Positions 1 through 64,000 of a stretch of DNA of 64,000 nt are shown here, piece after piece. Position 1 is the stretch's first letter. Every line of letters begins with the position of its first letter. The position numbers were made by a program, and so were the translations under genes. The notes below the pieces were generated by a model that was given only the letters and a program-made list of their open reading frames with translations, had not been told where the DNA came from and made no database searches. This DNA comes from Candidatus Adlerbacteria bacterium (GTDB taxonomy: Bacteria > Patescibacteriota > Minisyncoccia > Phycocordibacterales > SBAW01), in contig CAVVLG010000002.1 of NCBI GenBank assembly GCA_963749085.1, positions 19,178 through 83,177 on the forward strand, read 5' to 3'.

Positions 1-505
1 GCTCTGCAATGCCTTCGCCCGTTTTACTCGATACCGCGACGTAGGGTACCTCGCCACCCATACCCTCTAAGTACACATTGTGCTCAAGGAGCGAGAGCTT
101 TGTGCGTTCGACGTTTGCCGAGGGCTTGTCTATTTTCGTGAGTGCGACGATATAGGGAATGTCTCTCTCGCCAAGCAACTTCAAGGCTTCCAGAGTTTGT
201 GGCTTGACCCCGTCTTCGGCGGAGACGACCAATACGGCGACGTCAGCGACTTCAAGGCCCCGCATTCGCATTGCTTTGAATGCCTCATGCCCCGGCGTAT
301 CGAGGAACGTTATCGCATGCGTTCCGCCCGCATTCGTGTGTGTCGCTTCATACGCCGAAAGGTGTTGAGTGATGCCGCCGGCCTCGCCCTCGGCCACGTG
401 CGTTTTGCGGATATAGTCGAGCAGGGTCGATTTGCCGTGGTCGATATGTCCCACGACGGCAACGATGGGCGGCCTCCCGGCCCCTATGGATTCCTCTTTG
501 TTCAT
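1..505 (-). CDS. infB: Translation initiation factor IF-2, partial (N-terminal portion; runs off the window start)
   Basis: The minus-strand translation starts at 505 with [35 protein letters not shown]...[19 protein letters not shown]. This is the G1 GHxDHGKT P-loop and the DTPGHEAF G3 motif of the IF-2 G domain. There is no stop before coordinate 1. Confidence 0.8.
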
Positions 506-510
506 AAGCC

Positions 511-1041
511 TTATTTCTTTTTGTGGGATGCAATGGATTCTTTCGCTTTTTGTATGACTTGTCGCTCCTCGTTTGAAAGCTCGAACGTCGAGCGCCCCCC
601 TTCAAGGGGCTTCCCATAGACGCCGACCCGGTCGCGCGCGTAGAGGGTGGAGAGTACCACGCCGCTCCCGTATTCATCAAGAAACGCTGCGGAGAAGCTC
701 TGGTTGCCGCCCTGTCCTTCTCCCGAGAACGGATTGAAGCGCACTATCCCCACACCCTGCACGCTTCCGCGCAGTCGCATCTCCGAGAGCTTAAGATATT
801 TTTCAATTTCGCCGCGAAACTCCCGCATCTCCTTCATCTCGCGCGAAAGGACGTTGAGCGTCTCCTCAAGCGAGCCACTTCTTCCCATAAGCAGGCGATT
901 GAGTCGGCGCTCAAGGACGAATAGTAAGAGAAGAGCCAGAAGGGAGAAAATCAACGCTCCAACGACTAGATAGGGTACGGCACGCGTAAGGTACACGCTC
1001 ATATGGGAAAAGATATCTACTATGGAAGATGAGAGCTGCAT
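511..1041 (-). CDS. DUF4446-like membrane-anchored protein (N-terminal TM helix and a conserved C-terminal domain)
   Basis: ORF with an N-terminal hydrophobic helix followed by ...RFNPFSGEGQGGNQSFSAAFLDEYGSGVVLS..., which resembles the DUF4446 family. It lies immediately upstream of infB on the same strand. Confidence 0.55.
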   Translation of the reverse strand: MQLSSSIVDIFSHMSVYLTRAVPYLVVGALIFSLLALLLLFVLERRLNRLLMGRSGSLEETLNVLSREMKEMREFRGEIEKYLKLSEMRLRGSVQGVGIVRFNPFSGEGQGGNQSFSAAFLDEYGSGVVLSTLYARDRVGVYGKPLEGGRSTFELSNEERQVIQKAKESIASHKKK

Positions 1042-1064
1042 AGGAATGTACTATTATATACCAC

Positions 1065-2234
1065 ATGAGGAGATTGTATGCCGACGCAGCGGCCGCCACG
1101 CCGCTTTCGAGGCGCGCGCGGCAAGAATTGCTGCGGCTGCTTGACCTCTACGGCAACGCCGGGGCGCTGCACTACGAGGGAGTCGAGGCAAAAAAGGAAC
1201 TTGAGACTGCGCGCGCTTCTGTAGCGAGAAGCATCGGTGCTCATGCGGATGAAATAGTATTCACCTCAAGCGGTACCGAAGGCAATAACCTCGCCATCCA
1301 AGGGGTGCTACGGCCACTGCTCCACACATACGGCGGCTTGCACGCGATAACGTGCGCGATTGAGCATCAATCCGTGCTGGAGCCTCTGCGCGCATTGCAG
1401 CGCGAAGGTCTCACGCTGACCGAGATGGAAGTCGACACCGAAGGCCTCGTCTCCCCGAAGGCGCTTGCTGAAGCGATAACCGACAAAACCGTTTTCGTTT
1501 CTATTCAACTGATGAATAGCGAAGTGGGGACGATAGAGCCACTGCATGATATCGCCAGGGGAATACGAAAGAAAAGAATTGGGCGATCATTACCGATTTA
1601 TTTCCATACTGATGCGTCACAGGCACTGCTCTGGGTTGATACAAAGGTAGATACTCTCGGCATTGACCTCATGACGCTTGACGCGCAAAAAGTACTTGGT
1701 CCCAAAGGAGTAGGGTGTCTCTATGTGCGGCGGGGTAGTGACATAGAGCCGGTGTTGTGGGGCGGAGCGCAAGAGCGGGGACTGCGCGGCGGAACGCCCA
1801 ATGTGCCGCTGATTGGTAGTTTTGCACTGGCGCTTGCCGATGCTCAAGCGACCGTACAGAAGAGAGCACAGAAAGTTTCTGAGATTCGGGATATGTGTAT
1901 TAAAGGGGTAATGGAACGCATACCTGATGCAATACTCAACGGTCCCTCGACCGCACACCGAGCTCCTAACAACGTAAATGTATCCATACCCGGGCTTGAA
2001 GCGCAGATGGCGGTTATTGCCCTTGACGCCGAAGGCATCGCCGCCTCGACCAGAAGTGCCTGCAACATCGGGGAAGAAGAACCTTCCCATGTCATTGAGG
2101 CGCTTGGCGTGCCGCGCGAATTAGCCGGCACGGCTATACGTCTTACCTTCCTGCCCGATGTATCAAGGGGTGATGCGAGACGCGTTGCGGAGACACTCGA
2201 AAAAGTTGCGCACCGGTATAGAAATATGGCATAA
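1065..2234 (+). CDS. Cysteine desulfurase (NifS/IscS-type, class V aminotransferase)
   Basis: MRRLYADAAAATPL...IVFTSSGTEGNNLAIQG... and the overall layout are typical of NifS/IscS. Confidence 0.85.
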   Translation: MRRLYADAAAATPLSRRARQELLRLLDLYGNAGALHYEGVEAKKELETARASVARSIGAHADEIVFTSSGTEGNNLAIQGVLRPLLHTYGGLHAITCAIEHQSVLEPLRALQREGLTLTEMEVDTEGLVSPKALAEAITDKTVFVSIQLMNSEVGTIEPLHDIARGIRKKRIGRSLPIYFHTDASQALLWVDTKVDTLGIDLMTLDAQKVLGPKGVGCLYVRRGSDIEPVLWGGAQERGLRGGTPNVPLIGSFALALADAQATVQKRAQKVSEIRDMCIKGVMERIPDAILNGPSTAHRAPNNVNVSIPGLEAQMAVIALDAEGIAASTRSACNIGEEEPSHVIEALGVPRELAGTAIRLTFLPDVSRGDARRVAETLEKVAHRYRNMA

Positions 2235-2245
2235 TAAAGGCACCT

Positions 2246-3049
2246 ATGGATCTGGAGCAGCTGACCAAGCATCAAATAGTCCTCCTGACGCTCTTGGTGA
2301 GCTTTGTCACCTCCATAGCGACTGGCATCGTGACCGTCTCGCTCCTGAGCCAAGCACCCCCGGGTGTTACCCGTACCATAAATCAAATAGTAGAGCGTAC
2401 CGTACAGGAAGTAACGCCGCCAACCCAGGGCGCCACACCCGTCACTACAGTGAAGACGGTCGTCGTCCAAAATGACGATCTAGTCGCGCAATCCATTGCA
2501 ACTATGCAAAAAAGCATCATTTATATCGTCGCAAAAGGAGGCACGGACTTGATTGCGCGCGGCATTATTATCGACAACAAAGGTACCGCGCTTACTGACA
2601 GCGCGGCCGTCATCGATTCGCCAGCGACCAGCTTCGAGGCATTGCTTGAAGACGGCGAGCGCCTGGCGGTCACTATTCCTTCAGGACAATCGACCACGAC
2701 ACCTATTCTCACCATTGATGTTGCAGTGGGTACTTCGACCGGCTTTATTCCGGCGGCGCTCGCCGACCAGAGCCAGCTGGGTCTCGGACAAAGCGTTGTT
2801 CGCATAGGGGGCGTCGGAAACGATGTGGTGGGAGAAGGGGTTATCGCCTCGCTCCCAAATCCTAAAAGCGGCGTCATACAGACTACTGTTTCTTCCGAGA
2901 CACCAGGCTCGATCGTTATGACGCTCTTCGGCGAGGCCATTGGCATCACGACCAGCGACTCTTTGCTAAGTGGTGATGAGTACTATACGCTGCTCCCTCA
3001 GACATCCACAACAACGACGCCTGAAACAAATTCGTCATCCGGTTCGTAA
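2246..3049 (+). CDS. Membrane-anchored protein with a degenerate trypsin/HtrA-like segment (probable pseudo-protease)
   Basis: N-terminal TM helix. The segment ARGIIIDNKGTALTDSAAV resembles the HtrA GSGxIIxxdGyILTNxHVV motif but has D in place of the catalytic His. Thr/Ser-rich tail. Confidence 0.45.
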   Translation: MDLEQLTKHQIVLLTLLVSFVTSIATGIVTVSLLSQAPPGVTRTINQIVERTVQEVTPPTQGATPVTTVKTVVVQNDDLVAQSIATMQKSIIYIVAKGGTDLIARGIIIDNKGTALTDSAAVIDSPATSFEALLEDGERLAVTIPSGQSTTTPILTIDVAVGTSTGFIPAALADQSQLGLGQSVVRIGGVGNDVVGEGVIASLPNPKSGVIQTTVSSETPGSIVMTLFGEAIGITTSDSLLSGDEYYTLLPQTSTTTTPETNSSSGS

Positions 3050-3060
3050 TATAACTATCT

Positions 3061-5751
3061 ATGCCCCCATTCAATCATTTCACCACTAAAGCAAAAGAAG
3101 CCGTGAGGCGTGCGCATGAACTCGCAGTTGAGCGCGGCCAAAACCAGGTAAGCCCGACACACCTTCTCGGGGCACTTTTGCTGCAAGAGGAATCGCTGGT
3201 CACCTCGGTGCTGGAGAAGCTTGAGGTTGATGTCATTTTGCTTACCGATACCGTGCTCGAAGCGCTCGAAGGCACCCCAGGAGGATCGGTTCTTTCTCCA
3301 TCCTACCAGCTGTATTTGACTCCCGAGCTGGTACAGGCGCTTGAGCGCAGCGCCAAAGTGGCGACCGAACTTCACGACGAATTCGTCTCAACCGAACATC
3401 TCTTTATTGCCATCCTCGACGTGCAGGGCGCCGCGCGCGATCTTTTGAGTCGTTTCCGCATCACGCGCGAGGCGATATTGCGAGCACTCGGAGAACTGCG
3501 CTCAACCAAAACAGCCGCAGCTACCGAGTCAAAAAAGTTCCGCGCTCTGCCGAAATACACCCGCTCTCTCACCAAAGCAGCGCTTGAGAATAAGCTCGAT
3601 CCGGTCATTGGCCGCGACGAGGAAATTCAACGCGTCATCCAGATACTCAGCCGCCGCACCAAAAATAATCCTATTCTCATTGGCGAAGCCGGCGTGGGGA
3701 AGACCGCCATAGCAGAGGGACTCGCCTCCCGCATCGCCATGGGCGATGTGCCGGAATCGCTTAAAGATAAAGATCTCGTATCGCTTGATCTCGGCGCCTT
3801 GATAGCCGGTACCAAGTACCGCGGCGAATTCGAGGAACGCCTCAAGGCCATCATGAAGGAGATAGAACGATCCGACGGCAAGATCCTTCTTTTTATCGAC
3901 GAGATTCATACCATGATAGGCGCCGGCGCTGCGGAGGGCGCCATGGACGCAAGCAATATGCTCAAACCGGCTCTGGCGCGCGGCGATCTTCACGTCATAG
4001 GCGCCACGACTCTCAAGGAATATCAAAGGCACATTGAGCGCGACCCGGCGTTCCAACGGCGCTTCCAGCCAGTCTACGTGCTTGAGCCGTCAGTTGAGGA
4101 CGCAGTATCAATTCTGCGCGGTCTCAAAGAGAAATACGAACTGTTCCATGGAGTCCATATCACCGACGACGCTATCGTGTCGGCGGTGCAGTTGAGTGCC
4201 CGTTACATCCCCGACCGATTTTTGCCGGACAAGGCGATAGACCTCATTGACGAAGCCTCTTCTTCTTTGCGCATTTCGCTGGAGAATAAGCCGCCGGTGC
4301 TTGAGGATGCACATCGCAGAATCATGCGTCTTGAAGTCGAGAAGGAAGCTCTCCGCAAAGAGGCACAGGGAGAAGACCGTACCGCTAAGGCGCGCACTAA
4401 GGAGATAGAGCGCGATATAGCAGAGCTTAAGGAAAAAACATCCGAGATTGAGATGCGCTGGAAGAATGAGAAGCAGGTGTTGGGTGATATTAAGTCGATA
4501 AAGAAAGAACTTGAGAGTCTACGGCTCGAGGCCGATTCGGCCGAATCAGCCGTCGATCTGTCCCGCGCGGCTGAAATACGCTACGGAGAAATTCCCTCGC
4601 TTGAACGCGAGTTGGAACAAAAGACCAAGCGACTCAAAAAACTCCAAAGCACCCGCCGCATTCTCAAAGAAGAAATAAACGAGAGTGACATCGCTTCAGT
4701 CGTTTCAAAATGGACGAGTATCCCTGTTTCCCGAATGCTTGAGGAGGAAGCAGAGAAATTGTCCCGCATTGAAGGAGAACTTGAAAAGCGGGTGGTTGGC
4801 CAGCGCGAGGCGGTACAAAAAGTATCCGACGCGGTGAAGCGCAGTCGCGCAGGCATAGCCGATCCCAATCGACCCATTGCCTCCTTTATGTTTCTCGGGC
4901 CAACCGGAGTGGGGAAGACCGAACTCACGCGTGCGCTGGCGGAATTTATGTTTGACGATGAAAAGGCGCTCATACGCGTTGACATGTCGGAATATATGGA
5001 GAAGCACTCCGTCAGCAAAATAATAGGAGCGCCACCTGGCTATGTGGGACACGAAGAGGGCGGGGCATTGACTGAGCTAGTTCGCCACCGCCCGTACGCG
5101 GTGCTTCTCTTCGATGAGATTGAGAAAGCACATCCAGAAGTATTCAACATTCTCCTCCAAGTTCTCGACAATGGATATCTAACCGACGCCAAGGGGCGCA
5201 AGGTAAATTTCCGCAACACGGTTATCATCATGACGAGCAATATCGGCGCGCAATATATCGATAAAATGGAGCAAATAGGATTCTCCGCGCACGGTGGCAC
5301 TGATGCGAGCAACTATATTATGGCTAAAGAGCGTGTGGAACAATCTCTCAAGGACTACTTCAGGCCAGAATTCCTCAACCGTATCGATGAAATAATCATC
5401 TTCAATATTCTCTCGCCCGAGGCCGTCAAAGAAATCGTCGGCATTCAGATCAAAGAAGTGACGGCACGCCTCACGGCAAAAGATATCACACTTACTATCA
5501 TGCCGGCAGTCTATGAGTATCTTTCCAAGGAAGGTTACAATCCACGCTATGGAGCTCGTCCCTTGCGCCGACTGATACAGGATAAAATTCTCACCAAAAT
5601 AGCCAGCCTTATGGTTTCGCGCGGCATACTTCAGGGGGGCAGCGTTATCGTCGATATGCACAAAGGCGAGTTCTCGTTTGATGTTAAAAAAGGAAGGAAA
5701 GGGATGAAAGTCACGCCGAGCGTTGCGGCCGAAGAAAAAGTCGGGGCCTAG
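3061..5751 (+). CDS. clpB: ATP-dependent chaperone ClpB (Clp_N domain, two AAA+ modules, long coiled-coil M domain)
   Basis: Clp N-terminal repeats. Walker A GEAGVGKT and GPTGVGKT. A long coiled-coil middle domain between NBD1 and NBD2. 896 aa. Confidence 0.9.
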
Positions 5752-5795
5752 AAATATCTCTTTAAATAAGGTATTTTGTAGAGGTTCTCCTCTAT

Positions 5796-5882
5796 GCGTC
5801 GGTGGCAGAGTGGTCAATTGCAATTGGCTGTAAACCAATCGCCCTTGCGGCTACGTAGGTTCGAATCCTACCCGGCGCACCA
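5796..5882 (+). tRNA. tRNA-Tyr (anticodon GTA), long variable arm, CCA encoded
   Basis: Acceptor GCGTCGG/CCGGCGC. Anticodon stem ATTGG/CCAAT with loop CTGTAAA. Long variable arm. T-loop TTCGAAT. Ends ACCA. Confidence 0.85.
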
Positions 5883-5926
5883 ATCTTGTTATTTAAGGAA
5901 CAACCCAAAAATTGGGTGTTATTATC

Positions 5927-7780
5927 ATGCATATGAAGAGACTTTGGCGCTTCGCTGCGTTGCCTCTTGTGGTTTTTTATTTGTTTACACCACTATTGGC
6001 GTTGGCACAAACTACTCAAGGCGCTGTCTCTATCGTCCCAGTCGTTGAGCCACAGGGCGGTAATGCCTATAGCGGAACCAATGCACCAGTCGTGGCGATT
6101 GGACTTTCCAATACTGGCTTAAACAACGCTCTGATTAATTCAATTGTCCTTGGAGAACAGGGCTCGGCACCCAAGACCATTTTTACCGGATTTTCAATCG
6201 AAACTGCCTCGGGAACTCTTCTCGGTTCCTCTTCAGGTGGTCTTGGTACTGATAGCACGGTGATGGTTCCTGTGTCTTCGACCATTGTAGCAGGCTCGCA
6301 GGAAATATTTGTCGCGTATGCTTCAATCGCGAATAATGTTTCTCCCGCACTTGGAAGCAGTTTTACGTTTTCGGTGGTCGCGGTCAACTCTTCAGCAACA
6401 GTCGCCGGAGCTCTGCCTGTGAGTGGCGGCCAGTACGTCATAACGAGCGGCACGCCACCGCCCACCTGCATCATGAATGTCAATCCGGGGATCATTTCCG
6501 TCGGTGGGGCAATAACCTTAAGCTGGCAGAGTGCTAACGCAACTGGGGGCACTATTACAAGTGTAGGATCAGTCGGTCCTTCGGGATCTATAAATCTACT
6601 ACCATCTTCAGCGTCTTACACGACCTTTGTCGGCACGTTCACTGGGCCATCCGGAGTTACAGTGTCTTGTCAGGCTACAGTCCAAGTTAACAGCTCGAGC
6701 GGCATTATCACAGGTACCACACCGGCCTCAACGCCCGCACCTGCAACACCAGCCGCCTCCACGCCATCGTCTAGTGGTTCCTTGGTGCCTTGTGGGGCCG
6801 GCAACGGTACGCCCGGGAGCGGTGATGTCATAGGAATAAATCAAACCAACTCGACCGGATGCTCGGCTTGCGACTTGGGGTATCTTGTCGAAAATATTAT
6901 TACTCTTCTCATCGGACTCTCCATACCCATTGCCGCCGGCCTCTTCGCTTGGGCCGGTGTACTGTATTTCACCTCAGGCGCAAATCCGGGAAATATCGAA
7001 AAAGCAAAAAGCATATTTAGAAATGCATTGGTCGGTTTCCTTATCGCGATTACTGCGTGGTTGGTCATCAACACACTTCTGCAGACGCTCCTTGCTGGCA
7101 GTCCCACCATTCCGCAGGGCAGCTGGTTCACGATACAGTGTAATAGGAGTGGACGCGCGGTCAGCGGCACTATACAAACTCTCTTAAATTCATTGCCGAT
7201 TGTGAGCACGACTCAACCTGTGGGCACTTCCTATACCTGTCCAAGCAACTATACGCTTCTTGGAGCTGGGAACACATGTATAGATAATACTAATGGAGAC
7301 ATAATAAACGCAACGCCAATAACAAGTGGGAGTGGAGGGCCTGTTACCCAATGCACAAATTCAAATTGCAGTGTATCAAGCTTGCAATCAAATGGAATGA
7401 GTTCGAATGTAGCGAGCGTCATGTCTTGCATTGCCCAGACCGAAAATCCTAGCGGAAGCTTGTGTAATGGCAACGCATGCGGGACATTCCAGATAATGTT
7501 GTCACTCAATCCACTTAGTGGGTCGGCATGTTCACCATATCCAGTGACTAATTGTACTGGTCCCTCACAGTGTAATGCAGTTGGTAGCACAGCACAAAAT
7601 CTAAACTCGGCCGCGTGTCAGACTTGCCTAGCGAGTGAACAAAAAGCTGCGCTTAACCCTCAATGCAATGCACAATCGGCGAATGCTCTTGTCCAGCAGT
7701 CTGGTTATAGCTCCTGGACTTGCCCCGGTTGTAATTCGAATGCTCAAGCATGTGTAAGCACATACGGCTCCAGTAATTGA
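5927..7780 (+). CDS. Large secreted/membrane protein: signal peptide, Ig-like repeats, a VirB2/TrbC-pilin-like hydrophobic hairpin, and a 17-Cys C-terminal domain
   Basis: Signal peptide MHMKRLWRFAALPLVVFYLFTPLLALAQT. Two hydrophobic helices, IAAGLFAWAGVLYF and FLIAITAWLVINTLL, separated by GANPGNIEKAKS. 17 Cys in the last ~215 aa. The start may be the TTG at 5912 or the ATG at 5927/5933. Confidence 0.6.
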   Translation: MHMKRLWRFAALPLVVFYLFTPLLALAQTTQGAVSIVPVVEPQGGNAYSGTNAPVVAIGLSNTGLNNALINSIVLGEQGSAPKTIFTGFSIETASGTLLGSSSGGLGTDSTVMVPVSSTIVAGSQEIFVAYASIANNVSPALGSSFTFSVVAVNSSATVAGALPVSGGQYVITSGTPPPTCIMNVNPGIISVGGAITLSWQSANATGGTITSVGSVGPSGSINLLPSSASYTTFVGTFTGPSGVTVSCQATVQVNSSSGIITGTTPASTPAPATPAASTPSSSGSLVPCGAGNGTPGSGDVIGINQTNSTGCSACDLGYLVENIITLLIGLSIPIAAGLFAWAGVLYFTSGANPGNIEKAKSIFRNALVGFLIAITAWLVINTLLQTLLAGSPTIPQGSWFTIQCNRSGRAVSGTIQTLLNSLPIVSTTQPVGTSYTCPSNYTLLGAGNTCIDNTNGDIINATPITSGSGGPVTQCTNSNCSVSSLQSNGMSSNVASVMSCIAQTENPSGSLCNGNACGTFQIMLSLNPLSGSACSPYPVTNCTGPSQCNAVGSTAQNLNSAACQTCLASEQKAALNPQCNAQSANALVQQSGYSSWTCPGCNSNAQACVSTYGSSN

Positions 7781-7823
7781 TAAGAGTTTGCGCAAAAAAT
7801 CTATATAGAGTAGAGTCTTTGGT

Positions 7824-7978
7824 ATGTCACAGGATCGACTCATTATCCTTAAACACGCTGCCACGGGCGAGGTGTATTGGACAAGCAAAAATAAGAAAAA
7901 AGTGGAGCGCAAGATAGAGCTCAAGAAATACAGCAAAAAGCTGCGCAAGCACGTTATTTTCAAGGAAGCGAAGAAATA
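7824..7978 (+). CDS. rpmG: 50S ribosomal protein L33
   Basis: A 51-aa ORF absent from the track (under 60 aa): MSQDRLIILKHAATGEVYWTSKNKKKVERKIELKKYSKKLRKHVIFKEAKK. The YxTxKNKRN...LELKKYDPxxRKHVxFKE pattern identifies L33. Confidence 0.8.
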
Positions 7979-7985
7979 AGTCGGC

Positions 7986-8056
7986 GGGCGCTGAGGGAAT
8001 CGAACCCCCGACGGCGGTTTTGGAGACCGCAGTTATACCATTTAACTAAGCGCCCA
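7986..8056 (-). tRNA. tRNA-Trp (anticodon CCA), no encoded CCA
   Basis: The reverse complement gives GGGCGCT...GCGGT-CTCCAAA-ACCGC...GGGGGTTCGATTCCCTC-AGCGCCC-G. This is a complete cloverleaf with anticodon CCA. Confidence 0.8.
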
Positions 8057-8068
8057 ATATGCGCTATC

Positions 8069-9022
8069 TTAGCCCGAAATAAACTTTTTTGCGAGCGAGA
8101 GCGCCTCTTTTTTGTCTTTAATCCAATATATATTTTTATTGTGTTTAAACCATCGATATTGCCGCTTGGCATAGCGGTTTATCTCCCGCTCAAGCTCTAT
8201 CTCAAACTGTGCTTGAGTCAGTTTATGTTGCAATAAAAAAGAAAGAAAACGGTATTCAAGTCCAAGCTCGCGCATACGTTTGTAGGAGAGACTCTCGCGG
8301 TGCAGCTCCTTAGCTTCACTTATCATGCCTGCCTTTATACGTACGCGTAGCCGCCTATGAATATTTCTGCGGAGTTTCTCAGAGGAGGGAGAGAGTCCGA
8401 GCCAGAGGATTTCATATTTCTCCTTGGTTTTTGGAAGGGGATTTTTGCCAATCGCTTTTGCTATTTCAATAGCTCGGATAAGTCGGCGCTTGTGCTCTGG
8501 CTCGATAGTCTTTGCTCGCCGAGGATCTAGTTTTTTGAGTTGTGTGAACAATTGTTTTGCAGAATAACGCTCTAGCCGCTTGCGCAAGGGCATATTCGGC
8601 GGCGCGTTCGGGAGCATAAGTCGTCCTAGCAAGACGTCTACATACAGACCCGTGCCGCCGACGAGAATAGGAAGGTGGCCATTTTGCTGTATGAGCATAA
8701 TTGCTTTTTCTCCCAGCTTTAAAAAGTCATCTGCACTGAATTGTTTCTTAGGGGAAACGACATCAAGCAAGTGGTGAGGAACGCCCTGCATTTCTTTTTT
8801 CGTCACCTTACCGGTACCAATATTAAGCCCTGTGTATACTTGTCTTGAATCGGCCGAAATAATCTCCCCATGCAATTTTTTGGCAAGCCAAATGCCCAAG
8901 GCGCTTTTGCCCGAGCTGGTCGGTCCCACGATACAGAGTATTTTGGTTCTACCCACAAAATGAATGTACAAACTTTTATGTGAAAAAGAAAGCACGGCAG
9001 TCAGCCGTGCTCTTTGCGCCAT
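8069..9022 (-). CDS. miaA: tRNA dimethylallyltransferase MiaA (true start probably internal, near 8960)
   Basis: ILCIVGPTSSGKSALGIWLAKKLHGEIISADSRQVYTGLNIGTGKV...HHLLDV are MiaA P-loop and signature motifs. The ORF start overlaps the neighbouring gene, so a GTG/TTG start near VGRTKIL is likely. Confidence 0.8.
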   Translation of the reverse strand: MAQRARLTAVLSFSHKSLYIHFVGRTKILCIVGPTSSGKSALGIWLAKKLHGEIISADSRQVYTGLNIGTGKVTKKEMQGVPHHLLDVVSPKKQFSADDFLKLGEKAIMLIQQNGHLPILVGGTGLYVDVLLGRLMLPNAPPNMPLRKRLERYSAKQLFTQLKKLDPRRAKTIEPEHKRRLIRAIEIAKAIGKNPLPKTKEKYEILWLGLSPSSEKLRRNIHRRLRVRIKAGMISEAKELHRESLSYKRMRELGLEYRFLSFLLQHKLTQAQFEIELEREINRYAKRQYRWFKHNKNIYWIKDKKEALSLAKKFISG

Positions 9023-9783
9023 GTGATGATGCGCCAGTCCATCTCGTCGTAACGCTCTCGAGGCCAGAGGCCGCAGTGTACATATGCCGCCATCACGTCA
9101 CGCATAATGAATCTAGTGTGCACGTTATCGTAACCGGCTCGCTGGAGAGCCTCAGTACCGCCGAGCTCCCAATCGGCAAAGACAACGTGATGCATCTCGC
9201 GCGTGGGATAGCCCGCGCTCTCCAGATTGCCGAACGCTTCCAGCATCGCTTTGGCGGTTGAGATGATATTCTCGACCGTCATATAGCTATGTCGGAGCAG
9301 GTCGGGTCGATCAATGAGCGTTTGATCCCTGCCATGGTTCTTGGGCGCCGTTTGCATGAAGCTGAAGCACGTCTCTCTATTTACGAGATCCAAGCCGCGA
9401 ACAATGTACTCATTTACCGACAGCTGAGACACGCCTTGGGCGAGTTGATAGCCTGCCGTTGGGATGCCTATGAGACACCGTTGCTTTCCGTGCGTAAGTG
9501 GAAGCGTGTCCACCTTATCCTTAATGGCTGTGCACACTCGAAGCAATAGCAGCGGATTCAGCGCGAGATCGTTGCGCATTCGCACATATACATGGGATTT
9601 GAATCCGGAGTTGAAGGTTATTTCCTCATTGCTCCATGCGATAGTACCGTTCAGTTCCAGATCGTTAAGCAGCGACATGTCGGCGCGACTCAACATTCTT
9701 CCTGACGGTCCGCGAAATGACTTGCCAACGGATTCTTTCATAGCAGACCCCTGTGTTGCGGATGGTTCTACTCCGCGAGACAC
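9001..9783 (-). CDS. Orotate phosphoribosyltransferase-like (type I PRTase fold) protein with a degenerate PRPP-binding motif
   Basis: EITFNSGFKSHVYVRMRNDL parallels the OPRTase EFTLKSGRKSPYFFN..GRDL. LIGIPTAGYQLAQGVS parallels the GIP loop. The PRPP-loop position reads VENIISTAKAM where VDDVITTGGT is expected, so the acidic pair is lost. Confidence 0.4.
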   Translation of the reverse strand: MSRGVEPSATQGSAMKESVGKSFRGPSGRMLSRADMSLLNDLELNGTIAWSNEEITFNSGFKSHVYVRMRNDLALNPLLLLRVCTAIKDKVDTLPLTHGKQRCLIGIPTAGYQLAQGVSQLSVNEYIVRGLDLVNRETCFSFMQTAPKNHGRDQTLIDRPDLLRHSYMTVENIISTAKAMLEAFGNLESAGYPTREMHHVVFADWELGGTEALQRAGYDNVHTRFIMRDVMAAYVHCGLWPRERYDEMDWRIITWRKEHG

Positions 9784-10007
9784 TCTAACAAATTGTTATA
9801 AAAAAGAAAGCGCCCAACAGAAGTTAGACACGTTTTACATGGTAGTTGTCCCGACAGAGGTTGTTACAAAAAAGATTTTCCTGTTTGTCTTTACAATGCT
9901 CTCGACGGCCTGTTAGTTTTTGACCGTACTGGGTGCTGGCAGGTCCCCCAAAATTTTCTCACCAAGTGAACGGGCATTACTAAGCTCGTAATACACTAGA
10001 ACCAGTC

Positions 10008-10448
10008 TCAAAAATAATGTTTGAGTAATAGCATGATGCACGCGAGCTTCACGAAGGCGGCAAAGTTCTGCAGTTTGTATTCGTAGCGAGTCACGAGCTT
10101 TCTCCAGTTGTGCATCCACGCGAACAGCCGCTCAATCTTCCACCGGCGCTTGTAGGAGCGCAGCGCCCTGCCGTCCTGTGTTGCTCTGCGCACCCGGCCT
10201 CTGCGATGCGGTGAAATGAGTTTGATGCGGTATTTGTTCAGGAGCGTTCCATCCAGCGGATCGGAATCATATGCTCGGTCAGCCGTGAGGCGAAGCGGAT
10301 TCTGTCGGGTAAATCGCCGGGCAAGCGTGTCTTCAACCAACCGGACTTCGCTCGGAGAAGCAGAGGCCACATAGACGGCGACTGGAAGAGAGCCTTCGTC
10401 CGCAATCGCCATGATCTTGGTGCCTTTCCCACGCTTCGTGGGTCCCAC
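10008..10448 (-). CDS. IS5-family transposase, C-terminal DDE ORF. It is in a different frame from the upstream ORF, implying programmed ribosomal frameshifting or a pseudogene.
   Basis: ...RAYDSDPLDGTLLNKYRIKLISPHRRGRVRRATQDGRALRSYKRRWKIERLFAWMHNWRKLVTRYE is the DDE_Tnp_1 C-terminal signature. It overlaps the N-terminal ORF by ~210 nt. Its stop codon lies in the terminal inverted repeat. Confidence 0.75.
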   Translation of the reverse strand: MGPTKRGKGTKIMAIADEGSLPVAVYVASASPSEVRLVEDTLARRFTRQNPLRLTADRAYDSDPLDGTLLNKYRIKLISPHRRGRVRRATQDGRALRSYKRRWKIERLFAWMHNWRKLVTRYEYKLQNFAAFVKLACIMLLLKHYF

Positions 10449-10780
10449 GCCAAGACCCCCTTTTTTGCCCCCGCGAAGGTGGCATCGAGAAAGCAGCTCC
10501 TGAGCTTGATGCGCCCCCGGTATTCCATGTCCATGGCCAGGGCTTCGACGATGCGGTCAAAGGCGCCGCTCTCCACCCACTGCTGGAACCTGCGATGGCA
10601 GGTCTGGTAGGGCGGGTAGTCTTTCGGCAGGTGCTTCCACTGGGCGCCGGTCTTCAGTGCCCAGAGGATACCTTCCAGTATCTTGCGGTCGTCCTGCCGG
10701 GGACGGCCGCGGGTTTCCAAACGCTTGAGGGGTGTGACAAACGGAGCGATGACGCTCCACTGCTCGTTGGTGAGAGGCAT
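10238..10780 (-). CDS. IS5-family transposase, N-terminal ORF (HTH / DUF4096-like)
   Basis: MPLTNEQWSVIAPF...ILWALKTGAQWKHLPKDYPPYQTCHRRFQQWVESGAFD is the typical IS427/IS1031-group OrfA. Confidence 0.8.
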   Translation of the reverse strand: MPLTNEQWSVIAPFVTPLKRLETRGRPRQDDRKILEGILWALKTGAQWKHLPKDYPPYQTCHRRFQQWVESGAFDRIVEALAMDMEYRGRIKLRSCFLDATFAGAKKGVLAWDPRSVGKAPRSWRLRTKALFQSPSMWPLLLRAKSGWLKTRLPGDLPDRIRFASRLTEHMIPIRWMERS

Positions 10781-10854
10781 GGGCAGGCAAATTACGGGTA
10801 ACGCCCTGTGCCTTTAGTCTACAACGGTATTTTTGAGATTGGTTCTAGGTTCAT

Positions 10855-11112
10855 ATGAAGAAAGGACATCGTGTCGCTCCTGAGGTAAAGGAGCAGATTT
10901 TAGGTCGCATTAAAAACGAAGGGGTCTCCATTGCAGAGGCAGCCAAGGAGCACGGCATCACCAGCCGGATCATTTACAAATGGCTCGGCATGGGGGCGCA
11001 GGGAGCGCCCACCTACGGGGAGGTCTCCAAACTCCGCAAGGAGAACGCCGAACTCAAACAGCTGGTGGGAGAGATCACTCTCAAGCTCTCTGAGGCCCAA
11101 AAAAAGAAGTGA
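10855..11112 (+). CDS. IS3-family transposase OrfA (HTH)
   Basis: MKKGHRVAPEVKEQILGRIKNEGVSIAEAAKEHGITSRIIYKWL...leucine-zipper-like tail. Ends at the A_AAA_AAG slippery heptamer at ~11100-11106. Confidence 0.8.
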   Translation: MKKGHRVAPEVKEQILGRIKNEGVSIAEAAKEHGITSRIIYKWLGMGAQGAPTYGEVSKLRKENAELKQLVGEITLKLSEAQKKK

Positions 11113-11927
11113 GAGACAACAGTACAGTCAACAAGACCCTGCTCGCCAAAGAGCTTGGCGTCTCGCGCCGGAGCCTCTACTACTATGCAACGAAACCAGC
11201 CAAGGACTGGACGCTCAAGTGCCGCATCGAGGAAGTACTGCGGGAGTTTCCCAGCTACGGGCACAAGCGACTGGCACTCCATCTCAAACTCAACAAGAAG
11301 CGGGTGCGCAGAGTCATGCGGCTTTTTGGCATCAAGCCCTACCGCAGGCGCGGTAGAAAACCCAAGCGGGACAAGACGCTCTCGACTCGTGCATACCCGA
11401 ACCTGCTCATGGTCATGCCGCCGGTCCGTCCACACCACATTTGGGTCGCCGACTTCACCTACCTGCCATTCCATGGACGGTTCGTGTACCTCGCCACGGT
11501 CATGGATGTTTTTGGCAGGGAGATTGTCGGCTGGAGCGTGCTCACGACGCACTCAACGCAGTTAGTACTCGGAGCGCTGTTTTCGGCCCTGCAGCAGCGA
11601 CCGCCTCCAGCGGTCTTCCACAGCGACAACGGTAGAGAGTATGGGTCCAAGGGCTTCATCGAAGCGCTCACCCTCTTGGGTGTTGCGGTATCCCGCTCAA
11701 AGAAAAGTTGTCCATGGGAGAACGGGTATCAAGAAAGTTTCTACTCTCAGTTCAAGGTGGACTTGGGAGATCCGGAGCGCTTTGAAACGCTTGGTGAGCT
11801 GGTGTATGAAATCCATCAGGCGATATGCCACTACAACACGAGGCGCATCCATTCCAGACTCCGGATGCCGCCCGCAGTGTTTGCCGCCGCTCACAGAACT
11901 GCTACACTACAAGCAATCGTTCACTAG
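11109..11927 (+). CDS. IS3-family transposase OrfB (DDE integrase core), reached by a -1 frameshift from OrfA
   Basis: HIWVADFTYLP...HSDNGREYGSKGF...SKKSCPWENGYQESF is the rve integrase DDE motif. It overlaps the orfA end. Confidence 0.8.
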   Translation: MRDNSTVNKTLLAKELGVSRRSLYYYATKPAKDWTLKCRIEEVLREFPSYGHKRLALHLKLNKKRVRRVMRLFGIKPYRRRGRKPKRDKTLSTRAYPNLLMVMPPVRPHHIWVADFTYLPFHGRFVYLATVMDVFGREIVGWSVLTTHSTQLVLGALFSALQQRPPPAVFHSDNGREYGSKGFIEALTLLGVAVSRSKKSCPWENGYQESFYSQFKVDLGDPERFETLGELVYEIHQAICHYNTRRIHSRLRMPPAVFAAAHRTATLQAIVH

Positions 11928-11960
11928 GTGCGCAAAGAAAAGGGTACCTTGCACTCTCTG

Positions 11961-12041
11961 TGCCGGAGGTGGGACTTGAACCCACATCCCTTGCGAGACA
12001 CGATTTTGAGTCGTGCGCGTATACCATTCCGCCACTCCGGC
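11961..12041 (-). tRNA. tRNA-Leu (anticodon CAA), long variable arm, no encoded CCA
   Basis: Reverse complement GCCGGAG...CACGA-CTCAAAA-TCGTG...long variable arm...GTGGGTTCAAGTCCCAC-CTCCGGC-A. The IS3 right end lies 7 bp from its 3' end. Confidence 0.8.
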
Positions 12042-12061
12042 CTCGTGCTAGAATATCTTTT

Positions 12062-13018
12062 ATGTCGCAGTTTTACAATAACGCTATTTTCTGGGTCGAA
12101 GTCGAGAAGATAAAGCCAAATCCTTTTCAGCCTCGCAAGGAGTTCGACGAGGCGAAACTCGCCGACCTCGCCCGCTCCATACGCCAGTACGGCGTCATTC
12201 AGCCGCTCACCGTCACCCGCAAAGAAGTGACGAAGGGGGATGGCGGTCTTGTTGCCGAATATGAGCTTATTTCGGGGGAGCGTCGTCTGCGTGCTGCCAA
12301 AATAGCCGGTGTTCGCGAAGTACCCGTCCTTATCCGCGAGGGCATGGATGATGATAAGACAAAACTGGAATTGGCCATCATCGAGAATCTCCAGCGGGAG
12401 GACCTCAATCCGATAGACCGCGCCAAAGCGTTCGCTCAACTTGTCGATGATTTTGGTTTTAAACACAACCAGATAGCCGAGAAGATAGGCAAAAGCCGAG
12501 AGTACGTAAGCAACAGCATTCGTTTGCTCGCAATGCCCCAGGAAATGCAGGATGCACTTTCGGAAGGCAAAATCTCGGAAGGACATACGAGGCCGCTTCT
12601 CATGCTCACGGATCGTCCCAAAGAGCAGGAAACGTTGTTTCGCGAAATAATGCTTAAGCGCCTCACGGTCCGCGACACCGAAAGCATCGCGCGTCGCATT
12701 GCCACCGACCGCGTGCGTAAGAAAGAGTATCTGTATTCGCCCGAGGTATTGGCGATGGAGAAAGAACTGACTGAATCCTTAGGTACTCGGGTAGCCATTG
12801 AGACCAAAGAGAATGGGGGTAAACTCTCCATTGATTTCATGAGCGAGGATGATCTGCGCACGCTCTTTGCAACCTTGGCGGCCCGTGTCGCGGCCTCTCC
12901 AAAACCTATTGCGTCTGAATCTACTCCCGATATTCCCGTGCAGGAACTCGACGACCGTTCCAAAGACGAAAGAGCGGAGGATGAGAACACCTTCGATCCA
13001 AGCAGTTTTTCCATCTAA
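12062..13018 (+). CDS. parB: Chromosome partitioning protein ParB/Spo0J
   Basis: [51 protein letters not shown]...[14 protein letters not shown]...[23 protein letters not shown] is the ParB box. The start was re-set to the ATG at 12062 because the track ORF runs through the tRNA-Leu. Confidence 0.85.
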
Positions 13019-14577
13019 GCTTTCTTCTCTTTGTCGAGTGCACTGCGAATGTGCCGGCGCGCAAGGGTAGTCTTGGCAAAATCAAGCCACTTGACCTTCG
13101 GGTGAGCAGTTTTTTTGGTCTGAATTTCGACAATGTCGCCGTTGTGGAGCACAGTGTCGAGCTGGACTAATTTATTGTTGACTTTGACGCCGAACACATG
13201 GTCGCCGATATCGGAATGTATGGCGTATGCAAAATCTATGGGACTCGAATTAGTTGGCAAATCGACCACGTCGCCGGTTGGGGTGAATACGAACACCCGC
13301 CAGTTGAATATGTCGGTTTTGAGTGTGGTTTCAAAATCGGGATCCTGAACACCGTCGGTGATATCAGAGAGCCACTCCGGGCCGCCTTTTGCTCCGTAGC
13401 GCGCGCGTTTGCCAATCTCGGTTTGCGAAACTCCTTTCTTGTTTGGTGCTGCCGTGCTGCGCTGGGTAAATCTGGGTATAAGACTTTTTATCCAATCAAA
13501 ACTTGACCCGCGTGCACTACTGCTGTGTGAGGAGGAAATATTGTGCGAACCCCCGTCCTTATATCCGACGTGCGCCGCAATGCCGTACTCCGCTTCCAAA
13601 TGCATCTCCTCAGTGCGGATTTGTATCTCGACAATGCCGCCGTCGCCGGAGAAGACAGTGGTGTGGACGCTTTGATAGCCGTTGGGCTTCGGGAAGGCGA
13701 TGTAGTCCTTTATTTTGTTCGGGAGCGGCTGCCAGAGATTGTTCACGAGCCCCAGCACGCGATAGCAGTCGGAAACGTCTTTGACGATGATGCGCAGCGC
13801 CGCGATGTCGTAGATTTTTTCGATGTCGCCTTCCTTGCGCTGGAGCTTGCGCCAGAGACTGTAGATCCCTTTGATGCGGTAATCAGTTCGAAACTCGGTG
13901 ATGTCATTTTTTGCGAGCTCCTTGCGGAGCGTTTTTTGCATTTTCTCAAGCTGTCGGATAGTCTCTTTCGAACGCTCAGCCAGCAATTTTTTCGTTTTCT
14001 TGTATTCATCCGGCAGCGCATACTCAAAGGCCAGATCCTCAAGCTCCCGGCGCACGACTCCCATGCCGAGCCGGTGGGCTATGGCCGCATATATCTCCAT
14101 CGTCTCAAGCGCGATACGCTCCCGCTTTTGAGCGGGCACGTGCGCAAGGGTGCGCATGTTGTGGAGGCGATCCATGAGCTTGATGATAAGGACGCGCGCG
14201 TCCTTGCCAGTTGCCACCAGCAATTTGCGCAGACTTTCACGGTGGCGTTCGGCCCCACGGTATTTAAGCCGTCCGAGCTTCGTAACCCCCTCCACCAAAA
14301 ATCGCACCTCTTTACCAAACTCCTTTTCCAGTGTTTCCGGCGAGACACCCACGTCCTCGATGCTATCGTGCAAAAGCGCCGCGGCGACCGTGCTGGCGCC
14401 AAGCCCCAATTCCGCTATGCCCTTGGCCGTCTCGACCAAGTGGGTAAGATAGGGCTCGCCGCTGAATCTCGTGTGGTCCTTATGGGCCTCGGCAGCAAAG
14501 GCGTAGGCTTTCTCGACCAGCGCTTTGTCCTCCGGGCTCGGCGCGCTCATTTTCTGGAGTATGTCCTCTGCCCCCAT
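13015..14577 (-). CDS. rel: (p)ppGpp synthetase/hydrolase Rel/SpoT family (HD, RelA_SpoT and TGS domains; short 520-aa form)
   Basis: HD motif region HDSIEDV. Synthetase region ...IKDYIAFPKPNGYQSVHT. TGS-like C-terminus VFTPTGDVVDLP. Confidence 0.85.
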   Translation of the reverse strand: MGAEDILQKMSAPSPEDKALVEKAYAFAAEAHKDHTRFSGEPYLTHLVETAKGIAELGLGASTVAAALLHDSIEDVGVSPETLEKEFGKEVRFLVEGVTKLGRLKYRGAERHRESLRKLLVATGKDARVLIIKLMDRLHNMRTLAHVPAQKRERIALETMEIYAAIAHRLGMGVVRRELEDLAFEYALPDEYKKTKKLLAERSKETIRQLEKMQKTLRKELAKNDITEFRTDYRIKGIYSLWRKLQRKEGDIEKIYDIAALRIIVKDVSDCYRVLGLVNNLWQPLPNKIKDYIAFPKPNGYQSVHTTVFSGDGGIVEIQIRTEEMHLEAEYGIAAHVGYKDGGSHNISSSHSSSARGSSFDWIKSLIPRFTQRSTAAPNKKGVSQTEIGKRARYGAKGGPEWLSDITDGVQDPDFETTLKTDIFNWRVFVFTPTGDVVDLPTNSSPIDFAYAIHSDIGDHVFGVKVNNKLVQLDTVLHNGDIVEIQTKKTAHPKVKWLDFAKTTLARRHIRSALDKEKKA

Positions 14578-14627
14578 ATCAGAAGTCTACTCTTTCTTGA
14601 GGAGAGGAACAAATCTCGCAATAATTG

Positions 14628-16838
14628 TTACTTTTTTTTCCTCACGAATCCTCTTTTCTTTTTTTCTTCTTTCAAAATCTCCAGAGCCCGCGGGAGCTCA
14701 ATGGTATACACGTCATCAGTTTTCAACGATCGGAAATCTTTCTCATGCACGATGAAGGGTCCGAAACGGCCTATGGATGCGGTAATAGGCTCATGCGTCT
14801 CGGGGTGGTTACCCAGGACGCGGGGGAGCGCCAGGTACTTGAGCGCTTCCTGCAAACTGACGCTTTCAGGATCCTTGTCTTTGGGGAGCGACGCGCGCTT
14901 GGGCTTCACTCTCGCTGCTTTGCCCCTGACTCCTTTTTTCTTGCTTTCGCCCAATTGCACAAAGGGACCGAAACGACCGCTGAGCACATACACGAACTCG
15001 CCGGTCTTTGGATCCGTGCCCAAGGGTTTTGCCGGTTCATTGGATATGGCCTCGCCTTGCTCGGTGCGTGCTCCATGGCACTCAGGAAAGCGCGAACACG
15101 ACATGAATTTGCCTTGGCGGGAGAGTTTATACACCATGGGAGCGCCGCATAGGGGACAGGTAAACTCTGCAGGCACGGGCCCCAGGTCAGTCAATTTACC
15201 CGCTTCCTTGTCTTTTATTCTTACTTCCTTATGAAACGGCGTGTAAAAATCACTGAGTGTTTTTTTATATTCCCGTTTACCTTCGGCTATCTCGTCGAGC
15301 TCGTCCTCCATTTCCGCAGTGAAGGTGTCGCTGATATAGGTAGGGAAGTTGTCTTCAAGGAAAGTCGAGACGACGTCGCCGGTGTCGGTAGGTTTCAGCG
15401 TCCGGCCCTCTTTTTCTACATACCCGCGCGCATCAAGGGTGCGCATGATTGATGCATAGGTTGAGGGGCGGCCGATGCCGCGCTTTTCAAGTTCCCTGAT
15501 AAGGCCGGCTTCGGTGTAGCGCGGCGGGGGCGTGGTTTGTTTTTCTTCAGCTGAAATATCTCTGACCTCCAACGACTCCCCAGTAGATACTTTCGGCAGC
15601 TCGACATCTTCGCCGCGGGCCTCCGGGTCGGCTTTGAGCCATCCATCGAACACTACACGCGAACCGTTGGCCACGAAGGAAGGTATGTGGTTGTCTTTAG
15701 TTTTCGCCTCAATCTTAGTGCGCAAGACTTTCGCGTCCGCCATTTGTGAAGCCATGGCACGCGACCAGATAAGCTTATAGAGCCTCTTTTGCTCCGGGGT
15801 CGTACCGGAGTTCTCTTTTTCTATGTGCGTCGGGCGAATAGCCTCGTGCGCTTCCTGCGCATTTTTTGATTTGGCGGTATATACGTGCGACTCGGCATAC
15901 TCTTTACCGAACTTTTTTTCAACCTGAGCAAGAATCGCGGCACGCGCCGGAGCTCCGAGATTTGTCGAGTCGGTGCGCATGTAGGTAATATGGCCCGCTT
16001 CATAGAGCCGCTGGGCCACCTGCATGGTGCGGGAAGGAGAGAACCCGAGCCTTGAGCTTGCGGTTTGCTGGAGTGTTGAGGTAGTGAAGGGCGCCCTTGG
16101 AGTGCGCTTGGCTTCCGCTTCGTTCACCTCAAAGACCGCGAGTCCATCTTTTTTAACTGCGGCTATGATGGTATCAACCTCATCCCTTTTCTTGGGTTCT
16201 TCAGCGCACGTGAGTAGAAGCGAGTCATGGCGGGGAGTCTCGGTCTGGGCTGTTATCACATAAAAGGTTTCGGGCTTAAAGGCGCGAATTTCACGTTCGC
16301 GCTCCATAATGATGCGCAACGCTGGCGACTGCACGCGGCCCGCCGAGAGCCCGTAACGGACTTTCTTCCATATAAGCCCAGAGAGGTCGTATCCCACGAG
16401 CCTATCGAGTACCCTCCGAGCCTCCTGTGCCAGGCGCAGATGCTCATCTATCGTGCGTGGATGAGCCAGGGCTTCCTCAATAGCCTCTTTGGTTATCTCG
16501 TGAAAAACAATACGCTCAGGCTTCTTGAGCCCCAATTCTTCCTTTATATGCCACGCAATAGCCTCCCCCTCACGGTCGGGGTCGGTGGCAAGTATGACCT
16601 CGTCGGCCTTCTTAGCCAGGGCTTTGAGGTCGTGGATGATATGCGCCTTGCCGGGGACCACCTCATAGTGGGGAATAAAGCCTCCGGGAATGTCTATCGC
16701 TTTTTTATTTGATTTCGGCAGGTCGCGCACGTGGCCAACCGAGGCACGCACGAGAAAGTCGCCTTTGGAATCAATAGAGTCCAAATATTTCTCAATAGTC
16801 TTCGCTTTGGCGGGCGACTCGACGATAACCAGTTTCAT
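14628..16838 (-). CDS. topA: DNA topoisomerase I
   Basis: Toprim N-terminus MKLVIVESPAKAKTIEKYL...GHVRDLP. Catalytic region ...YTEAGLIRELEKRGIGRPSTYA. C-terminal Zn-ribbon repeats CPLCGAPM. Confidence 0.9.
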   Translation of the reverse strand: MKLVIVESPAKAKTIEKYLDSIDSKGDFLVRASVGHVRDLPKSNKKAIDIPGGFIPHYEVVPGKAHIIHDLKALAKKADEVILATDPDREGEAIAWHIKEELGLKKPERIVFHEITKEAIEEALAHPRTIDEHLRLAQEARRVLDRLVGYDLSGLIWKKVRYGLSAGRVQSPALRIIMEREREIRAFKPETFYVITAQTETPRHDSLLLTCAEEPKKRDEVDTIIAAVKKDGLAVFEVNEAEAKRTPRAPFTTSTLQQTASSRLGFSPSRTMQVAQRLYEAGHITYMRTDSTNLGAPARAAILAQVEKKFGKEYAESHVYTAKSKNAQEAHEAIRPTHIEKENSGTTPEQKRLYKLIWSRAMASQMADAKVLRTKIEAKTKDNHIPSFVANGSRVVFDGWLKADPEARGEDVELPKVSTGESLEVRDISAEEKQTTPPPRYTEAGLIRELEKRGIGRPSTYASIMRTLDARGYVEKEGRTLKPTDTGDVVSTFLEDNFPTYISDTFTAEMEDELDEIAEGKREYKKTLSDFYTPFHKEVRIKDKEAGKLTDLGPVPAEFTCPLCGAPMVYKLSRQGKFMSCSRFPECHGARTEQGEAISNEPAKPLGTDPKTGEFVYVLSGRFGPFVQLGESKKKGVRGKAARVKPKRASLPKDKDPESVSLQEALKYLALPRVLGNHPETHEPITASIGRFGPFIVHEKDFRSLKTDDVYTIELPRALEILKEEKKKRGFVRKKK

Positions 16839-16888
16839 TCAGTGCTTACATTGATATACCAGATACGAAAATAATGCAAAGGGTTGAT

Positions 16889-16918
16889 TAAAAAATTGCT
16901 CCCGCGCAATGCGGGAGC
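16889..16918 (-). terminator. Intrinsic terminator downstream of the minus-strand HTH gene
   Basis: On the minus strand: GCTCCCGCATTGCGCGGGAGC hairpin followed by TTTTTT. Confidence 0.6.
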
Positions 16919-16925
16919 AGCTGAC

Positions 16926-17453
16926 TCATCGATACCACTTGAAGGCGATCGCTGCGATCTCGCGGCGAGTGAGATCGTTGGGATTTCCGGATACTTCGCT
17001 CGGAGTCGGAAAAGGTGAGCGTCTTCCGCCGAAGTCGTGATCGTTCACGAGACGCTCTACGACGGAAGAAGTTCCCGGCGCAATACCTGCACGAGCTGGC
17101 AGTGGTAAAGTGAAACTTTCTTTTGCCGAGGCTTTTTTTACAGTCCGCCCTTGTGCTTGCAGCGTATTGAGAGAAACGACGTTTGTCTGTGAACCCACCC
17201 CAGGTATTGCTACAGTGGGTATCGGAACCGCCCTTTTTCCTTTCGAGCCGCGCAAGGCCATGGTAGTCGGATGGTTTACAGGTTGGTTCCACGCTCCCTC
17301 GTTTTTCTTTTTGCGCACGATTTTCGCCCGAAAGAGAAGGCCAGCTATTTGGCTCTGCCCGACCCCGGTCATTTCTTCGATCTTTGAATTACTGAGCCCT
17401 TGTCTTCCGAGTCTTAGTACCTCAGCTTTCTTTGCCTCACTGGGTGGTGACAT
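16926..17453 (-). CDS. HTH-domain protein (sigma-70 region-4/LuxR-like helix-turn-helix at the N-terminus), function unknown
   Basis: AKKAEVLRLGRQGLSNSKIEEMTGVGQSQIAGLLFRAKI. A strong RBS AAGGAGACGTTCATG selects the MSPPSE start at 17453. Confidence 0.5.
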   Translation of the reverse strand: MSPPSEAKKAEVLRLGRQGLSNSKIEEMTGVGQSQIAGLLFRAKIVRKKKNEGAWNQPVNHPTTMALRGSKGKRAVPIPTVAIPGVGSQTNVVSLNTLQAQGRTVKKASAKESFTLPLPARAGIAPGTSSVVERLVNDHDFGGRRSPFPTPSEVSGNPNDLTRREIAAIAFKWYR

Positions 17454-17629
17454 GAACGTCTCCTTGCCTGTTGTGTGTAACGAACGCAACTCCTGGCACT
17501 GTACTATATCCCCCTAGTCTTGCCTATAGGTTCTGAGATGAACCTATAGACGAGGGGAGAAATATACGAGAAGAGTATCTTCGGCGGTTGTCGCAATGGG
17601 TATTGCATTGTAGGCTATACTTATATTCT

Positions 17630-18916
17630 ATGCTCGATATACAATTTATCCGCGAAAATCCTGATCTGGTTCGCGCAGCGATAAAGAACAAAAACCGCGA
17701 AGGCATAGATCTTGATCGTATCTTGATGCTTGCCGACGAGCGCAAAAAGGCTTCCGGAATAATCTCCGAGGTCAACCGCAAGCGCGGAGAGACGCAGGAG
17801 TTGCGCGATGCCGAAGCCGGCAAGAAGCTCAAGGATGAGCTCAAAACGGCGGAAGAGAAGTACCAAGCCATAGAGAAGGAATTAGTGTCCCTTCTCATTA
17901 AAATACCTAACGTTCCTTCGGCCGATACACCGGTGGGGAAGGATGAGTCCGGCAACAAAGTCATCCGCACCTGGGGAAATAAACCAAAATTTTCATTCAC
18001 CCCTAAAGCGCACTGGGACATTGGCAGGGAACTCGGCATTATCGACAGCGAAAAAGCGGCGGAGATAAGTGGCACGCGCTTCACATATCTCAAAGGCGAT
18101 TTGGTGCTGATGCAGTCAGCGCTTATGGACTTTGCGATCCGGGTGCTTACGTCCGAAGACGCGTTGCAGAAAATCATTCGCGTGGCGGGACTCTCTGTTT
18201 CAAGCAAGCCGTTTGTGCCGGTCATACCGCCCCTTATGATGCATGCGCAGGTTATGAACCGCATGGCGCGCCTGGATCCCATTGAAGACCGTTTTTATCT
18301 TGAGAAGGACAATCTGGTCTTAATAGGCAGTGCCGAACATACTCTAGGACCCCTTCATATGGACGAGGTGCTTGAGGAAGTACGACTGCCTCTACGCTAT
18401 GTGGCCGTGACGCCGGCATTTCGCCGCGAGGCAGGCGCGGCGGGGAAGGATACGCGCGGAATTTTGCGTTTGCATCAATTCGACAAAATGGAAATGGAAT
18501 CCTTTACCAAACCGGAAGACGGCCTTACGGAACAGGATCTTATGGTTGCGATACAGGAGCACCTTATGCAGCAGCTTAAGTTGCCTTACCAGGTCGTGGC
18601 TGTGTGCACGGGTGATATGGGTTTCCCCGACCAGCGCCAAATAGACGTTGAAGCCTGGATGGCAGGGCAAAACACATTCCGCGAAACACACACCTCCGAC
18701 TATATCGGCGGATTCCAGGCTCGGCGTCTCAACACTCGGTTAAAGCGCACAAACGGTGAAAAGGAACCGGTGCATATGAACGACGCCACCGCGCTATCCC
18801 AGCGCCCGCTCATCGCCATTCTTGAAAATTATCAAAATGAAGACGGCTCAGTTATGGTTCCCGAAGTCCTGCGCCCCCATATGGGGAAGGATCGCATCGA
18901 AAAGGTAAAGATATAG
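17630..18916 (+). CDS. serS: Seryl-tRNA synthetase
   Basis: N-terminal coiled-coil MLDIQFIRENPDLV.... Class II motifs ...VAVTPAFRREAGAAGKDTRGILRLHQFDKMEME... and GxGxxRxxxA. Confidence 0.9.
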   Translation: MLDIQFIRENPDLVRAAIKNKNREGIDLDRILMLADERKKASGIISEVNRKRGETQELRDAEAGKKLKDELKTAEEKYQAIEKELVSLLIKIPNVPSADTPVGKDESGNKVIRTWGNKPKFSFTPKAHWDIGRELGIIDSEKAAEISGTRFTYLKGDLVLMQSALMDFAIRVLTSEDALQKIIRVAGLSVSSKPFVPVIPPLMMHAQVMNRMARLDPIEDRFYLEKDNLVLIGSAEHTLGPLHMDEVLEEVRLPLRYVAVTPAFRREAGAAGKDTRGILRLHQFDKMEMESFTKPEDGLTEQDLMVAIQEHLMQQLKLPYQVVAVCTGDMGFPDQRQIDVEAWMAGQNTFRETHTSDYIGGFQARRLNTRLKRTNGEKEPVHMNDATALSQRPLIAILENYQNEDGSVMVPEVLRPHMGKDRIEKVKI

Positions 18917-18919
18917 ATT

Positions 18920-19771
18920 ATGGATCGGGCGATACTCGGGGAGTCCAGAGTGCGCGCACGGCGTCGGCGTCGCCGGATATTTGCCACATTATTCATTTTT
19001 TTCCTCCTGGCGCTTATATTCGGCGGAGTGGTGTGGCTTTCTCGCGATCCGTTTTTGCGCCTCACAGGGGTGGAGGTCTCTGGAGCACAGACGCTCTCGA
19101 CCTCAACCATTACCGCCTATGTGGAGCAACAAATCTCAGGCTATTACTATCACCTATTTCCGAAGAACAATTTCTTTCTCTATCCGAAATCGGCAATCTC
19201 TGAGGGCCTCCTCACTTTCATGCCGACGCTTCAGAGCGTGAGCGTCGGCACTCAGGGCCTCCATACTATTGCAGTGGTAATCGTCGAGCGCACACCGGAG
19301 GCGCTGTGGTGCGGCTCGGCTTCTTCTACTCCGGGAGAAGCCGCATCGTGCTCGTATATGGATCAACATGGCGTTGTTTATGCGCCGGCCCCTACGCTCT
19401 CAAGTGGCGGCACCTCAGAGCCGCTGCCCGGATATGAATCCTATTATGGCACTCTCAGCAACACCTCCCCGCCGCAGTATCTCAGCCCTCCACAGTTCCA
19501 GTCGCTCTCAACACTTATCAACGCTCTGGCCACGCAAACTGCCACTGACACTATCCAAAGCGTGTTTGTCGACAACAGTGACGACGTCTACGTGCAGTTT
19601 CTCAGCGGCTTTCAGCTTATTTTCGCCCTCAGCGACGCCGGCGGCGATGTCTATCAGCGTTTTGAATTGGCGCTCCAGTCCAACCTGTTCAAGTCGCATC
19701 CGTTGTCGGACTTTGGGTATCTCGACCTGCGCTTCGGCGACAAGCTGTACTACATGCTCAAATCGCCGTAA
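18920..19771 (+). CDS. Cell-division protein FtsQ/DivIB-like (TM helix and POTRA domain)
   Basis: An Arg-rich N-terminus, then a TM helix, then LTGVEVSGAQTLSTSTITAYVEQ... which is POTRA-like. Confidence 0.5.
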   Translation: MDRAILGESRVRARRRRRRIFATLFIFFLLALIFGGVVWLSRDPFLRLTGVEVSGAQTLSTSTITAYVEQQISGYYYHLFPKNNFFLYPKSAISEGLLTFMPTLQSVSVGTQGLHTIAVVIVERTPEALWCGSASSTPGEAASCSYMDQHGVVYAPAPTLSSGGTSEPLPGYESYYGTLSNTSPPQYLSPPQFQSLSTLINALATQTATDTIQSVFVDNSDDVYVQFLSGFQLIFALSDAGGDVYQRFELALQSNLFKSHPLSDFGYLDLRFGDKLYYMLKSP

Positions 19772-19780
19772 GGTAGAGCG

Positions 19781-20767
19781 ATGCGGGGATTTTGGGGCAC
19801 ACTACCGAAGCCTTTCTTCTGTTTAGCTCCGCTTGCGAATGTCACCGACGCGGCGTTTCGACGTGTGGTAGCGACCTATTCCAAGCCTACAGGTCCGCAG
19901 GTCATGTATACCGAATTCGTTTCTGCGGACGGACTCTTCCTTGCTGACAAAGAGGGAAGGGAGAAACTCATGCGGGATCTGATGTTCAGCGAGGCTGAGC
20001 GCCCAATAGTGGCCCAGTTTTTTACCTCTCATCCGGAGATTATGGAGAAAGCCGCAGCCTTGGCTCAGAAGCTGGGCTTTGATGGTGTTGATATCAATAT
20101 GGGTTGTCCCGACCGCAGCATCGAGAAACAAGGTGCAGGAGCAAAATTAATACTCAATCCCAAGTGCGCACAGGAACTTATTGCTGCAGCCAAACGGGGG
20201 GCGCCTCATCTGCCCGTCTCGGTTAAGACAAGGCTGGGGTATAACAAGGATAGGTTGGAAGAGTGGTTGCCGATGTTGCTTGAAGCAGAACTTGCGGCCG
20301 TTGCGTTGCATGCCCGCACGCGCAAGGAGATGTCAAAAGTGCCCGCGCATTGGGATAGGATCAAGCGAGCCGTTGAAATACGGGACGAGATGAAAAGTAG
20401 CACGCTCATCATCGGCAACGGGGATCTGAAGGATATGGATGATGCACGAGAGAAAATAAAGAAAACAGGGGCCGATGGCGCTATGCTCGGCCGAGCGATT
20501 TTCGGCCATCCCTGGTTGTTTTCCGATTCGCATGCATATGACGACAACGTTCAGAAAACATTAGACATTGCAGTTGAGCACACTAAACTGTTTGAGAATT
20601 TGCTAGGTGACATCAAGAGTTTCGCCATCATGAAAAAACACCTCAAGGCGTATGCTGAAGGTTTCCCTGGAGCCAAAGAGTTGCGTATGAAACTTATGGA
20701 AGCGAACCATGGTATCGAGGTTGAGAGAATCATAAAAAGTTTTACGGTGTTATCGGAGCGTTCATAG
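19781..20767 (+). CDS. tRNA-dihydrouridine synthase (Dus family)
   Basis: LAPLANVTDAAFRRV...VDINMGCP...HARTR... is the Dus TIM-barrel signature. Confidence 0.8.
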   Translation: MRGFWGTLPKPFFCLAPLANVTDAAFRRVVATYSKPTGPQVMYTEFVSADGLFLADKEGREKLMRDLMFSEAERPIVAQFFTSHPEIMEKAAALAQKLGFDGVDINMGCPDRSIEKQGAGAKLILNPKCAQELIAAAKRGAPHLPVSVKTRLGYNKDRLEEWLPMLLEAELAAVALHARTRKEMSKVPAHWDRIKRAVEIRDEMKSSTLIIGNGDLKDMDDAREKIKKTGADGAMLGRAIFGHPWLFSDSHAYDDNVQKTLDIAVEHTKLFENLLGDIKSFAIMKKHLKAYAEGFPGAKELRMKLMEANHGIEVERIIKSFTVLSERS

Positions 20768-20874
20768 GTTTGCTCAACCCTTCGGGGGACCTCATGGATG
20801 ACACCGTAGATGTATCTGTGCTTCGTCCGCCGCATGAATACGCGGCGGGCTTTCTTTTAGGTATACTTACACCC

Positions 20875-21921
20875 ATGAAAGGCAAAGAAAAGTCGGAAAG
20901 CTGGTCCTTGTACCGCAAATACCGACCCCAGAGCTTTGATGACATAGAGGGCGATCAGCAAATCGTCCATGTTCTCAAAGCAGCCATTAAACAAGATAAA
21001 ATAGCCCATGCCTATCTCTTTGCTGGCGGTCGCGGCACCGGCAAGACGTCGATAGCGCGCATTCTCGCGCACACATTGGGCACTAGTGATAACGATATTT
21101 ATGAAATGGACGCCGCGAGCAACCGCGGCATCGACGAAGTGCGCGAGCTGCGCGAGGGAGTAGCGACATTCCCGTTCGAATCAACCTACAAGTTTTATAT
21201 TATCGATGAAGCGCACGCTCTTACGAAAGACGCATGGGGTGCGTTACTCAAAACCCTAGAGGAACCTCCCGAGCATGTTGTGTTTGTGCTTGCAACGACT
21301 GAGCTTGAGCGGGTGCCCGAGACCATTCAATCGCGCTGTCAAGTCTTTCAATTCAAAAAGCCAACCCATGAGACTCTCAAATCTCTGGTACTGAGTGTCA
21401 CAAAAAAAGAAGGTGCGTCTTTGACGACCGCCGGTGCCGAACTCATCGCCACCGCAGGAGAGGGTTCCTTTCGGGACACGCTCGGCATTCTTCAAAAAGT
21501 CCTTACACTGTCGGCTGATACTAAGCTTACCGAAGAGGAGGTGGCAAAGGTTGTCGGCGCGCCCTCGTCAAAAACAGTCAATGAATTGCTGCAAGCCCTT
21601 GCTAAGCGGGATGTGGGGAAGGCCATAGCGTCTTTTCACGCAGGTGTGGGGAGCGGAGCAGAACCAAGTATGTTCACGCTCCTCGTTATCGCGAAAATCC
21701 GCGCGATTTTGCTTTTGCGTTTTGCCCCAAAAATAGAATCGGAGCTTGCGAACCAATTCGGCGAAGATGATCTCAAAATTCTTAAAACGCTAGCGGGAAA
21801 AGAAGGCATGGCGATAAACTCTCAGTTACTTGCCGAACTTATTACCGCGCTATTGGAAATGAACCGTGCACCTATTCCACAGATTCCGTTTGAGCTCGCC
21901 CTGTATAGAGTTTTTGAATAA
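20875..21921 (+). CDS. dnaX: DNA polymerase III subunit gamma/tau (short form)
   Basis: YRKYRPQSFDDIEGDQQIVHVLKAAIKQDKIAHAYLFAGGRGTGKTSIARILA...YKFYIIDEAHALT. The start was set to the MKGKEKS ATG just upstream of the conserved YRKYRPQ. Confidence 0.85.
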   Translation: MKGKEKSESWSLYRKYRPQSFDDIEGDQQIVHVLKAAIKQDKIAHAYLFAGGRGTGKTSIARILAHTLGTSDNDIYEMDAASNRGIDEVRELREGVATFPFESTYKFYIIDEAHALTKDAWGALLKTLEEPPEHVVFVLATTELERVPETIQSRCQVFQFKKPTHETLKSLVLSVTKKEGASLTTAGAELIATAGEGSFRDTLGILQKVLTLSADTKLTEEEVAKVVGAPSSKTVNELLQALAKRDVGKAIASFHAGVGSGAEPSMFTLLVIAKIRAILLLRFAPKIESELANQFGEDDLKILKTLAGKEGMAINSQLLAELITALLEMNRAPIPQIPFELALYRVFE

Positions 21922-21945
21922 AATACGCTACTCTGTAGCGTGTAT

Positions 21946-22019
21946 TGCCCGATCGTCTAACGGTAGGACAGCGGCCTTTGGAGCCGTTAATTGGGGTTCG
22001 AATCCCTGTCGGGCAGCCA
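21946..22019 (+). tRNA. tRNA-Gln (anticodon TTG), CCA encoded
   Basis: TGCCCGA...GCGGC-CTTTGGA-GCCGT...GGGGTTCGAATCCCTG-TCGGGCA-G-CCA. Confidence 0.8.
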
Positions 22020-22105
22020 GTTTGAGCTAGCACGAGACGCTTATGGGTCTTGAGCGCTCGAGAGGGATGCTTAGCAGATACAGGTCAAAGCGATACAATA
22101 TACAC

Positions 22106-22618
22106 ATGGAAGAAAAGACATTAAACGCACTTCGCTGGATTGTAGGAATCCTTAACAAACACCAGGTTCCTTACAGAATTGGTGGTGGATTTGCTGCGCA
22201 CATCTACGGATCAAATCGGCCGATCAACGACATAGACATTTCTCTACCCGGCAAGTATTTCTCGGCTATTGTGCCGCTAGGGGGAATCTTCCTTATTTCA
22301 CTTTTGGCGTTATTCCCATCGGGTGTACTGCCGGTGGCTTGCGTAAGCATTCTTTTTTCTATTGTCGGCAGCTGGGCTCTGTTAAATCATGACCATCGCT
22401 ATCCTTCTCATGTGCATCAGCCGAGTGATTATTGGTATATCTTTTTGACTGTTACCGTCTATGTGCTGCTCGCTGGTACGAGTATTTGGATATTACTAAC
22501 CGATGCAACACCCTACTCACTAGATGTGTTCTGCGGATTGATCGTCATACTGTTCGGGCTATCGCTCATCCGCGCATGGAGGGCACTTCTGATTACCAAA
22601 CATCATCCGTCCACGTAG
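22106..22618 (+). CDS. Hypothetical protein: nucleotidyltransferase-like N-terminus (GGFAAHIYG...DIDI) fused to a polytopic membrane region
   Basis: The ORF has a GG...DxD-like motif followed by 4-5 hydrophobic helices. The fusion could be real or reflect a frameshift. Confidence 0.35.
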   Translation: MEEKTLNALRWIVGILNKHQVPYRIGGGFAAHIYGSNRPINDIDISLPGKYFSAIVPLGGIFLISLLALFPSGVLPVACVSILFSIVGSWALLNHDHRYPSHVHQPSDYWYIFLTVTVYVLLAGTSIWILLTDATPYSLDVFCGLIVILFGLSLIRAWRALLITKHHPST

Positions 22619-22647
22619 ACTTTTCTACGTTTGATATACTACAAGTT

Positions 22648-23265
22648 ATGGAAGAATTAAAAGTGTTGGTACTCAATGGATCGCTCAAGCATGCGCCTGA
22701 TATTTCGAATACCGAAGAGGTGGCCACGTTGGTGCTCAATGAGATGAAAGTGCTTACACCTATCTCGACAGAAATTATCCGACTCTCCGACAAGCACATA
22801 CCAGTCGGCCTCGGTCTCAAAGAGAGCGACGATGACGATTGGCCCGCTATTGTGCAAAAAATCATCGCTTCCGACATCGTTATTTTTGCAACGCCGATCT
22901 GGTGGGGGGCGCAAAGCAGTTTGACCCAACGGGTTATCGAGCGTATGGACGCATTTTATGAGGAATTTATTCACGGAGGCTCTTCAGTTCTCCTTAATAA
23001 GGTTGCTGGTATTGTCATCACCGGAAGCGAGGACGGCGCGCAGGCAGTCATGTCGCGGCTCATGTCGACCCTCTCATTTCTTAACTTTACGCTACCGCCG
23101 CAGTGCTGCACCTATTGGGTCGGGGAAGTCGGCATGGATTCCGCAACCGACAGAGAGAGACGACTTAAAAATACGGCGGTTCTCGCCATGGCAAAAGAAA
23201 CCGCCAGAGGTCTAACGTATTTCTCCCTACTTCTTAAAGAGAATCCAATGAAGCCAATAAAATAA
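22648..23265 (+). CDS. NADPH-dependent FMN reductase / flavodoxin-like fold oxidoreductase
   Basis: MEELKVLVLNGSLKH...IVIFATPIWWGAQSSLTQRVIERMD...IVITGSEDG is a flavodoxin-like_fold pattern. Confidence 0.65.
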   Translation: MEELKVLVLNGSLKHAPDISNTEEVATLVLNEMKVLTPISTEIIRLSDKHIPVGLGLKESDDDDWPAIVQKIIASDIVIFATPIWWGAQSSLTQRVIERMDAFYEEFIHGGSSVLLNKVAGIVITGSEDGAQAVMSRLMSTLSFLNFTLPPQCCTYWVGEVGMDSATDRERRLKNTAVLAMAKETARGLTYFSLLLKENPMKPIK

Positions 23266-23266
23266 T

Positions 23267-23830
23267 ATGCCACTCTACAATTCTCTTATCAGTATTTGCT
23301 GGCTCGTCTTTATAGCGGTCTGGATCATATCAGCATTCAGTGCTAAAAGGACCGTGGGGCGCACTTGGCGTTTTATGGGTTTTAGGATTGTGCTTATTGT
23401 GGTCCTACTGGTACTTTTTAATTTGGAGTTTTTTCGAGGCTTAGGAGCATACCAGAGTCTTGCCTCCGTGTATCCGTGGGCGGGGCCTGTAGGCGTGGTG
23501 TTGTGCGGCCTGGGCGTCATATTGGCTGTCTGGGCTCGAGTGTATTTGGGGAGAAACTGGGGAATGCCGATGTCACTTAAAGAGCATCCGGAACTGGTAA
23601 CCACCGGTCCCTATTCCTATATCCGTCATCCTATTTACACTGGAGTTCTTCTTGCCATGCTCGGCTCGACGTTTGCCAACGAGACCTGGTGGGTCGTGAT
23701 ACTGGTTGTCTCCGGTATTTATTTTGTCTACAGTGCTACGGAGGAAGAAAAAATAATGACAAAGGAATTTCCCAACGACTACCCGTCGTATAAAGCAAGA
23801 ACGAAGATGCTTATACCGTTTGTGTTCTGA
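23267..23830 (+). CDS. Isoprenylcysteine carboxyl methyltransferase (ICMT/PEMT) family membrane methyltransferase
   Basis: Polytopic protein with the family signature LVTTGPYSYIRHPIYTGVLLAMLG. Confidence 0.7.
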   Translation: MPLYNSLISICWLVFIAVWIISAFSAKRTVGRTWRFMGFRIVLIVVLLVLFNLEFFRGLGAYQSLASVYPWAGPVGVVLCGLGVILAVWARVYLGRNWGMPMSLKEHPELVTTGPYSYIRHPIYTGVLLAMLGSTFANETWWVVILVVSGIYFVYSATEEEKIMTKEFPNDYPSYKARTKMLIPFVF

Positions 23831-23832
23831 AA

Positions 23833-24591
23833 CTATACGAAAAACTTCGCGCGTATTTTTTGAACCAAATCGTGAAAACGCAGACCCTCTTCGCGTCGCG
23901 GGTAGGGGAGTGCAACGAGGAATGTTTCTTCAATATGGCCGTCTTTCATGAGTATCACGCGGTCGGCGAGAGAGACCGCTTCTTCGATGAGGTGTGAAAC
24001 CATGACCACGGTTATCTTAGTCTCCCGCCATATTTTCAAGAGATCCTTATGCAATCCGTCGGTTGTCTTCGGGTCCAGCGCTGAGAACGGCTCATCGAGC
24101 AACAATACCTCTGGCTCAACGGCCAACGCTCTGGCAAGTCCCACGCGCTGATGCTGGCCTCCGGATAACTCCCGGGGATATTTCGAGGCAAAGTTAGAAA
24201 GCCCAACCATCTCCAGGTACTTCTGTACGGCGTTCTCAATATCCTTCTCCAGCCTTTGTTGTGCTCGCAGACCGAACTCGACATTTTCCTCCACCGTCAA
24301 CCACGGCAGCAGCGCGCCGCTTTGAAAGACCATGCTGAGCTTTTGCGGCACGTGAACCTCTCCCTTGTCGGCTTTTTCAAGTCCCGCAATTATCTTCAGC
24401 AGCGTCGATTTGCCGCAACCGGAGGGTCCCACGATGCACAGAAACTCGCTGCCGGCGACATTGAGAGATACGTCATGAAGCGCGGGTTTTTCGGTCCCCG
24501 GATAAGTTTTGCTAACACTTATGAGCGCTATGGCGCCCGCGTTATTCGAATTTGAATCGTTCTGCATAGGTGAGCAATTTCTGCCACACAA
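23833..24591 (-). CDS. ABC transporter ATP-binding protein (NitT/TauT nitrate/sulfonate/bicarbonate family)
   Basis: Walker A GPSGCGKST. Signature LSGGQHQRVGLARAL. Walker B LLLDEPFSALD. Confidence 0.85.
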   Translation of the reverse strand: MCGRNCSPMQNDSNSNNAGAIALISVSKTYPGTEKPALHDVSLNVAGSEFLCIVGPSGCGKSTLLKIIAGLEKADKGEVHVPQKLSMVFQSGALLPWLTVEENVEFGLRAQQRLEKDIENAVQKYLEMVGLSNFASKYPRELSGGQHQRVGLARALAVEPEVLLLDEPFSALDPKTTDGLHKDLLKIWRETKITVVMVSHLIEEAVSLADRVILMKDGHIEETFLVALPYPRREEGLRFHDLVQKIRAKFFV

Positions 24592-25357
24592 AGAAGTTTA
24601 TAAAGGCAATCGCGAGCACCAAAACGATAATAGCTGCGAGGAAAGTCTGTTCCTGTCCGGCTGCCGAAGCGTGTACCAGGACGCTCCCGATGCCGAAGAG
24701 GTCGGAGTTCCCGGTAGCGCCCGGCAGATACGTATGAAGTACCTCCGCGACAATGATGATGTTCCACCCTTGGGCCCACGCAAGAAGTGAGCCGGTCACT
24801 AAATAAGGCACTACTGCGGGCAGAAGGATTTTCCGCAAATAGGAAAAACCTCTTACCCCGAATATGGTGCCGGCAGATTTAATGTCCTGTGGTATGACCC
24901 GTAGGCCCCCGACGAGGGAGAAGACGATATTCCAAAGCATGGAGACGAACAGAATGAATATCGCCGCTCCGCTCCACAGTCCGTAGTGAATGAAGAAGAC
25001 GATGACAAGGGGAAAGAATGCCAGAACCGGCACCGACTGCATGATGTCAAAGATAGGCAGGAAAATCCGCTCGGCTGCGGTACTCCACGTCACCAAAAGT
25101 GCCAGGGGAATAGAGAAGACCAAAGCAAAGGCATAGGCTATGAGAAGACGCAGGAACGTAGCCCCGAGCGCCAGAAGTAGATAGGTGATGGTGATATGCT
25201 CAGGGGTGATGGCTGTATTCGTAAAAAAACGCACCAAGACAATGGCGACAACCAAGACGAGAAGCGGTGCCAGGATGAGCGTATAGAGACTTTGATGGAG
25301 CGACTTCGGATAGCTCACCATGTGCCGATGATGCGTTCCGATGTGCTTTGAGATCAT
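24542..25357 (-). CDS. ABC transporter permease (NitT/TauT family, BPD_transp_1)
   Basis: Six hydrophobic segments and the EAA-like loop of the binding-protein-dependent permease fold. Overlaps the downstream ATPase gene. Confidence 0.8.
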   Translation of the reverse strand: MISKHIGTHHRHMVSYPKSLHQSLYTLILAPLLVLVVAIVLVRFFTNTAITPEHITITYLLLALGATFLRLLIAYAFALVFSIPLALLVTWSTAAERIFLPIFDIMQSVPVLAFFPLVIVFFIHYGLWSGAAIFILFVSMLWNIVFSLVGGLRVIPQDIKSAGTIFGVRGFSYLRKILLPAVVPYLVTGSLLAWAQGWNIIIVAEVLHTYLPGATGNSDLFGIGSVLVHASAAGQEQTFLAAIIVLVLAIAFINFFVWQKLLTYAERFKFE

Positions 25358-25385
25358 AAGAAAAGTTTAGCACGCCGTTTCCGGC

Positions 25386-25868
25386 TTGTTTCTACTCTTT
25401 CTTTTTGGTATGTATGGAAGCGGAACCTATAGGGAGGCTCTTATGGGCAATACATGGATGGAAGCTGCGCGTCGCTATGCAAGACTAAGAAAGGACGTTG
25501 ATATTACTGAGGATAAAATTCCCGCCATCATTGCGGTTGCACGAGAACTCATGCGTTTTCACAGGAGCATCGAGGCACTCGACGCGATGTTGTTGCTGGA
25601 ACTAGCCGGCGGTGTTATCTCCTTCGGGAAGGGGAAGGGCAAGATGGCTGAAGAGGCTCTATTTTGTTGGAGTTCTCGAGGTCCATCCAAGGTACTGCTT
25701 GGCGGTCTCGGAGCCTTGGTTGGTCAGGGTGAACCACTCCCAGCATCCTTTATCGATTGTGCGAAAGCCATTGTGCGCGGGGGTATAAGTGCCGAGGACT
25801 TCCCACATTGGTTCAAAGCAAAGCTCGATGAAGTTGCCGCCAAAGCCCCCACATCCCTCGAAGTTTGA
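25386..25868 (+). CDS. Hypothetical protein
   Basis: ORF followed by the intrinsic terminator AGCCCGGATTACTTCGGGCT-TTTTCTT at 25873-25900. Confidence 0.4.
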   Translation: MFLLFLFGMYGSGTYREALMGNTWMEAARRYARLRKDVDITEDKIPAIIAVARELMRFHRSIEALDAMLLLELAGGVISFGKGKGKMAEEALFCWSSRGPSKVLLGGLGALVGQGEPLPASFIDCAKAIVRGGISAEDFPHWFKAKLDEVAAKAPTSLEV

Positions 25869-25917
25869 AGGCAAGCCCGGATTACTTCGGGCTTTTTCTT
25901 ATGGTAAAATTGAAAAA

Positions 25918-27588
25918 ATGTCGCTTGCAGAGGAGTTAAAAAAAGTGATGCGGGGAGAAGTCGAGGATTTCCCCGAAGTGCTTGAGGCTAATGCTCGCGA
26001 CGCCAGCCTTTTTTATGTAAAGCCTCAAGTCGTGGCGCGTCCTATGGATGCGGACGATGTATGTGCGGCGGTGAAGTTGGTGAACGAAAAAAAGAAAACA
26101 CCCGACTCGACTATATCACTCACCGCCCGCTCGGCGGGTACTGACATGTCGGGAGGTCCGCTGAATAATTCGATTATTTTGGACATGACGAAACATCTCA
26201 ACCGTCTTATTGAATTGGGGAGTGACTTTGCGGTGGTTGAACCGGGTATGTATTTCCGCGATTTTGACAAGGAAACGAAAAAGAAAAATCTGGAATTGCC
26301 GAGCTATACCGCAAGTCGCGAGATTAATACGGTGGGCGGTATGGTAGCTAACAACTCTGGGGGAGAGAAGAACCTCAAATACGGCAAGACTGCCCGCTAT
26401 GTGGAGGAGCTTGACATGGTGCTCTCCGACGGAGGGAAGTACACGTTTAAGAACCTTGGGGGCGTTGATCTACGCCACAAGCTCTCCGACGACTCCTTCG
26501 AAGGCTCCTTATACCGCCGCGTATCGGCACTGGTGAGCGCACCAGAGCACGTCAAGGTCATAGAAGAGCACAAGCCGAAAGTGGAGAAAAATTCCTCTGG
26601 CTACGCGCTATGGGACATTGGCGACGGGAAAGAGTCGCTCAATCTCGCACGGCTCATGGTGGGGGCGCAGGGGACACTCGGCATCATCACAAAAATAAAG
26701 TATAAGCTCGTGCACCCTAAGCCCTATTCGGCTATGACTATTCTTTTTCTCGATTCGCTCGATGAGCTCGGGGTAATAGTGCCGGAGGTATTGGCACACA
26801 GACCCGACTCCTTTGAATCCTACGACGACCACACGTTTTCCATAGCGATGAAGTATCTGCCCGAACTCGCCACCCAAATGAAATCTGGATTGATCTCCCT
26901 CGGCATATCCTTTTTGCCTGAGCTGTGGATGGTGATTACAGGTGGCGTGCCAAAACTCGTCCTTATCGTGGAGTTTCGCGCGGATACGCAGGAGGAAGCG
27001 CTCGCGAAAGCCGAGACCCTCGCGGAGGAAGCCAAGCACAACCGCCAGCATATAGGTGTACGTGTCGCTAAAAATGAAGCCGCCGGGATGAAATACTGGG
27101 CCGTGCGACGGGAGAGTTTTAATCTGCTGCGCAAAAAGATCCGCGGCAAACGCACCGCTCCTTTCATAGACGATTTTGTGGTACCCCCGCTGAAGCTACC
27201 GGAATTTCTGCCCAAATTAAATGCTATTCTCGCGCAGTATAAGCTCACCTATACGGTGGCGGGACACGTCGGTGATGGCAATTTTCACATTATTCCGCTG
27301 GTTGACCCCAACGATCCGACACTAGGGAAGACCATTGATGAGCTCTCCCACAAGGTATATGACCTGGTGGTATCGTATCAGGGGTCTATAACGGGGGAGC
27401 ACAACGATGGCCTTATTCGCACGCCTTACGTGGAGAAGATGTTCGGTTCCGAGATGTATGCGCTCTTCCACGAGGTTAAGATGATTTTTGATCCGCTCAA
27501 TATCTTCAATCCGGGTAAAAAAGTTGGCGGCACGTTTTCTGATGCACTCGAGAAACTTGATCTGCCCAAAAATAATTCACTTTCCTAG
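25918..27588 (+). CDS. FAD-binding oxidoreductase (PCMH-type FAD-linked oxidase, GlcD-like)
   Basis: ...ISLTARSAGTDMSGGPL...INTVGGMVANNSGGEK... is the FAD_binding_4 signature. A C-terminal FAD-oxidase_C-like region follows. Confidence 0.75.
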   Translation: MSLAEELKKVMRGEVEDFPEVLEANARDASLFYVKPQVVARPMDADDVCAAVKLVNEKKKTPDSTISLTARSAGTDMSGGPLNNSIILDMTKHLNRLIELGSDFAVVEPGMYFRDFDKETKKKNLELPSYTASREINTVGGMVANNSGGEKNLKYGKTARYVEELDMVLSDGGKYTFKNLGGVDLRHKLSDDSFEGSLYRRVSALVSAPEHVKVIEEHKPKVEKNSSGYALWDIGDGKESLNLARLMVGAQGTLGIITKIKYKLVHPKPYSAMTILFLDSLDELGVIVPEVLAHRPDSFESYDDHTFSIAMKYLPELATQMKSGLISLGISFLPELWMVITGGVPKLVLIVEFRADTQEEALAKAETLAEEAKHNRQHIGVRVAKNEAAGMKYWAVRRESFNLLRKKIRGKRTAPFIDDFVVPPLKLPEFLPKLNAILAQYKLTYTVAGHVGDGNFHIIPLVDPNDPTLGKTIDELSHKVYDLVVSYQGSITGEHNDGLIRTPYVEKMFGSEMYALFHEVKMIFDPLNIFNPGKKVGGTFSDALEKLDLPKNNSLS

Positions 27589-28089
27589 CACACGCTTCAT
27601 GGCGGAGGGCATGGCGCTTATATCCCCCCATGCCCAATCATCTTTTGGGATGCCACGGTGATAGACATAGCCATTCTCAACAAGTGCAAAATTAAGATGA
27701 TTCAGAGGTAAAATAAGCATGCTAGCCACTCCAAATTCACCGCCTTCAGGGGCATAGATCGCTACGCCGAACACGCGGGTACGTTGGAATAGTTCGGTTT
27801 CTATTTCATCAAGACTTTCAAGCAAGGCTTTAAGTATGGAGGGCACATTGAACCAATATGTTGGTGTGGCAATGAAAAGGGCATCACACGCAAGAATTTC
27901 TTTTTGGTACTCACTTAAAATATCAGGTCTAAGAGAAGGATATACGCCTCTTGAAAAGGGCGGAGGAGTATCATGAAGTTGTAATTCCGCCACTTCCCCA
28001 ACAGATTCAGCCGCCTTTTTGAAGGCGTCTACAAACCTGGCAGTATTACCGTTTTTATGTGGGGAAGCATTTATGATAAGAAATTGCAT
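27577..28089 (-). CDS. Flavodoxin-like NAD(P)H-dependent oxidoreductase
   Basis: MQFLIINASPHKNGNTARFVD...ALFIATPTYWFNVPSILKALLE. Confidence 0.7.
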   Translation of the reverse strand: MQFLIINASPHKNGNTARFVDAFKKAAESVGEVAELQLHDTPPPFSRGVYPSLRPDILSEYQKEILACDALFIATPTYWFNVPSILKALLESLDEIETELFQRTRVFGVAIYAPEGGEFGVASMLILPLNHLNFALVENGYVYHRGIPKDDWAWGDISAMPSAMKRVLGK

Positions 28090-28153
28090 ATCGCCACTTT
28101 ACCATACGTCGGTTCTCTCAGTAAAAAAATAGATAGTTTGCTATAATACTCCC

Positions 28154-28798
28154 ATGAAAATCACAAAGCTTGGTCATTGCGCATTGGTACTAGAAGTGGG
28201 AGGAGTGAAAGTACTCACCGACCCGGGGAGTTTTACCACTGAAGCCCAGAATACGGTTACGGGTGTTGACGTAGTCTTGATTACACATGAGCATCAAGAC
28301 CACTTTCATATAGACTCGCTCAAGGTTATTATCACCAACAATCCGCAGGCGATTGTAGTAACCAACAAAGCAGTTGCCGCCCTTATAGGCAAAGAAGATA
28401 TGCGCGTAACGGTCGAGATCGTGGGTGACGGGGAATCCGTCACGGCAAACGGTGTCACCATCGAAGGCTTTGGCAAAGACCACGCCCCTATTTACGGCAC
28501 TATGGGTTTGGTTGAGAACACCGGATATCTTGTCGCGGGCAAGTTCTATTTTCCCGGTGATAACTTCCATGTGCCTGGCAGAGATGTCGACGTGCTGGCG
28601 CTTCCCGTAGCGGGCCCGTGGATGAAGATCTCGGAGTGCATCGACTTTGCAAAAGAAATTAGGGCTCGTGTAGCCTTTGGGGTGCACGATGGAATGATAG
28701 TACCGAGCTTTCGCGGGTTTGTCGGTATGATGTTGAAAAACTTCATTCCTGGGACAGAGTATGTAGCGCTTGCCGATGGAGAATCGAGAGAATTTTAG
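28154..28798 (+). CDS. MBL-fold metallo-hydrolase
   Basis: ...VLITHEHQDHFH... is the HxHxDH motif. Confidence 0.75.
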   Translation: MKITKLGHCALVLEVGGVKVLTDPGSFTTEAQNTVTGVDVVLITHEHQDHFHIDSLKVIITNNPQAIVVTNKAVAALIGKEDMRVTVEIVGDGESVTANGVTIEGFGKDHAPIYGTMGLVENTGYLVAGKFYFPGDNFHVPGRDVDVLALPVAGPWMKISECIDFAKEIRARVAFGVHDGMIVPSFRGFVGMMLKNFIPGTEYVALADGESREF

Positions 28799-29235
28799 AG
28801 AAATGGCCAGCGGAAAAGCAGAATGGCAACGGCGACGGTACCGAACCAGCAGAAGGTTGAAATTCCCCCACTAATAAAAAGAGGGAGGCGCTCGCGGAAG
28901 GTAAGCGAGCTGTACGAGCGTTCAACCGCAACGTGCATTAACCACTCGACAAAGAATGAGTTAATAAGCAGAGTCGCGACAGAGAACATTTTCAGCCAAA
29001 AGAGCGGCTGGAAAAGTAAGTAGTCGCGCAGGGGCCAAAACAAATATAGGCCACTTAGAATAAGACCTGAGAGACCCACCGTAACTATCCAATGCAGTCT
29101 AAATACCTTTTTCCGGTGCGTGGCATCTATCCCGCCTTGCATCCACTGCAGTGCCGAATGGTCGGCAAGCAAGATTCCAATACCGGCCAGCGCAAGGAAC
29201 CCTAAATGAATTAAAACAAATATATTAGTAGTCAT
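28795..29235 (-). CDS. Hypothetical polytopic membrane protein
   Basis: Four predicted TM helices. It is in an operon with the cytochrome-b5-like gene. Confidence 0.45.
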   Translation of the reverse strand: MTTNIFVLIHLGFLALAGIGILLADHSALQWMQGGIDATHRKKVFRLHWIVTVGLSGLILSGLYLFWPLRDYLLFQPLFWLKMFSVATLLINSFFVEWLMHVAVERSYSSLTFRERLPLFISGGISTFCWFGTVAVAILLFRWPFL

Positions 29236-29618
29236 TGAGCAAGTGCGCCGATGTAGAAGGTGGCGAGCTCCTGCGCGGGCTGGTTCTGCCCGCCATGTTG
29301 GGCGTTAAATGCCGCGGAGCCGTCTGTGCCGCACAAGGGTAAGATATGCTCGGGACCCCCCGGATGTTGGCCAATCCAATTGGTCACGTCATAGACATTG
29401 CCGTTAATAGCCGTCCAGCAGCTCTGGGCACTGTTGTGCTGTGCCACCTGCACCATCGTATAGCTTTGCACGGTGGAACTTGCAGTCGTTGAAGATGCGG
29501 TAGAAGAAGTAGTCTGAGTGATGCTCTGCGGAGCGGGTGCAGGCAGCGTGAAATACGCGATGGCGAGCACGATGATAAGGACCGCACCCAAGGTGCTTAA
29601 GACAATTTTAGTCTTCAT
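29232..29618 (-). CDS. Cytochrome b5-like heme/steroid-binding domain protein (membrane-anchored, extracytoplasmic)
   Basis: YTMVQVAQHNSAQSCWTAINGNVYDVTNWIGQHPGG...CGTDGSAAFNAQHG is the Cyt-b5 fold signature. Confidence 0.7.
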   Translation of the reverse strand: MKTKIVLSTLGAVLIIVLAIAYFTLPAPAPQSITQTTSSTASSTTASSTVQSYTMVQVAQHNSAQSCWTAINGNVYDVTNWIGQHPGGPEHILPLCGTDGSAAFNAQHGGQNQPAQELATFYIGALAQ

Positions 29619-29621
29619 GTA

Positions 29622-30089
29622 TTACTGGGTAGAACCAGTATAGCTTCCTGCGCCCGCAGCACCGCCGGTGAATCCTCCACTAGAACCGGGGTAGGGTATG
29701 CCCGCGGGGCGAATTTGAATCGACGTTGCACTCACTGAACCATCGCTATTGGTAGTTCCTATTACCGTAACGTTGGTGCCAACGGTGAGATCACTTGCGC
29801 TGCCGCTTACCGTTTTGAGTATTTGTGTGGTCGGACTCAGGAGTACTATCTCGCTGCTGGAGCTGTTCGTCATCTGGATACTAATGTTGCCGCTGCCAGT
29901 TGAAACTATCTGTCCTATTGTAGCGCCACCGCCTGCGGCACTTCCCCTCGTAAATCCTGTGCGTCCGGCAAACGCTGCAGTTGTGCTGCGTTCCGGTGTC
30001 TGCGAGTTCGCGTACGCCATGCCGCCCCAAAATGCCACGCCCGCTACAATAACCAAAATAACCACAGCCCAAACAGCCTTTTTATTCAT
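29622..30089 (-). CDS. Secreted Gly/Ser/Thr-rich protein, unknown function
   Basis: Signal-anchor MNKKAVWAVVILVIVAGVAFWGGMA, then a low-complexity region and a beta-rich domain. Confidence 0.45.
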   Translation of the reverse strand: MNKKAVWAVVILVIVAGVAFWGGMAYANSQTPERSTTAAFAGRTGFTRGSAAGGGATIGQIVSTGSGNISIQMTNSSSSEIVLLSPTTQILKTVSGSASDLTVGTNVTVIGTTNSDGSVSATSIQIRPAGIPYPGSSGGFTGGAAGAGSYTGSTQ

Positions 30090-30143
30090 ATGTACTTAAT
30101 ACGTTTTGTATGCTCTTAATGGTGCACAGTTTATGTGGCCCTA

Positions 30144-30920
30144 TTATACCTGTATTTTTGAGAAGAAATAGCTTCCCAAACCTAAAAACAGAACGGTGAA
30201 GCCGGTCAATACCGCCAAGTCAAGCGGCATCCCGTAAATAGAAGGGCTGTTGGTAAGCAAAATGCGCATAGCGTCTATGCCGTAGGAGAGCGGGTCAATG
30301 GCGGCGACTATCCTCAGCGCTTCAGGAACATCGGTAAGAGGAAAGAGGGCACCCGAAAGAAAGAACAGAGGCATCACGAGGAAGTTCATGACCAGCTGAA
30401 AACCCTGCATATCGCGCATGAGCGAGGCGACCATCATGCCGAGTCCCGAGAAGAGCGTGCCGATAAAGAGCATTATCAATATGGTCGGCAACACCAAAAT
30501 CCAGGAAACCGGATGGAAGCCGACAAACAGCGTCAAGATAAGGACGAAGCATCCCTGCACAGAGGCGACCGTGGCGCCGCCAAAGGTGCGACCGAACATA
30601 ATGGCGAGGCGAGGTACAGGGGCCGCAAGGGTTTCTTTAAGAAAACCGAATTGCCTATCCCAAATGACCTGCATCCCGTTGAAAATGGAAGTGAAGATGA
30701 TGCTCATGCCGATGATGCCGGGTCCTAGAATATCGATGTAGTTTCCCTGGCCGGCTTTCGCGAAAATGGAGCTCAGCCCAAAATCAAATGACACGAGAAA
30801 GAGTAGCGGTTGCATGAGCGAGCCTGCGATGCGAGACTTGGAGCGCGAAAAGCGCTTCAACTCTCTCAGCCACATGATATAAGCAGCGTTCATATAATTA
30901 TCGGCGACCACCTGCACCAC
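30144..30920 (-). CDS. ABC-2 type transporter permease
   Basis: Six TM helices with the ABC2_membrane pattern. Overlaps the partner ATPase. Confidence 0.75.
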   Translation of the reverse strand: MVQVVADNYMNAAYIMWLRELKRFSRSKSRIAGSLMQPLLFLVSFDFGLSSIFAKAGQGNYIDILGPGIIGMSIIFTSIFNGMQVIWDRQFGFLKETLAAPVPRLAIMFGRTFGGATVASVQGCFVLILTLFVGFHPVSWILVLPTILIMLFIGTLFSGLGMMVASLMRDMQGFQLVMNFLVMPLFFLSGALFPLTDVPEALRIVAAIDPLSYGIDAMRILLTNSPSIYGMPLDLAVLTGFTVLFLGLGSYFFSKIQV

Positions 30921-31698
30921 GTATCATCCGCATGTGCGAGAGGGAATCAGCTCCTTCCTCCCGGATTTCGCTGCCGGTGAGCTTCAAAAACGCTTCTTCA
31001 AGGGTCTCTGTACCTGTCTGCTTCTTGAGTTCCTCGCCGCTTCCCGTGGCAACTATTTTACCGCGGTCGATGACCGCGATGCGCTGGGCCATCCGGTCGG
31101 CCTCATCCATATAGTGGGTGGTAAAAAACACGGTAATGTCTTCTTCGGCGTTCAACTTCTGCAAGTACTGCCACATGTGATTGCGCGTTTGCGGATCAAG
31201 TCCCAGGGTTGGCTCGTCGAGGAAAATAATCTTGGGGTGATGCAAAAGTCCGCGCGCTATTTCGAGCCGGCGCTTCATGCCGCCGGAAAATTCGCGCACG
31301 TAATTGTCTTTACGATCATAGAGTTCCACGAAGTGAAGAAGTTCATCAATACGCGCGCGACGAATAGTTTTCGGAACGCTATAGAGCACGCCGTGGAATT
31401 CCATGTTCTCCCACGCGGTCAAATCCTCATCAAGCGAAGGATCTTGAAACACGATGCCGAAACTTTTACGTGCGGCATCGGCCTCCTTCGTGGGGTTGTG
31501 CCCGTTGAGCATCAAAGAGCCGCTCGTGGGGGTGAGTAGGGTAGTGAGCATCTTTATAGTCGTTGATTTGCCTGCTCCGTTGGGCCCGAGGAAGGCGAAC
31601 AGCTCACCCTGTTTAACGTCAAAGGAGATATCGTCCACAGCGATAAAATCACCAAACTTTTTAGTCAGATGTTCAACTTCAATAATGTTGTCTGCCAT
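30898..31698 (-). CDS. ABC transporter ATP-binding protein (ABC-2 / DrrA-like)
   Basis: Walker A GPNGAGKST. Signature FSGGMKRRLEIARGL. Walker B IIFLDEPTLGLD. Confidence 0.85.
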   Translation of the reverse strand: MADNIIEVEHLTKKFGDFIAVDDISFDVKQGELFAFLGPNGAGKSTTIKMLTTLLTPTSGSLMLNGHNPTKEADAARKSFGIVFQDPSLDEDLTAWENMEFHGVLYSVPKTIRRARIDELLHFVELYDRKDNYVREFSGGMKRRLEIARGLLHHPKIIFLDEPTLGLDPQTRNHMWQYLQKLNAEEDITVFFTTHYMDEADRMAQRIAVIDRGKIVATGSGEELKKQTGTETLEEAFLKLTGSEIREEGADSLSHMRMIRGAGGRR

Positions 31699-31725
31699 TT
31701 AGATCGATTATACCACAAGGCATTT

Positions 31726-32973
31726 TTACTCGTATCTGAGCGCCTCTATGGGGTTAAGCGACGCGGCGCGCCGGGCCGGGTAGTAGCCAAAGGCGATGCC
31801 TATCGCAGCCGAAACGCCGAAGGCGAGCACTATTGCCTCCCATGAGACGGTGGTTTGCGTTACTCCTGAAATATCCACGCCAAAAGATATGCCTGCGCCC
31901 AAGACAATGCCCGTGATACCGCCGATGACCGTGAGTGCCACCGCCTCAGACAAAAACTGGATGCTGATGTCGCTTTTTTTGGCGCCGATGGCTTTGCGCA
32001 GGCCGATTTCTCGGGTGCGCTCGGTCACGGTTGTGAGCATCATATTCATGATGCCTATGCCGCCGACCAAAAGTGAAATGCCGGCGATAGCACCCAACAG
32101 CAGCGTGAGCGTGGTCGTGATGCTCGACGCGCTCGCCAAAATATCGGCTTGGTTGATAACATTGAAGTCGGCGTTCGCGGGATTGGTGATGTTGTGGCGG
32201 GACAGAAGCAACGTCGTAATGTCATTCTGTACTTGCGTCATGGAGTTTGGATCGGCGGCCTGAACGTCGATGGTCGACATATAACTGTTACCGATGAGGA
32301 ATTGCTGGGCCGTTTGGAGCGGAATGAATATCTCGTTATCCTGACTGCCGAAGCTGGTGCCTCCTTTGGCTACCGTGATGCCTATGACCGTGAAATCGAT
32401 GTTATTGATGCGTATGGTCTGCCCGATAACACCCGCAGGCAAGCCATCGGGCTGTGTGGGGTCGGTGCCGAAGAGATCCTCAACGACGGTGGGTCCCAAG
32501 ACCGCGACTTTTTGCAGCGACGTTCCCATCTCGTCGGTAACGAATTGCCCCTGGTCTATTTGCACGTCTCGTATTTGCGGGTAGTCCTCCGTCGTGCCAT
32601 CCACCGTGACGCGCGTATTGTTGCCACCGGCCGTCACCTGGTAGCTCCCAGTGGCTTCATCGGCGACCGCCACCACATTGCTTACTTGCGAGGCTATGGC
32701 GTCCGAATCGTCTTGGGTGAGGGACTGTGCCGTGCCGCGGCCGGCGGATACTCCCGCGCCGAAGGTGCGCGTGGCACCCGGCAACACCTCAAGCAAGTTG
32801 GAGCCGAGCGACTCCACGCTCGCTGATATGGATGCCGAGGCGCCCTGTCCGACGGACACCAGCGCTATGACGGATGCAATGCCGATGACGATACCCAATA
32901 TGGTAAGTCCGGAGCGTGTCTTGTTCGCCGAGAGCGCCGCGTATGTTTCCTCAAGAGTATCTTTAATAGTCAT
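31726..32973 (-). CDS. MacB-like ABC transporter permease (MacB_PCD periplasmic domain and FtsX four-TM domain)
   Basis: N-terminal TM helix, a large extracytoplasmic domain, and three C-terminal TM helices with ...ERTREIGLRKAIGA.... Confidence 0.8.
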   Translation of the reverse strand: MTIKDTLEETYAALSANKTRSGLTILGIVIGIASVIALVSVGQGASASISASVESLGSNLLEVLPGATRTFGAGVSAGRGTAQSLTQDDSDAIASQVSNVVAVADEATGSYQVTAGGNNTRVTVDGTTEDYPQIRDVQIDQGQFVTDEMGTSLQKVAVLGPTVVEDLFGTDPTQPDGLPAGVIGQTIRINNIDFTVIGITVAKGGTSFGSQDNEIFIPLQTAQQFLIGNSYMSTIDVQAADPNSMTQVQNDITTLLLSRHNITNPANADFNVINQADILASASSITTTLTLLLGAIAGISLLVGGIGIMNMMLTTVTERTREIGLRKAIGAKKSDISIQFLSEAVALTVIGGITGIVLGAGISFGVDISGVTQTTVSWEAIVLAFGVSAAIGIAFGYYPARRAASLNPIEALRYE

Positions 32974-33692
32974 GATGTTTGCGGCTCATGGATTACTCGG
33001 GCCGCTCGCTGGTGGTGTTTTTTATCCGACGTAATGAGACCGTCGCGTAGCGTGATAATGCGCTCGGCATGCTCGGCGATGTCCGGCTCGTGGGTGATGA
33101 GCACTATCGTGCGGCCGTGCTCTTTGTTTAACTTCTGAAAGGTTTCCAACACTATCTCGCCGGTTTTGGTGTCAAGATTGCCGGTGGGTTCATCGGCCAA
33201 AATAAGTGACGGATCATTGACGAGTGCGCGGGCAATGGCGACGCGCTGAATTTGTCCGCCGGAGAGCTCGTTGCTTTTGTGCATAAAATGTGTCTCGGTC
33301 AGTCCCGAGGCGTAGAGAGCTTCTTTTGCGCGCTTCTCGCGCTCCTCCTCGCCGACCCCTGCATATATGAGGGGGAGCATGACGTTGCGCAACACCGTGG
33401 TGCGTGGCAGCAGGTTGAACGACTGGAAAACGAACCCTATCTTGTCCTTGCGGATCTCGGCCAGTTCTTCGTCGGAGAGTTTAGACACATCTTTTCCGTC
33501 AAGATGATAGGAGCCGGAGGTGGGAGTATCGAGACAGCCAAGAATATGCATCATCGTTGATTTGCCGGAACCGGACGGCCCCATGATGGCTACGAACTCT
33601 CCATCGTTTATGCTGAATGAGACCCCTCTGAGCGCTTGAAACGCCGTGTCTCCGACGCCGTATGTTTTAGTAATGTTTTTTACTTCGATCAT
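32970..33692 (-). CDS. MacB/LolD-type ABC transporter ATP-binding protein
   Basis: [23 protein letters not shown]...[15 protein letters not shown]...[11 protein letters not shown]. Confidence 0.85.
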
Positions 33693-33767
33693 GCAGGTTT
33701 CGTGAAAACTTCTCTGATAAAAGCCCTCGGCTTCCAGTTATGTCCATGCGAAAGTGTGGCCGCCCTT

Positions 33768-35558
33768 TTATATCCGTATAGCGGCCCCTCCGCCGAACCC
33801 TCCCGCTCCGCCCGTGGTGCGCGCTCCAGCAGCTCCTACTCCGGTGGTTGCGGCCGCAACTGGAGTAGAACCACTCTCAGTGCGCGTAACGATTTGTTCT
33901 CCGAGCGTGAGACCCGAAAGTATTTGGGTATTCGTGTCGTCAGTAATACCCACGGTAACCGGGATATCCTGAGGCGCCGTCTTTGATACTACTCCTGTCG
34001 CACCCGCCGCTGCTATGGTTGAGCTCGCTATAGGAGGGATGAATGCCTGCACGTAGTTTGTAGTGCCTTGTGTCTTTATAGCTCCCGCAGGGACTTCAAG
34101 GATATTTTGATCCACCGCCGTCTCTATGGTGGCATTCACCGACATGCCGGCCTTAACCTGCGGATTCTGGGTGTCGAAGGAGACTTCCACGTTATACGTA
34201 ACGACCCCTGAGGTGACGGTTCCCGCCGGACTTATTTGAGCCACCGTTCCGGTCATCGTGAGGTTGGGGAGAGCGTCGAAGGTAAGGGTTGCTTTCTGTC
34301 CCAATTGGAGTTTTGCCGCATCGACTTCGTTGACCGAAAGATTGGCGTACTGAGTATTAGTCTGCAGCGTGGCGAGCGTAGTGCCGCTTCCGGCCTGGTC
34401 ATATGCAGCAACCGGGACCGACGCTATGGTGCCGGCGAACGGCGCATAGACCCAGTATTCGGCGAGCGTGGTCTGAGCCTCCGAAAGCGCCTCCTGCGCC
34501 TTGGTGACGCTGAGTTGGTCGCCTTGTATCTGGAGAGGGTCGGCGCCTGCCTGCGTCTGCGCAAGCGTTTGCTCGGCCGTCGTTATATTCTGCTGATCGC
34601 TCTGCAAACTGTTGGTGTCATTCAGCAGTGCAGTGAGGTGCGTTTGCGTCTCGCTCAAATAGGTATCGAGGCTCGCGAGCTGCGTTGCAGCAACCGCCTT
34701 TGGTGTCGCTCCGTTTTGAGTAAGTTCGTTGGTGTAAAACTGTATCAGGTCATTGGCGCTTTTTACTGCGGTCGCAATGGCGCCAGTCGTCTGGTACGTC
34801 TCGCTGAGGAGCTGCGTTATGGTTGCCCGATCGGGGCTCGAGGTTGCGGCTTCGAAATCAGAGAACGTTTGATTGTAGGACTCGAGCGCGGTTTCGTAAC
34901 TATTGTACGCATCGTCACGGTAGGATTCTGCCGCCGTGCTGTATTGTGCAGCTTGTGCTTCGTAGTAATCCATATTCCATTGTGAAGATCCTCCGGCAGC
35001 ACTCCCTAGGTCGATAGTTTGCAAGCCCGACATAATACTCGGCAAATCGACGAAAGTAGTGGTGACGTCGTTGAAGGAGGTTTGATAGAGCGTGGTGAGT
35101 GACTGCTCCGATTGCGTGATATTGTCCTGCTGCTGCGTCAGCGTGAGGGTGGTTGGCGGCTCCTGAAGTTCCGCAAGCGAGAGCTGTGCGCTCTCCAAAT
35201 CCTCCTTCGCACTCTCAACCGCCTCCTGCTGGGTCGTTGGATCTATTTCGGCGATAAGTTGACCAGCCTGCACCTGCTCGCCTGGTGTCACGTTAACAGA
35301 AAGTATCTCCCCGGAGACCTGAGGGGTGATAGAGAGGGTGTCGTTAGCCGCCACTTGTCCGCTCTCGCCGACCGAAGCGACTATCGTCCCCTGAGTTACG
35401 GTGCCGAGCACGTAGCTCGTCTCGCCGCTGGTGTTAGTCACTGTGCCATAGGCCCACCAGGCTACTCCCAAGATAACGACCAGGACAATCGCACTGATAA
35501 TCTTGTGTGCAATGACATATTTTTCAAGCCATTGGTACCAATTGTAAATGGTGCTCAT
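33768..35558 (-). CDS. Membrane-fusion (HlyD/MacA-type) periplasmic adaptor protein with an extended coiled coil
   Basis: N-terminal TM helix. A biotin-lipoyl-like hairpin with very long coiled-coil arms. A C-terminal beta-barrel ending in a Gly-rich tail. Confidence 0.75.
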   Translation of the reverse strand: MSTIYNWYQWLEKYVIAHKIISAIVLVVILGVAWWAYGTVTNTSGETSYVLGTVTQGTIVASVGESGQVAANDTLSITPQVSGEILSVNVTPGEQVQAGQLIAEIDPTTQQEAVESAKEDLESAQLSLAELQEPPTTLTLTQQQDNITQSEQSLTTLYQTSFNDVTTTFVDLPSIMSGLQTIDLGSAAGGSSQWNMDYYEAQAAQYSTAAESYRDDAYNSYETALESYNQTFSDFEAATSSPDRATITQLLSETYQTTGAIATAVKSANDLIQFYTNELTQNGATPKAVAATQLASLDTYLSETQTHLTALLNDTNSLQSDQQNITTAEQTLAQTQAGADPLQIQGDQLSVTKAQEALSEAQTTLAEYWVYAPFAGTIASVPVAAYDQAGSGTTLATLQTNTQYANLSVNEVDAAKLQLGQKATLTFDALPNLTMTGTVAQISPAGTVTSGVVTYNVEVSFDTQNPQVKAGMSVNATIETAVDQNILEVPAGAIKTQGTTNYVQAFIPPIASSTIAAAGATGVVSKTAPQDIPVTVGITDDTNTQILSGLTLGEQIVTRTESGSTPVAAATTGVGAAGARTTGGAGGFGGGAAIRI

Positions 35559-35584
35559 AGGTAGAGGTTAATAAAAATAATTTT

Positions 35585-36019
35585 TTACTGAACTACGTGA
35601 ATGAAGCCCGCATCCATATCCCCGTCATTGTCGGTATCATTGGGATCTCCGATTACAATGATCGTTTCTCCAACCTTGAGGCTCGATACATTAACGGTAC
35701 TGGTGCCTTCCCGCACAGGGGTAGTGGTTCCGACATAGACTGATACCTGTGTACCATCGCGCGTTTGAAGCACCAGCTCTGGAAGGGCAATACTTTCTAT
35801 GGTTCCCACCGCGCCATGTCCTGGCATGCCTCCCTCGGGAGAGAAGGGAAGTCCAAAAGGACCTTCAGGGGAACCTCTGCTTTCGAGTCCATGGAAGCGG
35901 AGGGCATCATGGTAGCCTACGATCGTTCCGGCTCGGAAGATAAGGAGTGCTAAGATTACTGCGAACAGCCCCCATAAAATCAACTTGAGGTTTTTAGTGA
36001 ACCAGTGATCTTCAGACAT
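35585..36019 (-). CDS. Hypothetical membrane-anchored protein
   Basis: MSEDHWFTKNLKLILWGLFAVILALLIF... is a signal anchor, followed by a beta-rich domain with an acidic tail. Confidence 0.4.
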   Translation of the reverse strand: MSEDHWFTKNLKLILWGLFAVILALLIFRAGTIVGYHDALRFHGLESRGSPEGPFGLPFSPEGGMPGHGAVGTIESIALPELVLQTRDGTQVSVYVGTTTPVREGTSTVNVSSLKVGETIIVIGDPNDTDNDGDMDAGFIHVVQ

Positions 36020-36404
36020 AATTAAATTTGTACGTTTGCACCGCCCGGCGAAGTGACCACACAAGCGCAAACACTATCGCTATGAGAAGCAGCGTCGCAA
36101 TGGCAGGGAGTGACTCGGCGAGCGACAACGCGAACTCCCGTGGGTATGCCATGACGTAGGAGCCGTCCGAGAAAAGAAGCGAGAAGTAATCATAAAAACC
36201 CGAGGCATAAAACTGCCCGAGCGCGTATTGAGTCGCCGGGACCAGTGCCACGCCCGAGAGAAGCGCCACAACCCCAAAGAGCCCCAGGCGAAAGGCAGCG
36301 CTGCGGCGCTCAAGCTCCTGTATGCGGGCGTGAATAGCACCATAGAGCCGCGCCGGCGGGTCTACTTCTTTAAGCAAGGCAGCCAATGAATACAGCCTTT
36401 TCAT
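36012..36404 (-). CDS. Putative anti-sigma factor (small membrane protein immediately downstream of the ECF sigma gene)
   Basis: Position and the two TM helices only; no motif-level identification. Confidence 0.35.
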   Translation of the reverse strand: MKRLYSLAALLKEVDPPARLYGAIHARIQELERRSAAFRLGLFGVVALLSGVALVPATQYALGQFYASGFYDYFSLLFSDGSYVMAYPREFALSLAESLPAIATLLLIAIVFALVWSLRRAVQTYKFNYV

Positions 36405-36407
36405 ACA

Positions 36408-36983
36408 CTATAGTATACGCCCTCTATCCTTATTTAGGTGCTTCCGTAAGACCAGGAGGGCGCGGCGGTGGCGGCTCTTGACGGTGTTGGCGGGCTCCCC
36501 CAGCAGCTGGCCTATTTCCTCGAAAGTGAGCTCGTTGGTGTAGTAGAGAATAAAGAGGTCGCGGTGCCGCGGCGGGAGCATCTCCAGCGCCCGTGCAAGC
36601 GCCGCGCTGCTCTCTTCTTTTGCGAAAAGCTCCTCGGGGAGCGCCCCGGTGTCCGGCACGGTTTCGGCGAGCACGTTCTCTCCTTCATGCTCGAACTGCG
36701 AGAGAGGCACATGCTTTTTTTTGCGCAAAAAATCGATTGAGGCATTGCGGGCGATACGCAAAATCCACGTCTTGAAAGAACTTTTTTGAGGGGCGTAATG
36801 GGAAAGATTGCTCCACGCCTTGACGAACGTTTCCTGCGCGATATCCTCCGCCTCCTCTTTGCTCCCGAGAAATCGAAGCGCGAAAGAATAGACGCCTTTT
36901 AGGTGTCGTGCGGTGAGTTCGTCGAATGCACCTCTCTCTCCCGCGAGGTACTCCGCGATGAGTTCTTCATCACTCTTGTCCAT
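36408..36983 (-). CDS. RNA polymerase sigma-70 factor, ECF subfamily
   Basis: Sigma70_r2 region DIAQETFVKAW. Sigma70_r4 region LPPRHRDLFILYYTNELTFEEIGQLLGEPANTVKSRHRRAL. Confidence 0.85.
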   Translation of the reverse strand: MDKSDEELIAEYLAGERGAFDELTARHLKGVYSFALRFLGSKEEAEDIAQETFVKAWSNLSHYAPQKSSFKTWILRIARNASIDFLRKKKHVPLSQFEHEGENVLAETVPDTGALPEELFAKEESSAALARALEMLPPRHRDLFILYYTNELTFEEIGQLLGEPANTVKSRHRRALLVLRKHLNKDRGRIL

Positions 36984-37017
36984 ACAGAGGGCTATTGTAT
37001 ACTTTTATTGAGGAAAT

Positions 37018-37290
37018 ATGAAAACACTTCTTTTTATTATCGTTATTGTCATCATTGCCCTCGGCGCGTATTTTTATTTAAACCAACCCGTGGTACAAGC
37101 GCCCACTCAAAGCACCTCGTCGCACGCGCAATCTCCCGCTTCTACTTCAACAGCCATTCCTCCTAACGTGGGCGCAACCGAAATCTCCAACCCGAACGCG
37201 CCCCCAGGCACTCCGGCGGAATGTGCAAAATGCGACGAGTATCAGGGCGTCCAAAAAGCTGAATGTCTGGTCGCGCTCAACTGTCAGTAG
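37018..37290 (+). CDS. Small secreted Cys-containing protein
   Basis: Signal anchor MKTLLFIIVIVIIALGAYF. Four Cys near the C-terminus: CAKCDEY...CLVALNC. Confidence 0.4.
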   Translation: MKTLLFIIVIVIIALGAYFYLNQPVVQAPTQSTSSHAQSPASTSTAIPPNVGATEISNPNAPPGTPAECAKCDEYQGVQKAECLVALNCQ

Positions 37291-37311
37291 ATAAAAGCGT
37301 ATACTGGCGGC

Positions 37312-38469
37312 ATGGAACCGCTGGCGTCAAAAATTAGACCTCAACGTCTCGACGACTTCGTCGGACAAGAACACTTGGTGGGGAAGGGCAAGCCCTTGCG
37401 CGAGGCTGTGGAACACAAACATCTGTTCTCCTTCATTCTGTGGGGTCCGCCGGGATCGGGAAAAACGACGCTCGCCCGGATATATGCCAACGCGCTCGAT
37501 GCCGATTTTTATGAGCTTTCGGCGGTCGACTCTGGCAAAGAGGACATCAAAAAAATCTTGGGTAGCAAACGCGGCAAACCGACCTTGGGATTTGATAAAC
37601 CGAAAGTGTTATTCATAGACGAGATACACCGCTTCAATAAAGCGCAGCAGGATTTTCTCCTGCCGTATGTGGAGCGCGGCGATTTGACGCTCATTGGTGC
37701 CACGACCGAAAACCCAAGCTTTGAGGTAATTGGTGCCCTTTTGTCGCGTTGCCGTGTGTTTGTGCTCAATGAATTGAGTGAGAAGAATATGGGAGACATC
37801 ATTGAACGTGCAGCAAAAGAATTAAAGACAAAAATTTCTAAGGACGCTAAAAGCTGGCTTATAGGCATGGCGCAGGGCGATGCGCGACAAGCCATTACGA
37901 TGATGGAGAACGCTCAAAAATTGTACGGTACGCTTGCGCTGGAGTCTCTTAAGGAAACCATACAATCTACACATTTACGTTACGACAAAAAGGGCGAGGA
38001 GCACTACAATACTATTTCGGCATTCATTAAATCTATGCGCGCCAGTCAGCCTGACGCTGCCCTGTATTACCTGGCCCGCATGGTTGACGCAGGAGAGGAT
38101 CCGCTTTTTATTGCGCGGCGGATGGTGGTATTTGCGAGCGAAGATGTCGGGCTTGCAGTGCCGACGGCGCTGGTGGTGGCCAATGCGGTTTTTCGAGCCT
38201 GTGAGACGATAGGGTATCCCGAATGTGCAATTAATCTGGCACAAGGCGTCACCTATCTCTCTGAGTGCAAAAAATCACGTAAATCCTACGACGCCTATTT
38301 TGAAGCGGTGGATGACGTCAAAAAATTTGGCAACTTGCCGATACCGATGAAGGTGCGCAACGCGTCGACCACATTGATGAAGGAACTCGGCTACCACAAA
38401 GGATATAAGTTGTACGATAAGGAACCCTATTTGCCGGAGAAGTTAAAGAATAAAAAATATTTAAAATAA
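37312..38469 (+). CDS. rarA: Replication-associated recombination protein A (RarA/MgsA AAA+ ATPase)
   Basis: [26 protein letters not shown]...[18 protein letters not shown]...[14 protein letters not shown]. Confidence 0.85.
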
Positions 38470-38495
38470 AAAAGCGGCATAGCGTGCCGCTTTTC
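38466..38495. terminator. Bidirectional intrinsic terminator between rarA and the downstream minus-strand ORF
   Basis: A-run, then AGCGGCATAGCGTGCCGCT hairpin, then TTTT. Confidence 0.55.
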
Positions 38496-38518
38496 GCGGG
38501 TACCAAACCTCCCACGCA

Positions 38519-38773
38519 TCATGCCGTTTTTTTCTTGGGTTCAGATTTGTCGAAAAGCCTATAAGCCCGCTCAATAGTGACGGTCGTTAACGTTGAGACG
38601 AGGTGGATTGTATTGTTCAGCTCGGGCCCGTGTTTTTTAACGGCGTCGTCCAGCTCATCCTTTGTCCTCACCGCTATGACTTCACTGGTAGCGTGTTTTT
38701 CTCTGAAGTCCCTTTCTTGCTGCGGACCATGGGTTGGGTCTGTCACTATAGCAACCATTTTTTTCGCGCTCAT
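38519..38773 (-). CDS. Hypothetical small protein
   Basis: ORF only. Confidence 0.3.
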   Translation of the reverse strand: MSAKKMVAIVTDPTHGPQQERDFREKHATSEVIAVRTKDELDDAVKKHGPELNNTIHLVSTLTTVTIERAYRLFDKSEPKKKTA

Positions 38774-38820
38774 CGAGTACTCCTGTACTACAGAAAGGTT
38801 CTGAGGAGTATACTAGCACA

Positions 38821-39354
38821 ATGGATGAGCTGGAAACCATAGTATTTGGTGGTGGGTGTTTTTGGTGCACCGAGGCGGTATTTACCATACTCAAGGGTGT
38901 CAAAAGTGTTGAACCCGGCTATGCCGGAGGCCATACAAAGAATCCAACGTATGAAGAGGTTTCCGCGGGAGACACCGGTCACATCGAAGTTATTAAAATA
39001 GAATTTTATCCTGACCAAATTGCGCCTGAGGAGCTATTCCAAGTATTTTTTGCCACGCATGATCCAACCACGCCGAACCGGCAGGGCAATGACGTGGGAC
39101 CACAGTACCATTCGGCAATCTTCTATACTACTGAGAGTCAAAAGAAAAAAGCCGAACACTACATCATGATGCTCCAAAAAACTATTCCCCATAGGACCAT
39201 TATCACAACGGTGGCGCCGCTTGATGTGTTTTACAAGGCCGAGGATTATCATCAAAAATATTACGAAAATCATCGCGGCGCAGGCTACTGTCAGGTCGTT
39301 ATTGATCCGAAGGTCGAGAAAGTGCGGGAGAAGTTTTCGAAGTTGCTCAAATGA
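38821..39354 (+). CDS. msrA: Peptide-methionine (S)-S-oxide reductase MsrA
   Basis: IVFGGGCFWCTEAVF...GYAGG...YEEV..G.TGHIEVIKIEFYP...HDPTTPNRQGND.G.QY are the MsrA catalytic motifs. Confidence 0.9.
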   Translation: MDELETIVFGGGCFWCTEAVFTILKGVKSVEPGYAGGHTKNPTYEEVSAGDTGHIEVIKIEFYPDQIAPEELFQVFFATHDPTTPNRQGNDVGPQYHSAIFYTTESQKKKAEHYIMMLQKTIPHRTIITTVAPLDVFYKAEDYHQKYYENHRGAGYCQVVIDPKVEKVREKFSKLLK

Positions 39355-39770
39355 CTCGTGAGGAATTCGAGCGGCTGGTTGAAGAAGAGTTTCCGAACGC
39401 GATACCGGAACAGTTCCGCAAAAAGATAAAAAACGTCGCGTTTTTGATTGAAGAGCAACCTTCCCCTCAGTTGAGGAGGCAGGAGCGTCTGAGTCTCCAT
39501 GAGACGCTTCTCGGTTTTTACCATGGGGTGCCCGCGACCGCGCGCGGCGACAGCTACGGGCTCGGCGCCACCCTGCCAGACACTATCACGTTATTTCAAT
39601 TGCCCATTGAGGAGGAAGCCCATTTCCTCATGCGCCGGAGCGGTGCTCCATGGGAAGAGAGTGTTCGCCGCGTGATTCGCGACACCATGTGGCACGAAGT
39701 CGCGCATCATTTCGGCTTCGATGAGAAGCAAGTACGCCAAAAAGAGGTGCAGCGCAGAAACGCGAAATAA
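39351..39770 (+). CDS. Zincin-like metallopeptidase family protein (HExxH)
   Basis: HEVAHHFG at the C-terminus. The small acidic protein architecture resembles the Zincin_1 family. Confidence 0.5.
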   Translation: MTREEFERLVEEEFPNAIPEQFRKKIKNVAFLIEEQPSPQLRRQERLSLHETLLGFYHGVPATARGDSYGLGATLPDTITLFQLPIEEEAHFLMRRSGAPWEESVRRVIRDTMWHEVAHHFGFDEKQVRQKEVQRRNAK

Positions 39771-39784
39771 TATATAGTTTATCT

Positions 39785-40216
39785 ATGGAAAACAAAGTCT
39801 ATTTGCCCCCCTTTTATCTTATTGCGGCTACTTTTATTGGTCTCGGGGATACGCTCTATCTAGCGTACTATCACCTGCTCGGCATCATCCCGACGTGTGC
39901 GATAGGGGGTTGCGAGACGGTGCTTTCAAGCCCCTATGCTACGCCTTTTGGGGTACCGTTCGCCTACATCGGACTGGTCTATTACCTATATATGCTCGCG
40001 ATTGGCATACTGCTTGTGATGGATCCTCGCTCGTATGGTCTTCGCTTCGGCGCGCTCGCGTATACCACGATAGGACTGCTATGCTCAATAGGCTTTGAGA
40101 TCTTTCAATATTTCGTCATTGGGGCGCTGTGCATGTACTGCGCCATCTCAGCACTCACCACGCTGCTACTTTTCATTCTCGCGCTGTGGCATTGGCGAGC
40201 CACTCGCTCTCGTTAA
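39785..40216 (+). CDS. Vitamin K epoxide reductase (VKOR) family protein
   Basis: Four TM helices with a CAIGGCE loop Cys pair and a CMYC active-site CxxC in the last helix. Confidence 0.7.
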   Translation: MENKVYLPPFYLIAATFIGLGDTLYLAYYHLLGIIPTCAIGGCETVLSSPYATPFGVPFAYIGLVYYLYMLAIGILLVMDPRSYGLRFGALAYTTIGLLCSIGFEIFQYFVIGALCMYCAISALTTLLLFILALWHWRATRSR

Positions 40217-41037
40217 TAGTAGGAGGGCCGACGAGTCCAGCGATAGGTTTTATAGAGTAGGTACAAGACCACAATGACTAGCACTGGGTAAAAAACGGCA
40301 GCGTTGTTGATGATGTAGAGCAGGATCGTCAGCGCATACACGTACACGGTCCACAGCACGAACCAAAACTCGCCCCACGGATTAGTGACAGTCGGGTTTT
40401 GCGTCTCAGCACCTTCGACGATGCCCGGTTGGGCGGTACTTGAAAGCTTTTGCTCGGCGTTCGTTAGTTGATTACTAAGCGCGTTTGCGGCATCTGAACG
40501 CAAACCATCGATGACCGCAAAGGCTGGCTCGGCTGCTTGGGCTGCCTGTGGTGAAACATTCGAGATATCCTGATCGATTTGCTGGGAGGATTCGACGGCC
40601 GCTGTATTCGAATCGGAAGTGCCTTGTCCGACAGGTTGCGGCGGAGGGTTAACGGTAAAAATTTGTGATTCTTTTTCGACTACGTTGTCGGCATTGTCTT
40701 CAATTTCGGCGGTTATGGTATGGGCACCTGCGAGAGGTATCCATGATATGGAAACAGTTTGTGCATCGCCGGCCGCGAGCGTTATCGCGACGCTGCCCAG
40801 CTGTGTGATGCCGTCTTCAAACAGCACACGACCGACAAATTGGCTGGTTTCTTCGTTTGATACGGTCGAATATATATGCACTGTATCTCCCTGGGTCACG
40901 GAGTTTTCTGAGAGAAATAAGGTTGATGGTGCAAACGCTGCTGCATATGCAAGCGACGGCAAGCATACAAGCGTGGCGAGAATAAATACCTTTTTCACAC
41001 TGCCCAGTATATCCCATAGTTCTAAGATCGTTGGCAA
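40213..41037 (-). CDS. Secreted protein with a C-terminal TM anchor, unknown function
   Basis: Signal peptide, a beta-rich Ig-like region, a Q/A-rich linker and a C-terminal hydrophobic helix. Confidence 0.4.
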   Translation of the reverse strand: MPTILELWDILGSVKKVFILATLVCLPSLAYAAAFAPSTLFLSENSVTQGDTVHIYSTVSNEETSQFVGRVLFEDGITQLGSVAITLAAGDAQTVSISWIPLAGAHTITAEIEDNADNVVEKESQIFTVNPPPQPVGQGTSDSNTAAVESSQQIDQDISNVSPQAAQAAEPAFAVIDGLRSDAANALSNQLTNAEQKLSSTAQPGIVEGAETQNPTVTNPWGEFWFVLWTVYVYALTILLYIINNAAVFYPVLVIVVLYLLYKTYRWTRRPSYY

Positions 41038-41125
41038 GGGGAGTGGAAAAATCTTTTAGTACTCGATCGTTCACGTATGGATAGTTTGTGCCTAGGGGAC
41101 ACGTTTCCCATGCTAGACTTTTTAT

Positions 41126-42049
41126 ATGTCGCTTTTTGAGCGCATCGGTAATTCTGTTCACCGGCATTTCGTGCCCTCTCCTGATAATGGCTATCGCCCG
41201 CATCTCCTGCGCCGACCGTGGCTCCTTTTCTTTCTCGCTGTTACCCTTGCGACTGAAGGATTTTTGGTAGCCAACTTGATAGCGCGGGAATCCAACCAGA
41301 CTTTTTTGGCGGCGGTGGTACCCGCGGAAATTATTGCGCTCACCAACCAGGCACGCGCGCAAAATGGTGTCGGTCAATTGACGAATAACGCTGAACTCGA
41401 TGCCGCCGCGCAGGCCAAGGCCGAAGACATGGCTTCAAAGGGTTATTTCTCACATATTAGTCCGGATGGCGAAACGCCGTGGCAGTGGATTACGAATGCT
41501 GGCTATCAATACCAATACGCAGGCGAGAATTTAGCTGTGCGTTTTATCAACTCCTCCGACGTGGTGAACGCATGGATGGCGTCGCCGACTCACCGTGCCA
41601 ATATCGTAAAACCCGTCTATACCGACATCGGGGTCGGCGCCGCAGAAGGGAACTATGAGGGGCAGCCTGCCACGTATGTTGTCCAATATTTCGGGACCCC
41701 AGTCTCATCATCCTCCGGAGCGGCGGCAATTACGGCCCCACCCATTTTCTCGGCGCTGAGCCAGGGAAGTTCATTCACTCAGTCGTTGGCGCGCCAACTT
41801 ATCCGAGCCCTCGCTGATCCCCAGCTCGTCAGCAATTGGATACTCTTGACGCTTGGCGTCATTCTTATAGTTGTCTTGTGTCTAACCTTCTTTGTGCATT
41901 TACAAGTGCAACCCGCAACTATGCTTATTGGGGGCGCAGTAGTAGCGTTTTTCGCACTTTCGTTCCTTGCACTCAATATATTCCTTGCCGATGGTTCTAC
42001 GCCCCAAATAAATCAAGCCGCAAGTATCGGATACGCCCTGTTTCCTTAA
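41126..42049 (+). CDS. CAP (SCP/PR-1-like) domain membrane protein
   Basis: ...NQARAQNGVGQLTNNAELDAAAQAKAEDMASKGYFSHISPDGETPWQWI...HRANIV... is the CAP signature. Flanked by N- and C-terminal TM helices. Confidence 0.7.
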   Translation: MSLFERIGNSVHRHFVPSPDNGYRPHLLRRPWLLFFLAVTLATEGFLVANLIARESNQTFLAAVVPAEIIALTNQARAQNGVGQLTNNAELDAAAQAKAEDMASKGYFSHISPDGETPWQWITNAGYQYQYAGENLAVRFINSSDVVNAWMASPTHRANIVKPVYTDIGVGAAEGNYEGQPATYVVQYFGTPVSSSSGAAAITAPPIFSALSQGSSFTQSLARQLIRALADPQLVSNWILLTLGVILIVVLCLTFFVHLQVQPATMLIGGAVVAFFALSFLALNIFLADGSTPQINQAASIGYALFP

Positions 42050-42594
42050 GAGGATTTCTTTTTTGGGGGGTCCACAAACGCGGCCCAACGATTAGTGTGT
42101 GTAAAAAGAAGCCCCTTCCAACGCTCTCTAAATTCTTTCAAGGGCAGCGTAATTCGTTTTTTCGATTCTGCGGGGTCAAGAAGAGTAATAGAATGTTTCG
42201 AAACGGCGAGCACTATTGCATAGTGATCCCAGTCCCAATGGCGCTCGGTGTAACAAACGATAACGACAAGATCCTTGGTAAGCGCTTTTGTAATGTGTGA
42301 GATAGTTTGGCGCTCAGCGCTGCGAGCGGTAAATCCATAATGGACAAGAGCACGTAGTAATCCTTTTGTGCTAGTGCCTGCTTTGGTCGTGGTCTTGGTA
42401 TAGGCTGCGATTTCTTTTTGCGTTTTTCGTATGCCTTGCGAACTCAATAACATTTGTATGACGGCTGGGCCACAATAGTAATCGGTTGTCTGGCGGGCAT
42501 GAGGGATATTCACGAGCTCAGTATACGAATAATCTGCGCGGGGATAAAGGACTTGCCCACACCTTTCGGCAGCGGTACTCTTCAGATATGTCAA
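42046..42594 (-). CDS. Papain-fold C39-like cysteine peptidase domain protein
   Basis: YYCGPAVIQMLL is the catalytic-Cys context. ...WDWDHYAIVLAV is the His region. These are arranged as in Peptidase_C39_2. Confidence 0.5.
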   Translation of the reverse strand: MTYLKSTAAERCGQVLYPRADYSYTELVNIPHARQTTDYYCGPAVIQMLLSSQGIRKTQKEIAAYTKTTTKAGTSTKGLLRALVHYGFTARSAERQTISHITKALTKDLVVIVCYTERHWDWDHYAIVLAVSKHSITLLDPAESKKRITLPLKEFRERWKGLLFTHTNRWAAFVDPPKKKSS

Positions 42595-43094
42595 AGAGAC
42601 AACTCACGCTCGGTATTGCGGTCACGGCGGCGCTCGCAGTCGTCGTCCTTTTCTTTATTTTTAATCCATTTACTATGGGCAGTTCATCTTTGAATCCAGC
42701 AGCCACTTCAGCAGCCTCACCACAAAGTACGTCTTCTTCGGGTCTCGTTGTACAGGATGAGACCATCGGTACCGGTGCGGTCGCAGAGCCCGGGGATGTC
42801 TTGACGGTCAATTACACCGGAACGCTCCAAGATGGCACTGTTTTTGATACCTCAGTGGGCAAAACTCCCTTCCAATTTACTCTCGGCGCCGGTGAAGTTA
42901 TACCCGGTTGGGACGAAGGGCTTGTAGGGATGCAAGTGGGTGGCCAACGCATCCTCATTATTCCGCCCAATTTGGCCTACGGCGCGCAAGGGGAGGGACC
43001 CATACCCCCAAACGCAACGCTCACCTTTGAAATAAATCTCTTAAGCGTAACGACGCCGACCACTGCGCCGGCTTCGGGCACAAGCGGGCAATAA
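42588..43094 (+). CDS. FKBP-type peptidyl-prolyl cis-trans isomerase (membrane-anchored)
   Basis: ...DVLTVNYTGTLQDGTVFDTS....PFQFTLGAGEVIPGWDEGLVGMQVGGQRILIIPPNLAYG... are canonical FKBP motifs. Confidence 0.85.
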   Translation: MSKRQLTLGIAVTAALAVVVLFFIFNPFTMGSSSLNPAATSAASPQSTSSSGLVVQDETIGTGAVAEPGDVLTVNYTGTLQDGTVFDTSVGKTPFQFTLGAGEVIPGWDEGLVGMQVGGQRILIIPPNLAYGAQGEGPIPPNATLTFEINLLSVTTPTTAPASGTSGQ

Positions 43095-43226
43095 AAGTAA
43101 AATTAAGGAAGAGGCGCGCGAACAAGAACGTGTCAGCTTCGTCGGCTGAACTGCCACTCGCTTTGTGTCTAGAGTACCGCTTCCGCGGGATGCGGGAGAG
43201 GCTTATTTTTTATATAGTTTACTTTC

Positions 43227-44444
43227 ATGCGTCCGATTTCGTTTTCTATAGATGTAGAAGGTCTGGGCCTCGCTCGTGCGGGTATCATCAAAACGCCGCA
43301 TGGCGATATTGAGACGCCTGCGTTCGTAGCCGTCGCAACTAAAGCGGATGTCAAAGGCATCTCGGCGCTTCAATTTAAAGATGTTGGAATTCAGACGGTT
43401 ATTGCCAATACCTATCACCTCTACCTATCACCTGGTGAGGATCTAATAGATAAAGCAGGCGGAGTGGGGAAGTTCATGGGATTTGAGGGACCCACCATGA
43501 CTGACTCGGGCGGATTCCAAGTGTTTTCTCTGGGAGAAGGATTCGGGAAGAAACTTTCCAAAGTTCTCCCTGAGCAGGCATCATCCGAAGAAGCCGTGGC
43601 GGTTTTTGACGAAGAGCTAGCGACCAGCCACGGCAAATTAGCCGTCGTCGATGAAGAGGGAGTTTCATTCACTTCCCATATCGATGGATCACTCCATCGC
43701 TTTACTCCTGAGCGCTCAATTGAAATCCAACACAAACTCGGTGCAGATATTATCTACGCGTTTGACGAGTGTACCTCGCCTGCGGCTGAGTATGGCTACC
43801 AAAAAGAGGCGATGGACAGGACGCATAGATGGGCTGAGCGCAGTCTGAAGGCACATCGCCAGAACGTGCAGAAAAATAACGAGCAAGGTATCTATGGCAT
43901 CGTGCAGGGAGGCCGGTATGAGGACTTGCGTATTGAGAGCGCCAAGACCGTCGCCAATATGGACTTCGACGGCTATGGCATCGGCGGTTCCTTCAGCAAG
44001 CGCGATATTTTAGGAATACTTGATGCGGTAAATCGAGCACTGCCAAAGGAAAAACCCCGACATCTATTAGGCATCGGCGAGCCCGAGGATATGTTTATTG
44101 GTGTCGCAAGCGGGATAGATACCTTTGATTGTGTGTTGCCGACCAGAAATGGCAGGACGGGCGGCATTTACACCACACAGGGGAAAATTCAAATTCCTAA
44201 TGCTGAATTTCAAGAGGATTTCGGGAAACTCGATGAAGACTGTGAATGTCCCACCTGTCATAACCACACTCGAGCCTATGTGCACCATCTTTTCCGCACC
44301 CATGAGATGCTGGGCCCCGTACTCGCAAGCGCTCACAATATTTACTTTTTAACGCATTTGTGCGAACAAATTCGCAGCGCTCTTTTGAACGGAGATTTTG
44401 ATCAGTACAGAGATTCATTTTTATCTGCCTACAAAATGAGTTAG
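43227..44444 (+). CDS. tgt: Queuine tRNA-ribosyltransferase
   Basis: ...DSGGFQVFSL.... Zn site CECPTCHNHTRAYVHHLF. Confidence 0.85.
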   Translation: MRPISFSIDVEGLGLARAGIIKTPHGDIETPAFVAVATKADVKGISALQFKDVGIQTVIANTYHLYLSPGEDLIDKAGGVGKFMGFEGPTMTDSGGFQVFSLGEGFGKKLSKVLPEQASSEEAVAVFDEELATSHGKLAVVDEEGVSFTSHIDGSLHRFTPERSIEIQHKLGADIIYAFDECTSPAAEYGYQKEAMDRTHRWAERSLKAHRQNVQKNNEQGIYGIVQGGRYEDLRIESAKTVANMDFDGYGIGGSFSKRDILGILDAVNRALPKEKPRHLLGIGEPEDMFIGVASGIDTFDCVLPTRNGRTGGIYTTQGKIQIPNAEFQEDFGKLDEDCECPTCHNHTRAYVHHLFRTHEMLGPVLASAHNIYFLTHLCEQIRSALLNGDFDQYRDSFLSAYKMS

Positions 44445-44456
44445 AGTGTGCACGTG

Positions 44457-46475
44457 ATGTTCAAGATTAAATCACCATATAAGCCTGCCGGTGACCAACC
44501 CAAGGCCATTGAAGCGCTTGTGAAAGGCCTGAGCGTTGGGGAGCGACATCAAACCTTACTTGGCGTCACCGGCTCAGGTAAGACGTTCACTATCGCCAAT
44601 GTCATTGAGGCGGTACAAAAGCCTACCCTTGTCATTGCGCACAACAAAACGCTTGCCGCGCAGCTGGCGCAGGAGTACCGCGAATTTTTCCCGGACAACG
44701 CGGTGCATTATTTCGTTTCCTATTACGATTACTACCAACCAGAGGCGTATATTCCGACGAGCGACACCTATATCGAGAAGGAGGCGCAGATAAACGAGGA
44801 AATAGATCGGCTGCGCCACGCATCCACCCAGGCGCTTTTGACCCGCAAGGACGTCATTATTGTCGCCTCGGTTTCCTGCATCTATGCGCTCGGCTCACCC
44901 GAGGAATACCGCAAAGTGCATCTGGAGCTCAAGACGGGAGTCAAGAAAAATCGCGCAGAGCTTATCCGTGAATTAATACAGCTGTATTTTGAGCGCACAA
45001 CCGCAGATCTCATCCCGGGAAAGTTCCGCGCACTCGGCAATTCAGTTGAAATAATGCCGACCGGCGAGCGCGTGATCTACCGCGTCGAATTTGAAGGAGA
45101 CCTAATAGCTCGCGTGCGCGTTATTGATGCCATAACTCGCGCGGAAAAAAAGCCTCAAGTGTCCTTGTTTCTGTTTCCTGCCAAGCACTACGTCACTCCT
45201 GAGGATGAGCGCGCCCGGGCCATTGAAGATATCAAACAGGAGCTCAAAGAGCAGCTCTCAAAATTCGAGCGAGCGGGCAAAGTGCTTGAAGCGGAGCGGC
45301 TCAAGCGCCGCACGAATCACGATTTGGCTCTTATTCGTGAAATCGGCTACTGCAACGGCATAGAGAATTATTCGCGCCACTTCGACGGCCGTAAACCCGG
45401 ACAGCCCCCGTATTCGCTCCTTGAATATTTTCCACATACCAAAGACGGAAAGCCGGATTTCTTGACCGTCATTGACGAGTCGCATGTGACGGTGCCCCAA
45501 ATAGGGGGGATGTACGAGGGGGACCGCGCGCGCAAGCAAAATCTCATAGAATTTGGCTTCCGTCTCCCGAGCGCCATAGACAACCGCCCGCTCCAGTTTG
45601 AAGAGTTTGAGGAACGTATTGCGCAGACTATATACACCTCGGCAACGCCCGGGCGATTTGAAAAAGAAAAGAGCGGCGCCCAGGTGGTCGAGCAAATAAT
45701 CCGTCCGACCGGCTTGGTTGATCCTGAGATTATCGTGCGGCCTGTCACGGGGAAGGGCATCCAAAAAGGCCAAATTCAGGATTTTTTGGAAGAAGCGGAG
45801 CAGGTCATACAGAAAGGCGCGCGGGTGATGGTTACGACGCTCACCAAAAAAATGGCCGAGGATCTTGCCGAGTATTTGAAAGACAGGGAGATAAAGGCGG
45901 CCTATTTGCACAGCGACATCGAGACCCTCGAGCGCATCACTACTCTTACTAGCCTTCGTAAGGGGGAATTTGACGTGCTGGTAGGAGTCAATCTCCTGAG
46001 GGAGGGACTAGATTTGCCCGAGGTAGAGCTGGTGGCGATTCTCGATGCCGACAAAGAAGGGTTTTTGCGCTCCGAGACCTCGCTTATTCAAACGATTGGA
46101 CGCGCCGCTCGCAACGTAGGTGGCCGCGTTATCCTCTATGCCGATCAAGAGACTGAGTCGCTCAAAAAAGCGGTAGATGAGACCAACCGCCGCCGCGCGG
46201 TACAGGTTGCCTATAACAAAAAGCACGGCATTACGCCGCAGACTATTAAAAAGGCTATCAAGGACATTACTGAGGAACTTAGAAGCGAACATGGCAAAGC
46301 GGTCAATGAGATGCTTTTGATAGAGCGGGATGAGTATAAAAAGAATCCGCGCCAGTTTATTGCCCAAAAAAGGCGAGATATGGCCGAAGCGGTGAAGGAT
46401 TTGGATTTCGAAACCGCCGCTCTTCTGCGAGACGAAATCTACGCCCTCACCGGTGAAGGGAAAAAAAAGAAATAA
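44457..46475 (+). CDS. uvrB: Excinuclease ABC subunit B
   Basis: MFKIKSPYKPAGDQPKAIEALVKGL...GVTGSGKTFTIANVI. C-terminal UVR domain LDFETAALLRDEIYAL. Confidence 0.9.
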   Translation: MFKIKSPYKPAGDQPKAIEALVKGLSVGERHQTLLGVTGSGKTFTIANVIEAVQKPTLVIAHNKTLAAQLAQEYREFFPDNAVHYFVSYYDYYQPEAYIPTSDTYIEKEAQINEEIDRLRHASTQALLTRKDVIIVASVSCIYALGSPEEYRKVHLELKTGVKKNRAELIRELIQLYFERTTADLIPGKFRALGNSVEIMPTGERVIYRVEFEGDLIARVRVIDAITRAEKKPQVSLFLFPAKHYVTPEDERARAIEDIKQELKEQLSKFERAGKVLEAERLKRRTNHDLALIREIGYCNGIENYSRHFDGRKPGQPPYSLLEYFPHTKDGKPDFLTVIDESHVTVPQIGGMYEGDRARKQNLIEFGFRLPSAIDNRPLQFEEFEERIAQTIYTSATPGRFEKEKSGAQVVEQIIRPTGLVDPEIIVRPVTGKGIQKGQIQDFLEEAEQVIQKGARVMVTTLTKKMAEDLAEYLKDREIKAAYLHSDIETLERITTLTSLRKGEFDVLVGVNLLREGLDLPEVELVAILDADKEGFLRSETSLIQTIGRAARNVGGRVILYADQETESLKKAVDETNRRRAVQVAYNKKHGITPQTIKKAIKDITEELRSEHGKAVNEMLLIERDEYKKNPRQFIAQKRRDMAEAVKDLDFETAALLRDEIYALTGEGKKKK

Positions 46476-46553
46476 TACCCATAACGGTCAGTCTGTGATA
46501 TACTACTCCATATCAACCCCCCGGAGCATCCGAGGGGCGAGTTTCGTATCTAT

Positions 46554-49136
46554 ATGGAAGACCATATCAACATAAAAGGCGCGAAGACGCACAATTTGAA
46601 GAATATTTCACTGTCTATTCCGCGCAATAAGATGATTGTATTCACCGGCCTCTCAGGTTCGGGGAAGTCTTCGTTGGCGTTCGACACTATTTTTGCCGAA
46701 GGACAACGTCGCTATATTGAAAGCCTCTCGGCATATGCCCGACAGTTCCTGCGCCAGATGCAGAAGCCTGATGTGGAGGAGATAACTGGGCTTTCCCCGG
46801 CCATTTCGATAGATCAAAAGTCGCGCTCCAACAACCCACGTTCAACCGTAGCAACCATTACCGAAATTTACGACTATTTGCGCATACTCTATGCACGCGT
46901 GGGGAAGCCCCACTGCCTCATCTGCGGTCGGGAAATAAAGAAACATTCCAATGAAGAAATAATCCAAAGCGTCATAGAAAGTATCTCCTCGCACGTGCCG
47001 AAGAAAACGCGCAAAGTTATGGGTGTTGAGATTAGCGAAGACGTTGTGCGCATCTTCGCGCCGGTCGTTGTGGGTCGCAAAGGCGAATACTATCAACTTT
47101 TGTACGACCTCCTTGGCAAGGGGTTTGAAAAAGCAAAGATTGACGGCAAACTTGTGAGTTTGCGCGACCGTGTCGAGTTGGCGCGGCACAAAAAGCACGA
47201 TATTGACGCGTTGGTAGATGAGATTCTGATTTCCGATTTCGTGAAAGAGAAAAAAGCAAGCGCAGTAGAGCGGCTTTCTGAGGCGGTAGAACGTGCACTT
47301 GAGGAGGCGGACGGGCTGGTAAAGGTCGAGGAGGTGGGGGGAACGCGTCTCATTTCGGCGAAATTCATGTGCCCCTATGACGGATTCTCATTTCCCGAAG
47401 TCGAGCCACGGCTCTTTTCTTTTAATTCGCCCTACGGGGCATGTCCCTCGTGCAACGGCCTTGGTACCAAGCATTTTTGGACCGACGAGCCGTGCCCCGT
47501 GTGCCACGGCAAGCGTTTGCGCCCAGAAGCCCTGAACGTATTTTTGGGAGAGAAAAAAAATATCGTGGATATTACGAACCAATCCATTCGCAACGCGTAT
47601 GATTTTTTTAAAAAACTAGAACTCAGTAAAAAAGATCAAGAGATATCAAAAACTGTAGTTAAGGAGATACTGGCACGGCTGAAGTTCATGCTTGATGTGG
47701 GGCTTGACTACCTCACGCTTGACCGTCGCGCCAATACCTTAAGTGGTGGGGAAGCGCAGCGCATTCGCCTTGCCTCGCAGCTTGGTTCCGGCCTCGTAGG
47801 GGCGTTGTATGTGCTCGATGAACCCACCATAGGGCTTCACCAGCGCGACAACGAACGGCTTATCTCGACCCTCATCAATTTGCGCGATCTCGGCAACACC
47901 ATCATCGTCGTCGAGCACGATGAAGACACTATCTACTCGGGCGACTATCTGGTTGATATTGGCCCGGGCGCGGGAGTCCACGGTGGACATATTGTCGCTG
48001 CCGATTATTTAGACAAGCTACTTACTGCCAAGAAGAATGACTCCGGCTCCATTACGCTCTCGTATCTGCGCGGGGAGAAAGCAATTGCCGTGCCTGAGAG
48101 CCGGCGCGAAAAGGACAAGGGAAAGCTTGAGATCAAAGGAGGGAAGGCCTTTAATATCGACAATCTCTCGGCTGAGATACCGCTCGGGCGCCTGATTGCT
48201 ATAACTGGTGTTTCGGGCTCCGGCAAATCGACTTTTTTGTACGAGATTTTGTACGAAAATTTGAAGATCCGTTTCGACAAGCGCTACCGTTCAAACAAAA
48301 CGCTCAACGCCTCGGTGTTTAAAGGAACGGAGCATCTCTCCCGTGCCATTTTGATAGATCAGAGCGCCATAGGACGCACGCCACGCAGCAATCCCGCCAC
48401 CTATACTGGCGCCTTTACCTTTATTCGCGAACTTTTCGCGGAGACGGGCGAAGCCCGGGCACGCGGATGGAAAGCATCGCGCTTCTCCTTCAACGTTCCG
48501 CAGGCGCGATCGGGCGGCCGCTGCGAAACCTGCGAGGGCAATGGCACTATCGCGGTTGAAATGCATTTTTTGCCGACGGTGTATGTCACCTGCGACGTAT
48601 GCAACGGCAAGCGGTTCATGAAAGAGACGCTCGAGGTGAAGTACAAGAAGAAGAATATCTATGACGTGTTGACCATGACTATTGAAGAGGCCCTCGAATT
48701 CTTCGGCGATATTCCCGCCATTTATGACCGGCTGAAGACCTTGGATGAAGTTGGCTTAGGTTATCTTGAGCTCGGGCAATCCGCAACGACACTTTCAGGC
48801 GGGGAGGCCCAGCGCGTCAAAATATCCGCGGAGCTATACCGCCCCCATATCCAAAAGACCATATATCTTCTGGATGAGCCGACCGTGGGCCTCCATTATG
48901 AAGATGTGCAAAAACTTATTGATATTCTCAACAGGCTGGTTTCAGCGGGGAACACCGTGGTACTCATTGAACACAATATGGACATTATAAAGAATGCCGA
49001 TTACGTTCTTGATTTCGGTCCTGAAGGTGGAGTCGGCGGCGGCAAACTCGTGGCCAAGGGAACACCAGAGGAGGTGGCAAATAATAAATACTCTCATACC
49101 GGTAAATATCTGAGACGTGTGCTGAAGGGCAAATAA
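46554..49136 (+). CDS. uvrA: Excinuclease ABC subunit A (860 aa, compact)
   Basis: Two ABC modules: GLSGSGKSSLAFDTIFAEGQRRY and GVSGSGKSTFLYEILY. Zn-finger Cys clusters CPSCNGLG and CETCEGNG. Confidence 0.9.
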   Translation: MEDHINIKGAKTHNLKNISLSIPRNKMIVFTGLSGSGKSSLAFDTIFAEGQRRYIESLSAYARQFLRQMQKPDVEEITGLSPAISIDQKSRSNNPRSTVATITEIYDYLRILYARVGKPHCLICGREIKKHSNEEIIQSVIESISSHVPKKTRKVMGVEISEDVVRIFAPVVVGRKGEYYQLLYDLLGKGFEKAKIDGKLVSLRDRVELARHKKHDIDALVDEILISDFVKEKKASAVERLSEAVERALEEADGLVKVEEVGGTRLISAKFMCPYDGFSFPEVEPRLFSFNSPYGACPSCNGLGTKHFWTDEPCPVCHGKRLRPEALNVFLGEKKNIVDITNQSIRNAYDFFKKLELSKKDQEISKTVVKEILARLKFMLDVGLDYLTLDRRANTLSGGEAQRIRLASQLGSGLVGALYVLDEPTIGLHQRDNERLISTLINLRDLGNTIIVVEHDEDTIYSGDYLVDIGPGAGVHGGHIVAADYLDKLLTAKKNDSGSITLSYLRGEKAIAVPESRREKDKGKLEIKGGKAFNIDNLSAEIPLGRLIAITGVSGSGKSTFLYEILYENLKIRFDKRYRSNKTLNASVFKGTEHLSRAILIDQSAIGRTPRSNPATYTGAFTFIRELFAETGEARARGWKASRFSFNVPQARSGGRCETCEGNGTIAVEMHFLPTVYVTCDVCNGKRFMKETLEVKYKKKNIYDVLTMTIEEALEFFGDIPAIYDRLKTLDEVGLGYLELGQSATTLSGGEAQRVKISAELYRPHIQKTIYLLDEPTVGLHYEDVQKLIDILNRLVSAGNTVVLIEHNMDIIKNADYVLDFGPEGGVGGGKLVAKGTPEEVANNKYSHTGKYLRRVLKGK

Positions 49137-49159
49137 AAAGGCCGGAGCATGCTCCGGCC
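49133..49159. terminator. Hairpin terminator between uvrA and the convergent small ORF
   Basis: GGCCGGAGCATGCTCCGGCC perfect hairpin. The A-run on the plus side gives a T-run on the minus strand. Confidence 0.55.
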
Positions 49160-49182
49160 CTGATAGTGCTGCCGTGGGCAGG

Positions 49183-49422
49183 TCACCTGGATTTTTTAGC
49201 CCCTCGCTTTTGACCGGCAGATTTCGAATCTGATTTGGTATTGAGTGAAACCTTGGACCCAGGAGTCGAAAGACCAATAATCATTCTGGCGAGCAAGCTC
49301 AGCGGACTTTTCTTCAGATCTTCGAAGATCTGCTCGCGATTCTTGATACTAAGCTGATCGATGTGCTCCGCAAGGTAGTGGGCCATCGCGGTCCGTACTT
49401 TTTCGGAAGAGTCCTTATTCAT
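49183..49422 (-). CDS. Hypothetical small basic protein
   Basis: ORF only. Confidence 0.3.
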   Translation of the reverse strand: MNKDSSEKVRTAMAHYLAEHIDQLSIKNREQIFEDLKKSPLSLLARMIIGLSTPGSKVSLNTKSDSKSAGQKRGAKKSR

Positions 49423-49448
49423 CGGGTACTCCTTCTTGAAGAACTGTA

Positions 49449-50714
49449 TTGAACATATATCATTATTTGGTTATAATGTCAAATATGACACTTGAGCAAT
49501 TCAAGAAAAAAGCAACTAAGATGCCCGATTCACCAGGGGTCTATTTCTTCTTGGATAAACGCAAAAAAGTTCTTTATATAGGCAAGGCAACTTCTTTGCG
49601 CGACCGCGTACGCAGTTATTTTTCCTCTGATTTAGCCCAGACACGCGGACCCATCATCGTGAAGATGATAGAGCAGGCGAGCGGGTTGGATTGGAGACAG
49701 ACCGACTCGGTACTTGAGGCGCTCTTGCTCGAGGCAAATCTCATCAAGACCTACAAACCCAAAGCCAATACCGATCTTAAGGACGATAAGAGTTTCAATT
49801 ACGTCGTTATAACAAAGGAAGATTTTCCTCGCGTCCTCTTGGTCCGTGGCAAGAACCTTGAGACGGAATTTCCTCCGAATAAAAGATTGCATACGTTCGG
49901 TCCCTTTCCGCACGGGCTCCAGCTGAAGGAGGCTATGCGCATCATCCGCAAAATCTTTCCGTACCGCGACACCTGTACGCCGCATTCAGGAAGGCGCTGC
50001 TTCAACGCGCAGATAGGGCTGTGCCCCGGCGTGTGTTCGGGAGAGATCCCCAGAACGGAATATCGGGACATCATCCGTCGCATCACGCTGCTTTTTCAGG
50101 GAAGGAAGCGGAAGCTCTTGCGTCAGCTGGAACAAGACATGAAGAAACTTGCGAAAGAAGAGCGCTTTGAGGAAGCCAGCCGGTTACGCAAACAGCTTTT
50201 CGCGCTCACGCACATTCAAGACGTGTCTCTTATTAAGGATGAATACCGTTCAATGTCATTCACGGGGGGTCACAATAACCGAATCGAAGCCTATGATGCA
50301 GCGCATCTGCGCGGCTCGGCTGCGGTGGGGGTCATGGTGGTTATCGATGACGGACAGGCGCAAAAAGGAGACTATCGCAAATTTAATATCCGCGCGGCCG
50401 CCTCCGGCGACGATGCCGGAGCACTCAGAGAAGTTCTCTCCCGCAGGCTTGGCCATTCCGAATGGCCTCTTCCTCGTCTTATTATCGTTGATGGCGCCGT
50501 ACAGCAAATTAACGCGGCGCAGAAAGTGCTTCGCGAAGCCGGAATAACTATACCGGTCATAGGTGTCGTCAAGGATAAAAAACACCGCCCCCGCGGTATT
50601 CGCGGGGATAAGGTACTTATCGCAGGCCGTGAGCGCGATATATTACTTGCGAATGCCGAGGCGCATCGCTTTGCCATTAGTTTTCATCGCCGGAAACTAC
50701 GGCAGGAGATGTAG
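49449..50714 (+). CDS. uvrC: Excinuclease ABC subunit C-like (GIY-YIG, UVR and RNase-H-like endonuclease domains; lacks the C-terminal (HhH)2 domain)
   Basis: GIY-YIG: SPGVYFFLDKRKKVLYIGKATSLRDRVRSYF. Cys region CFNAQIGLCPGVCSG. UVR motif EERFEEASRLRKQL. Endonuclease region IEAYDAAHLRGSAAVGVMVV...YRKFNI. The ORF ends at 421 aa. Confidence 0.7.
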   Translation: MNIYHYLVIMSNMTLEQFKKKATKMPDSPGVYFFLDKRKKVLYIGKATSLRDRVRSYFSSDLAQTRGPIIVKMIEQASGLDWRQTDSVLEALLLEANLIKTYKPKANTDLKDDKSFNYVVITKEDFPRVLLVRGKNLETEFPPNKRLHTFGPFPHGLQLKEAMRIIRKIFPYRDTCTPHSGRRCFNAQIGLCPGVCSGEIPRTEYRDIIRRITLLFQGRKRKLLRQLEQDMKKLAKEERFEEASRLRKQLFALTHIQDVSLIKDEYRSMSFTGGHNNRIEAYDAAHLRGSAAVGVMVVIDDGQAQKGDYRKFNIRAAASGDDAGALREVLSRRLGHSEWPLPRLIIVDGAVQQINAAQKVLREAGITIPVIGVVKDKKHRPRGIRGDKVLIAGRERDILLANAEAHRFAISFHRRKLRQEM

Positions 50715-50729
50715 AGAAAATCTGCTATA

Positions 50730-51812
50730 GTGCTCTCCATGAAGCGCATACAGAGCCCCGCGTCCTTTATTGGCATTGCTGGGGATAGCATTATCTCCTT
50801 CGGCTCCGGCCAGCCGGATCTCCCGCCACCCAAGGAGATATTCAAGAATCTCCAGTCACCGCGTCTTTTCAAATACGGTCTTATCCAGGGGGAGGAGGGC
50901 TTACGCGAGGCACTTGCCAAGGAATATCCAGGGGCGCGCCCGCAGGATTTTGTCGTCACCAACGGTGCTTCAGAGGCGCTTGACCTTGTATTCCGCGCAA
51001 TCCACAAAATGCACGGTCCAGTCGGGGTGCTATTGTGCCGGCCATATTACTATTCCTATCCACCGGTCGTGGAACTTGCGGGACTGAGGCCTGTCTATAC
51101 CGACTTGCGCGAGGGAAAAATAAATCTGCGGGATTTTGAGAAAAAACTGCGCGGAATAAAAGCTGTCCTTATCAACTCACCCTCCAATCCGACCGGCCGC
51201 GTTGAAGATCTTGTAACCTTGCGCGCCATAGAGAAGCTCTGCGCCAAACGCGGCGTCTACATTATCTCCGACGAGGTTTACAAAGATCTCATTTATGAAC
51301 GCAAAAATTATCTCATCAAAGGGCGACATGTCATCACCGTCAACTCCTTCTCAAAGACCTACGCAATGTGCGGTCTGCGCGTGGGGTATTTGTTCGCGCG
51401 GGATCCTAAAATAATTGAGGCAGTGGTCGACATCAAAATACACACTTCGATGAACACCAACATCCTCGGTCAGGAAATGGCGCTCAGAGCAATGAAAGCA
51501 CCGCGTTCCTATGTGGAAAAGCAAACGCAGATTTGGCGGCAGCGGCGCGATTTTATCCATGGAGGTCTCGTCGCCATGGGATTTGACCTCTGGAAGCCCG
51601 AGGGTGCCTTTTATGTATTGCCTAAAATAAAGAATTCGGAGCGTGTAGTTACTGAACTTTTTTACAAGCATAAAGTTATCGTCTACGACGGGGCGTGGTT
51701 TGGTGCACCGGGACGGATACGACTCTCCTACGCGCTCGAGCTCCCGAAGATAAGAGAAGGTCTTTCCCGAATTAAACGCTATATCAAAGGAAAAGAAAGC
51801 TGGGTACGGTGA
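50730..51812 (+). CDS. Pyridoxal-phosphate-dependent aminotransferase, class I/II
   Basis: ...INSPSNPTGRV...IISDEVYKDLIY...SFSKTYAMCGLRVGY contains the PLP Lys context. Confidence 0.8.
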   Translation: MLSMKRIQSPASFIGIAGDSIISFGSGQPDLPPPKEIFKNLQSPRLFKYGLIQGEEGLREALAKEYPGARPQDFVVTNGASEALDLVFRAIHKMHGPVGVLLCRPYYYSYPPVVELAGLRPVYTDLREGKINLRDFEKKLRGIKAVLINSPSNPTGRVEDLVTLRAIEKLCAKRGVYIISDEVYKDLIYERKNYLIKGRHVITVNSFSKTYAMCGLRVGYLFARDPKIIEAVVDIKIHTSMNTNILGQEMALRAMKAPRSYVEKQTQIWRQRRDFIHGGLVAMGFDLWKPEGAFYVLPKIKNSERVVTELFYKHKVIVYDGAWFGAPGRIRLSYALELPKIREGLSRIKRYIKGKESWVR

Positions 51813-51818
51813 TATACT

Positions 51819-52802
51819 TTGTGTATGCGAACCGTAGTGGGAGTGTTGCGCGGAGGGCCCAGTAGCGAATATGACGTGTCGCTCCTCACCGGAGCGAATG
51901 TGCTTGAGGCGCTTGATAAAGAGAAATACGAGCCCCGGGATATTTTTATTTCTCGGGAAGGGGAGTGGTATTTATACGGCGTTCCGATGACTCCTGAGCG
52001 GGCGCTACGTGGAGTGGATGTGGCGTTTAATGCCCTTCATGGCACGTTCGGTGAGGATGGCCAGGTACAGCGACTATTGGATGCACTCGCCATACCCTAT
52101 ACAGGTTCAGATGCATCCTCCTCCTCACTTGCGTTCAACAAGCAGAAGACCAAGAAAGCGGTCTCCATGCTCGGAGTGAGGGTTGTGCATGGCGTGGTAG
52201 TTGATCAGAACAATATAACGGACCTTGAGAGAACCGCCCTTAATCTTTTCCGCTCGCTGCCGAATCCAGTAATCGTTAAACCGGTCGTGGGGGGATCTTC
52301 AGTCGGCACCACCAAAGTCGATAACTTTCACGCCCTTCAATTTGCGCTTCAGTTCGCATTTGAGCATTCACATCGCGCATTGGTCGAAGAGTATATATCA
52401 GGTAGGGAGGCTACCGTCAGCGTCATGGATAACTTTCGGGGAGAGAAGACCTACGCACTCATGCCGGTTGAAATAATTCCGCCACGGGGATCTCCTTTTT
52501 TTGACTACGAAGCAAAATATAATGGAGCGTCTCTTGAGCGCGTGCCGGGACTATTTTCTGAGGTAGAAAAAAAATCTCTTGTCGACGTAGCGCGGCAAGT
52601 GCATGAGGGGCTCTCGCTTTCGCACTATTCGCGCTCAGACTTTATCGTTTCAAAACGCGGCATTTATTTTCTTGAGGTCAACACACTACCGGGCTTGACT
52701 AAGGAATCCCTTCTCCCGAAGGCGCTCAATGCTGTGGGAGCTAAGCTTTCAGATTTTCTCGACCATATTATCAGTCTTGCCCGTCGCACCGAGAGCGAAT
52801 AA
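51819..52802 (+). CDS. ddl: D-alanine--D-alanine ligase
   Basis: VLRGGPSSEYDVSL...ATP-grasp VKPVVGGSSVGTTKV...FLEVNTLPGLT. Confidence 0.85.
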   Translation: MCMRTVVGVLRGGPSSEYDVSLLTGANVLEALDKEKYEPRDIFISREGEWYLYGVPMTPERALRGVDVAFNALHGTFGEDGQVQRLLDALAIPYTGSDASSSSLAFNKQKTKKAVSMLGVRVVHGVVVDQNNITDLERTALNLFRSLPNPVIVKPVVGGSSVGTTKVDNFHALQFALQFAFEHSHRALVEEYISGREATVSVMDNFRGEKTYALMPVEIIPPRGSPFFDYEAKYNGASLERVPGLFSEVEKKSLVDVARQVHEGLSLSHYSRSDFIVSKRGIYFLEVNTLPGLTKESLLPKALNAVGAKLSDFLDHIISLARRTESE

Positions 52803-52811
52803 ACTCAGTAT

Positions 52812-53156
52812 ATGTCTGAATTGGCAGATAAAAAATGCGTACCATGCGAGGGAAATGTCCCGCCACTTACTCCTGATAAAGCACAGGAGATGATGAAGGA
52901 ACTTCACGATTGGTCCCTTATTGATGACGCGCATTTGCTCGCGAAAAGTTTCCGCTTTAAGGATTTTGTCGAGACGATGGAATTCGTCAACAAGATTGCG
53001 GCTATAGCCGAGGAGGAGCAACATCACCCCGATCTTACGGTTACGTACGGAGCGGTCACTGTTGAACTCATGACGCACGCCATAGGTGGACTTTCGGAAA
53101 ATGATTTTATTGTTGCGGCAAAGATAGATAGACAGGATGCAATGAGGTCGATATAA
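52812..53156 (+). CDS. phhB: 4a-hydroxytetrahydrobiopterin dehydratase (pterin-4-alpha-carbinolamine dehydratase)
   Basis: ...KAQEMMKELHDWSL....FRFKDFVETMEFVNKIAAIAEEEQHHPDLTVTYGAVTVELMTHA. Confidence 0.85.
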   Translation: MSELADKKCVPCEGNVPPLTPDKAQEMMKELHDWSLIDDAHLLAKSFRFKDFVETMEFVNKIAAIAEEEQHHPDLTVTYGAVTVELMTHAIGGLSENDFIVAAKIDRQDAMRSI

Positions 53157-53305
53157 AAAAAGACCGGCCGAGAATAAACCCAGCCGGCCAGAAAAATAGC
53201 TACGGCTATAAGAATCAGCGCGGCGAACGTCAGTAAAAAACTACGCCCGTTCGCTTTTGGATCCCAAAGCCGTTCATGAGGCGACAATTCTGTAGAGGTA
53301 CTCAT
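53024..53305 (-). CDS. Candidate small single-TM membrane protein; its 3' end overlaps phhB antisense, so low confidence
   Basis: Good RBS GTGAAGGAATGTGCT-ATG. MSTSTELSPHERLWDPKANGRSFLLTFAALILIAVAIFLAGWVYS is a TM helix. The reading frame continues ~130 nt into the opposite-strand phhB, which is unusual. Confidence 0.3.
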   Translation of the reverse strand: MSTSTELSPHERLWDPKANGRSFLLTFAALILIAVAIFLAGWVYSRPVFFYIDLIASCLSIFAATIKSFSESPPMACVMSSTVTAPYVTVRSG

Positions 53306-53488
53306 AGCACATTCCTTCACATGTTGTGCCCTCAAACCGCCGGGTATTGATTCTATAGAGCGTGTCTGAAGTATCAATTAACAATTTTGTTGATTACCTG
53401 TTGATTCTATGGGGATGAATTGTGAATTACCCTTTTATGCCTTAGAGAAGTGGATATTTTGTGGATATTGACGTAGGATAAAAATCAA

Positions 53489-53564
53489 GGGCCCGTAGCT
53501 TAGTTGGTAGAGCGCCTCATTTGCAATGAGGAGGTCAGGAGTTCGAATCTCCTCGGGTCCACCA
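53489..53564 (+). tRNA. tRNA-Ala (anticodon TGC), G3:U70, CCA encoded
   Basis: GGGCCCG...CCTCA-TTTGCAA-TGAGG...AGGAGTTCGAATCTCCT-CGGGTCC-A-CCA. Confidence 0.85.
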
Positions 53565-53576
53565 TAGTTATTTGTA

Positions 53577-53604
53577 TTGCAATCACACACAAAAAATTTA
53601 TACT
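53577..53604 (+). promoter_or_regulatory. Sigma-70-type promoter candidate (TTGCAA, 16 nt, TATACT) directly after tRNA-Ala(TGC), driving the 157-aa ORF
   Basis: Hexamers read directly from the sequence. An RBS AGGAA lies 8 nt before the ATG at 53663. Confidence 0.4.
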
Positions 53605-53662
53605 GTTCATAGACTTGTTATCTCGTCGCGCTTGACAGCGCATAACCTAGAGGAATGAACCT

Positions 53663-54136
53663 ATGGCCCTTCACGCTGATGTACGTTTACGGAGAAGCGA
53701 AGAAACTATACAGTTTCCTATGTCAAATGGGAAACCAATGGACTCAATTCGCGGGCGAAAGCCTCTGCCCTTGGTGATAAGTGGCAAGGCAGGAGGAATT
53801 ACCATTCTCTACAGTTTTAATCGCTGCGGGGGACCCATCCTTGGGGAAGAGGCGAAGCAAAATGTAGAAAAGGCATTTACTGAATCCAGAGTAAATGTCA
53901 TGAAACTTACTTTTGCTCGTTACAGCGACGACACTATTAACTGTACCGCGGACCTCGCTGAATCTCACGCTGGGCTAGGGACATACCGAGTTCCACTCTT
54001 CGTGCGGGGCGATATCACCATGTGTTTCGAATCGACCGATAACACTGGGCTTGCGTTCAACCTCGTTTATTGTCTTTGGAAAGTTTTCAAGCCCAAAAAC
54101 TATGTTCTCGATGCAAGTTTTTGGCAAAGTCGTTGA
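53663..54136 (+). CDS. Hypothetical protein (orphan; island cargo)
   Basis: ORF with an RBS, followed by a strong terminator. No recognisable motifs. Confidence 0.45.
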   Translation: MALHADVRLRRSEETIQFPMSNGKPMDSIRGRKPLPLVISGKAGGITILYSFNRCGGPILGEEAKQNVEKAFTESRVNVMKLTFARYSDDTINCTADLAESHAGLGTYRVPLFVRGDITMCFESTDNTGLAFNLVYCLWKVFKPKNYVLDASFWQSR

Positions 54137-54141
54137 AGCTC

Positions 54142-54172
54142 GCGTCGGTCTAAAGACCGACGCTTTCTTTTT
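54142..54172 (+). terminator. Rho-independent terminator
   Basis: GCGTCGGTC-TAAA-GACCGACGC hairpin followed by TTTCTTTTT. Confidence 0.7.
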
Positions 54173-54202
54173 ATATCAATCTCCTATACAGTTTTTCCTA
54201 AC

Positions 54203-54276
54203 GCACCCTTAGCTCAGTTGGCTAGAGCGCACCCTTCACACGGGTGAGGTCGCAGGTTCGAGTCCTGCAGGGTGCA
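54203..54276 (+). tRNA. tRNA-Val (anticodon CAC), no encoded CCA
   Basis: GCACCCT-TA-GCTC-AGTTGGCTA-GAGC-G-CACCC-TTCACAC-GGGTG-AGGTC-GCAGG-TTCGAGT-CCTGC-AGGGTGC-A. Confidence 0.8.
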
Positions 54277-54328
54277 CCTCTATATTTAATTTATTCAAGA
54301 TTTTCATTTGTACGTATGATTATTTATA

Positions 54329-55054
54329 ATGGACTTCAAAACGGCTGTCGATTTGTTAAATAGGGCTCTTATGAAAAGGCAGCCCGAGCATTTCAGTAGC
54401 TCCTGGATTTTCAAGCACACGCCATGCGCATATCATTATTTTCGACTCAACGTCAGGGCAGTAACCGGCGAGATTGATTGGGATACCATCACCACAGAGT
54501 TGGATCGGCCATTTCAAAAACGATGGACACGACGCCGGCGAAAGCGCCGAGAATTGCTTAAGCTCTACAGAAGCAAGCCTGAAGTCCAAGCGATTTTCAA
54601 GAAGTACAAAAATCAGCAATATGTATTCCTCAGCGCCAAGACACCCGAGGAATGGCGTGCGAGAGATCGTATCAGTATTGCACTCATGCGTGTCGCTCAG
54701 AAAGGCAATATCACTGCACAAAAAGAATTAATCGATCTCCTTATCTACACCGTTCAAAACTGGACTGAGCGGTACCCGTACTTTTATAGATGGAAGCACT
54801 ATAGTGATTTGCTACCCGACCATATTGAGACCTGCATGCGACGATATCATTTCACCGGCTCGTTCATTCAGTATCTGTACATATCTTTGATGTACTCAGC
54901 CCGAGCGCTCAAACGCATCCAAGTGTATTCTCTCGACAAGCCAATTTATGACGATGACGAAATAACATTAGCTGAACGCGTGGTTCAAGATCCGACTACC
55001 GGTGAGATAAAGATATACGAAGCCGGTCACTTAAGCGACTATCAAAATCTCTAA
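54329..55054 (+). CDS. Hypothetical protein (orphan; island cargo)
   Basis: 241-aa ORF with a basic stretch RWTRRRRKRRELLKLY. No recognisable domain. Confidence 0.45.
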   Translation: MDFKTAVDLLNRALMKRQPEHFSSSWIFKHTPCAYHYFRLNVRAVTGEIDWDTITTELDRPFQKRWTRRRRKRRELLKLYRSKPEVQAIFKKYKNQQYVFLSAKTPEEWRARDRISIALMRVAQKGNITAQKELIDLLIYTVQNWTERYPYFYRWKHYSDLLPDHIETCMRRYHFTGSFIQYLYISLMYSARALKRIQVYSLDKPIYDDDEITLAERVVQDPTTGEIKIYEAGHLSDYQNL

Positions 55055-55130
55055 AAAAAGTTGAGCAAGCGCTCGACCCTTTTGTCTTTTGTTGTTATAT
55101 TTTTGGGGTCGAAAGCTGTGCGGGGCGTCT

Positions 55131-55191
55131 TATAGTGGCATTATACACGCTTCGGGTGCGTGAAACCCGAGTTCGATTCTCGGCGCCCCGA
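55131..55191 (+). tRNA. tRNA-Pro (anticodon CGG), atypical D region (short D-loop, no nucleotide 26), no CCA
   Basis: Acceptor CGGGGCG/CGCCCCG is a perfect 7-bp stem. Anticodon stem CACGC/GCGTG with loop TTCGGGT. T-arm CCGAG-TTCGATT-CTCGG. 61 nt to the discriminator A; D-arm pairing is non-canonical. Confidence 0.55.
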
Positions 55192-55206
55192 CAGGGTTTT
55201 CGACAG

Positions 55207-55277
55207 GGGCTCATAGTAAAGTGGTATTACGCGGCATTCGCATTGCCGAGGCCCGGGTCCGATTCCCGGTGAGTCCA
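55207..55277 (+). tRNA. tRNA-Ala (anticodon CGC), G3:U70, 7-nt D-loop, no CCA
   Basis: GGGCTCA-TA-GTAA-AGTGGTA-TTAC-G-CGGCA-TTCGCAT-TGCCG-AGGC-CCGGG-TCCGATT-CCCGG-TGAGTCC-A. The G3:U70 Ala identity pair is present. Confidence 0.65.
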
Positions 55278-55282
55278 CAAAT

Positions 55283-55311
55283 TTGACAGACATATAAAAT
55301 ATGTGATACAC
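55283..55311 (+). promoter_or_regulatory. Cassette promoter copy A: perfect -35 TTGACA, 16 nt, TG-extended -10 GATACA. It begins the conserved ~70-nt leader that ends in RBS GGGAGG
   Basis: TTGACAGACATATAAAATATGTGATACA read directly. The same module recurs at 55993, 56574 and 63775. Confidence 0.45.
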
Positions 55312-55378
55312 AAATAAAAGACATCGGACTTAGTAATCCGCTCGTTCTCACCATTCTAACGCGCCAAGGGAGGCGGCA

Positions 55379-55696
55379 ATGGCACTATCCTTCGCACTGA
55401 GTATCTATTTCACAGTCGGTCTTCTCTTTTCGGTTGGATTCTGGACGGTCATCATAAAGGCTTACGCTTGTGAAAGAAGCGAGGGGACACTCCATGCAAT
55501 ACAAGAAGAATTGAATACGCAATCTGCCTACCTCGACACTTTGTTGCAAGTGTATCCAGCCCTTATCCTACTGCTTGCGGTATTTACTGCCATCATCTGG
55601 CCTATACCATTGATGATAATACTGCTCAGCGTAGTAAAGGGACTTATAAGTGGACTTCGGACAGGCATTCGAGCACTTCTGGCAAGGAGACGCTGA
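55379..55696 (+). CDS. Cassette ORF 1: small two-TM membrane protein (105 aa)
   Basis: RBS GGGAGGCGGCA-ATG. Two hydrophobic helices. Followed by a terminator. Confidence 0.5.
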   Translation: MALSFALSIYFTVGLLFSVGFWTVIIKAYACERSEGTLHAIQEELNTQSAYLDTLLQVYPALILLLAVFTAIIWPIPLMIILLSVVKGLISGLRTGIRALLARRR

Positions 55697-55706
55697 AGAA
55701 TTTAAC

Positions 55707-55740
55707 AGCCGTCGCTGAAATATGGGGCGGCTTTTTCTTT
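55707..55740 (+). terminator. Intrinsic terminator of cassette 1
   Basis: AGCCGTC...GGCGGCT stem followed by TTTTTCTTT. Confidence 0.5.
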
Positions 55741-55997
55741 ATAACGCCACTTAATCCAATACCCACTCTGTGCCTCTTACACCAATTATCCGCTAAACCC
55801 CTTCAAGAGCTTTCTGTAACACCGGACTGCTCTGGTAGTACCCCAAAAACCGAGAAAGATACTGTTTTAACCTGTTCGAGGTATACTCCCCACGGTGGGG
55901 TAGGACACCAAACTCTCCAATTCCCGAATACTCGCTCGTATCTCCTCCTTCCACCCCAAAAGTTCTGAAAGCCACCCTATTTGCCCACAAATTTGAC
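55735..55997 (+). repeat. Cassette 3' module copy 1 (conserved core, a ~120-bp extra segment, and the tRNA-3'-end-like junction ...GCCCACAAATTTGACA)
   Basis: ACTTAATCCAATACCC...GGACTGCTCTGGTAGTACCCC-AAAAACCGAGAAAGATA is shared with the copies at 56405 and 57165. Confidence 0.6.
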
Positions 55998-56021
55998 AGA
56001 TATTTCAATATATGGTAAATA
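55993..56021 (+). promoter_or_regulatory. Cassette promoter copy B (TTGACA, 17 nt, TGgTAAATA)
   Basis: Diverged copy of the promoter/leader. A leader hairpin ACGGATT-TAG-TAATCCGT follows. Confidence 0.4.
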
Positions 56022-56085
56022 AATAACAGTTACGGATTTAGTAATCCGTTCGTTCCATCAATTCTAACCCGCATGGGAGGACATC

Positions 56086-56373
56086 GTGCAAGAGAATAAG
56101 TCGATAATTTCCCAGACTCGGGGAGTGCAGCTGTTGGGTTGGACAGGCTCTGTACTCGCGCTGAGCATGTATCTAAGCTTTATTGACCAGATTCAGCTGA
56201 ACATCGCCGGTCATAAAGGCTCATGGATTATCCCACTCATCGGTACACTCAGTTGTAGTGTCTGGACAGCTTATGCGTGGTTGTTAAAGCCCCGCAACTG
56301 GCCGCTTATCGTATGTAATGTGCCAATGGTCATCCTTGGGCCTATGACCGTATTAACTACCTTCTTCTGGTAG
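56086..56373 (+). CDS. Cassette ORF 2: small polytopic membrane protein (95 aa, GTG start)
   Basis: RBS GGGAGGACATC-GTG. Three hydrophobic segments. A terminator follows directly. Confidence 0.45.
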   Translation: MQENKSIISQTRGVQLLGWTGSVLALSMYLSFIDQIQLNIAGHKGSWIIPLIGTLSCSVWTAYAWLLKPRNWPLIVCNVPMVILGPMTVLTTFFW

Positions 56374-56379
56374 CACAAC

Positions 56380-56407
56380 CCCCGGCAGCGATGCCGGGGC
56401 TTTCTTT
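56380..56407 (+). terminator. Intrinsic terminator of cassette 2
   Basis: CCCCGGCA-GCGA-TGCCGGGG hairpin followed by CTTTCTTT. Confidence 0.65.
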
Positions 56408-56576
56408 AGGTCTCGTTACTTAATCCAATACCCTCACTGTGTCTCTCCCATAATTCTTCCATCAGGCGCTTTCAAGTGCTTTCTGCAGCGCGGGACTGCT
56501 CTGGTAGTACTCCCAAAACCGAGAAAGATAGGTTTTTAGGGAGTTCAATGTTTTAATGCCTGTGTCCACAAATTTG
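56405..56576 (+). repeat. Cassette 3' module copy 2 (~170 bp, ends GTGTCCACAAATTTGACA)
   Basis: Aligned by eye to copies 1 and 3. The terminal ...GGGAGTTCAATGTTTTAATGCCTGTGTCCA resembles a tRNA T-arm and acceptor 3' end. Confidence 0.6.
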
Positions 56577-56693
56577 ACAGACATATAAAATATGTGATAC
56601 ACAAATAAAAGACATCGGACTTAGTAATCCGCTCGTTCTCACCATTCTAAAGCGCCAAGGGAGGCGGCAATGGCACTATCCTTGCACACTCAT
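56568..56693 (+). repeat. Near-identical (~98%) duplicate of 55272-55397: promoter, leader, RBS and the first five codons ATGGCACTATCCTT
   Basis: Direct comparison shows one mismatch in the leader (CTAACGCG vs CTAAAGCG) and divergence only after codon 5. Confidence 0.8.
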
Positions 56694-57153
56694 CAACGTC
56701 AAAACCGCAACGCCTGAACCGATAGCGGCAATACACGCTTCTATCGCAATGCCACACGTGTATCGCAGACCCGTTTACGTGAATGGACGTCGCTATTTGG
56801 ACGGCACAGGAGGTATACCTTTTCCCGCGCGAGAAGTTATCGAGCGGTGGGGTCTCACCGGACTTGTTGTACTCGCTAATCAACCACGGGATTGGCGACG
56901 CTCCCTAAAACGTAAGCTACTTGAGTTTGGAGCAATCTCACTTCTGCCTAAAGGTCCGCGCAAAACTTCTCGAAAGCGTTTGGAAATATTTGGAGAAAAT
57001 CTGCAGTATCTACGCTCGGGCCGCGTTCCTTACCTGATTGTCTGGACTGACGATGAGGTAGAAATATTCGAGCGTGACCAAACCAAACTACGAGGCACCG
57101 CAGAACGAGCGGGGGAGTTTATGAGCAGTCTACTTGAACGTGCGGGCACTTGA
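56669..57153 (+). pseudogene. Patatin-like phospholipase, C-terminal half only, fused in frame to the duplicated cassette leader (an ATG...TGA mini-ORF, then an in-frame ATG at 56749)
   Basis: ...AAIHASIAMPHVYRRPVYVNGRRYLDGTGGIPFP... matches the patatin ASxAxPxxFxPVxIdGxxYVDGG region containing the catalytic-dyad Asp. The upstream half with GxSxG is absent, and the sequence before it is the shared leader. Confidence 0.5.
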
Positions 57154-57170
57154 GCCCGCACGTTTTCTTT
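57140..57170 (+). terminator. Intrinsic terminator of cassette 3
   Basis: GTGCGGGCACTTGAGCCCGCAC hairpin overlapping the stop codon, followed by GTTTTCTTT. Confidence 0.6.
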
Positions 57171-57337
57171 AGGTCTCGTTACTTAATCCAATACCCTCAC
57201 TGTGTCCCTCCTTAGGTCTCTCTGCTAAGCCCGCTCAAGCGCTTTTTGTAGAGCCGGACTGCTCTGGTAATACTCCCAAAACCGAGAAAGATAGATTTTT
57301 ATGGAGTTCAATGTTTTAATGCCTGTGTCCACAAATT
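57165..57337 (+). repeat. Cassette 3' module copy 3 (ends GTGTCCACAAATTTaaaa; the TTGACA is lost)
   Basis: Aligned to copies 1 and 2. The next ATG, at 57348, lies 17 nt after the junction. Confidence 0.6.
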
Positions 57338-57347
57338 TAAAATTCTT

Positions 57348-57863
57348 ATGACACTCACCACTCACGCATTGGTTGGAGCCGCCGCTGCGAGTCTTTTCTC
57401 ACAGAAACCGGTCCTTGCATTTGCGGCCGGTTTTGTGAGCCATTTTTGTATTGATGCCATTCCACATTGGGATTATCGGCCAGAGTCCATGATCAAGGAT
57501 AAAAATAATAAACTGGCGACGGACATGATACTCGGCAAATCTTTTTTTAAAGATCTGATCTTTATAGGAAGTGATGCGCTACTCGGGCTTGCCCTCAGTG
57601 TCCTTATTTTTAGTCTATGGCTCTTTCACGTGCCTATAGCCATAATTACCTTGGGCGTCATCGCAGCCATACTGCCTGACCCACTGCAATTTATCTACTA
57701 CAAAACTCACTCAAAGCTTTTGGAGCCGCTCCAGAAATTCCACGCGGTGTGGCTGCAGCAAAAAAGTCCCATAAACGTTCCGGCATGGATAGGGCTCGGT
57801 CTGCAAGCCCTGCTCGTAGCGACAGTCGTCGGCATCTTAAAGATAATTCACCCTGTGTTATAA
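57348..57863 (+). CDS. Polytopic membrane protein upstream of atpB (possibly YdjM/DUF457-like metal-dependent membrane hydrolase); function unknown
   Basis: MTLTTHALVGAAAASLF...HFCIDAIPHWDY... His-rich N-terminus followed by about four TM helices. Confidence 0.4.
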   Translation: MTLTTHALVGAAAASLFSQKPVLAFAAGFVSHFCIDAIPHWDYRPESMIKDKNNKLATDMILGKSFFKDLIFIGSDALLGLALSVLIFSLWLFHVPIAIITLGVIAAILPDPLQFIYYKTHSKLLEPLQKFHAVWLQQKSPINVPAWIGLGLQALLVATVVGILKIIHPVL

Positions 57864-57866
57864 TCG

Positions 57867-58622
57867 TTGCATTCTATGAGTGGGGGATTGCAGATATCGC
57901 TTGCGGCGCAGGGTATAACTACGCTATGGGGCATACCCATAACCAACTCGCTTATATCCGTGTGGATAGTCATTGCCATATTGTGCGTCATGGCTTTTTT
58001 TGTGGGAAGAAACGTGCGGATGATTCCGGGCAAAGTCCAAAACCTGTTTGAAATGCTCTTTGAATACGTACTGGGGTATATGGAAAATACGCTGGAAAGT
58101 CCCATGCTCGCGCAGAGGTTTTTTCCGCTTATCATGAGCATTTTTCTCTTTATTTTCGCAGCAAATTTGTTCGAATTTTTGCCGTTCGTCGACAGTATGG
58201 GATTTCAAAGCGCGAGCGGCTTCACGCCGCTCCTGCGCCCGGCTACGACGGATCTCAACGTGACGCTCGCGCTTGCCATCATTTCCTTCTTCACCATTGA
58301 AATAACGGGGATTGTCATGCTTGGCATCTGGAAGTACGGCTCAAAATTTGTTAACCTGAAAGGAGGGGTGCTCGGATTTCTCATTGGACTCATTGAGCTT
58401 GTGAGCAACATTACGCGCCTCATTTCCTTCTCGTTCCGGTTGTTCGGCAACATCTTCGCCGGCGGAGTGCTTATCGCGCTTGCGGTCGGATTTCTGCCGT
58501 TGGTCTTACCAGTGCCGCTCATGCTCTTCGAGACGTTCGTGGGACTCGTGCAGGCGGCAATATTCGCACTTCTGACGTTGGCATTCATCAAGATAGCCAT
58601 CACGGAGGCGCACGCACACTAG
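57867..58622 (+). CDS. atpB: F0F1 ATP synthase subunit a
   Basis: ...SFSFRLFGNIFAGGVLIAL... contains the conserved Arg-helix motif. Confidence 0.85.
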   Translation: MHSMSGGLQISLAAQGITTLWGIPITNSLISVWIVIAILCVMAFFVGRNVRMIPGKVQNLFEMLFEYVLGYMENTLESPMLAQRFFPLIMSIFLFIFAANLFEFLPFVDSMGFQSASGFTPLLRPATTDLNVTLALAIISFFTIEITGIVMLGIWKYGSKFVNLKGGVLGFLIGLIELVSNITRLISFSFRLFGNIFAGGVLIALAVGFLPLVLPVPLMLFETFVGLVQAAIFALLTLAFIKIAITEAHAH

Positions 58623-58877
<255 letters not shown>

Positions 58878-58889
58878 ACTTTCTTTCTC

Positions 58890-59336
58890 ATGGCGCAAGT
58901 GCTTGGCATATTCGGCATCGACTGGCGACTTCTCGTCATCAACACGATTAATTTCGCATTGGTGCTTTTAGTGTTGTGGTATTTCCTGTACACGCCCCTT
59001 ATGCGCATGCTCGAAGCGCGCCGGCAGAAGGTAATTAAAGGCGTGGAAGACGCCGAGGAGGCCACTCGGAAACTCCACATCACCGAAGGGGAGAAAGCAG
59101 GAATTCTTGCTCGCGCCGGACAGGAAGCCGATGAGGTGCTTCAAAAAGCTCGAGCCGCCGCGGCTGAGAAGGAGCGAGCCATGGTAGCGGCAAGCGAGGT
59201 ACGCGCCGCGGCAGTGTTAAGCGATGCAGAGCGCGAAGCGAAGGAATTGAAGAATCGCGCGATAAAGGAAAGCAAGCAGGAGGTCGCCAAGCTTGTGGTG
59301 CTAGGGATGGATAAGGCGTTCGCGCGACACAAATGA
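58890..59336 (+). CDS. atpF: F0F1 ATP synthase subunit b
   Basis: N-terminal TM helix, then a long charged helix ...RRQKVIKGVEDAEEATRKL.... Confidence 0.75.
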   Translation: MAQVLGIFGIDWRLLVINTINFALVLLVLWYFLYTPLMRMLEARRQKVIKGVEDAEEATRKLHITEGEKAGILARAGQEADEVLQKARAAAAEKERAMVAASEVRAAAVLSDAEREAKELKNRAIKESKQEVAKLVVLGMDKAFARHK

Positions 59337-59587
59337 CCGCCGCTGCCTCCTACGCCCGTGCGCTCTATGAGCTTGCCGAGGAACATCCGCGGTCCGCGCG
59401 CGCGTATCTGAAACACATGCGCGAAGCGCTCAAGCGGCGCGGCCAGAGCAAATTACTGCCTACTATTCTCAGCGAGTATCAAAAACTCCAGACTGCCGCG
59501 GCTCGTCGTACTATGTATGCCACGGTGACGCCCGAGATGGAGCGCACCAGGATACTGCTGGAGCTCTACCGAAAACTGATTTCCTAA
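59333..59587 (+). CDS. atpH: F0F1 ATP synthase subunit delta-like (OSCP N-terminal helical domain only, 84 aa)
   Basis: ASYARALYELAEEH...YLKHMREALKRRG is OSCP N-domain-like. It is translationally coupled between atpF and atpA. Confidence 0.55.
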   Translation: MTAAASYARALYELAEEHPRSARAYLKHMREALKRRGQSKLLPTILSEYQKLQTAAARRTMYATVTPEMERTRILLELYRKLIS

Positions 59588-59588
59588 C

Positions 59589-61148
59589 ATGCCAAACTTC
59601 ATAGAGCAATTTAAAAAAGAAATAGAAGGCTTCACGCCCGAAGCAAGGCCTCTCAACAGCGGGACGGTCATTCGCGTCGGCGACGGCGTCGCCGAGATTG
59701 AAGGTCTTGCGGGAGCCGCCATGTCAGAGATGGTGCGGTTTGATATCGCCTCACGGGAGAAACTCGACACGGCGCTTACGATGCCGGCGGATGTGTTAGG
59801 TGTCATTTTGAATCTCGAAGAAGAGTCGGTGCGCGTCATCATTTTAGGCGACGTTGGTTTGGTGCGCGAGGGCATGACCGTTTCCTCAACCGGCACTATC
59901 CTTTCCATACCCGTGGGGGAGGCGATGCTCGGCCGTGTCGTCTCGGCGCTTGGCGAGCCGCTCGACGGTCTTGGCCCCATTGCCACAACCAAACGAAATC
60001 CCATAGAGCGCGAAGCCTACGGCGTCATGGAACGCCAGTCGGTGAATCAGCCGCTTCATACCGGTATTAAGGCTATCGACTCGATGATCCCCATTGGTCG
60101 CGGCCAGCGCGAACTTATCATCGGCGATCGCTACACGGGAAAAACAACCGTAGGCATCGATACCATTCTCAATCAAAAATCGGAACCGAAGGAAAGCAGG
60201 CCCATATGCATCTACGTCTCGGTGGGGCAGAAGGAGAGCAAAACAGCACGACTTGCCGCGCTCCTCAAGGAGCGAGGCGCCATGGACTACACTATTTTCG
60301 TTGATGCCGGGGCGTCCGCGCCGGCGGCGCTTCAATATCTGGCACCCTTTGCCGGAGCGGCCATTGGAGAATATTTTATGGATCAGGGCCGCGACGCCCT
60401 CATTATTTACGACGATCTTTCCAAGCACGCGGTCGCATACCGGCAACTCTCGCTTCTCCTGCGCCGCCCGCCCGGCCGCGAAGCTTACCCCGGCGATGTG
60501 TTCTATCTCCACTCGCGTCTGCTTGAGCGCGCAGCGAAACTCTCCAAGGAAAAAGGCGCCGGCTCCCTCACCGCGCTCCCCATCATCGAGACGCAGGAGA
60601 ACGACGTCTCCGGCTATATCCCGACCAACGTCATCTCCATAACGGACGGACAGATTTTTTTGGAAACCGATTTGTTTAACAAAGGTATGCGGCCCGCCAT
60701 TAACGCAGGGCTCTCCGTCTCGCGCGTGGGTTCCTCGGCGCAGACGAAGGCCATGAAAAAAGTTTCAGGTCGCATCAAGCTTGAACTCGCGCAGTTCCGC
60801 GAGCTTGAAGCCTTCATGCAATTTTCCCAAGACCTCGACCAGGACACCAAAAACCGCATCGAGTTCGGCGAGCGCATGATGGCGACCCTGAAGCAAAAAA
60901 ACGGCGAACCCATGGCGTTTCAAGAGCAGGCGGTGGTCATTTACGCGGCTATAAACGGCTACCTTGTGAAGGTTGTTGTGGCGCGCGTGCCGGAATACGA
61001 ACAGAAATTTCTTGCCTTTTTAGAGGCGGAAGCGCCGGCGATACTCCAGAGCATTGAACGCTCTCGTGATATGGTCCCACAAACCGAAGCAGAACTGAAA
61101 GTGCAACTCAAGCGATTTGAAGAAACGCATCCAGATCTTTTCACTTAA
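59589..61148 (+). CDS. atpA: F0F1 ATP synthase subunit alpha
   Basis: GDRYTGKTTVGIDTILNQ...ALIIYDDLSKHAVAYRQLSLLLRRPPGREAYPGDVFYLHSRLLERAA. Confidence 0.9.
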   Translation: MPNFIEQFKKEIEGFTPEARPLNSGTVIRVGDGVAEIEGLAGAAMSEMVRFDIASREKLDTALTMPADVLGVILNLEEESVRVIILGDVGLVREGMTVSSTGTILSIPVGEAMLGRVVSALGEPLDGLGPIATTKRNPIEREAYGVMERQSVNQPLHTGIKAIDSMIPIGRGQRELIIGDRYTGKTTVGIDTILNQKSEPKESRPICIYVSVGQKESKTARLAALLKERGAMDYTIFVDAGASAPAALQYLAPFAGAAIGEYFMDQGRDALIIYDDLSKHAVAYRQLSLLLRRPPGREAYPGDVFYLHSRLLERAAKLSKEKGAGSLTALPIIETQENDVSGYIPTNVISITDGQIFLETDLFNKGMRPAINAGLSVSRVGSSAQTKAMKKVSGRIKLELAQFRELEAFMQFSQDLDQDTKNRIEFGERMMATLKQKNGEPMAFQEQAVVIYAAINGYLVKVVVARVPEYEQKFLAFLEAEAPAILQSIERSRDMVPQTEAELKVQLKRFEETHPDLFT

Positions 61149-61151
61149 TCT

Positions 61152-63676
<2,525 letters not shown>

Positions 63677-63698
63677 TATATTCTGTGTGCTAAAAAAC

Positions 63699-63769
63699 GG
63701 GCCCATAGTATAGCGGTAGAACGGTTCCATGGCATGGAACAGGTCGGGGTTCGACTCCCCGTGGGTCCA
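63699..63769 (+). tRNA. tRNA-Ala (anticodon GGC), G3:U70, no CCA
   Basis: GGGCCCA-TA-GTAT-AGCGGTA-GAAC-G-GTTCC-ATGGCAT-GGAAC-AGGTC-GGGGTTCGACTCCCC-GTGGGTCC-A. Confidence 0.75.
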
Positions 63770-63774
63770 CAAAT

Positions 63775-63802
63775 TTGACAAGACCACATATATTTGTATA
63801 CT
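63775..63802 (+). promoter_or_regulatory. Promoter/leader module copy E (TTGACA, 16 nt, TG-extended TATACT) directly after tRNA-Ala(GGC); interrupted 18 bp later by the IS3 copy
   Basis: Same tCCACAAATTTGACA junction as the cassette copies. Confidence 0.45.
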
Positions 63803-63819
63803 GCAAGGCAGTTGCAAAA

Positions 63820-64000
63820 TGGCAGGTACCCCGAAATTTTCTCACCAAGTCGATGAGATTAACCGCTCATTTTTAGTAGAATCGAGGTATGAAGAAAGCA
63901 CATCGCATATCGCAGGAGGTGAAGGATCAGATCCTTGGGCGCATTAGAAACGAAGGGGTGCCGGTCGCGCAAGCGGCCAAAGAGCACGGCCTCCATGAGA
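63820..64000 (+). mobile_element. Second IS3-family element (left end, partial; diverged paralogue of the 9937 copy)
   Basis: Left inverted repeat TGGCAGGTACCCCGAAATTTTCTCACCAAGT, about 90% identical to 9937-9967. OrfA starts at 63889. Confidence 0.7.
63889..64000 (+). CDS. IS3-family transposase OrfA (partial, runs off the window end)
   Basis: MKKAHRISQEVKDQILGRIRNEGVPVAQAAKEHGLHE, compared with MKKGHRVAPEVKEQILGRIKNEGVSIAEAAKEHGITS in copy 1. Confidence 0.75.
   Translation, partial: MKKAHRISQEVKDQILGRIRNEGVPVAQAAKEHGLHE

Follow-up and report, generated by a model that had tools for sequence, protein, structure and literature searches.

Organization of the locus

In the window, the whole 64 kb stretch of DNA analysed here, 2,054 nt separate an intact tRNA-Ala(CGC) gene from ORF4, and this interval is occupied by three stacked units of 581–763 bp (Table 1). 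Each unit, referred to here as a cassette, has the same order, with a promoter-like 5' arm (P) followed by one ORF, a terminator, and a 3' arm (M). The P arms are about 100 nt long and contain a promoter-like TTGACA, a palindrome and a ribosome-binding site, and the M arms are 170–250 nt long. The cargo ORFs of the cassettes are unrelated to one another, which suggests that the units were acquired separately. ORF4 lies immediately upstream of atpB, which starts at 57867, and serves as the downstream landmark of the site. The array is repeat-rich, a feature that we counted against reading it as cassettes, and it is read here as assembled.

Table 1. Coordinates of the features at and near the two tRNA-Ala genes of the window.
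Feature	Position	Strand	Basis
tRNA-Ala(CGC), intact	55207..55278	+	ARAGORN; Rfam 62.3 bits; own covariance model 93.8 bits
GTCCAC, last six bases of tRNA-Ala(CGC); left core copy, attL-type junction tRNA|P	55273-55278	+	Sequence
5' arm P-A	55279..55378	+	Sequence; repeat families D2/D4; nhmmer P profile E=7e-29
Cassette 1 cargo, 105-aa hydrophobic ORF (ORF1), then hairpin and T-run	55379..55696	+	ORF list
3' arm M1, divergent copy	~55740..55988	+	Alignments; nhmmer E=4e-28; identities
5' arm P-B	55989..56085	+	Repeat families; identities; nhmmer P profile
Cassette 2 cargo, 95-aa semiSWEET-like membrane protein	56086..56373	+	Pfam MtN3_slv E=6.5e-5
Intrinsic terminator after cassette 2 ORF	56380-56409	+	Terminator prediction
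3' arm M2	56400..56569	+	nhmmer E=3e-62
M2 core, 79-80 nt, GGGACTGCTCTGGTAGTACTCCCAAAACCGAGAAAGATAGGTTTTTAGGGAGTTCAATGTTTTAATGCCTGTGTCCAC	56490-56569	+	Sequence
M2 shared core GTCCAC	56564-56569	+	Sequence
5' arm P-A' with first 14 nt of ORF1	56570..56683	+	Repeat family D2; base-by-base comparison
Cassette 3 cargo, 5'-truncated gene	56684..57153	+	Translation
Terminator hairpin after cassette 3 gene	57140-57170	+	Sequence
3' arm M3	57163..57332	+	nhmmer E=5e-60
ORF4, conserved 171-aa membrane protein, head of atp operon	57348..57863	+	400 Patescibacteria homologues; synteny
tRNA-Ala(GGC) with trailing AAATTTGACA (63771-63780)	63699..63780	+	ARAGORN; motif comparison
IS3-family insertion sequence, left end, running off the window	63820..64000	+	L010 continuation

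The first 5' arm, P-A, begins with AAATTTGACA, which supplies a perfect -35 hexamer. A weak, TG-extended -10 follows after 16–17 nt, and farther on come the palindrome CGGACTTAGTAATCCG (55325-55340), the Shine-Dalgarno sequence AAGGGAGG and the start codon of cassette 1. This layout makes P-A a candidate promoter, and it is absent from the output of a simple promoter scan. P-B is 76.5% identical to P-A and has the same layout (TTGACA, TGGTAAAT, the palindrome ACGGATTTAGTAATCCGT, and GGGAGG). The P-A' block is 99% identical to positions 55279-55392 and thus extends into the start of ORF1, and its ATG opens merely a 15-codon ORF (56670-56717). The gene that follows is in a frame that is open from the junction and out of frame with the P-A' ATG, with its first internal ATG at 56749; on the evidence of these frames, cassette 3 is chimeric and its gene truncated.

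The cassette 1 product has no Pfam or NCBIfam family, and the match of the cassette 2 product to MtN3_slv scores 23.3 bits, below the Pfam cutoff of 23.7. The truncated gene of cassette 3 has no match in Pfam, NCBIfam or PDB, and it may bear a likeness to the C-terminal half of a patatin-like protein.

The three 3' arms are homologous, as the preliminary description of this DNA had recognized, and the cores of M2 and M3 are 94.9% identical. M1 shares its 5' part and the first 45–60 nt of the core with the other two, beyond which it is longer by about 85 nt. M2 and M3 both terminate in TGTGTCCAC, an ending shared with tRNA-Ala(CGC) (TGAGTCCAC, 55270-55278) and tRNA-Ala(GGC) (TGGGTCCAC, 63762-63770). 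Contrary to what had been proposed, this sharing does not extend to every module: M1 ends in ...CCCTATTTGCCCAC, with GCCCAC rather than GTCCAC at 55983-55988, and lacks GGGAGTTCAATGTTTTAATGCC. Nor are all modules followed by CAAATTTGACA, the sequence after M3 being CAAATTTAAAATTCTT-ATG.

Junctions with a common core

A junction motif consisting of G(T/C)CCAC and AAATTTGACA follows tRNA-Ala(CGC) and tRNA-Ala(GGC) and recurs at the cassette junctions. Within the 64 kb there are four exact copies of CCACAAATTTGACA and one with two mismatches, where 0.45 are expected, and a count of five was reached in none of 100 shuffles. All of the junctions carry G(T/C)CCAC, which is lengthened to TGNGTCCAC in M2 and M3, giving the distal and internal direct repeats by which tRNA-targeting elements are recognized. 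The inserted block extends exactly from the GTCCAC of the tRNA to that of the last module (57327-57332). The latter forms an attR-type junction, being followed directly by chromosomal DNA (AAATTTAAAATTCTT) and the ATG with which the first gene of the atp cluster starts. The right flank in the window also starts with AAATTT, which blurs the crossover point.

Empty and occupied sites in related genomes

Empty sites are present in three related genomes (L002, L005 and L092), in which tRNA-Ala(CGC) is followed by an ORF4 homologue after 36, 23 and 31 nt, respectively. This is the configuration that the preliminary description had proposed looking for, and the first of these genomes, GCA_028866155.1, has the same synteny as the window (Ddl, pterin-4a, tRNA cluster, ORF4, atp). 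An occupied counterpart is seen in a different organism, L003, in which M lies at the identical position before ORF4. The L003 locus, together with L001 and L004, represents a single 1,966-nt JGI contig from a second dataset, and its cargo, a 46-aa fragment, has no indexed homologue. The L003 flank beyond GTCCAC (AGAAAACTTATAC) resembles the flank of the L005 empty site (CGAAAATACTT). Comparison of the three empty sites with the window and L003 thus reveals insertion at the 3' end of tRNA-Ala(CGC) with the tRNA gene left intact, as for tRNA-targeting elements. Further ORF4 neighbourhoods (L091, L093, L094 and the Adlerbacteria loci L006-L009) differ in synteny and give no information on the site.

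Four types of junction share the G(T/C)CCAC core, and all four that site-specific integration predicts are seen. The tRNA|flank junction is that of the three empty-site genomes, and tRNA|P is found in the window at both the CGC and the GGC tRNA-Ala. The M|P type is represented by M1|P-B and M2|P-A', both attP-type junctions, and M|flank by M3|ORF4 and by M|ORF4 in L003.

The M core is exceptionally conserved. Between the window and L003 it is identical at 78 of 79 positions (98.7%), whereas identity is about 73% over the 5' portion of M and, at the nucleotide level, 63.7%, 65.6% and 75.1% for ORF4, atpB and atpE, respectively; the ORF4 proteins share 63% identity.

A second site at tRNA-Ala(GGC)

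The tRNA-Ala(GGC) gene ends in GTCCAC at 63765-63770 and is followed by the same AAATTTGACA as tRNA-Ala(CGC), so that the two genes bear the same 16-nt GTCCACAAATTTGACA. Continuation of the source genome in L010, a short contig that ends inside an M module, places an M arm some 1.2 kb beyond tRNA-Ala(GGC), and judging from these two ends the gene is a second occupied tRNA-Ala site. Between them lies an IS3-family element with the left inverted repeat TGGCAGGTACCCCGAAATTTTCTCACC and the orfA start codon at 63889; the L010 contig supplies its HTH_Tnp_1 (orfA) and rve (orfB) genes, an A6G frameshift site and a matching right inverted repeat ...GGGGTACGTTCCA. The M sequence begins immediately after this right repeat, an arrangement in which the IS3 element interrupts the cassette. 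Homology to P-A or P-B downstream of tRNA-Ala(GGC) was also looked for, and past the first 10–16 nt it is not significant, which counts against the cassette interpretation. Given a chimeric and truncated cassette 3 and an interrupted cassette at tRNA-Ala(GGC), the array in the source genome may be decaying rather than active.

A proposed model for cassette integration

We favour the interpretation that the M modules serve as the conserved attachment arms on the right-hand side of tiny integrative gene cassettes that are non-autonomous, three of which are probably stacked here by insertion at the tRNA-Ala 3' end. A plausible scenario is that a cassette would circularize such that the M end abuts the P start as ...CCTGTGTCCAC|AAATTTGACAG..., forming an attP-like site; the M|P junctions inside the array read as attP would be predicted to. 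Acting in trans, a recombinase would pair this site with a G(T/C)CCAC core, located either where discriminator and trailer of a tRNA-Ala gene meet or in a cassette junction already present, and strands would be exchanged in or beside that core. The outcome would be an intact tRNA gene adjoined by P, with M and a copy of the core adjoining the former downstream DNA, and repeated rounds would stack cassettes, each with its own expression signals. It counts against this scenario that neither an excised circle nor a polymorphic array was seen, and that M1 ends in GCCCAC.

The recombinase would most probably be an integrase, of the tyrosine or large serine type, that belongs to a larger element targeting tRNA-Ala and residing elsewhere in the genome or community. 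The cassettes themselves encode no tyrosine or serine recombinase, a point against the model, and the approximately 50 ORFs of the window have no recombinase Pfam match; the cassettes are therefore at most CIME-like, non-autonomous units.

Of the two origins offered in the preliminary description, the one by integration at the 3' end of a tRNA-Ala gene, duplicating the attachment site, is borne out in substance by the empty sites and by the exact GTCCAC-to-GTCCAC block. The accompanying views that the modules are degenerate tRNA 3' halves, or that units containing the tRNA were amplified and decayed, find no support and are discussed below.

Alternative explanations

The array could have arisen with no dedicated recombinase, by homologous or microhomology-mediated entry with tRNA-Ala and ORF4 flanks and then unequal crossing-over between intergenic modules of the promoter/terminator type, M and P being conserved as expression signals. 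The near-identity of P-A and P-A', which includes the 14 nt of ORF1, and the origin of cassette 3 as an illegitimate fusion indicate that ordinary recombination has been at work in the array, and no recombinase was found among the window ORFs. The tRNA-derived repeat is also very short, the common core being just 6–9 nt, which leaves room for microhomology. However, this explanation does not account for M ending in the terminal hexamer of tRNA-Ala exactly at the chromosomal flank in two organisms and at two tRNA-Ala genes, nor for the near-invariance of the 79 nt beside the M end when the remainder of M, like the housekeeping genes, has diverged. M is, moreover, placed downstream of the terminators and upstream of P, and expression of ORF4 in the empty-site genomes needs no M. 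We consider an origin of this kind unlikely.

It is less likely still that M is a functional small RNA or a cis-regulatory leader, for example for the downstream gene, with an end that resembles a tRNA acceptor by chance and repeats that reflect duplication of a regulatory unit. The strong conservation of the 79-nt core would suit such a role, as would a local hairpin (ACTCCCAAAACC...GGTTTT..GGGAGT) in M2 and the L003 copy. But M belongs to no Rfam family and its folding energy is no better than that of shuffled sequences on either strand; the hairpin is broken by both M3 substitutions and is not significant as DNA or RNA, which also removes a folded single-stranded DNA site from consideration. 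Covariation is negligible, with one of 36 predicted pairs compensatory among three near-identical sequences, and three related genomes share the downstream operon yet have no M. The lack of an RNA-like folding signal in M (z = -0.07 and +0.49) fits a protein-bound DNA site.

The position of the IS3 element, with the AAATTTGACA that trails tRNA-Ala(GGC) on one side and an M module on the other, raises the question of whether the cassettes are derivatives of IS3-family elements (mobile insertion cassettes or MITE-like units) that were moved by its transposase, with M as the right end of the IS. The M core TGGTAGTAC(T/C)CCCAAAA does resemble the IS inverted repeat TGGCAGGTACCCCGAAA, but the resemblance is not significant (p = 0.08-0.78), and the IS has matched inverted repeats of its own, with M beginning only past the right one. 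None of 80 related IS3 copies from Patescibacteria genomes carries M, and the cassettes have neither terminal inverted repeats of the TG...CA form nor 3–5 bp target-site duplications. Nor is the IS3 element flanked by a target duplication, suggesting that it inserted secondarily and that rearrangement accompanied the event. We regard an IS3 origin of the cassettes as improbable.

Least probable of all is the view of the modules as decayed remnants of tRNA-Ala genes or of their 3' halves, derived either from tandem duplication of [tRNA-Ala, promoter, ORF] units or from long tRNA-derived attachment repeats; this is an attractive reading in view of the terminal TGNGTCCAC common to modules and tRNA-Ala, and is wrong for everything beyond the junction. 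The preliminary description had drawn parallels over about 35 nt of the T-arm and acceptor end, to a D-arm and to a CCGAG box, and all are at chance level in comparisons with shuffled sequences, the Rfam tRNA model and a tRNA-Ala covariance model. When the final GTCCA is trimmed off, alignments of the terminal 75 nt of M2, M3 and the L003 module with the tRNA-Ala genes score no higher than those of dinucleotide shuffles (p 0.35-0.76), and the 30 nt upstream of GTCCA likewise show no similarity to the T-arm/acceptor of the tRNA-Ala genes of the window (p = 0.5 for CGC and 0.18 for GGC). No significant alignment between modules and tRNA-Ala genes thus passes the junction in the shuffled controls, the outcome that the preliminary description had itself named as fatal to its proposal, and the duplicated tRNA segment is merely 6–9 nt.

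ARAGORN finds no tRNA within the modules, and the Rfam tRNA model has no match at E<=10 in 55690-57360. A tRNA-Ala-specific covariance model run with filters off reports only the five real tRNAs and one noise-level match in M3 (4.8 bits, E=9) that stops short of the module end. Two leads point the other way: GGGAGTTCAAT in M matches the T-arm GGGAGTTCGAT of the L092 tRNA-Ala(CGC) at 10 of 11 positions (uncorrected p 0.02-0.06), and TCCAATTCCCGAATACTCG within the extra M1 segment resembles the T-arm sequence TCCGATTCCCGGTGAGTCC of a window tRNA (p ~0.02-0.03). However, they are the top results from 15 and 44 tests and are lost on multiple-testing correction, and the first concerns L092 and L002. 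Amplification followed by tRNA decay is not supported, the ORFs being unrelated, and a core that is 98.7% identical between organisms whose atp genes are 64–75% identical is the opposite of neutral decay and incompatible with decay as a pseudogene.

Distribution and significance of the cassettes

M is known from two organisms only, which we count against the cassette interpretation. An exact-pattern scan of 185,579 species, with one representative genome per species, found no copy, a metagenome scan returned one contig, and there was no match in three viral-contig scans or in phage and plasmid BLAST searches. Searches with M and P profiles (nhmmer) of all 94 fetched loci recovered the known copies only.

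Genomes of the Patescibacteria (CPR) are tiny, and descriptions of the mobile DNA and the routes of gene gain in this group are poor. A more speculative proposal, which we put forward tentatively, is that some Patescibacteria (Paceibacteria-type) carry an undescribed integron-like capture system, in which ready-to-express one-gene cassettes of about 0.6–0.8 kb dock at tRNA-Ala 3' ends via an M-core-P composite, about 280 bp long, that also serves as their promoter, moved by a recombinase unlinked to the array and possibly of new specificity or kind. If true, Patescibacteria would trade accessory genes one at a time, as mini-cassettes that carry a promoter and dock at tRNA-Ala, the cargo here being small membrane proteins that include a semiSWEET-like transporter. 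The locus would in addition yield an attachment site that is small and defined by its sequence (a 79-nt invariant arm and a 6-nt core), usable for recombinase discovery and for mapping strain-level variation.

Comparison with known systems

Integron cassettes are small, mostly single-ORF units in one orientation, and a CALIN is a cluster of attC sites without an integrase. The array described here is similar in that units of unrelated function lie in one orientation with recombination-site-like separators and no adjacent recombinase. It differs in lacking IntI, an attC-type imperfect palindrome with R''/L''-L'/R' boxes and a GTTRRRY core, and in that each cassette has its own promoter-like element and terminator. 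The boundaries are instead GTCCAC|AAATTT, M is conserved in sequence rather than in structure, and in place of the IntI/attI/Pc platform (which is not required of a CALIN) the array is preceded by tRNA-Pro and tRNA-Ala, with no integrase in the window.

Mobile insertion cassettes and MITE-like IS derivatives are small passenger-gene units without a transposase. The cassettes are likewise passenger-gene units that lack a transposase and adjoin a resident insertion sequence, but they have no terminal inverted repeats or target-site duplication, and the ends of the resident IS3 element are unrelated to theirs. Xer-dependent elements (IMEX) have a 28-bp dif-like XerC/XerD site at their junctions; the cassette junctions are at tRNA genes and not at a terminus site.

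The streptococcal CIMEs (cis-mobilizable elements) are non-autonomous, retain attL and attR at a tRNA 3' end and accrete in tandem by site-specific integration of further elements into an att site, and they are decayed ICEs or IMEs with remnants of transfer or integration modules (PMC5704250). The cassettes are also non-autonomous tandem units at a tRNA 3' end; unlike CIMEs they contain no module remnants and look purpose-built, with one gene and its own promoter and terminator.

A further relationship is seen with the tandem islands at the ssrA 3' end in Dehalococcoides, each of which ends in a 20-bp repeat with a conserved non-ssrA motif just upstream; many have no integration genes (McMurdie et al. 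2011, PMC3146451). These islands range from kilobases to tens of kilobases, and 16 carry a serine-recombinase integration module (PMC3146451). In both systems unrelated units lie head to tail downstream of a tRNA-like gene, bounded by repeats of the gene 3' end, with a conserved motif upstream of each repeat that does not align with the RNA gene, and integration genes are often missing. The cassettes are distinguished by their size (581–763 bp), single ORF, 6–9 nt repeat, lack of any unit with a recombinase, and much longer conserved arms (about 170 nt and 100 nt). On balance, the cassettes probably represent a known kind of mobile DNA, the tandem tRNA/tmRNA-targeted islands, in a miniature, non-autonomous and integrase-less form.

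Three stacked cassettes downstream of tRNA-Ala(CGC)

Three units lie between tRNA-Ala(CGC) and ORF4, the first gene of the atp operon (Table). Each cassette is 581-763 bp long and contains a 5' arm (P-A, P-B and P-A' in cassettes 1 to 3), a single ORF, a terminator (a hairpin and a T-run) between ORF and 3' arm, and the 3' arm itself (M1 to M3). GC content is 44-50% over 53-58 kb compared with 51-59% in the flanks.

In the P arms, which span about 100 nt, AAATTTGACA is separated by 16-17 nt from a weak, TG-extended -10, beyond which come the 16-nt palindrome CGGAYTTAGTAATCCG and a strong Shine-Dalgarno. This layout, with its perfect -35 hexamer, suggests promoter activity; a simple promoter scan did not report the P arms. 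The palindrome (16-18 nt) is conserved in the 5' untranslated part of each P, is perfect in P-B, was called on the minus strand by a terminator scan, and may serve as an operator, as a binding site for a recombinase or as an antisense terminator.

Cassette 3 is chimeric. It joins P-A' and the initial 14 nt of ORF1, a stretch with 99% identity to cassette 1, out of frame to a gene that has lost its 5' part. The reading frame of this gene fragment is open from the fusion point, and the P-A' start codon gives only a 15-codon ORF. This chimera and the insertion sequence (IS) inside the cassette at tRNA-Ala(GGC) show ordinary decay in the array.

Features of the cassette region, the tRNA cluster and other elements. 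Positions are in the window unless a related locus is named.
Feature	Position	Strand	Description
622-aa protein	5912-7780	+	type IV secretion system pilin domain, PF18895, E=2e-8
180-aa ORF	10238-10780	-	DUF4096, N-terminal domain of IS4/IS5-type transposases, E=8e-28
tRNA-cluster inserts	53565-54202, 54279-55120		157 aa, 241 aa
tRNA-cluster inserts, L002	3939-5603		175 aa, 191 aa
tRNA-cluster insert, L005	503-911		~400 nt, begins TTTTGACA directly 3' of tRNA-Val
tRNA-Pro(CGG)	55121-55192		ARAGORN and Rfam
tRNA-Ala(CGC)	55207-55278		ARAGORN and Rfam
Palindrome CGGAYTTAGTAATCCG, three copies	55325-55340, 56032-56049, 56616-56631		in each P
ORF1			cassette 1 cargo, 105 aa, hydrophobic
M1	about 55740-55988		3' arm; CTGTGTC(C/T) pair at 55768-55776, 55981-55988
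ORF2			cassette 2 cargo, 95 aa, semiSWEET-like; MtN3_slv E=6.5e-5, slightly below Pfam cutoff
M2	56400-56569		3' arm; CTGTGTC(C/T) pair at 56437-56445, 56560-56569
Cassette 3 chimera	56570-56749		P-A' fusion
15-codon ORF	56670-56717		from P-A' start codon
ORF3			cassette 3 cargo, gene fragment
M3	57163-57332		3' arm; CTGTGTC(C/T) pair at 57200-57208, 57323-57332
ORF4	57348-57863		conserved 171-aa membrane-protein gene, first of atp operon
tRNA-Ala(GGC)	63699-63770		ARAGORN and Rfam; 8.5 kb beyond tRNA-Ala(CGC)
IS3-family element	63820-64000, on into L010 2964-4130		~50 nt downstream of tRNA-Ala(GGC)

Patescibacteria yielded 400 ORF4 homologues, a protein identical to the window's is on record from a 518-kb contig, and the place of ORF4 at the head of the atp operon is conserved across many Paceibacteria-type genomes. 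At this locus (57333-57866) and in L002, L003, L005 and L006-L009 it has no Shine-Dalgarno and an upstream spacer of just 16-36 nt, and may be leaderless. Where relatives have an oppositely oriented DUF5667 gene separating ORF4 from atpB, the window has just a 3-nt gap.

Junction motif and tRNA likeness

The preliminary description had joined a junction motif to a 35-nt likeness between the 3' arms and tRNA-Ala. The junction is real: CCACAAATTTGACA is present in four exact copies and one with two mismatches against 0.45 expected, no shuffle reached five, and two copies lie directly 3' of tRNA-Ala genes with the rest at module ends. The likeness is at chance level, as are the T-arm, D-arm and CCGAG parallels. 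When aligned to tRNA-Ala genes, the final 75 nt of M2, of M3 and of the copy in an occupied relative (L003), minus the terminal GTCCA, gave p = 0.35-0.76 with dinucleotide shuffles, and the 30 nt before GTCCA gave p = 0.5 and 0.18 against the T-arm/acceptor of the window's own tRNA-Ala genes. The Rfam tRNA model had no match at E<=10 in 55690-57360. A covariance model trained on nine tRNA-Ala genes, local and related, and run on 53000-64000 with filters off, found five real tRNAs (44-94 bits) and otherwise noise, including one 4.8-bit match (E=9) within M3 that falls short of the module end. Two weak leads, GGGAGTTCAAT in M compared with GGGAGTTCGAT in tRNA-Ala(CGC) of L092 (uncorrected p 0.02-0.06) and a stretch within the additional M1 sequence compared with the window tRNA T-arm (p about 0.02-0.03), were set aside as the best of many tests. 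Nor do all modules have the same end and the same following sequence, as had been stated: M1 ends in ...CCCTATTTGCCCAC, carries ~85 additional nt and is without GGGAGTTCAATG..., and M3 is followed by CAAATTTAAAATTCTT-ATG with no TTGACA. Both degenerate tRNA halves and amplified, decayed tRNA genes are unsupported as origins of M; integration at tRNA-Ala with a duplicated core, also proposed at the outset, is supported.

Empty and occupied sites in relatives

The empty-site configuration that the preliminary description had suggested looking for is present in three relatives. L002 (GCA_028866155.1) has the same upstream synteny as the window (aminotransferase, Ddl, pterin-4a dehydratase, tRNA-Ala(TGC), tRNA-Val, tRNA-Pro and tRNA-Ala(CGC)), and its site reads ...GGGTCCAC, then 36 nt, then the ORF4 homologue. 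The sites in L005 and L092 read ...GAGTCCAC/CGAAAATACTTTTCATTCTGAT-ATG and ...AGGTCCAC/TAAAGTC...-ATG (slash, junction). A fourth organism, L003, has an occupied site with the end of a cargo ORF, a terminator and an M ending ...CCTGTGTCCAC/AGAAAACTTATACAGTATTC-ATG; L001 and L004 are the same 1,966-nt JGI contig in a second dataset. The M core, 79-80 nt at the 3' end of M, is identical at 78/79 nt between M2 and L003, compared with nucleotide identities of 63.7% for ORF4, 65.6% for atpB, 75.1% for atpE and about 73% for the 5' part of M. The window's ORF4 protein shares 69% identity with its counterparts in L002 and L005, where the site is empty, and 63% with that of the occupied L003; site occupancy is not in step with relatedness.

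Nature of the conserved M arm

M matches no known RNA family in Rfam, shows no folding advantage over shuffled sequences on either strand (z = -0.07 and +0.49), and has no ORF common to its copies; its sole hairpin is broken in M3 by both substitutions. What is conserved in M is the primary sequence, which is what protein-binding DNA would show.

The motif CTGTGTC(C/T) is present twice per M, near the start (CACTGTGTC) and at the end (CCTGTGTCCAC), with TGCC replacing TGTC in both copies in M1. These may be paired, co-varying binding sites. The IS3 insertion point in L010 is exactly at the first copy.

A second occupied tRNA-Ala and an IS3 element

The Logan contig L010, whose AtpD and AtpC proteins are identical to those of the window, extends beyond the window end. 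Here tRNA-Ala(GGC) is followed by AAATTTGACA again and about 40 more nt, and then by an IS3-family element with IRL TGGCAGGTACCCCGAAATTTTCTCACC, orfA with HTH_Tnp_1, an A6G -1 frameshift site, orfB with rve, and IRR ...GGGGTACGTTCCA. Its inverted repeats are 27 nt and imperfect (TGGCAGGTACCCC.../TGGAACGTACCCC...), and there is no target-site duplication. M lies directly after the right end, from GTCTCTCCC to the contig end (nhmmer E=3e-19). This order indicates that the second tRNA-Ala is occupied by an M-ended unit interrupted by the IS, and the abutting M sequence suggests an IS-associated cassette rearrangement. The alternative, that M is an IS end and the cassettes are IS3 derivatives, was rejected, since 80 related Patescibacteria IS3 copies are without M, the likeness of M core to IS repeat is not significant (p = 0.08-0.78), and any similarity of P to the IS left flank past 10-16 nt is not significant.

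Three of the 80 copies lie 30-100 nt downstream of a same-strand tRNA in other Patescibacteria (L027 2379-2600, L038 2448-2600 and L082 2423-2560; Ser-CGA twice and Arg-GCG), which exceeds random placement. Such positions may be safe intergenic landing sites.

A plausible route of integration

Conservative site-specific recombination should yield four junction types; all are present, and all contain the sequence G(T/C)CCAC: attB-like (tRNA/flank; L002, L005, L092), attL-like (tRNA/P; window, CGC and GGC), attP-like (M/P; M1/P-B and M2/P-A') and attR-like (M/flank; M3/ORF4 and L003). Because the four share it, M-core-P is most likely the attachment site of small circularisable cassettes. In this scenario a recombinase supplied in trans would insert cassettes at the discriminator/trailer boundary of tRNA-Ala genes, and repeated integration events would stack them. 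The anatomy of the junctions, the empty sites and the conservation are observed; the circle, the recombinase and the crossover point are inferred. The chief weakness is that no recombinase was found among about 50 window ORFs, together with the short repeat and the few carriers. An exact-pattern search for M in species-representative genomes found none, and nor did searches of collections of viruses, phages and plasmids.

On an Adlerbacteria contig (L006 3215-5160), the gene for a large serine recombinase (Resolvase, Recombinase, Zn_ribbon_recom) lies directly against a tRNA-Ala(CGC) that matches the window copy at 72/72 positions and begins 1 nt past tRNA-Pro, whereas the reference Adlerbacteria locus (L007 321-700) has another tRNA-Ala(CGC) sequence and no recombinase. 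By this contrast a serine-integrase element seems to carry or target the window type of tRNA-Ala(CGC), a lead to the missing recombinase.

Other variable regions

The tRNA cluster (Ala-TGC, Val, Pro, Ala-CGC) as a whole forms a hotspot of variation, with differing, apparently unrelated ORFs between the same tRNAs in relatives; its inserts in the window, L002 and L005 have no M or P modules and no obvious tRNA-end repeat. The DUF4096 ORF is probably an IS remnant unrelated to the cassettes.

Comparison with known systems

We found no description of such cassettes in Patescibacteria in the literature. The array looks like an integron cassette array or CALIN, but does not qualify as one, having no attC-type palindrome, GTTRRRY core or IntI, and its members, unlike integron cassettes, are not promoterless. 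Among documented systems the tandem ssrA-specific islands of Dehalococcoides come nearest; fifteen of them are without integration modules and have been proposed to be cis-mobilizable (PMC3146451). The concept of CIMEs and accretion, drawn from streptococcal elements at tRNA genes, provides a general frame (PMC5704250). The cassettes differ from both in their smaller scale (one ORF each), very short tRNA-derived repeat, long invariant arm and promoter-like element within the attachment region, and in being without an integrase or ICE/IME remnants. They are best read as a new variant of tRNA-targeted integrative elements, miniature and non-autonomous.

Follow-up and report, generated by a model that had tools for sequence, protein, structure and literature searches.

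Partitioned integrases of the SSV1 type, tyrosine recombinases found in viruses and plasmids of archaea, have their attP within the integrase gene, which integration into a tRNA gene therefore splits into two fragments that flank the element. The Dehalococcoides ssrA islands, among the described systems closest to the locus studied here, stand in tandem downstream of the tDNA, each flanked by direct repeats of the tmRNA 3' end (McMurdie et al. 2011, PMC3146451). In these islands, DsiB, a CcrB-like large serine recombinase (LSR) of ~540 aa, is encoded beside attL by an ORF that has no stop before att and runs into the tDNA; it was suggested that a dsiB-type gene may be complete only on the circle or beside an island supplying the 3' fragment, this 'requisite 3' gene fragment' being a hypothesis only (PMC3146451). 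Integrase-less islands occurring in the same arrays were read as cis-mobilizable or as products of accretion (PMC3146451).

Here, a patatin-like gene fragment was followed up within the window, i.e. the whole 64-kb stretch of DNA that was analysed. The reading that we favour, with a probability of about 0.75, is that this patatin stump is part of a 2-kb insertion separating tRNA-Ala(cgc) from ORF171, and that the insertion is an accretion array of three recombinase-less remnants of elements whose LSR gene extends across attP.

Organization of the array at tRNA-Ala(cgc)

Three units follow tRNA-Pro and tRNA-Ala(cgc), and are themselves followed by ORF171 and the atp operon (Table 1). The rest of the neighbourhood is of housekeeping nature (tgt, uvrBAC, ddl, atp operon), and the GC content is 51.7% for the window versus 47.1% for the array. 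The GTCCAC that ends tRNA-Ala(cgc), together with the AAATTT downstream of it, recurs at each unit boundary, GTCCACAAATTT being thereby found as tandem direct repeats of the tDNA end, at the tRNA-Ala end and at the three unit boundaries. That the region is a real array of repeated units, as stated in the original prediction, is thus borne out. All units share the same plan, made of the core GTCCACAAATTT, a leader (perfect TTGACA box, hairpin, and SD), one ORF, an intrinsic terminator, and a repeat of ~160-180 nt called D1. The TTGACA box is a putative promoter element; a sigma-70 scan gave the leader promoters no score, which is attributed to their imperfect -10 boxes. Regarding the products of the units, the ORF95 match to Pfam MtN3_slv (E=6.5e-5, 23.3 bits) falls just under the cut-off of 23.7.

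Table 1. Features of the array and its flanks, in window positions
Feature	Position	Strand	Remarks
tRNA-Ala(cgc), array start (attL/attB-side junction J0)	55207-55278	+	ARAGORN, Rfam
Core repeat GTCCACAAATTT	55273-55284	+	tRNA-Ala 3' end; pattern search, alignments A1 and A2
Further core copies	55983-55994 (GCCCACAAATTT), 56564-56575, 57327-57338		Pattern search, alignments A1 and A2
Unit A: leader and ORF105 (55379-55696), membrane ORFan	55279-55696	+	TTGACA -35-like box, hairpin CGGACTTAGTAATCCG, SD GGGAGG
Orphan serine-recombinase tail copy 1 (...SNRLKQYLSRFLGYYQSSPVLQKALEGV, stop)	55793-55894	-	Most degenerate; ~100 nt inserted between tail and core
Unit B: leader variant and ORF95 (56086-56373), SemiSWEET/PQ-loop-like	55999-56373	+	Leader alignment, Pfam MtN3_slv
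Unit B terminator	56380-56399		
Orphan serine-recombinase tail copy 2 (VDTGIKTLNSLKTYLSRFWEYYQSSPALQKALESA, stop)	56462-56569	-	Begins at core hexamer
Leader copy of unit C	56561-56683	+	98% duplicate of 55270-55392, with first 14 nt of ORF105
uORF MALSLHTHQRQNRNA (stop), 15 codons	56670-56717	+	Leader SD and ATG 56670, TGA 56715-56717; frame differs from that of patatin
Patatin-like phospholipase pseudogene (predicted), C-terminal ~155 codons	56686-57153	+	First in-frame start ATG 56749, without SD
Intrinsic terminator hairpin	57137-57164	+	11-bp perfect inverted repeat, then T run; overlaps patatin stop codon
Conserved non-coding motif after tail stop	57163-57206, also 56400-56443 (and 55746-55773)		Minus-strand sequence ..CACAGTGAGGGTATTGGATTAAGT..
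Orphan serine-recombinase tail copy 3 (VDTGIKTLNSIKIYLSRFWEYYQSSPALQKALERA, stop)	57225-57332	-	attR-type junction with host flank
ORF171, membrane protein, native host flank	57348-57863	+	Followed by atpB operon from 57867; atpB = Pfam ATP-synt_A

The distal limit of the array can be set by comparison with another locus, L058, which shows 69% homology to the window over 628 nt and has the same junction, namely a tail, GTCCAC, and an ORF171 homologue. As the junction between tail copy 3, GTCCAC, and ORF171 is also present in L058, ORF171 belongs to the native flank, and 55279-57326 is the inserted part. On the tRNA-proximal side of each internal core stands a promoter-like leader, not an LSR 3' end, so that the internal junctions are not canonical attP or attL sites.

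Within the array, ARAGORN and Rfam detected no RNA family (for D1 even at E<=1), and no attC-like inverted repeats were found, the only hairpins being those of terminators. Besides, the 64-kb window contains no LSR body but only 3' tails of such enzymes, and none of the ten neighbouring ORFs scanned with Pfam has a site-specific recombinase domain, one IS3-family rve transposase being encoded 44 kb away. Given the lack of an LSR body in the window, the units of 0.6-0.8 kb are read as recombinase-less remnants, or else as cis-mobilizable mini-islands, standing in tandem.

Other features of the window deserve mention. At 63767-63780, directly after tRNA-Ala(ggc), stands the same CCACAAATTTGACA as after tRNA-Ala(cgc) and at the unit boundaries, as the fifth of five matches obtained by pattern search (0.45 expected); it may be an att half-site common to these places, a promoter box, or the trace of a former integration event at the second tRNA-Ala. 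Among the tRNA genes of the cluster at 53489-55200 (Ala-tgc, Val, Pro, Ala-cgc) stand two ORFans that both have a terminator of their own. One is ORF157 (53663-54136), with a weak AdoMet_dc match, and the other ORF241 (54329-55054), with no family match; they may be what is left of older islands. An IS3-family insertion sequence (HTH OrfA and rve-domain OrfB, 81 bits against Pfam rve) adjoins tRNA-Leu at 10855-11930, and a second copy (63889-64000) begins directly behind tRNA-Ala(ggc), at the end of the window. A near-identical stretch of 31 nt, the putative IS end, is found at 9937-9967 and 63820-63850, i.e. 917 and 68 nt upstream of OrfA, respectively; these unequal distances indicate that ~850 nt are inserted in the first copy.

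The patatin-like ORF and its missing half

The 134-aa ORF at 56749-57153 (+) was confirmed, and the same frame is open upstream to 56578. In a phmmer comparison with 1.8 billion representatives, the fragment obtained 218 matches at E<=1e-3. Those that are not themselves fragments are nearly all 260-340 aa long, and their residues ~150-305 pair with residues 4-156 of the fragment, the best relative being P0002 (58% identity, E=1e-50), while P0003 reaches 50%. A word-seeded protein search returned the fragment alone, and a full HMMER scan was needed to reach these relatives. Seven of the eight top relatives tested pass the gathering score of Pfam Patatin, P0006 being the exception, and a near-identical copy of P0002 bears the IMG name 'predicted patatin/cPLA2 family phospholipase'. 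The placement of the ORF itself in PF01734 is more nuanced: the profile does match the Asp block (positions 153-187 of 191), but only in the extended translation, and weakly, with E=0.005 and 17.5 bits for a gathering score of 27.7.

The full-length relatives measure 290-320 aa. Alignment A3 shows GGxRG and G(I/V)S(T/S)GA (GxSxG) in the N-terminal half of most relatives, and the window sequence opens at '..TLINVKTATPEPIAAIHASIAMP..'. The invariant residues of the C-terminal half are retained in the fragment, including the catalytic Asp, since the YLDGTGG of the window falls on the invariant Asp column; the claim that the ORF keeps the C-terminal Asp block of patatins was thus correct. The same holds true for the absence of the Ser/oxyanion half: with eight full-length relatives as tblastn queries, no N-terminal half was detected in any frame of the 64 kb, and neither the oxyanion-hole motif G-G-x-R/K nor the nucleophile motif G-x-S-x-G was found in any frame of the window. 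Every tblastn alignment of the full-length relatives begins at 56686-56689 which, together with the lack of an N-terminal half, identifies the ORF as the true 3' half of a patatin-like gene. As the motifs present in most relatives are missing from the window, we are dealing with a gene fragment and not with an enzyme; deprived of the Ser nucleophile and of the oxyanion hole, the stump cannot be a lipase. Taken together, these data predict that the 134-aa ORF is a non-functional 3' stump, i.e. a pseudogene, of a patatin-like phospholipase gene.

The truncation junction

The region preceding the stump corresponds to repeat D2, a 123-nt copy of the beginning of the array comprising the last 9 nt of tRNA-Ala(cgc), a leader of ~100 nt with the SD GGGAGG, and the first 14 nt of ORF105 (ATGGCACTATCCTT). 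Since homology to patatin starts 3-6 nt past the end of this copy, the truncation point is the edge of the duplicated leader, in agreement with the proposal that the shared leader replaces the missing half. The further statement that the leader happens to read through in frame has to be divided: no stop intervenes in the patatin frame, but the leader ATG is in another frame, so that there is no leader-patatin fusion, and no ATG, GTG, or TTG precedes 56749 in the patatin frame. The out-of-frame leader ATG, whose reading stops after 15 codons, indicates a recently truncated pseudogene.

At the junction, GCAC is present in both parents (..CCTT-C-GCAC-TGAG in ORF105 and ..CCTT-GCAC-ACTC on the patatin side), and this 4-nt identity suggests that a microhomology-mediated deletion may have taken place. 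The two leader copies are spaced by 1291 nt, which is the length of units A and B. In a first step, unequal crossing-over between repeats would have duplicated units A and B; in a second one, a deletion would have removed the sequence from codon 5 of the second ORF105 copy to ~codon 150 of patatin, and the product would be composed of the leader, the 15-codon out-of-frame uORF, the patatin 3' half, and the terminator. This order of duplication then deletion is an argument of parsimony, as it would be the simplest history. The 98% identity of the leaders and the lack of any stop in 157 codons argue for a recent event.

The stump may still be transcribed, and one could imagine that the 134-aa ORF works as a stand-alone C-terminal patatin subdomain, as a regulator or a decoy, given that its 157 codons are free of stop and frameshift, that the C-terminal invariant residues are kept, and that leader and terminator are retained. 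Such a function is nevertheless highly improbable. ATG 56749 is not preceded by an SD and comes after the out-of-frame uORF, and the intact frame is explained by recency, as testified by the 98% D2 repeat. In addition, the two short patatin homologues that were checked bring it no support: the P0038 gene begins 29 nt from the edge of its contig and P0009 is on a contig of 676 bp, and both are best explained as assembly truncations rather than as genuine C-terminal-only patatins.

The D1 repeat as a probable severed recombinase tail

Each unit ends in a minus-strand coding fragment, VD..KTLNxLKxYLSRFWxYYQSSPxLQKALExA followed by a stop. Between D1 copies 2 and 3, nine codons differ synonymously and three non-synonymously, 10 of the 14 differences being at third positions; the frame stops at the same position in the three copies (TAG, TGA, and TAG), and the other reading frames score worse and look non-coding. 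Homologues of the tail are called as ORFs of 45-65 aa in other metagenomes. Degenerate-pattern scans retrieved this 35-codon module in 48 genome-contig loci and 73 metagenome loci, to which contigs L004-L009 are added (>120 loci). All module loci bearing organism or phylum names are Patescibacteria MAGs, and relatives belong to Kaiserbacteria, Campbellbacteria, and other Paceibacteria; no copy of the module was found in IMG/VR, and a degenerate D1 pattern had 0 hits among GTDB representatives. The ORF around the module is always short (31-183 codons), and in L009 the serine codons AGC AGT are switched to the other family, TCC TCG, confirming that the module is under protein-level selection.

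The conservation of the module always starts at a hexamer that reads as a tDNA 3' end on the opposite strand. In 96 of the 133 module copies this hexamer is GTGGAC, complementary to the GTCCAC that ends tRNA-Ala, with tRNA-Ala nearby in 10 loci and tmRNA in 7; it is GTGCAC beside tRNA-Ile(tat) and tRNA-Val (2/2) and GTGGAA, with 13 shared nt, beside one type of tmRNA. In many loci, the hexamer is preceded upstream by a terminator hairpin like that found after a tDNA. On the other side, past the tail stop, a non-coding motif is 100% identical over 43 nt in copies 2 and 3, while 14 of the 102 nt of the neighbouring coding tail differ. This motif lies 15-40 nt past the stop and reads roughly CACA-N4-5-GGTATTGAAT on the tail strand (loci L009-L130); a related motif is visible in the flanks of most of the 104 distinct loci, of which 26 comply with the strict pattern.

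Identities among the three tails of the window amount to 76-87%, and those with tails of other genomes to 70-88%. As the window tails diverge from each other about as much as from those of other genomes, separate acquisitions are argued for rather than local duplication; unlike the tails, the 98% leader copy is local and recent. Two recombinase tails separated by 0.6-3.2 kb, a space occupied by small ORFs, were also seen in each of five other loci (L029, L052, L056, L106, and L112), three of which have organism titles, all of them Patescibacteria-type MAGs, and tandem arrays are hence not unique to the window.

Two other readings of D1 were discarded. Its right end resembles a T-arm (GAGTTCAAT...GTCCAC), and D1 was considered as a decayed piece of tRNA or tmRNA; ARAGORN and Rfam returned nothing for it, its stems do not pair, and the substitutions follow a coding pattern, so that the T-arm likeness is better read as that of an att half-site mimicking the tDNA. 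A candidate hairpin, CTCCCAAAACC...GGTTTTTAGGGAG, is not kept in copies 1 and 3.

A serine recombinase gene proposed to extend across attP

The identity of the tails arises from loci in which the enzyme body is also present. In 14 loci, an LSR of ~490-560 aa is encoded on the strand of the module, 1-5 kb downstream of it, and abuts a tRNA or tmRNA gene of opposite strand. These LSRs display the Pfam domains Resolvase, Recombinase, and Zn_ribbon_recom, and score against the NCBIfam models XisF/CcrB/CcrC and the TP901-1 integrase catalytic domain. In seven loci (L010, L012, L033, L035, L042, L046, and L054), the 3' end of the LSR ORF can be seen, and none of the seven has a stop before the core: '...GYRT...R(I/L)FEEFxxxxxxx' enters the core hexamer and continues into the tDNA antisense, in the codon phase (GTG GAC) of the module. 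A search with the reconstructed C-terminus, in which the LSR end was joined to the module, retrieved P0155, where both parts are contiguous ('...RLFEEFVLENSSTVDQTYKTLNQMRVYLSAFWDFYRGAPQLQAVLGISS', then stop). Its residues 10-130 align to residues 403-523 of the L042 LSR (E=2e-32), and tail copy 2 of the window aligns to its residues 129-160 (E=3e-11); P0155, which is 5'-truncated and stands on a 1.5-kb contig, is the sole contiguous ORF of LSR and tail that was found. The stop-less LSR ends, the shared codon phase, and the contiguity in P0155 lead to the view that the module is the natural C-terminus of the LSR, and that the gene spans attP. Integration at the tDNA 3' end would thereby leave the N-terminal part of the LSR on the tDNA side and its last ~35 codons at the distal end of the element. 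The D1 repeat, of 161 nt, that follows the cargo ORF of each unit would be this severed tail. The predicted targets of these elements are the 3' ends of tRNA-Ala, tRNA-Val, tRNA-Ile, or tmRNA genes, and the predicted enzyme is CcrB/DsiB-like.

D1 could instead code for a separate small protein (35-46 aa), such as a recombination directionality factor or a regulator, starting at a conserved GTG. GTG GAC does stand at the start of 96 of the 133 module copies, the conservation is at the protein level, and gene callers predict the small ORFs mentioned above. We regard this option as very unlikely since the GTG has no upstream SD, while other genes here have GGGAGG, and since the hexamer co-varies with the 3' end of the adjoining tDNA; moreover, the stop-less LSR ORFs, the common codon phase, and the contiguous P0155 speak in favour of a severed tail.

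In one of the loci, L012 (9820-10041), the LSR ORF leads into 22 nt of the tRNA-Ala(tgc) 3' end; the tRNA-Ala(tgc) gene itself stands complete ~80 nt beyond this fragment, behind a terminator, the displaced tDNA fragment being at attL. Such an arrangement does not follow from simple integration.

Cargo of the elements and relation to defence

The original prediction regarded the patatin as cassette cargo suggestive of effector or defence shuffling, and the neighbouring membrane peptides as possible immunity or holin-like factors. At E<=1e-3, PADLOC 2.0 (5027 defence models) gave no match for the fragment, P0002, ORF105, or ORF171. The search for an intact version in the same cassette context led elsewhere: intact relatives have an ordinary chromosomal context, L001/L002 showing the gene between smpB and ftsH, L131 upstream of ftsH, and L003 before gatB, with no D1 or leader sequence around it. 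A defence role for the window patatin is hence not supported. Nor are the neighbours shown to be holins or immunity peptides; ORF95 is SemiSWEET/PQ-loop-like and ORF171 belongs to the host flank. It can be added that the intact patatin gene immediately upstream of ftsH, beside smpB (L001 5477-8926; L131 29-2510), is by its smpB-side position close to the tmRNA locus, one of the sites that the LSR family targets.

As for the proposal that the array shuffles effector or defence cargo, indirect support comes from relatives, whose cargo between tail and tDNA includes type I R-M and Fic (L004) or an AriA/NsnB/PtuA-like ATPase (L031), indicating that this element family can carry defence genes; the array itself is made of recombinase-less remnants and is not an integron. 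An active integron-like cassette platform, in which the patatin would be a mobile cassette and the membrane ORFs immunity or holin functions, would be in line with this cargo, with the repeated unit boundaries, with the single ORF, leader, and terminator of each unit, and with the cis-mobilization proposed for integrase-less Dehalococcoides islands (PMC3146451). It is unlikely in view of a window that contains neither a recombinase nor attC-like inverted repeats, of the lack of PADLOC matches for the patatin family and the window ORFs, of the intact patatin being an ordinary chromosomal gene by ftsH, of ORF171 being host flank, and of a patatin truncation that results from an illegitimate and not from a site-specific junction.

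A related and broader view, which we consider doubtful, is that the tRNA-Ala/tmRNA arrays of ultra-small Patescibacteria-like genomes form a working cassette platform with a self-splitting integrase, the orphan tails and their motif serving as re-arming half-genes or recombination sites. The integrase would then be whole only on the circular, excised form, or once a newly arriving element has inserted beside an orphan tail, and promoter-bearing units of one gene would be captured and reshuffled.

Returning to the accretion array of recombinase-less remnants, there is nothing unusual in an island remnant that contains a truncated accessory gene, and the ORF should be annotated as a pseudogene and not as a defence effector. 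Of wider significance, the >120 loci provide sequence-level evidence for a family of LSRs encoded across their own attP, from which integration would remove a conserved C-terminus of 35 residues. This partition suggests a built-in switch that may act on integrase activity. In practical terms, the YLSRFW tail is a simple marker for island boundaries and integration history in Patescibacteria MAGs, whose mobile elements are poorly charted.

Comparison with known systems

The C-terminal Asp block of the stump is common to PF01734 phospholipases, including defence effectors, from which it differs by the missing Ser nucleophile and oxyanion hole. With integron cassettes, the array shares tandem one-gene units beside a fixed site. 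Unlike an integron, it has no IntI and no attC hairpin sites, its units have their own promoter-like leader and terminator, and its boundaries consist of a tDNA-end repeat and of a recombinase gene fragment, i.e. a coding repeat.

The likeness to SSV1-type integrases is in mechanism only, the enzyme here being of the Resolvase/Recombinase/Zn-ribbon type, with its last ~35 codons split off. The split-LSR arrangement, analogous to this archaeal partition, was previously only suspected for DsiB of Dehalococcoides. With the ssrA islands of these bacteria, the elements share the tandem units, the tDNA 3'-end repeats, the LSR scoring against CcrB/XisF, and the occurrence of integrase-less members. 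They differ by their Patescibacteria-like host, by their targets (tRNA-Ala, tRNA-Val, and tRNA-Ile in addition to tmRNA), by a core repeat of 6-13 nt versus 20 bp, and by their smaller size (3-5 kb, and 0.6-0.8 kb with one gene each for the units of the window). The LSR ORF overlapping att is seen in the seven related loci listed above, while the window holds the 3' tails alone. Finally, whereas the displaced 3' part was a hypothesis in Dehalococcoides, it is here a conserved tail of 35 codons, contiguous with the LSR in one sequence. The array is thus a variant of the known kind of serine-recombinase tDNA island, and the partitioned-integrase tail is the most interesting by-product of its analysis.
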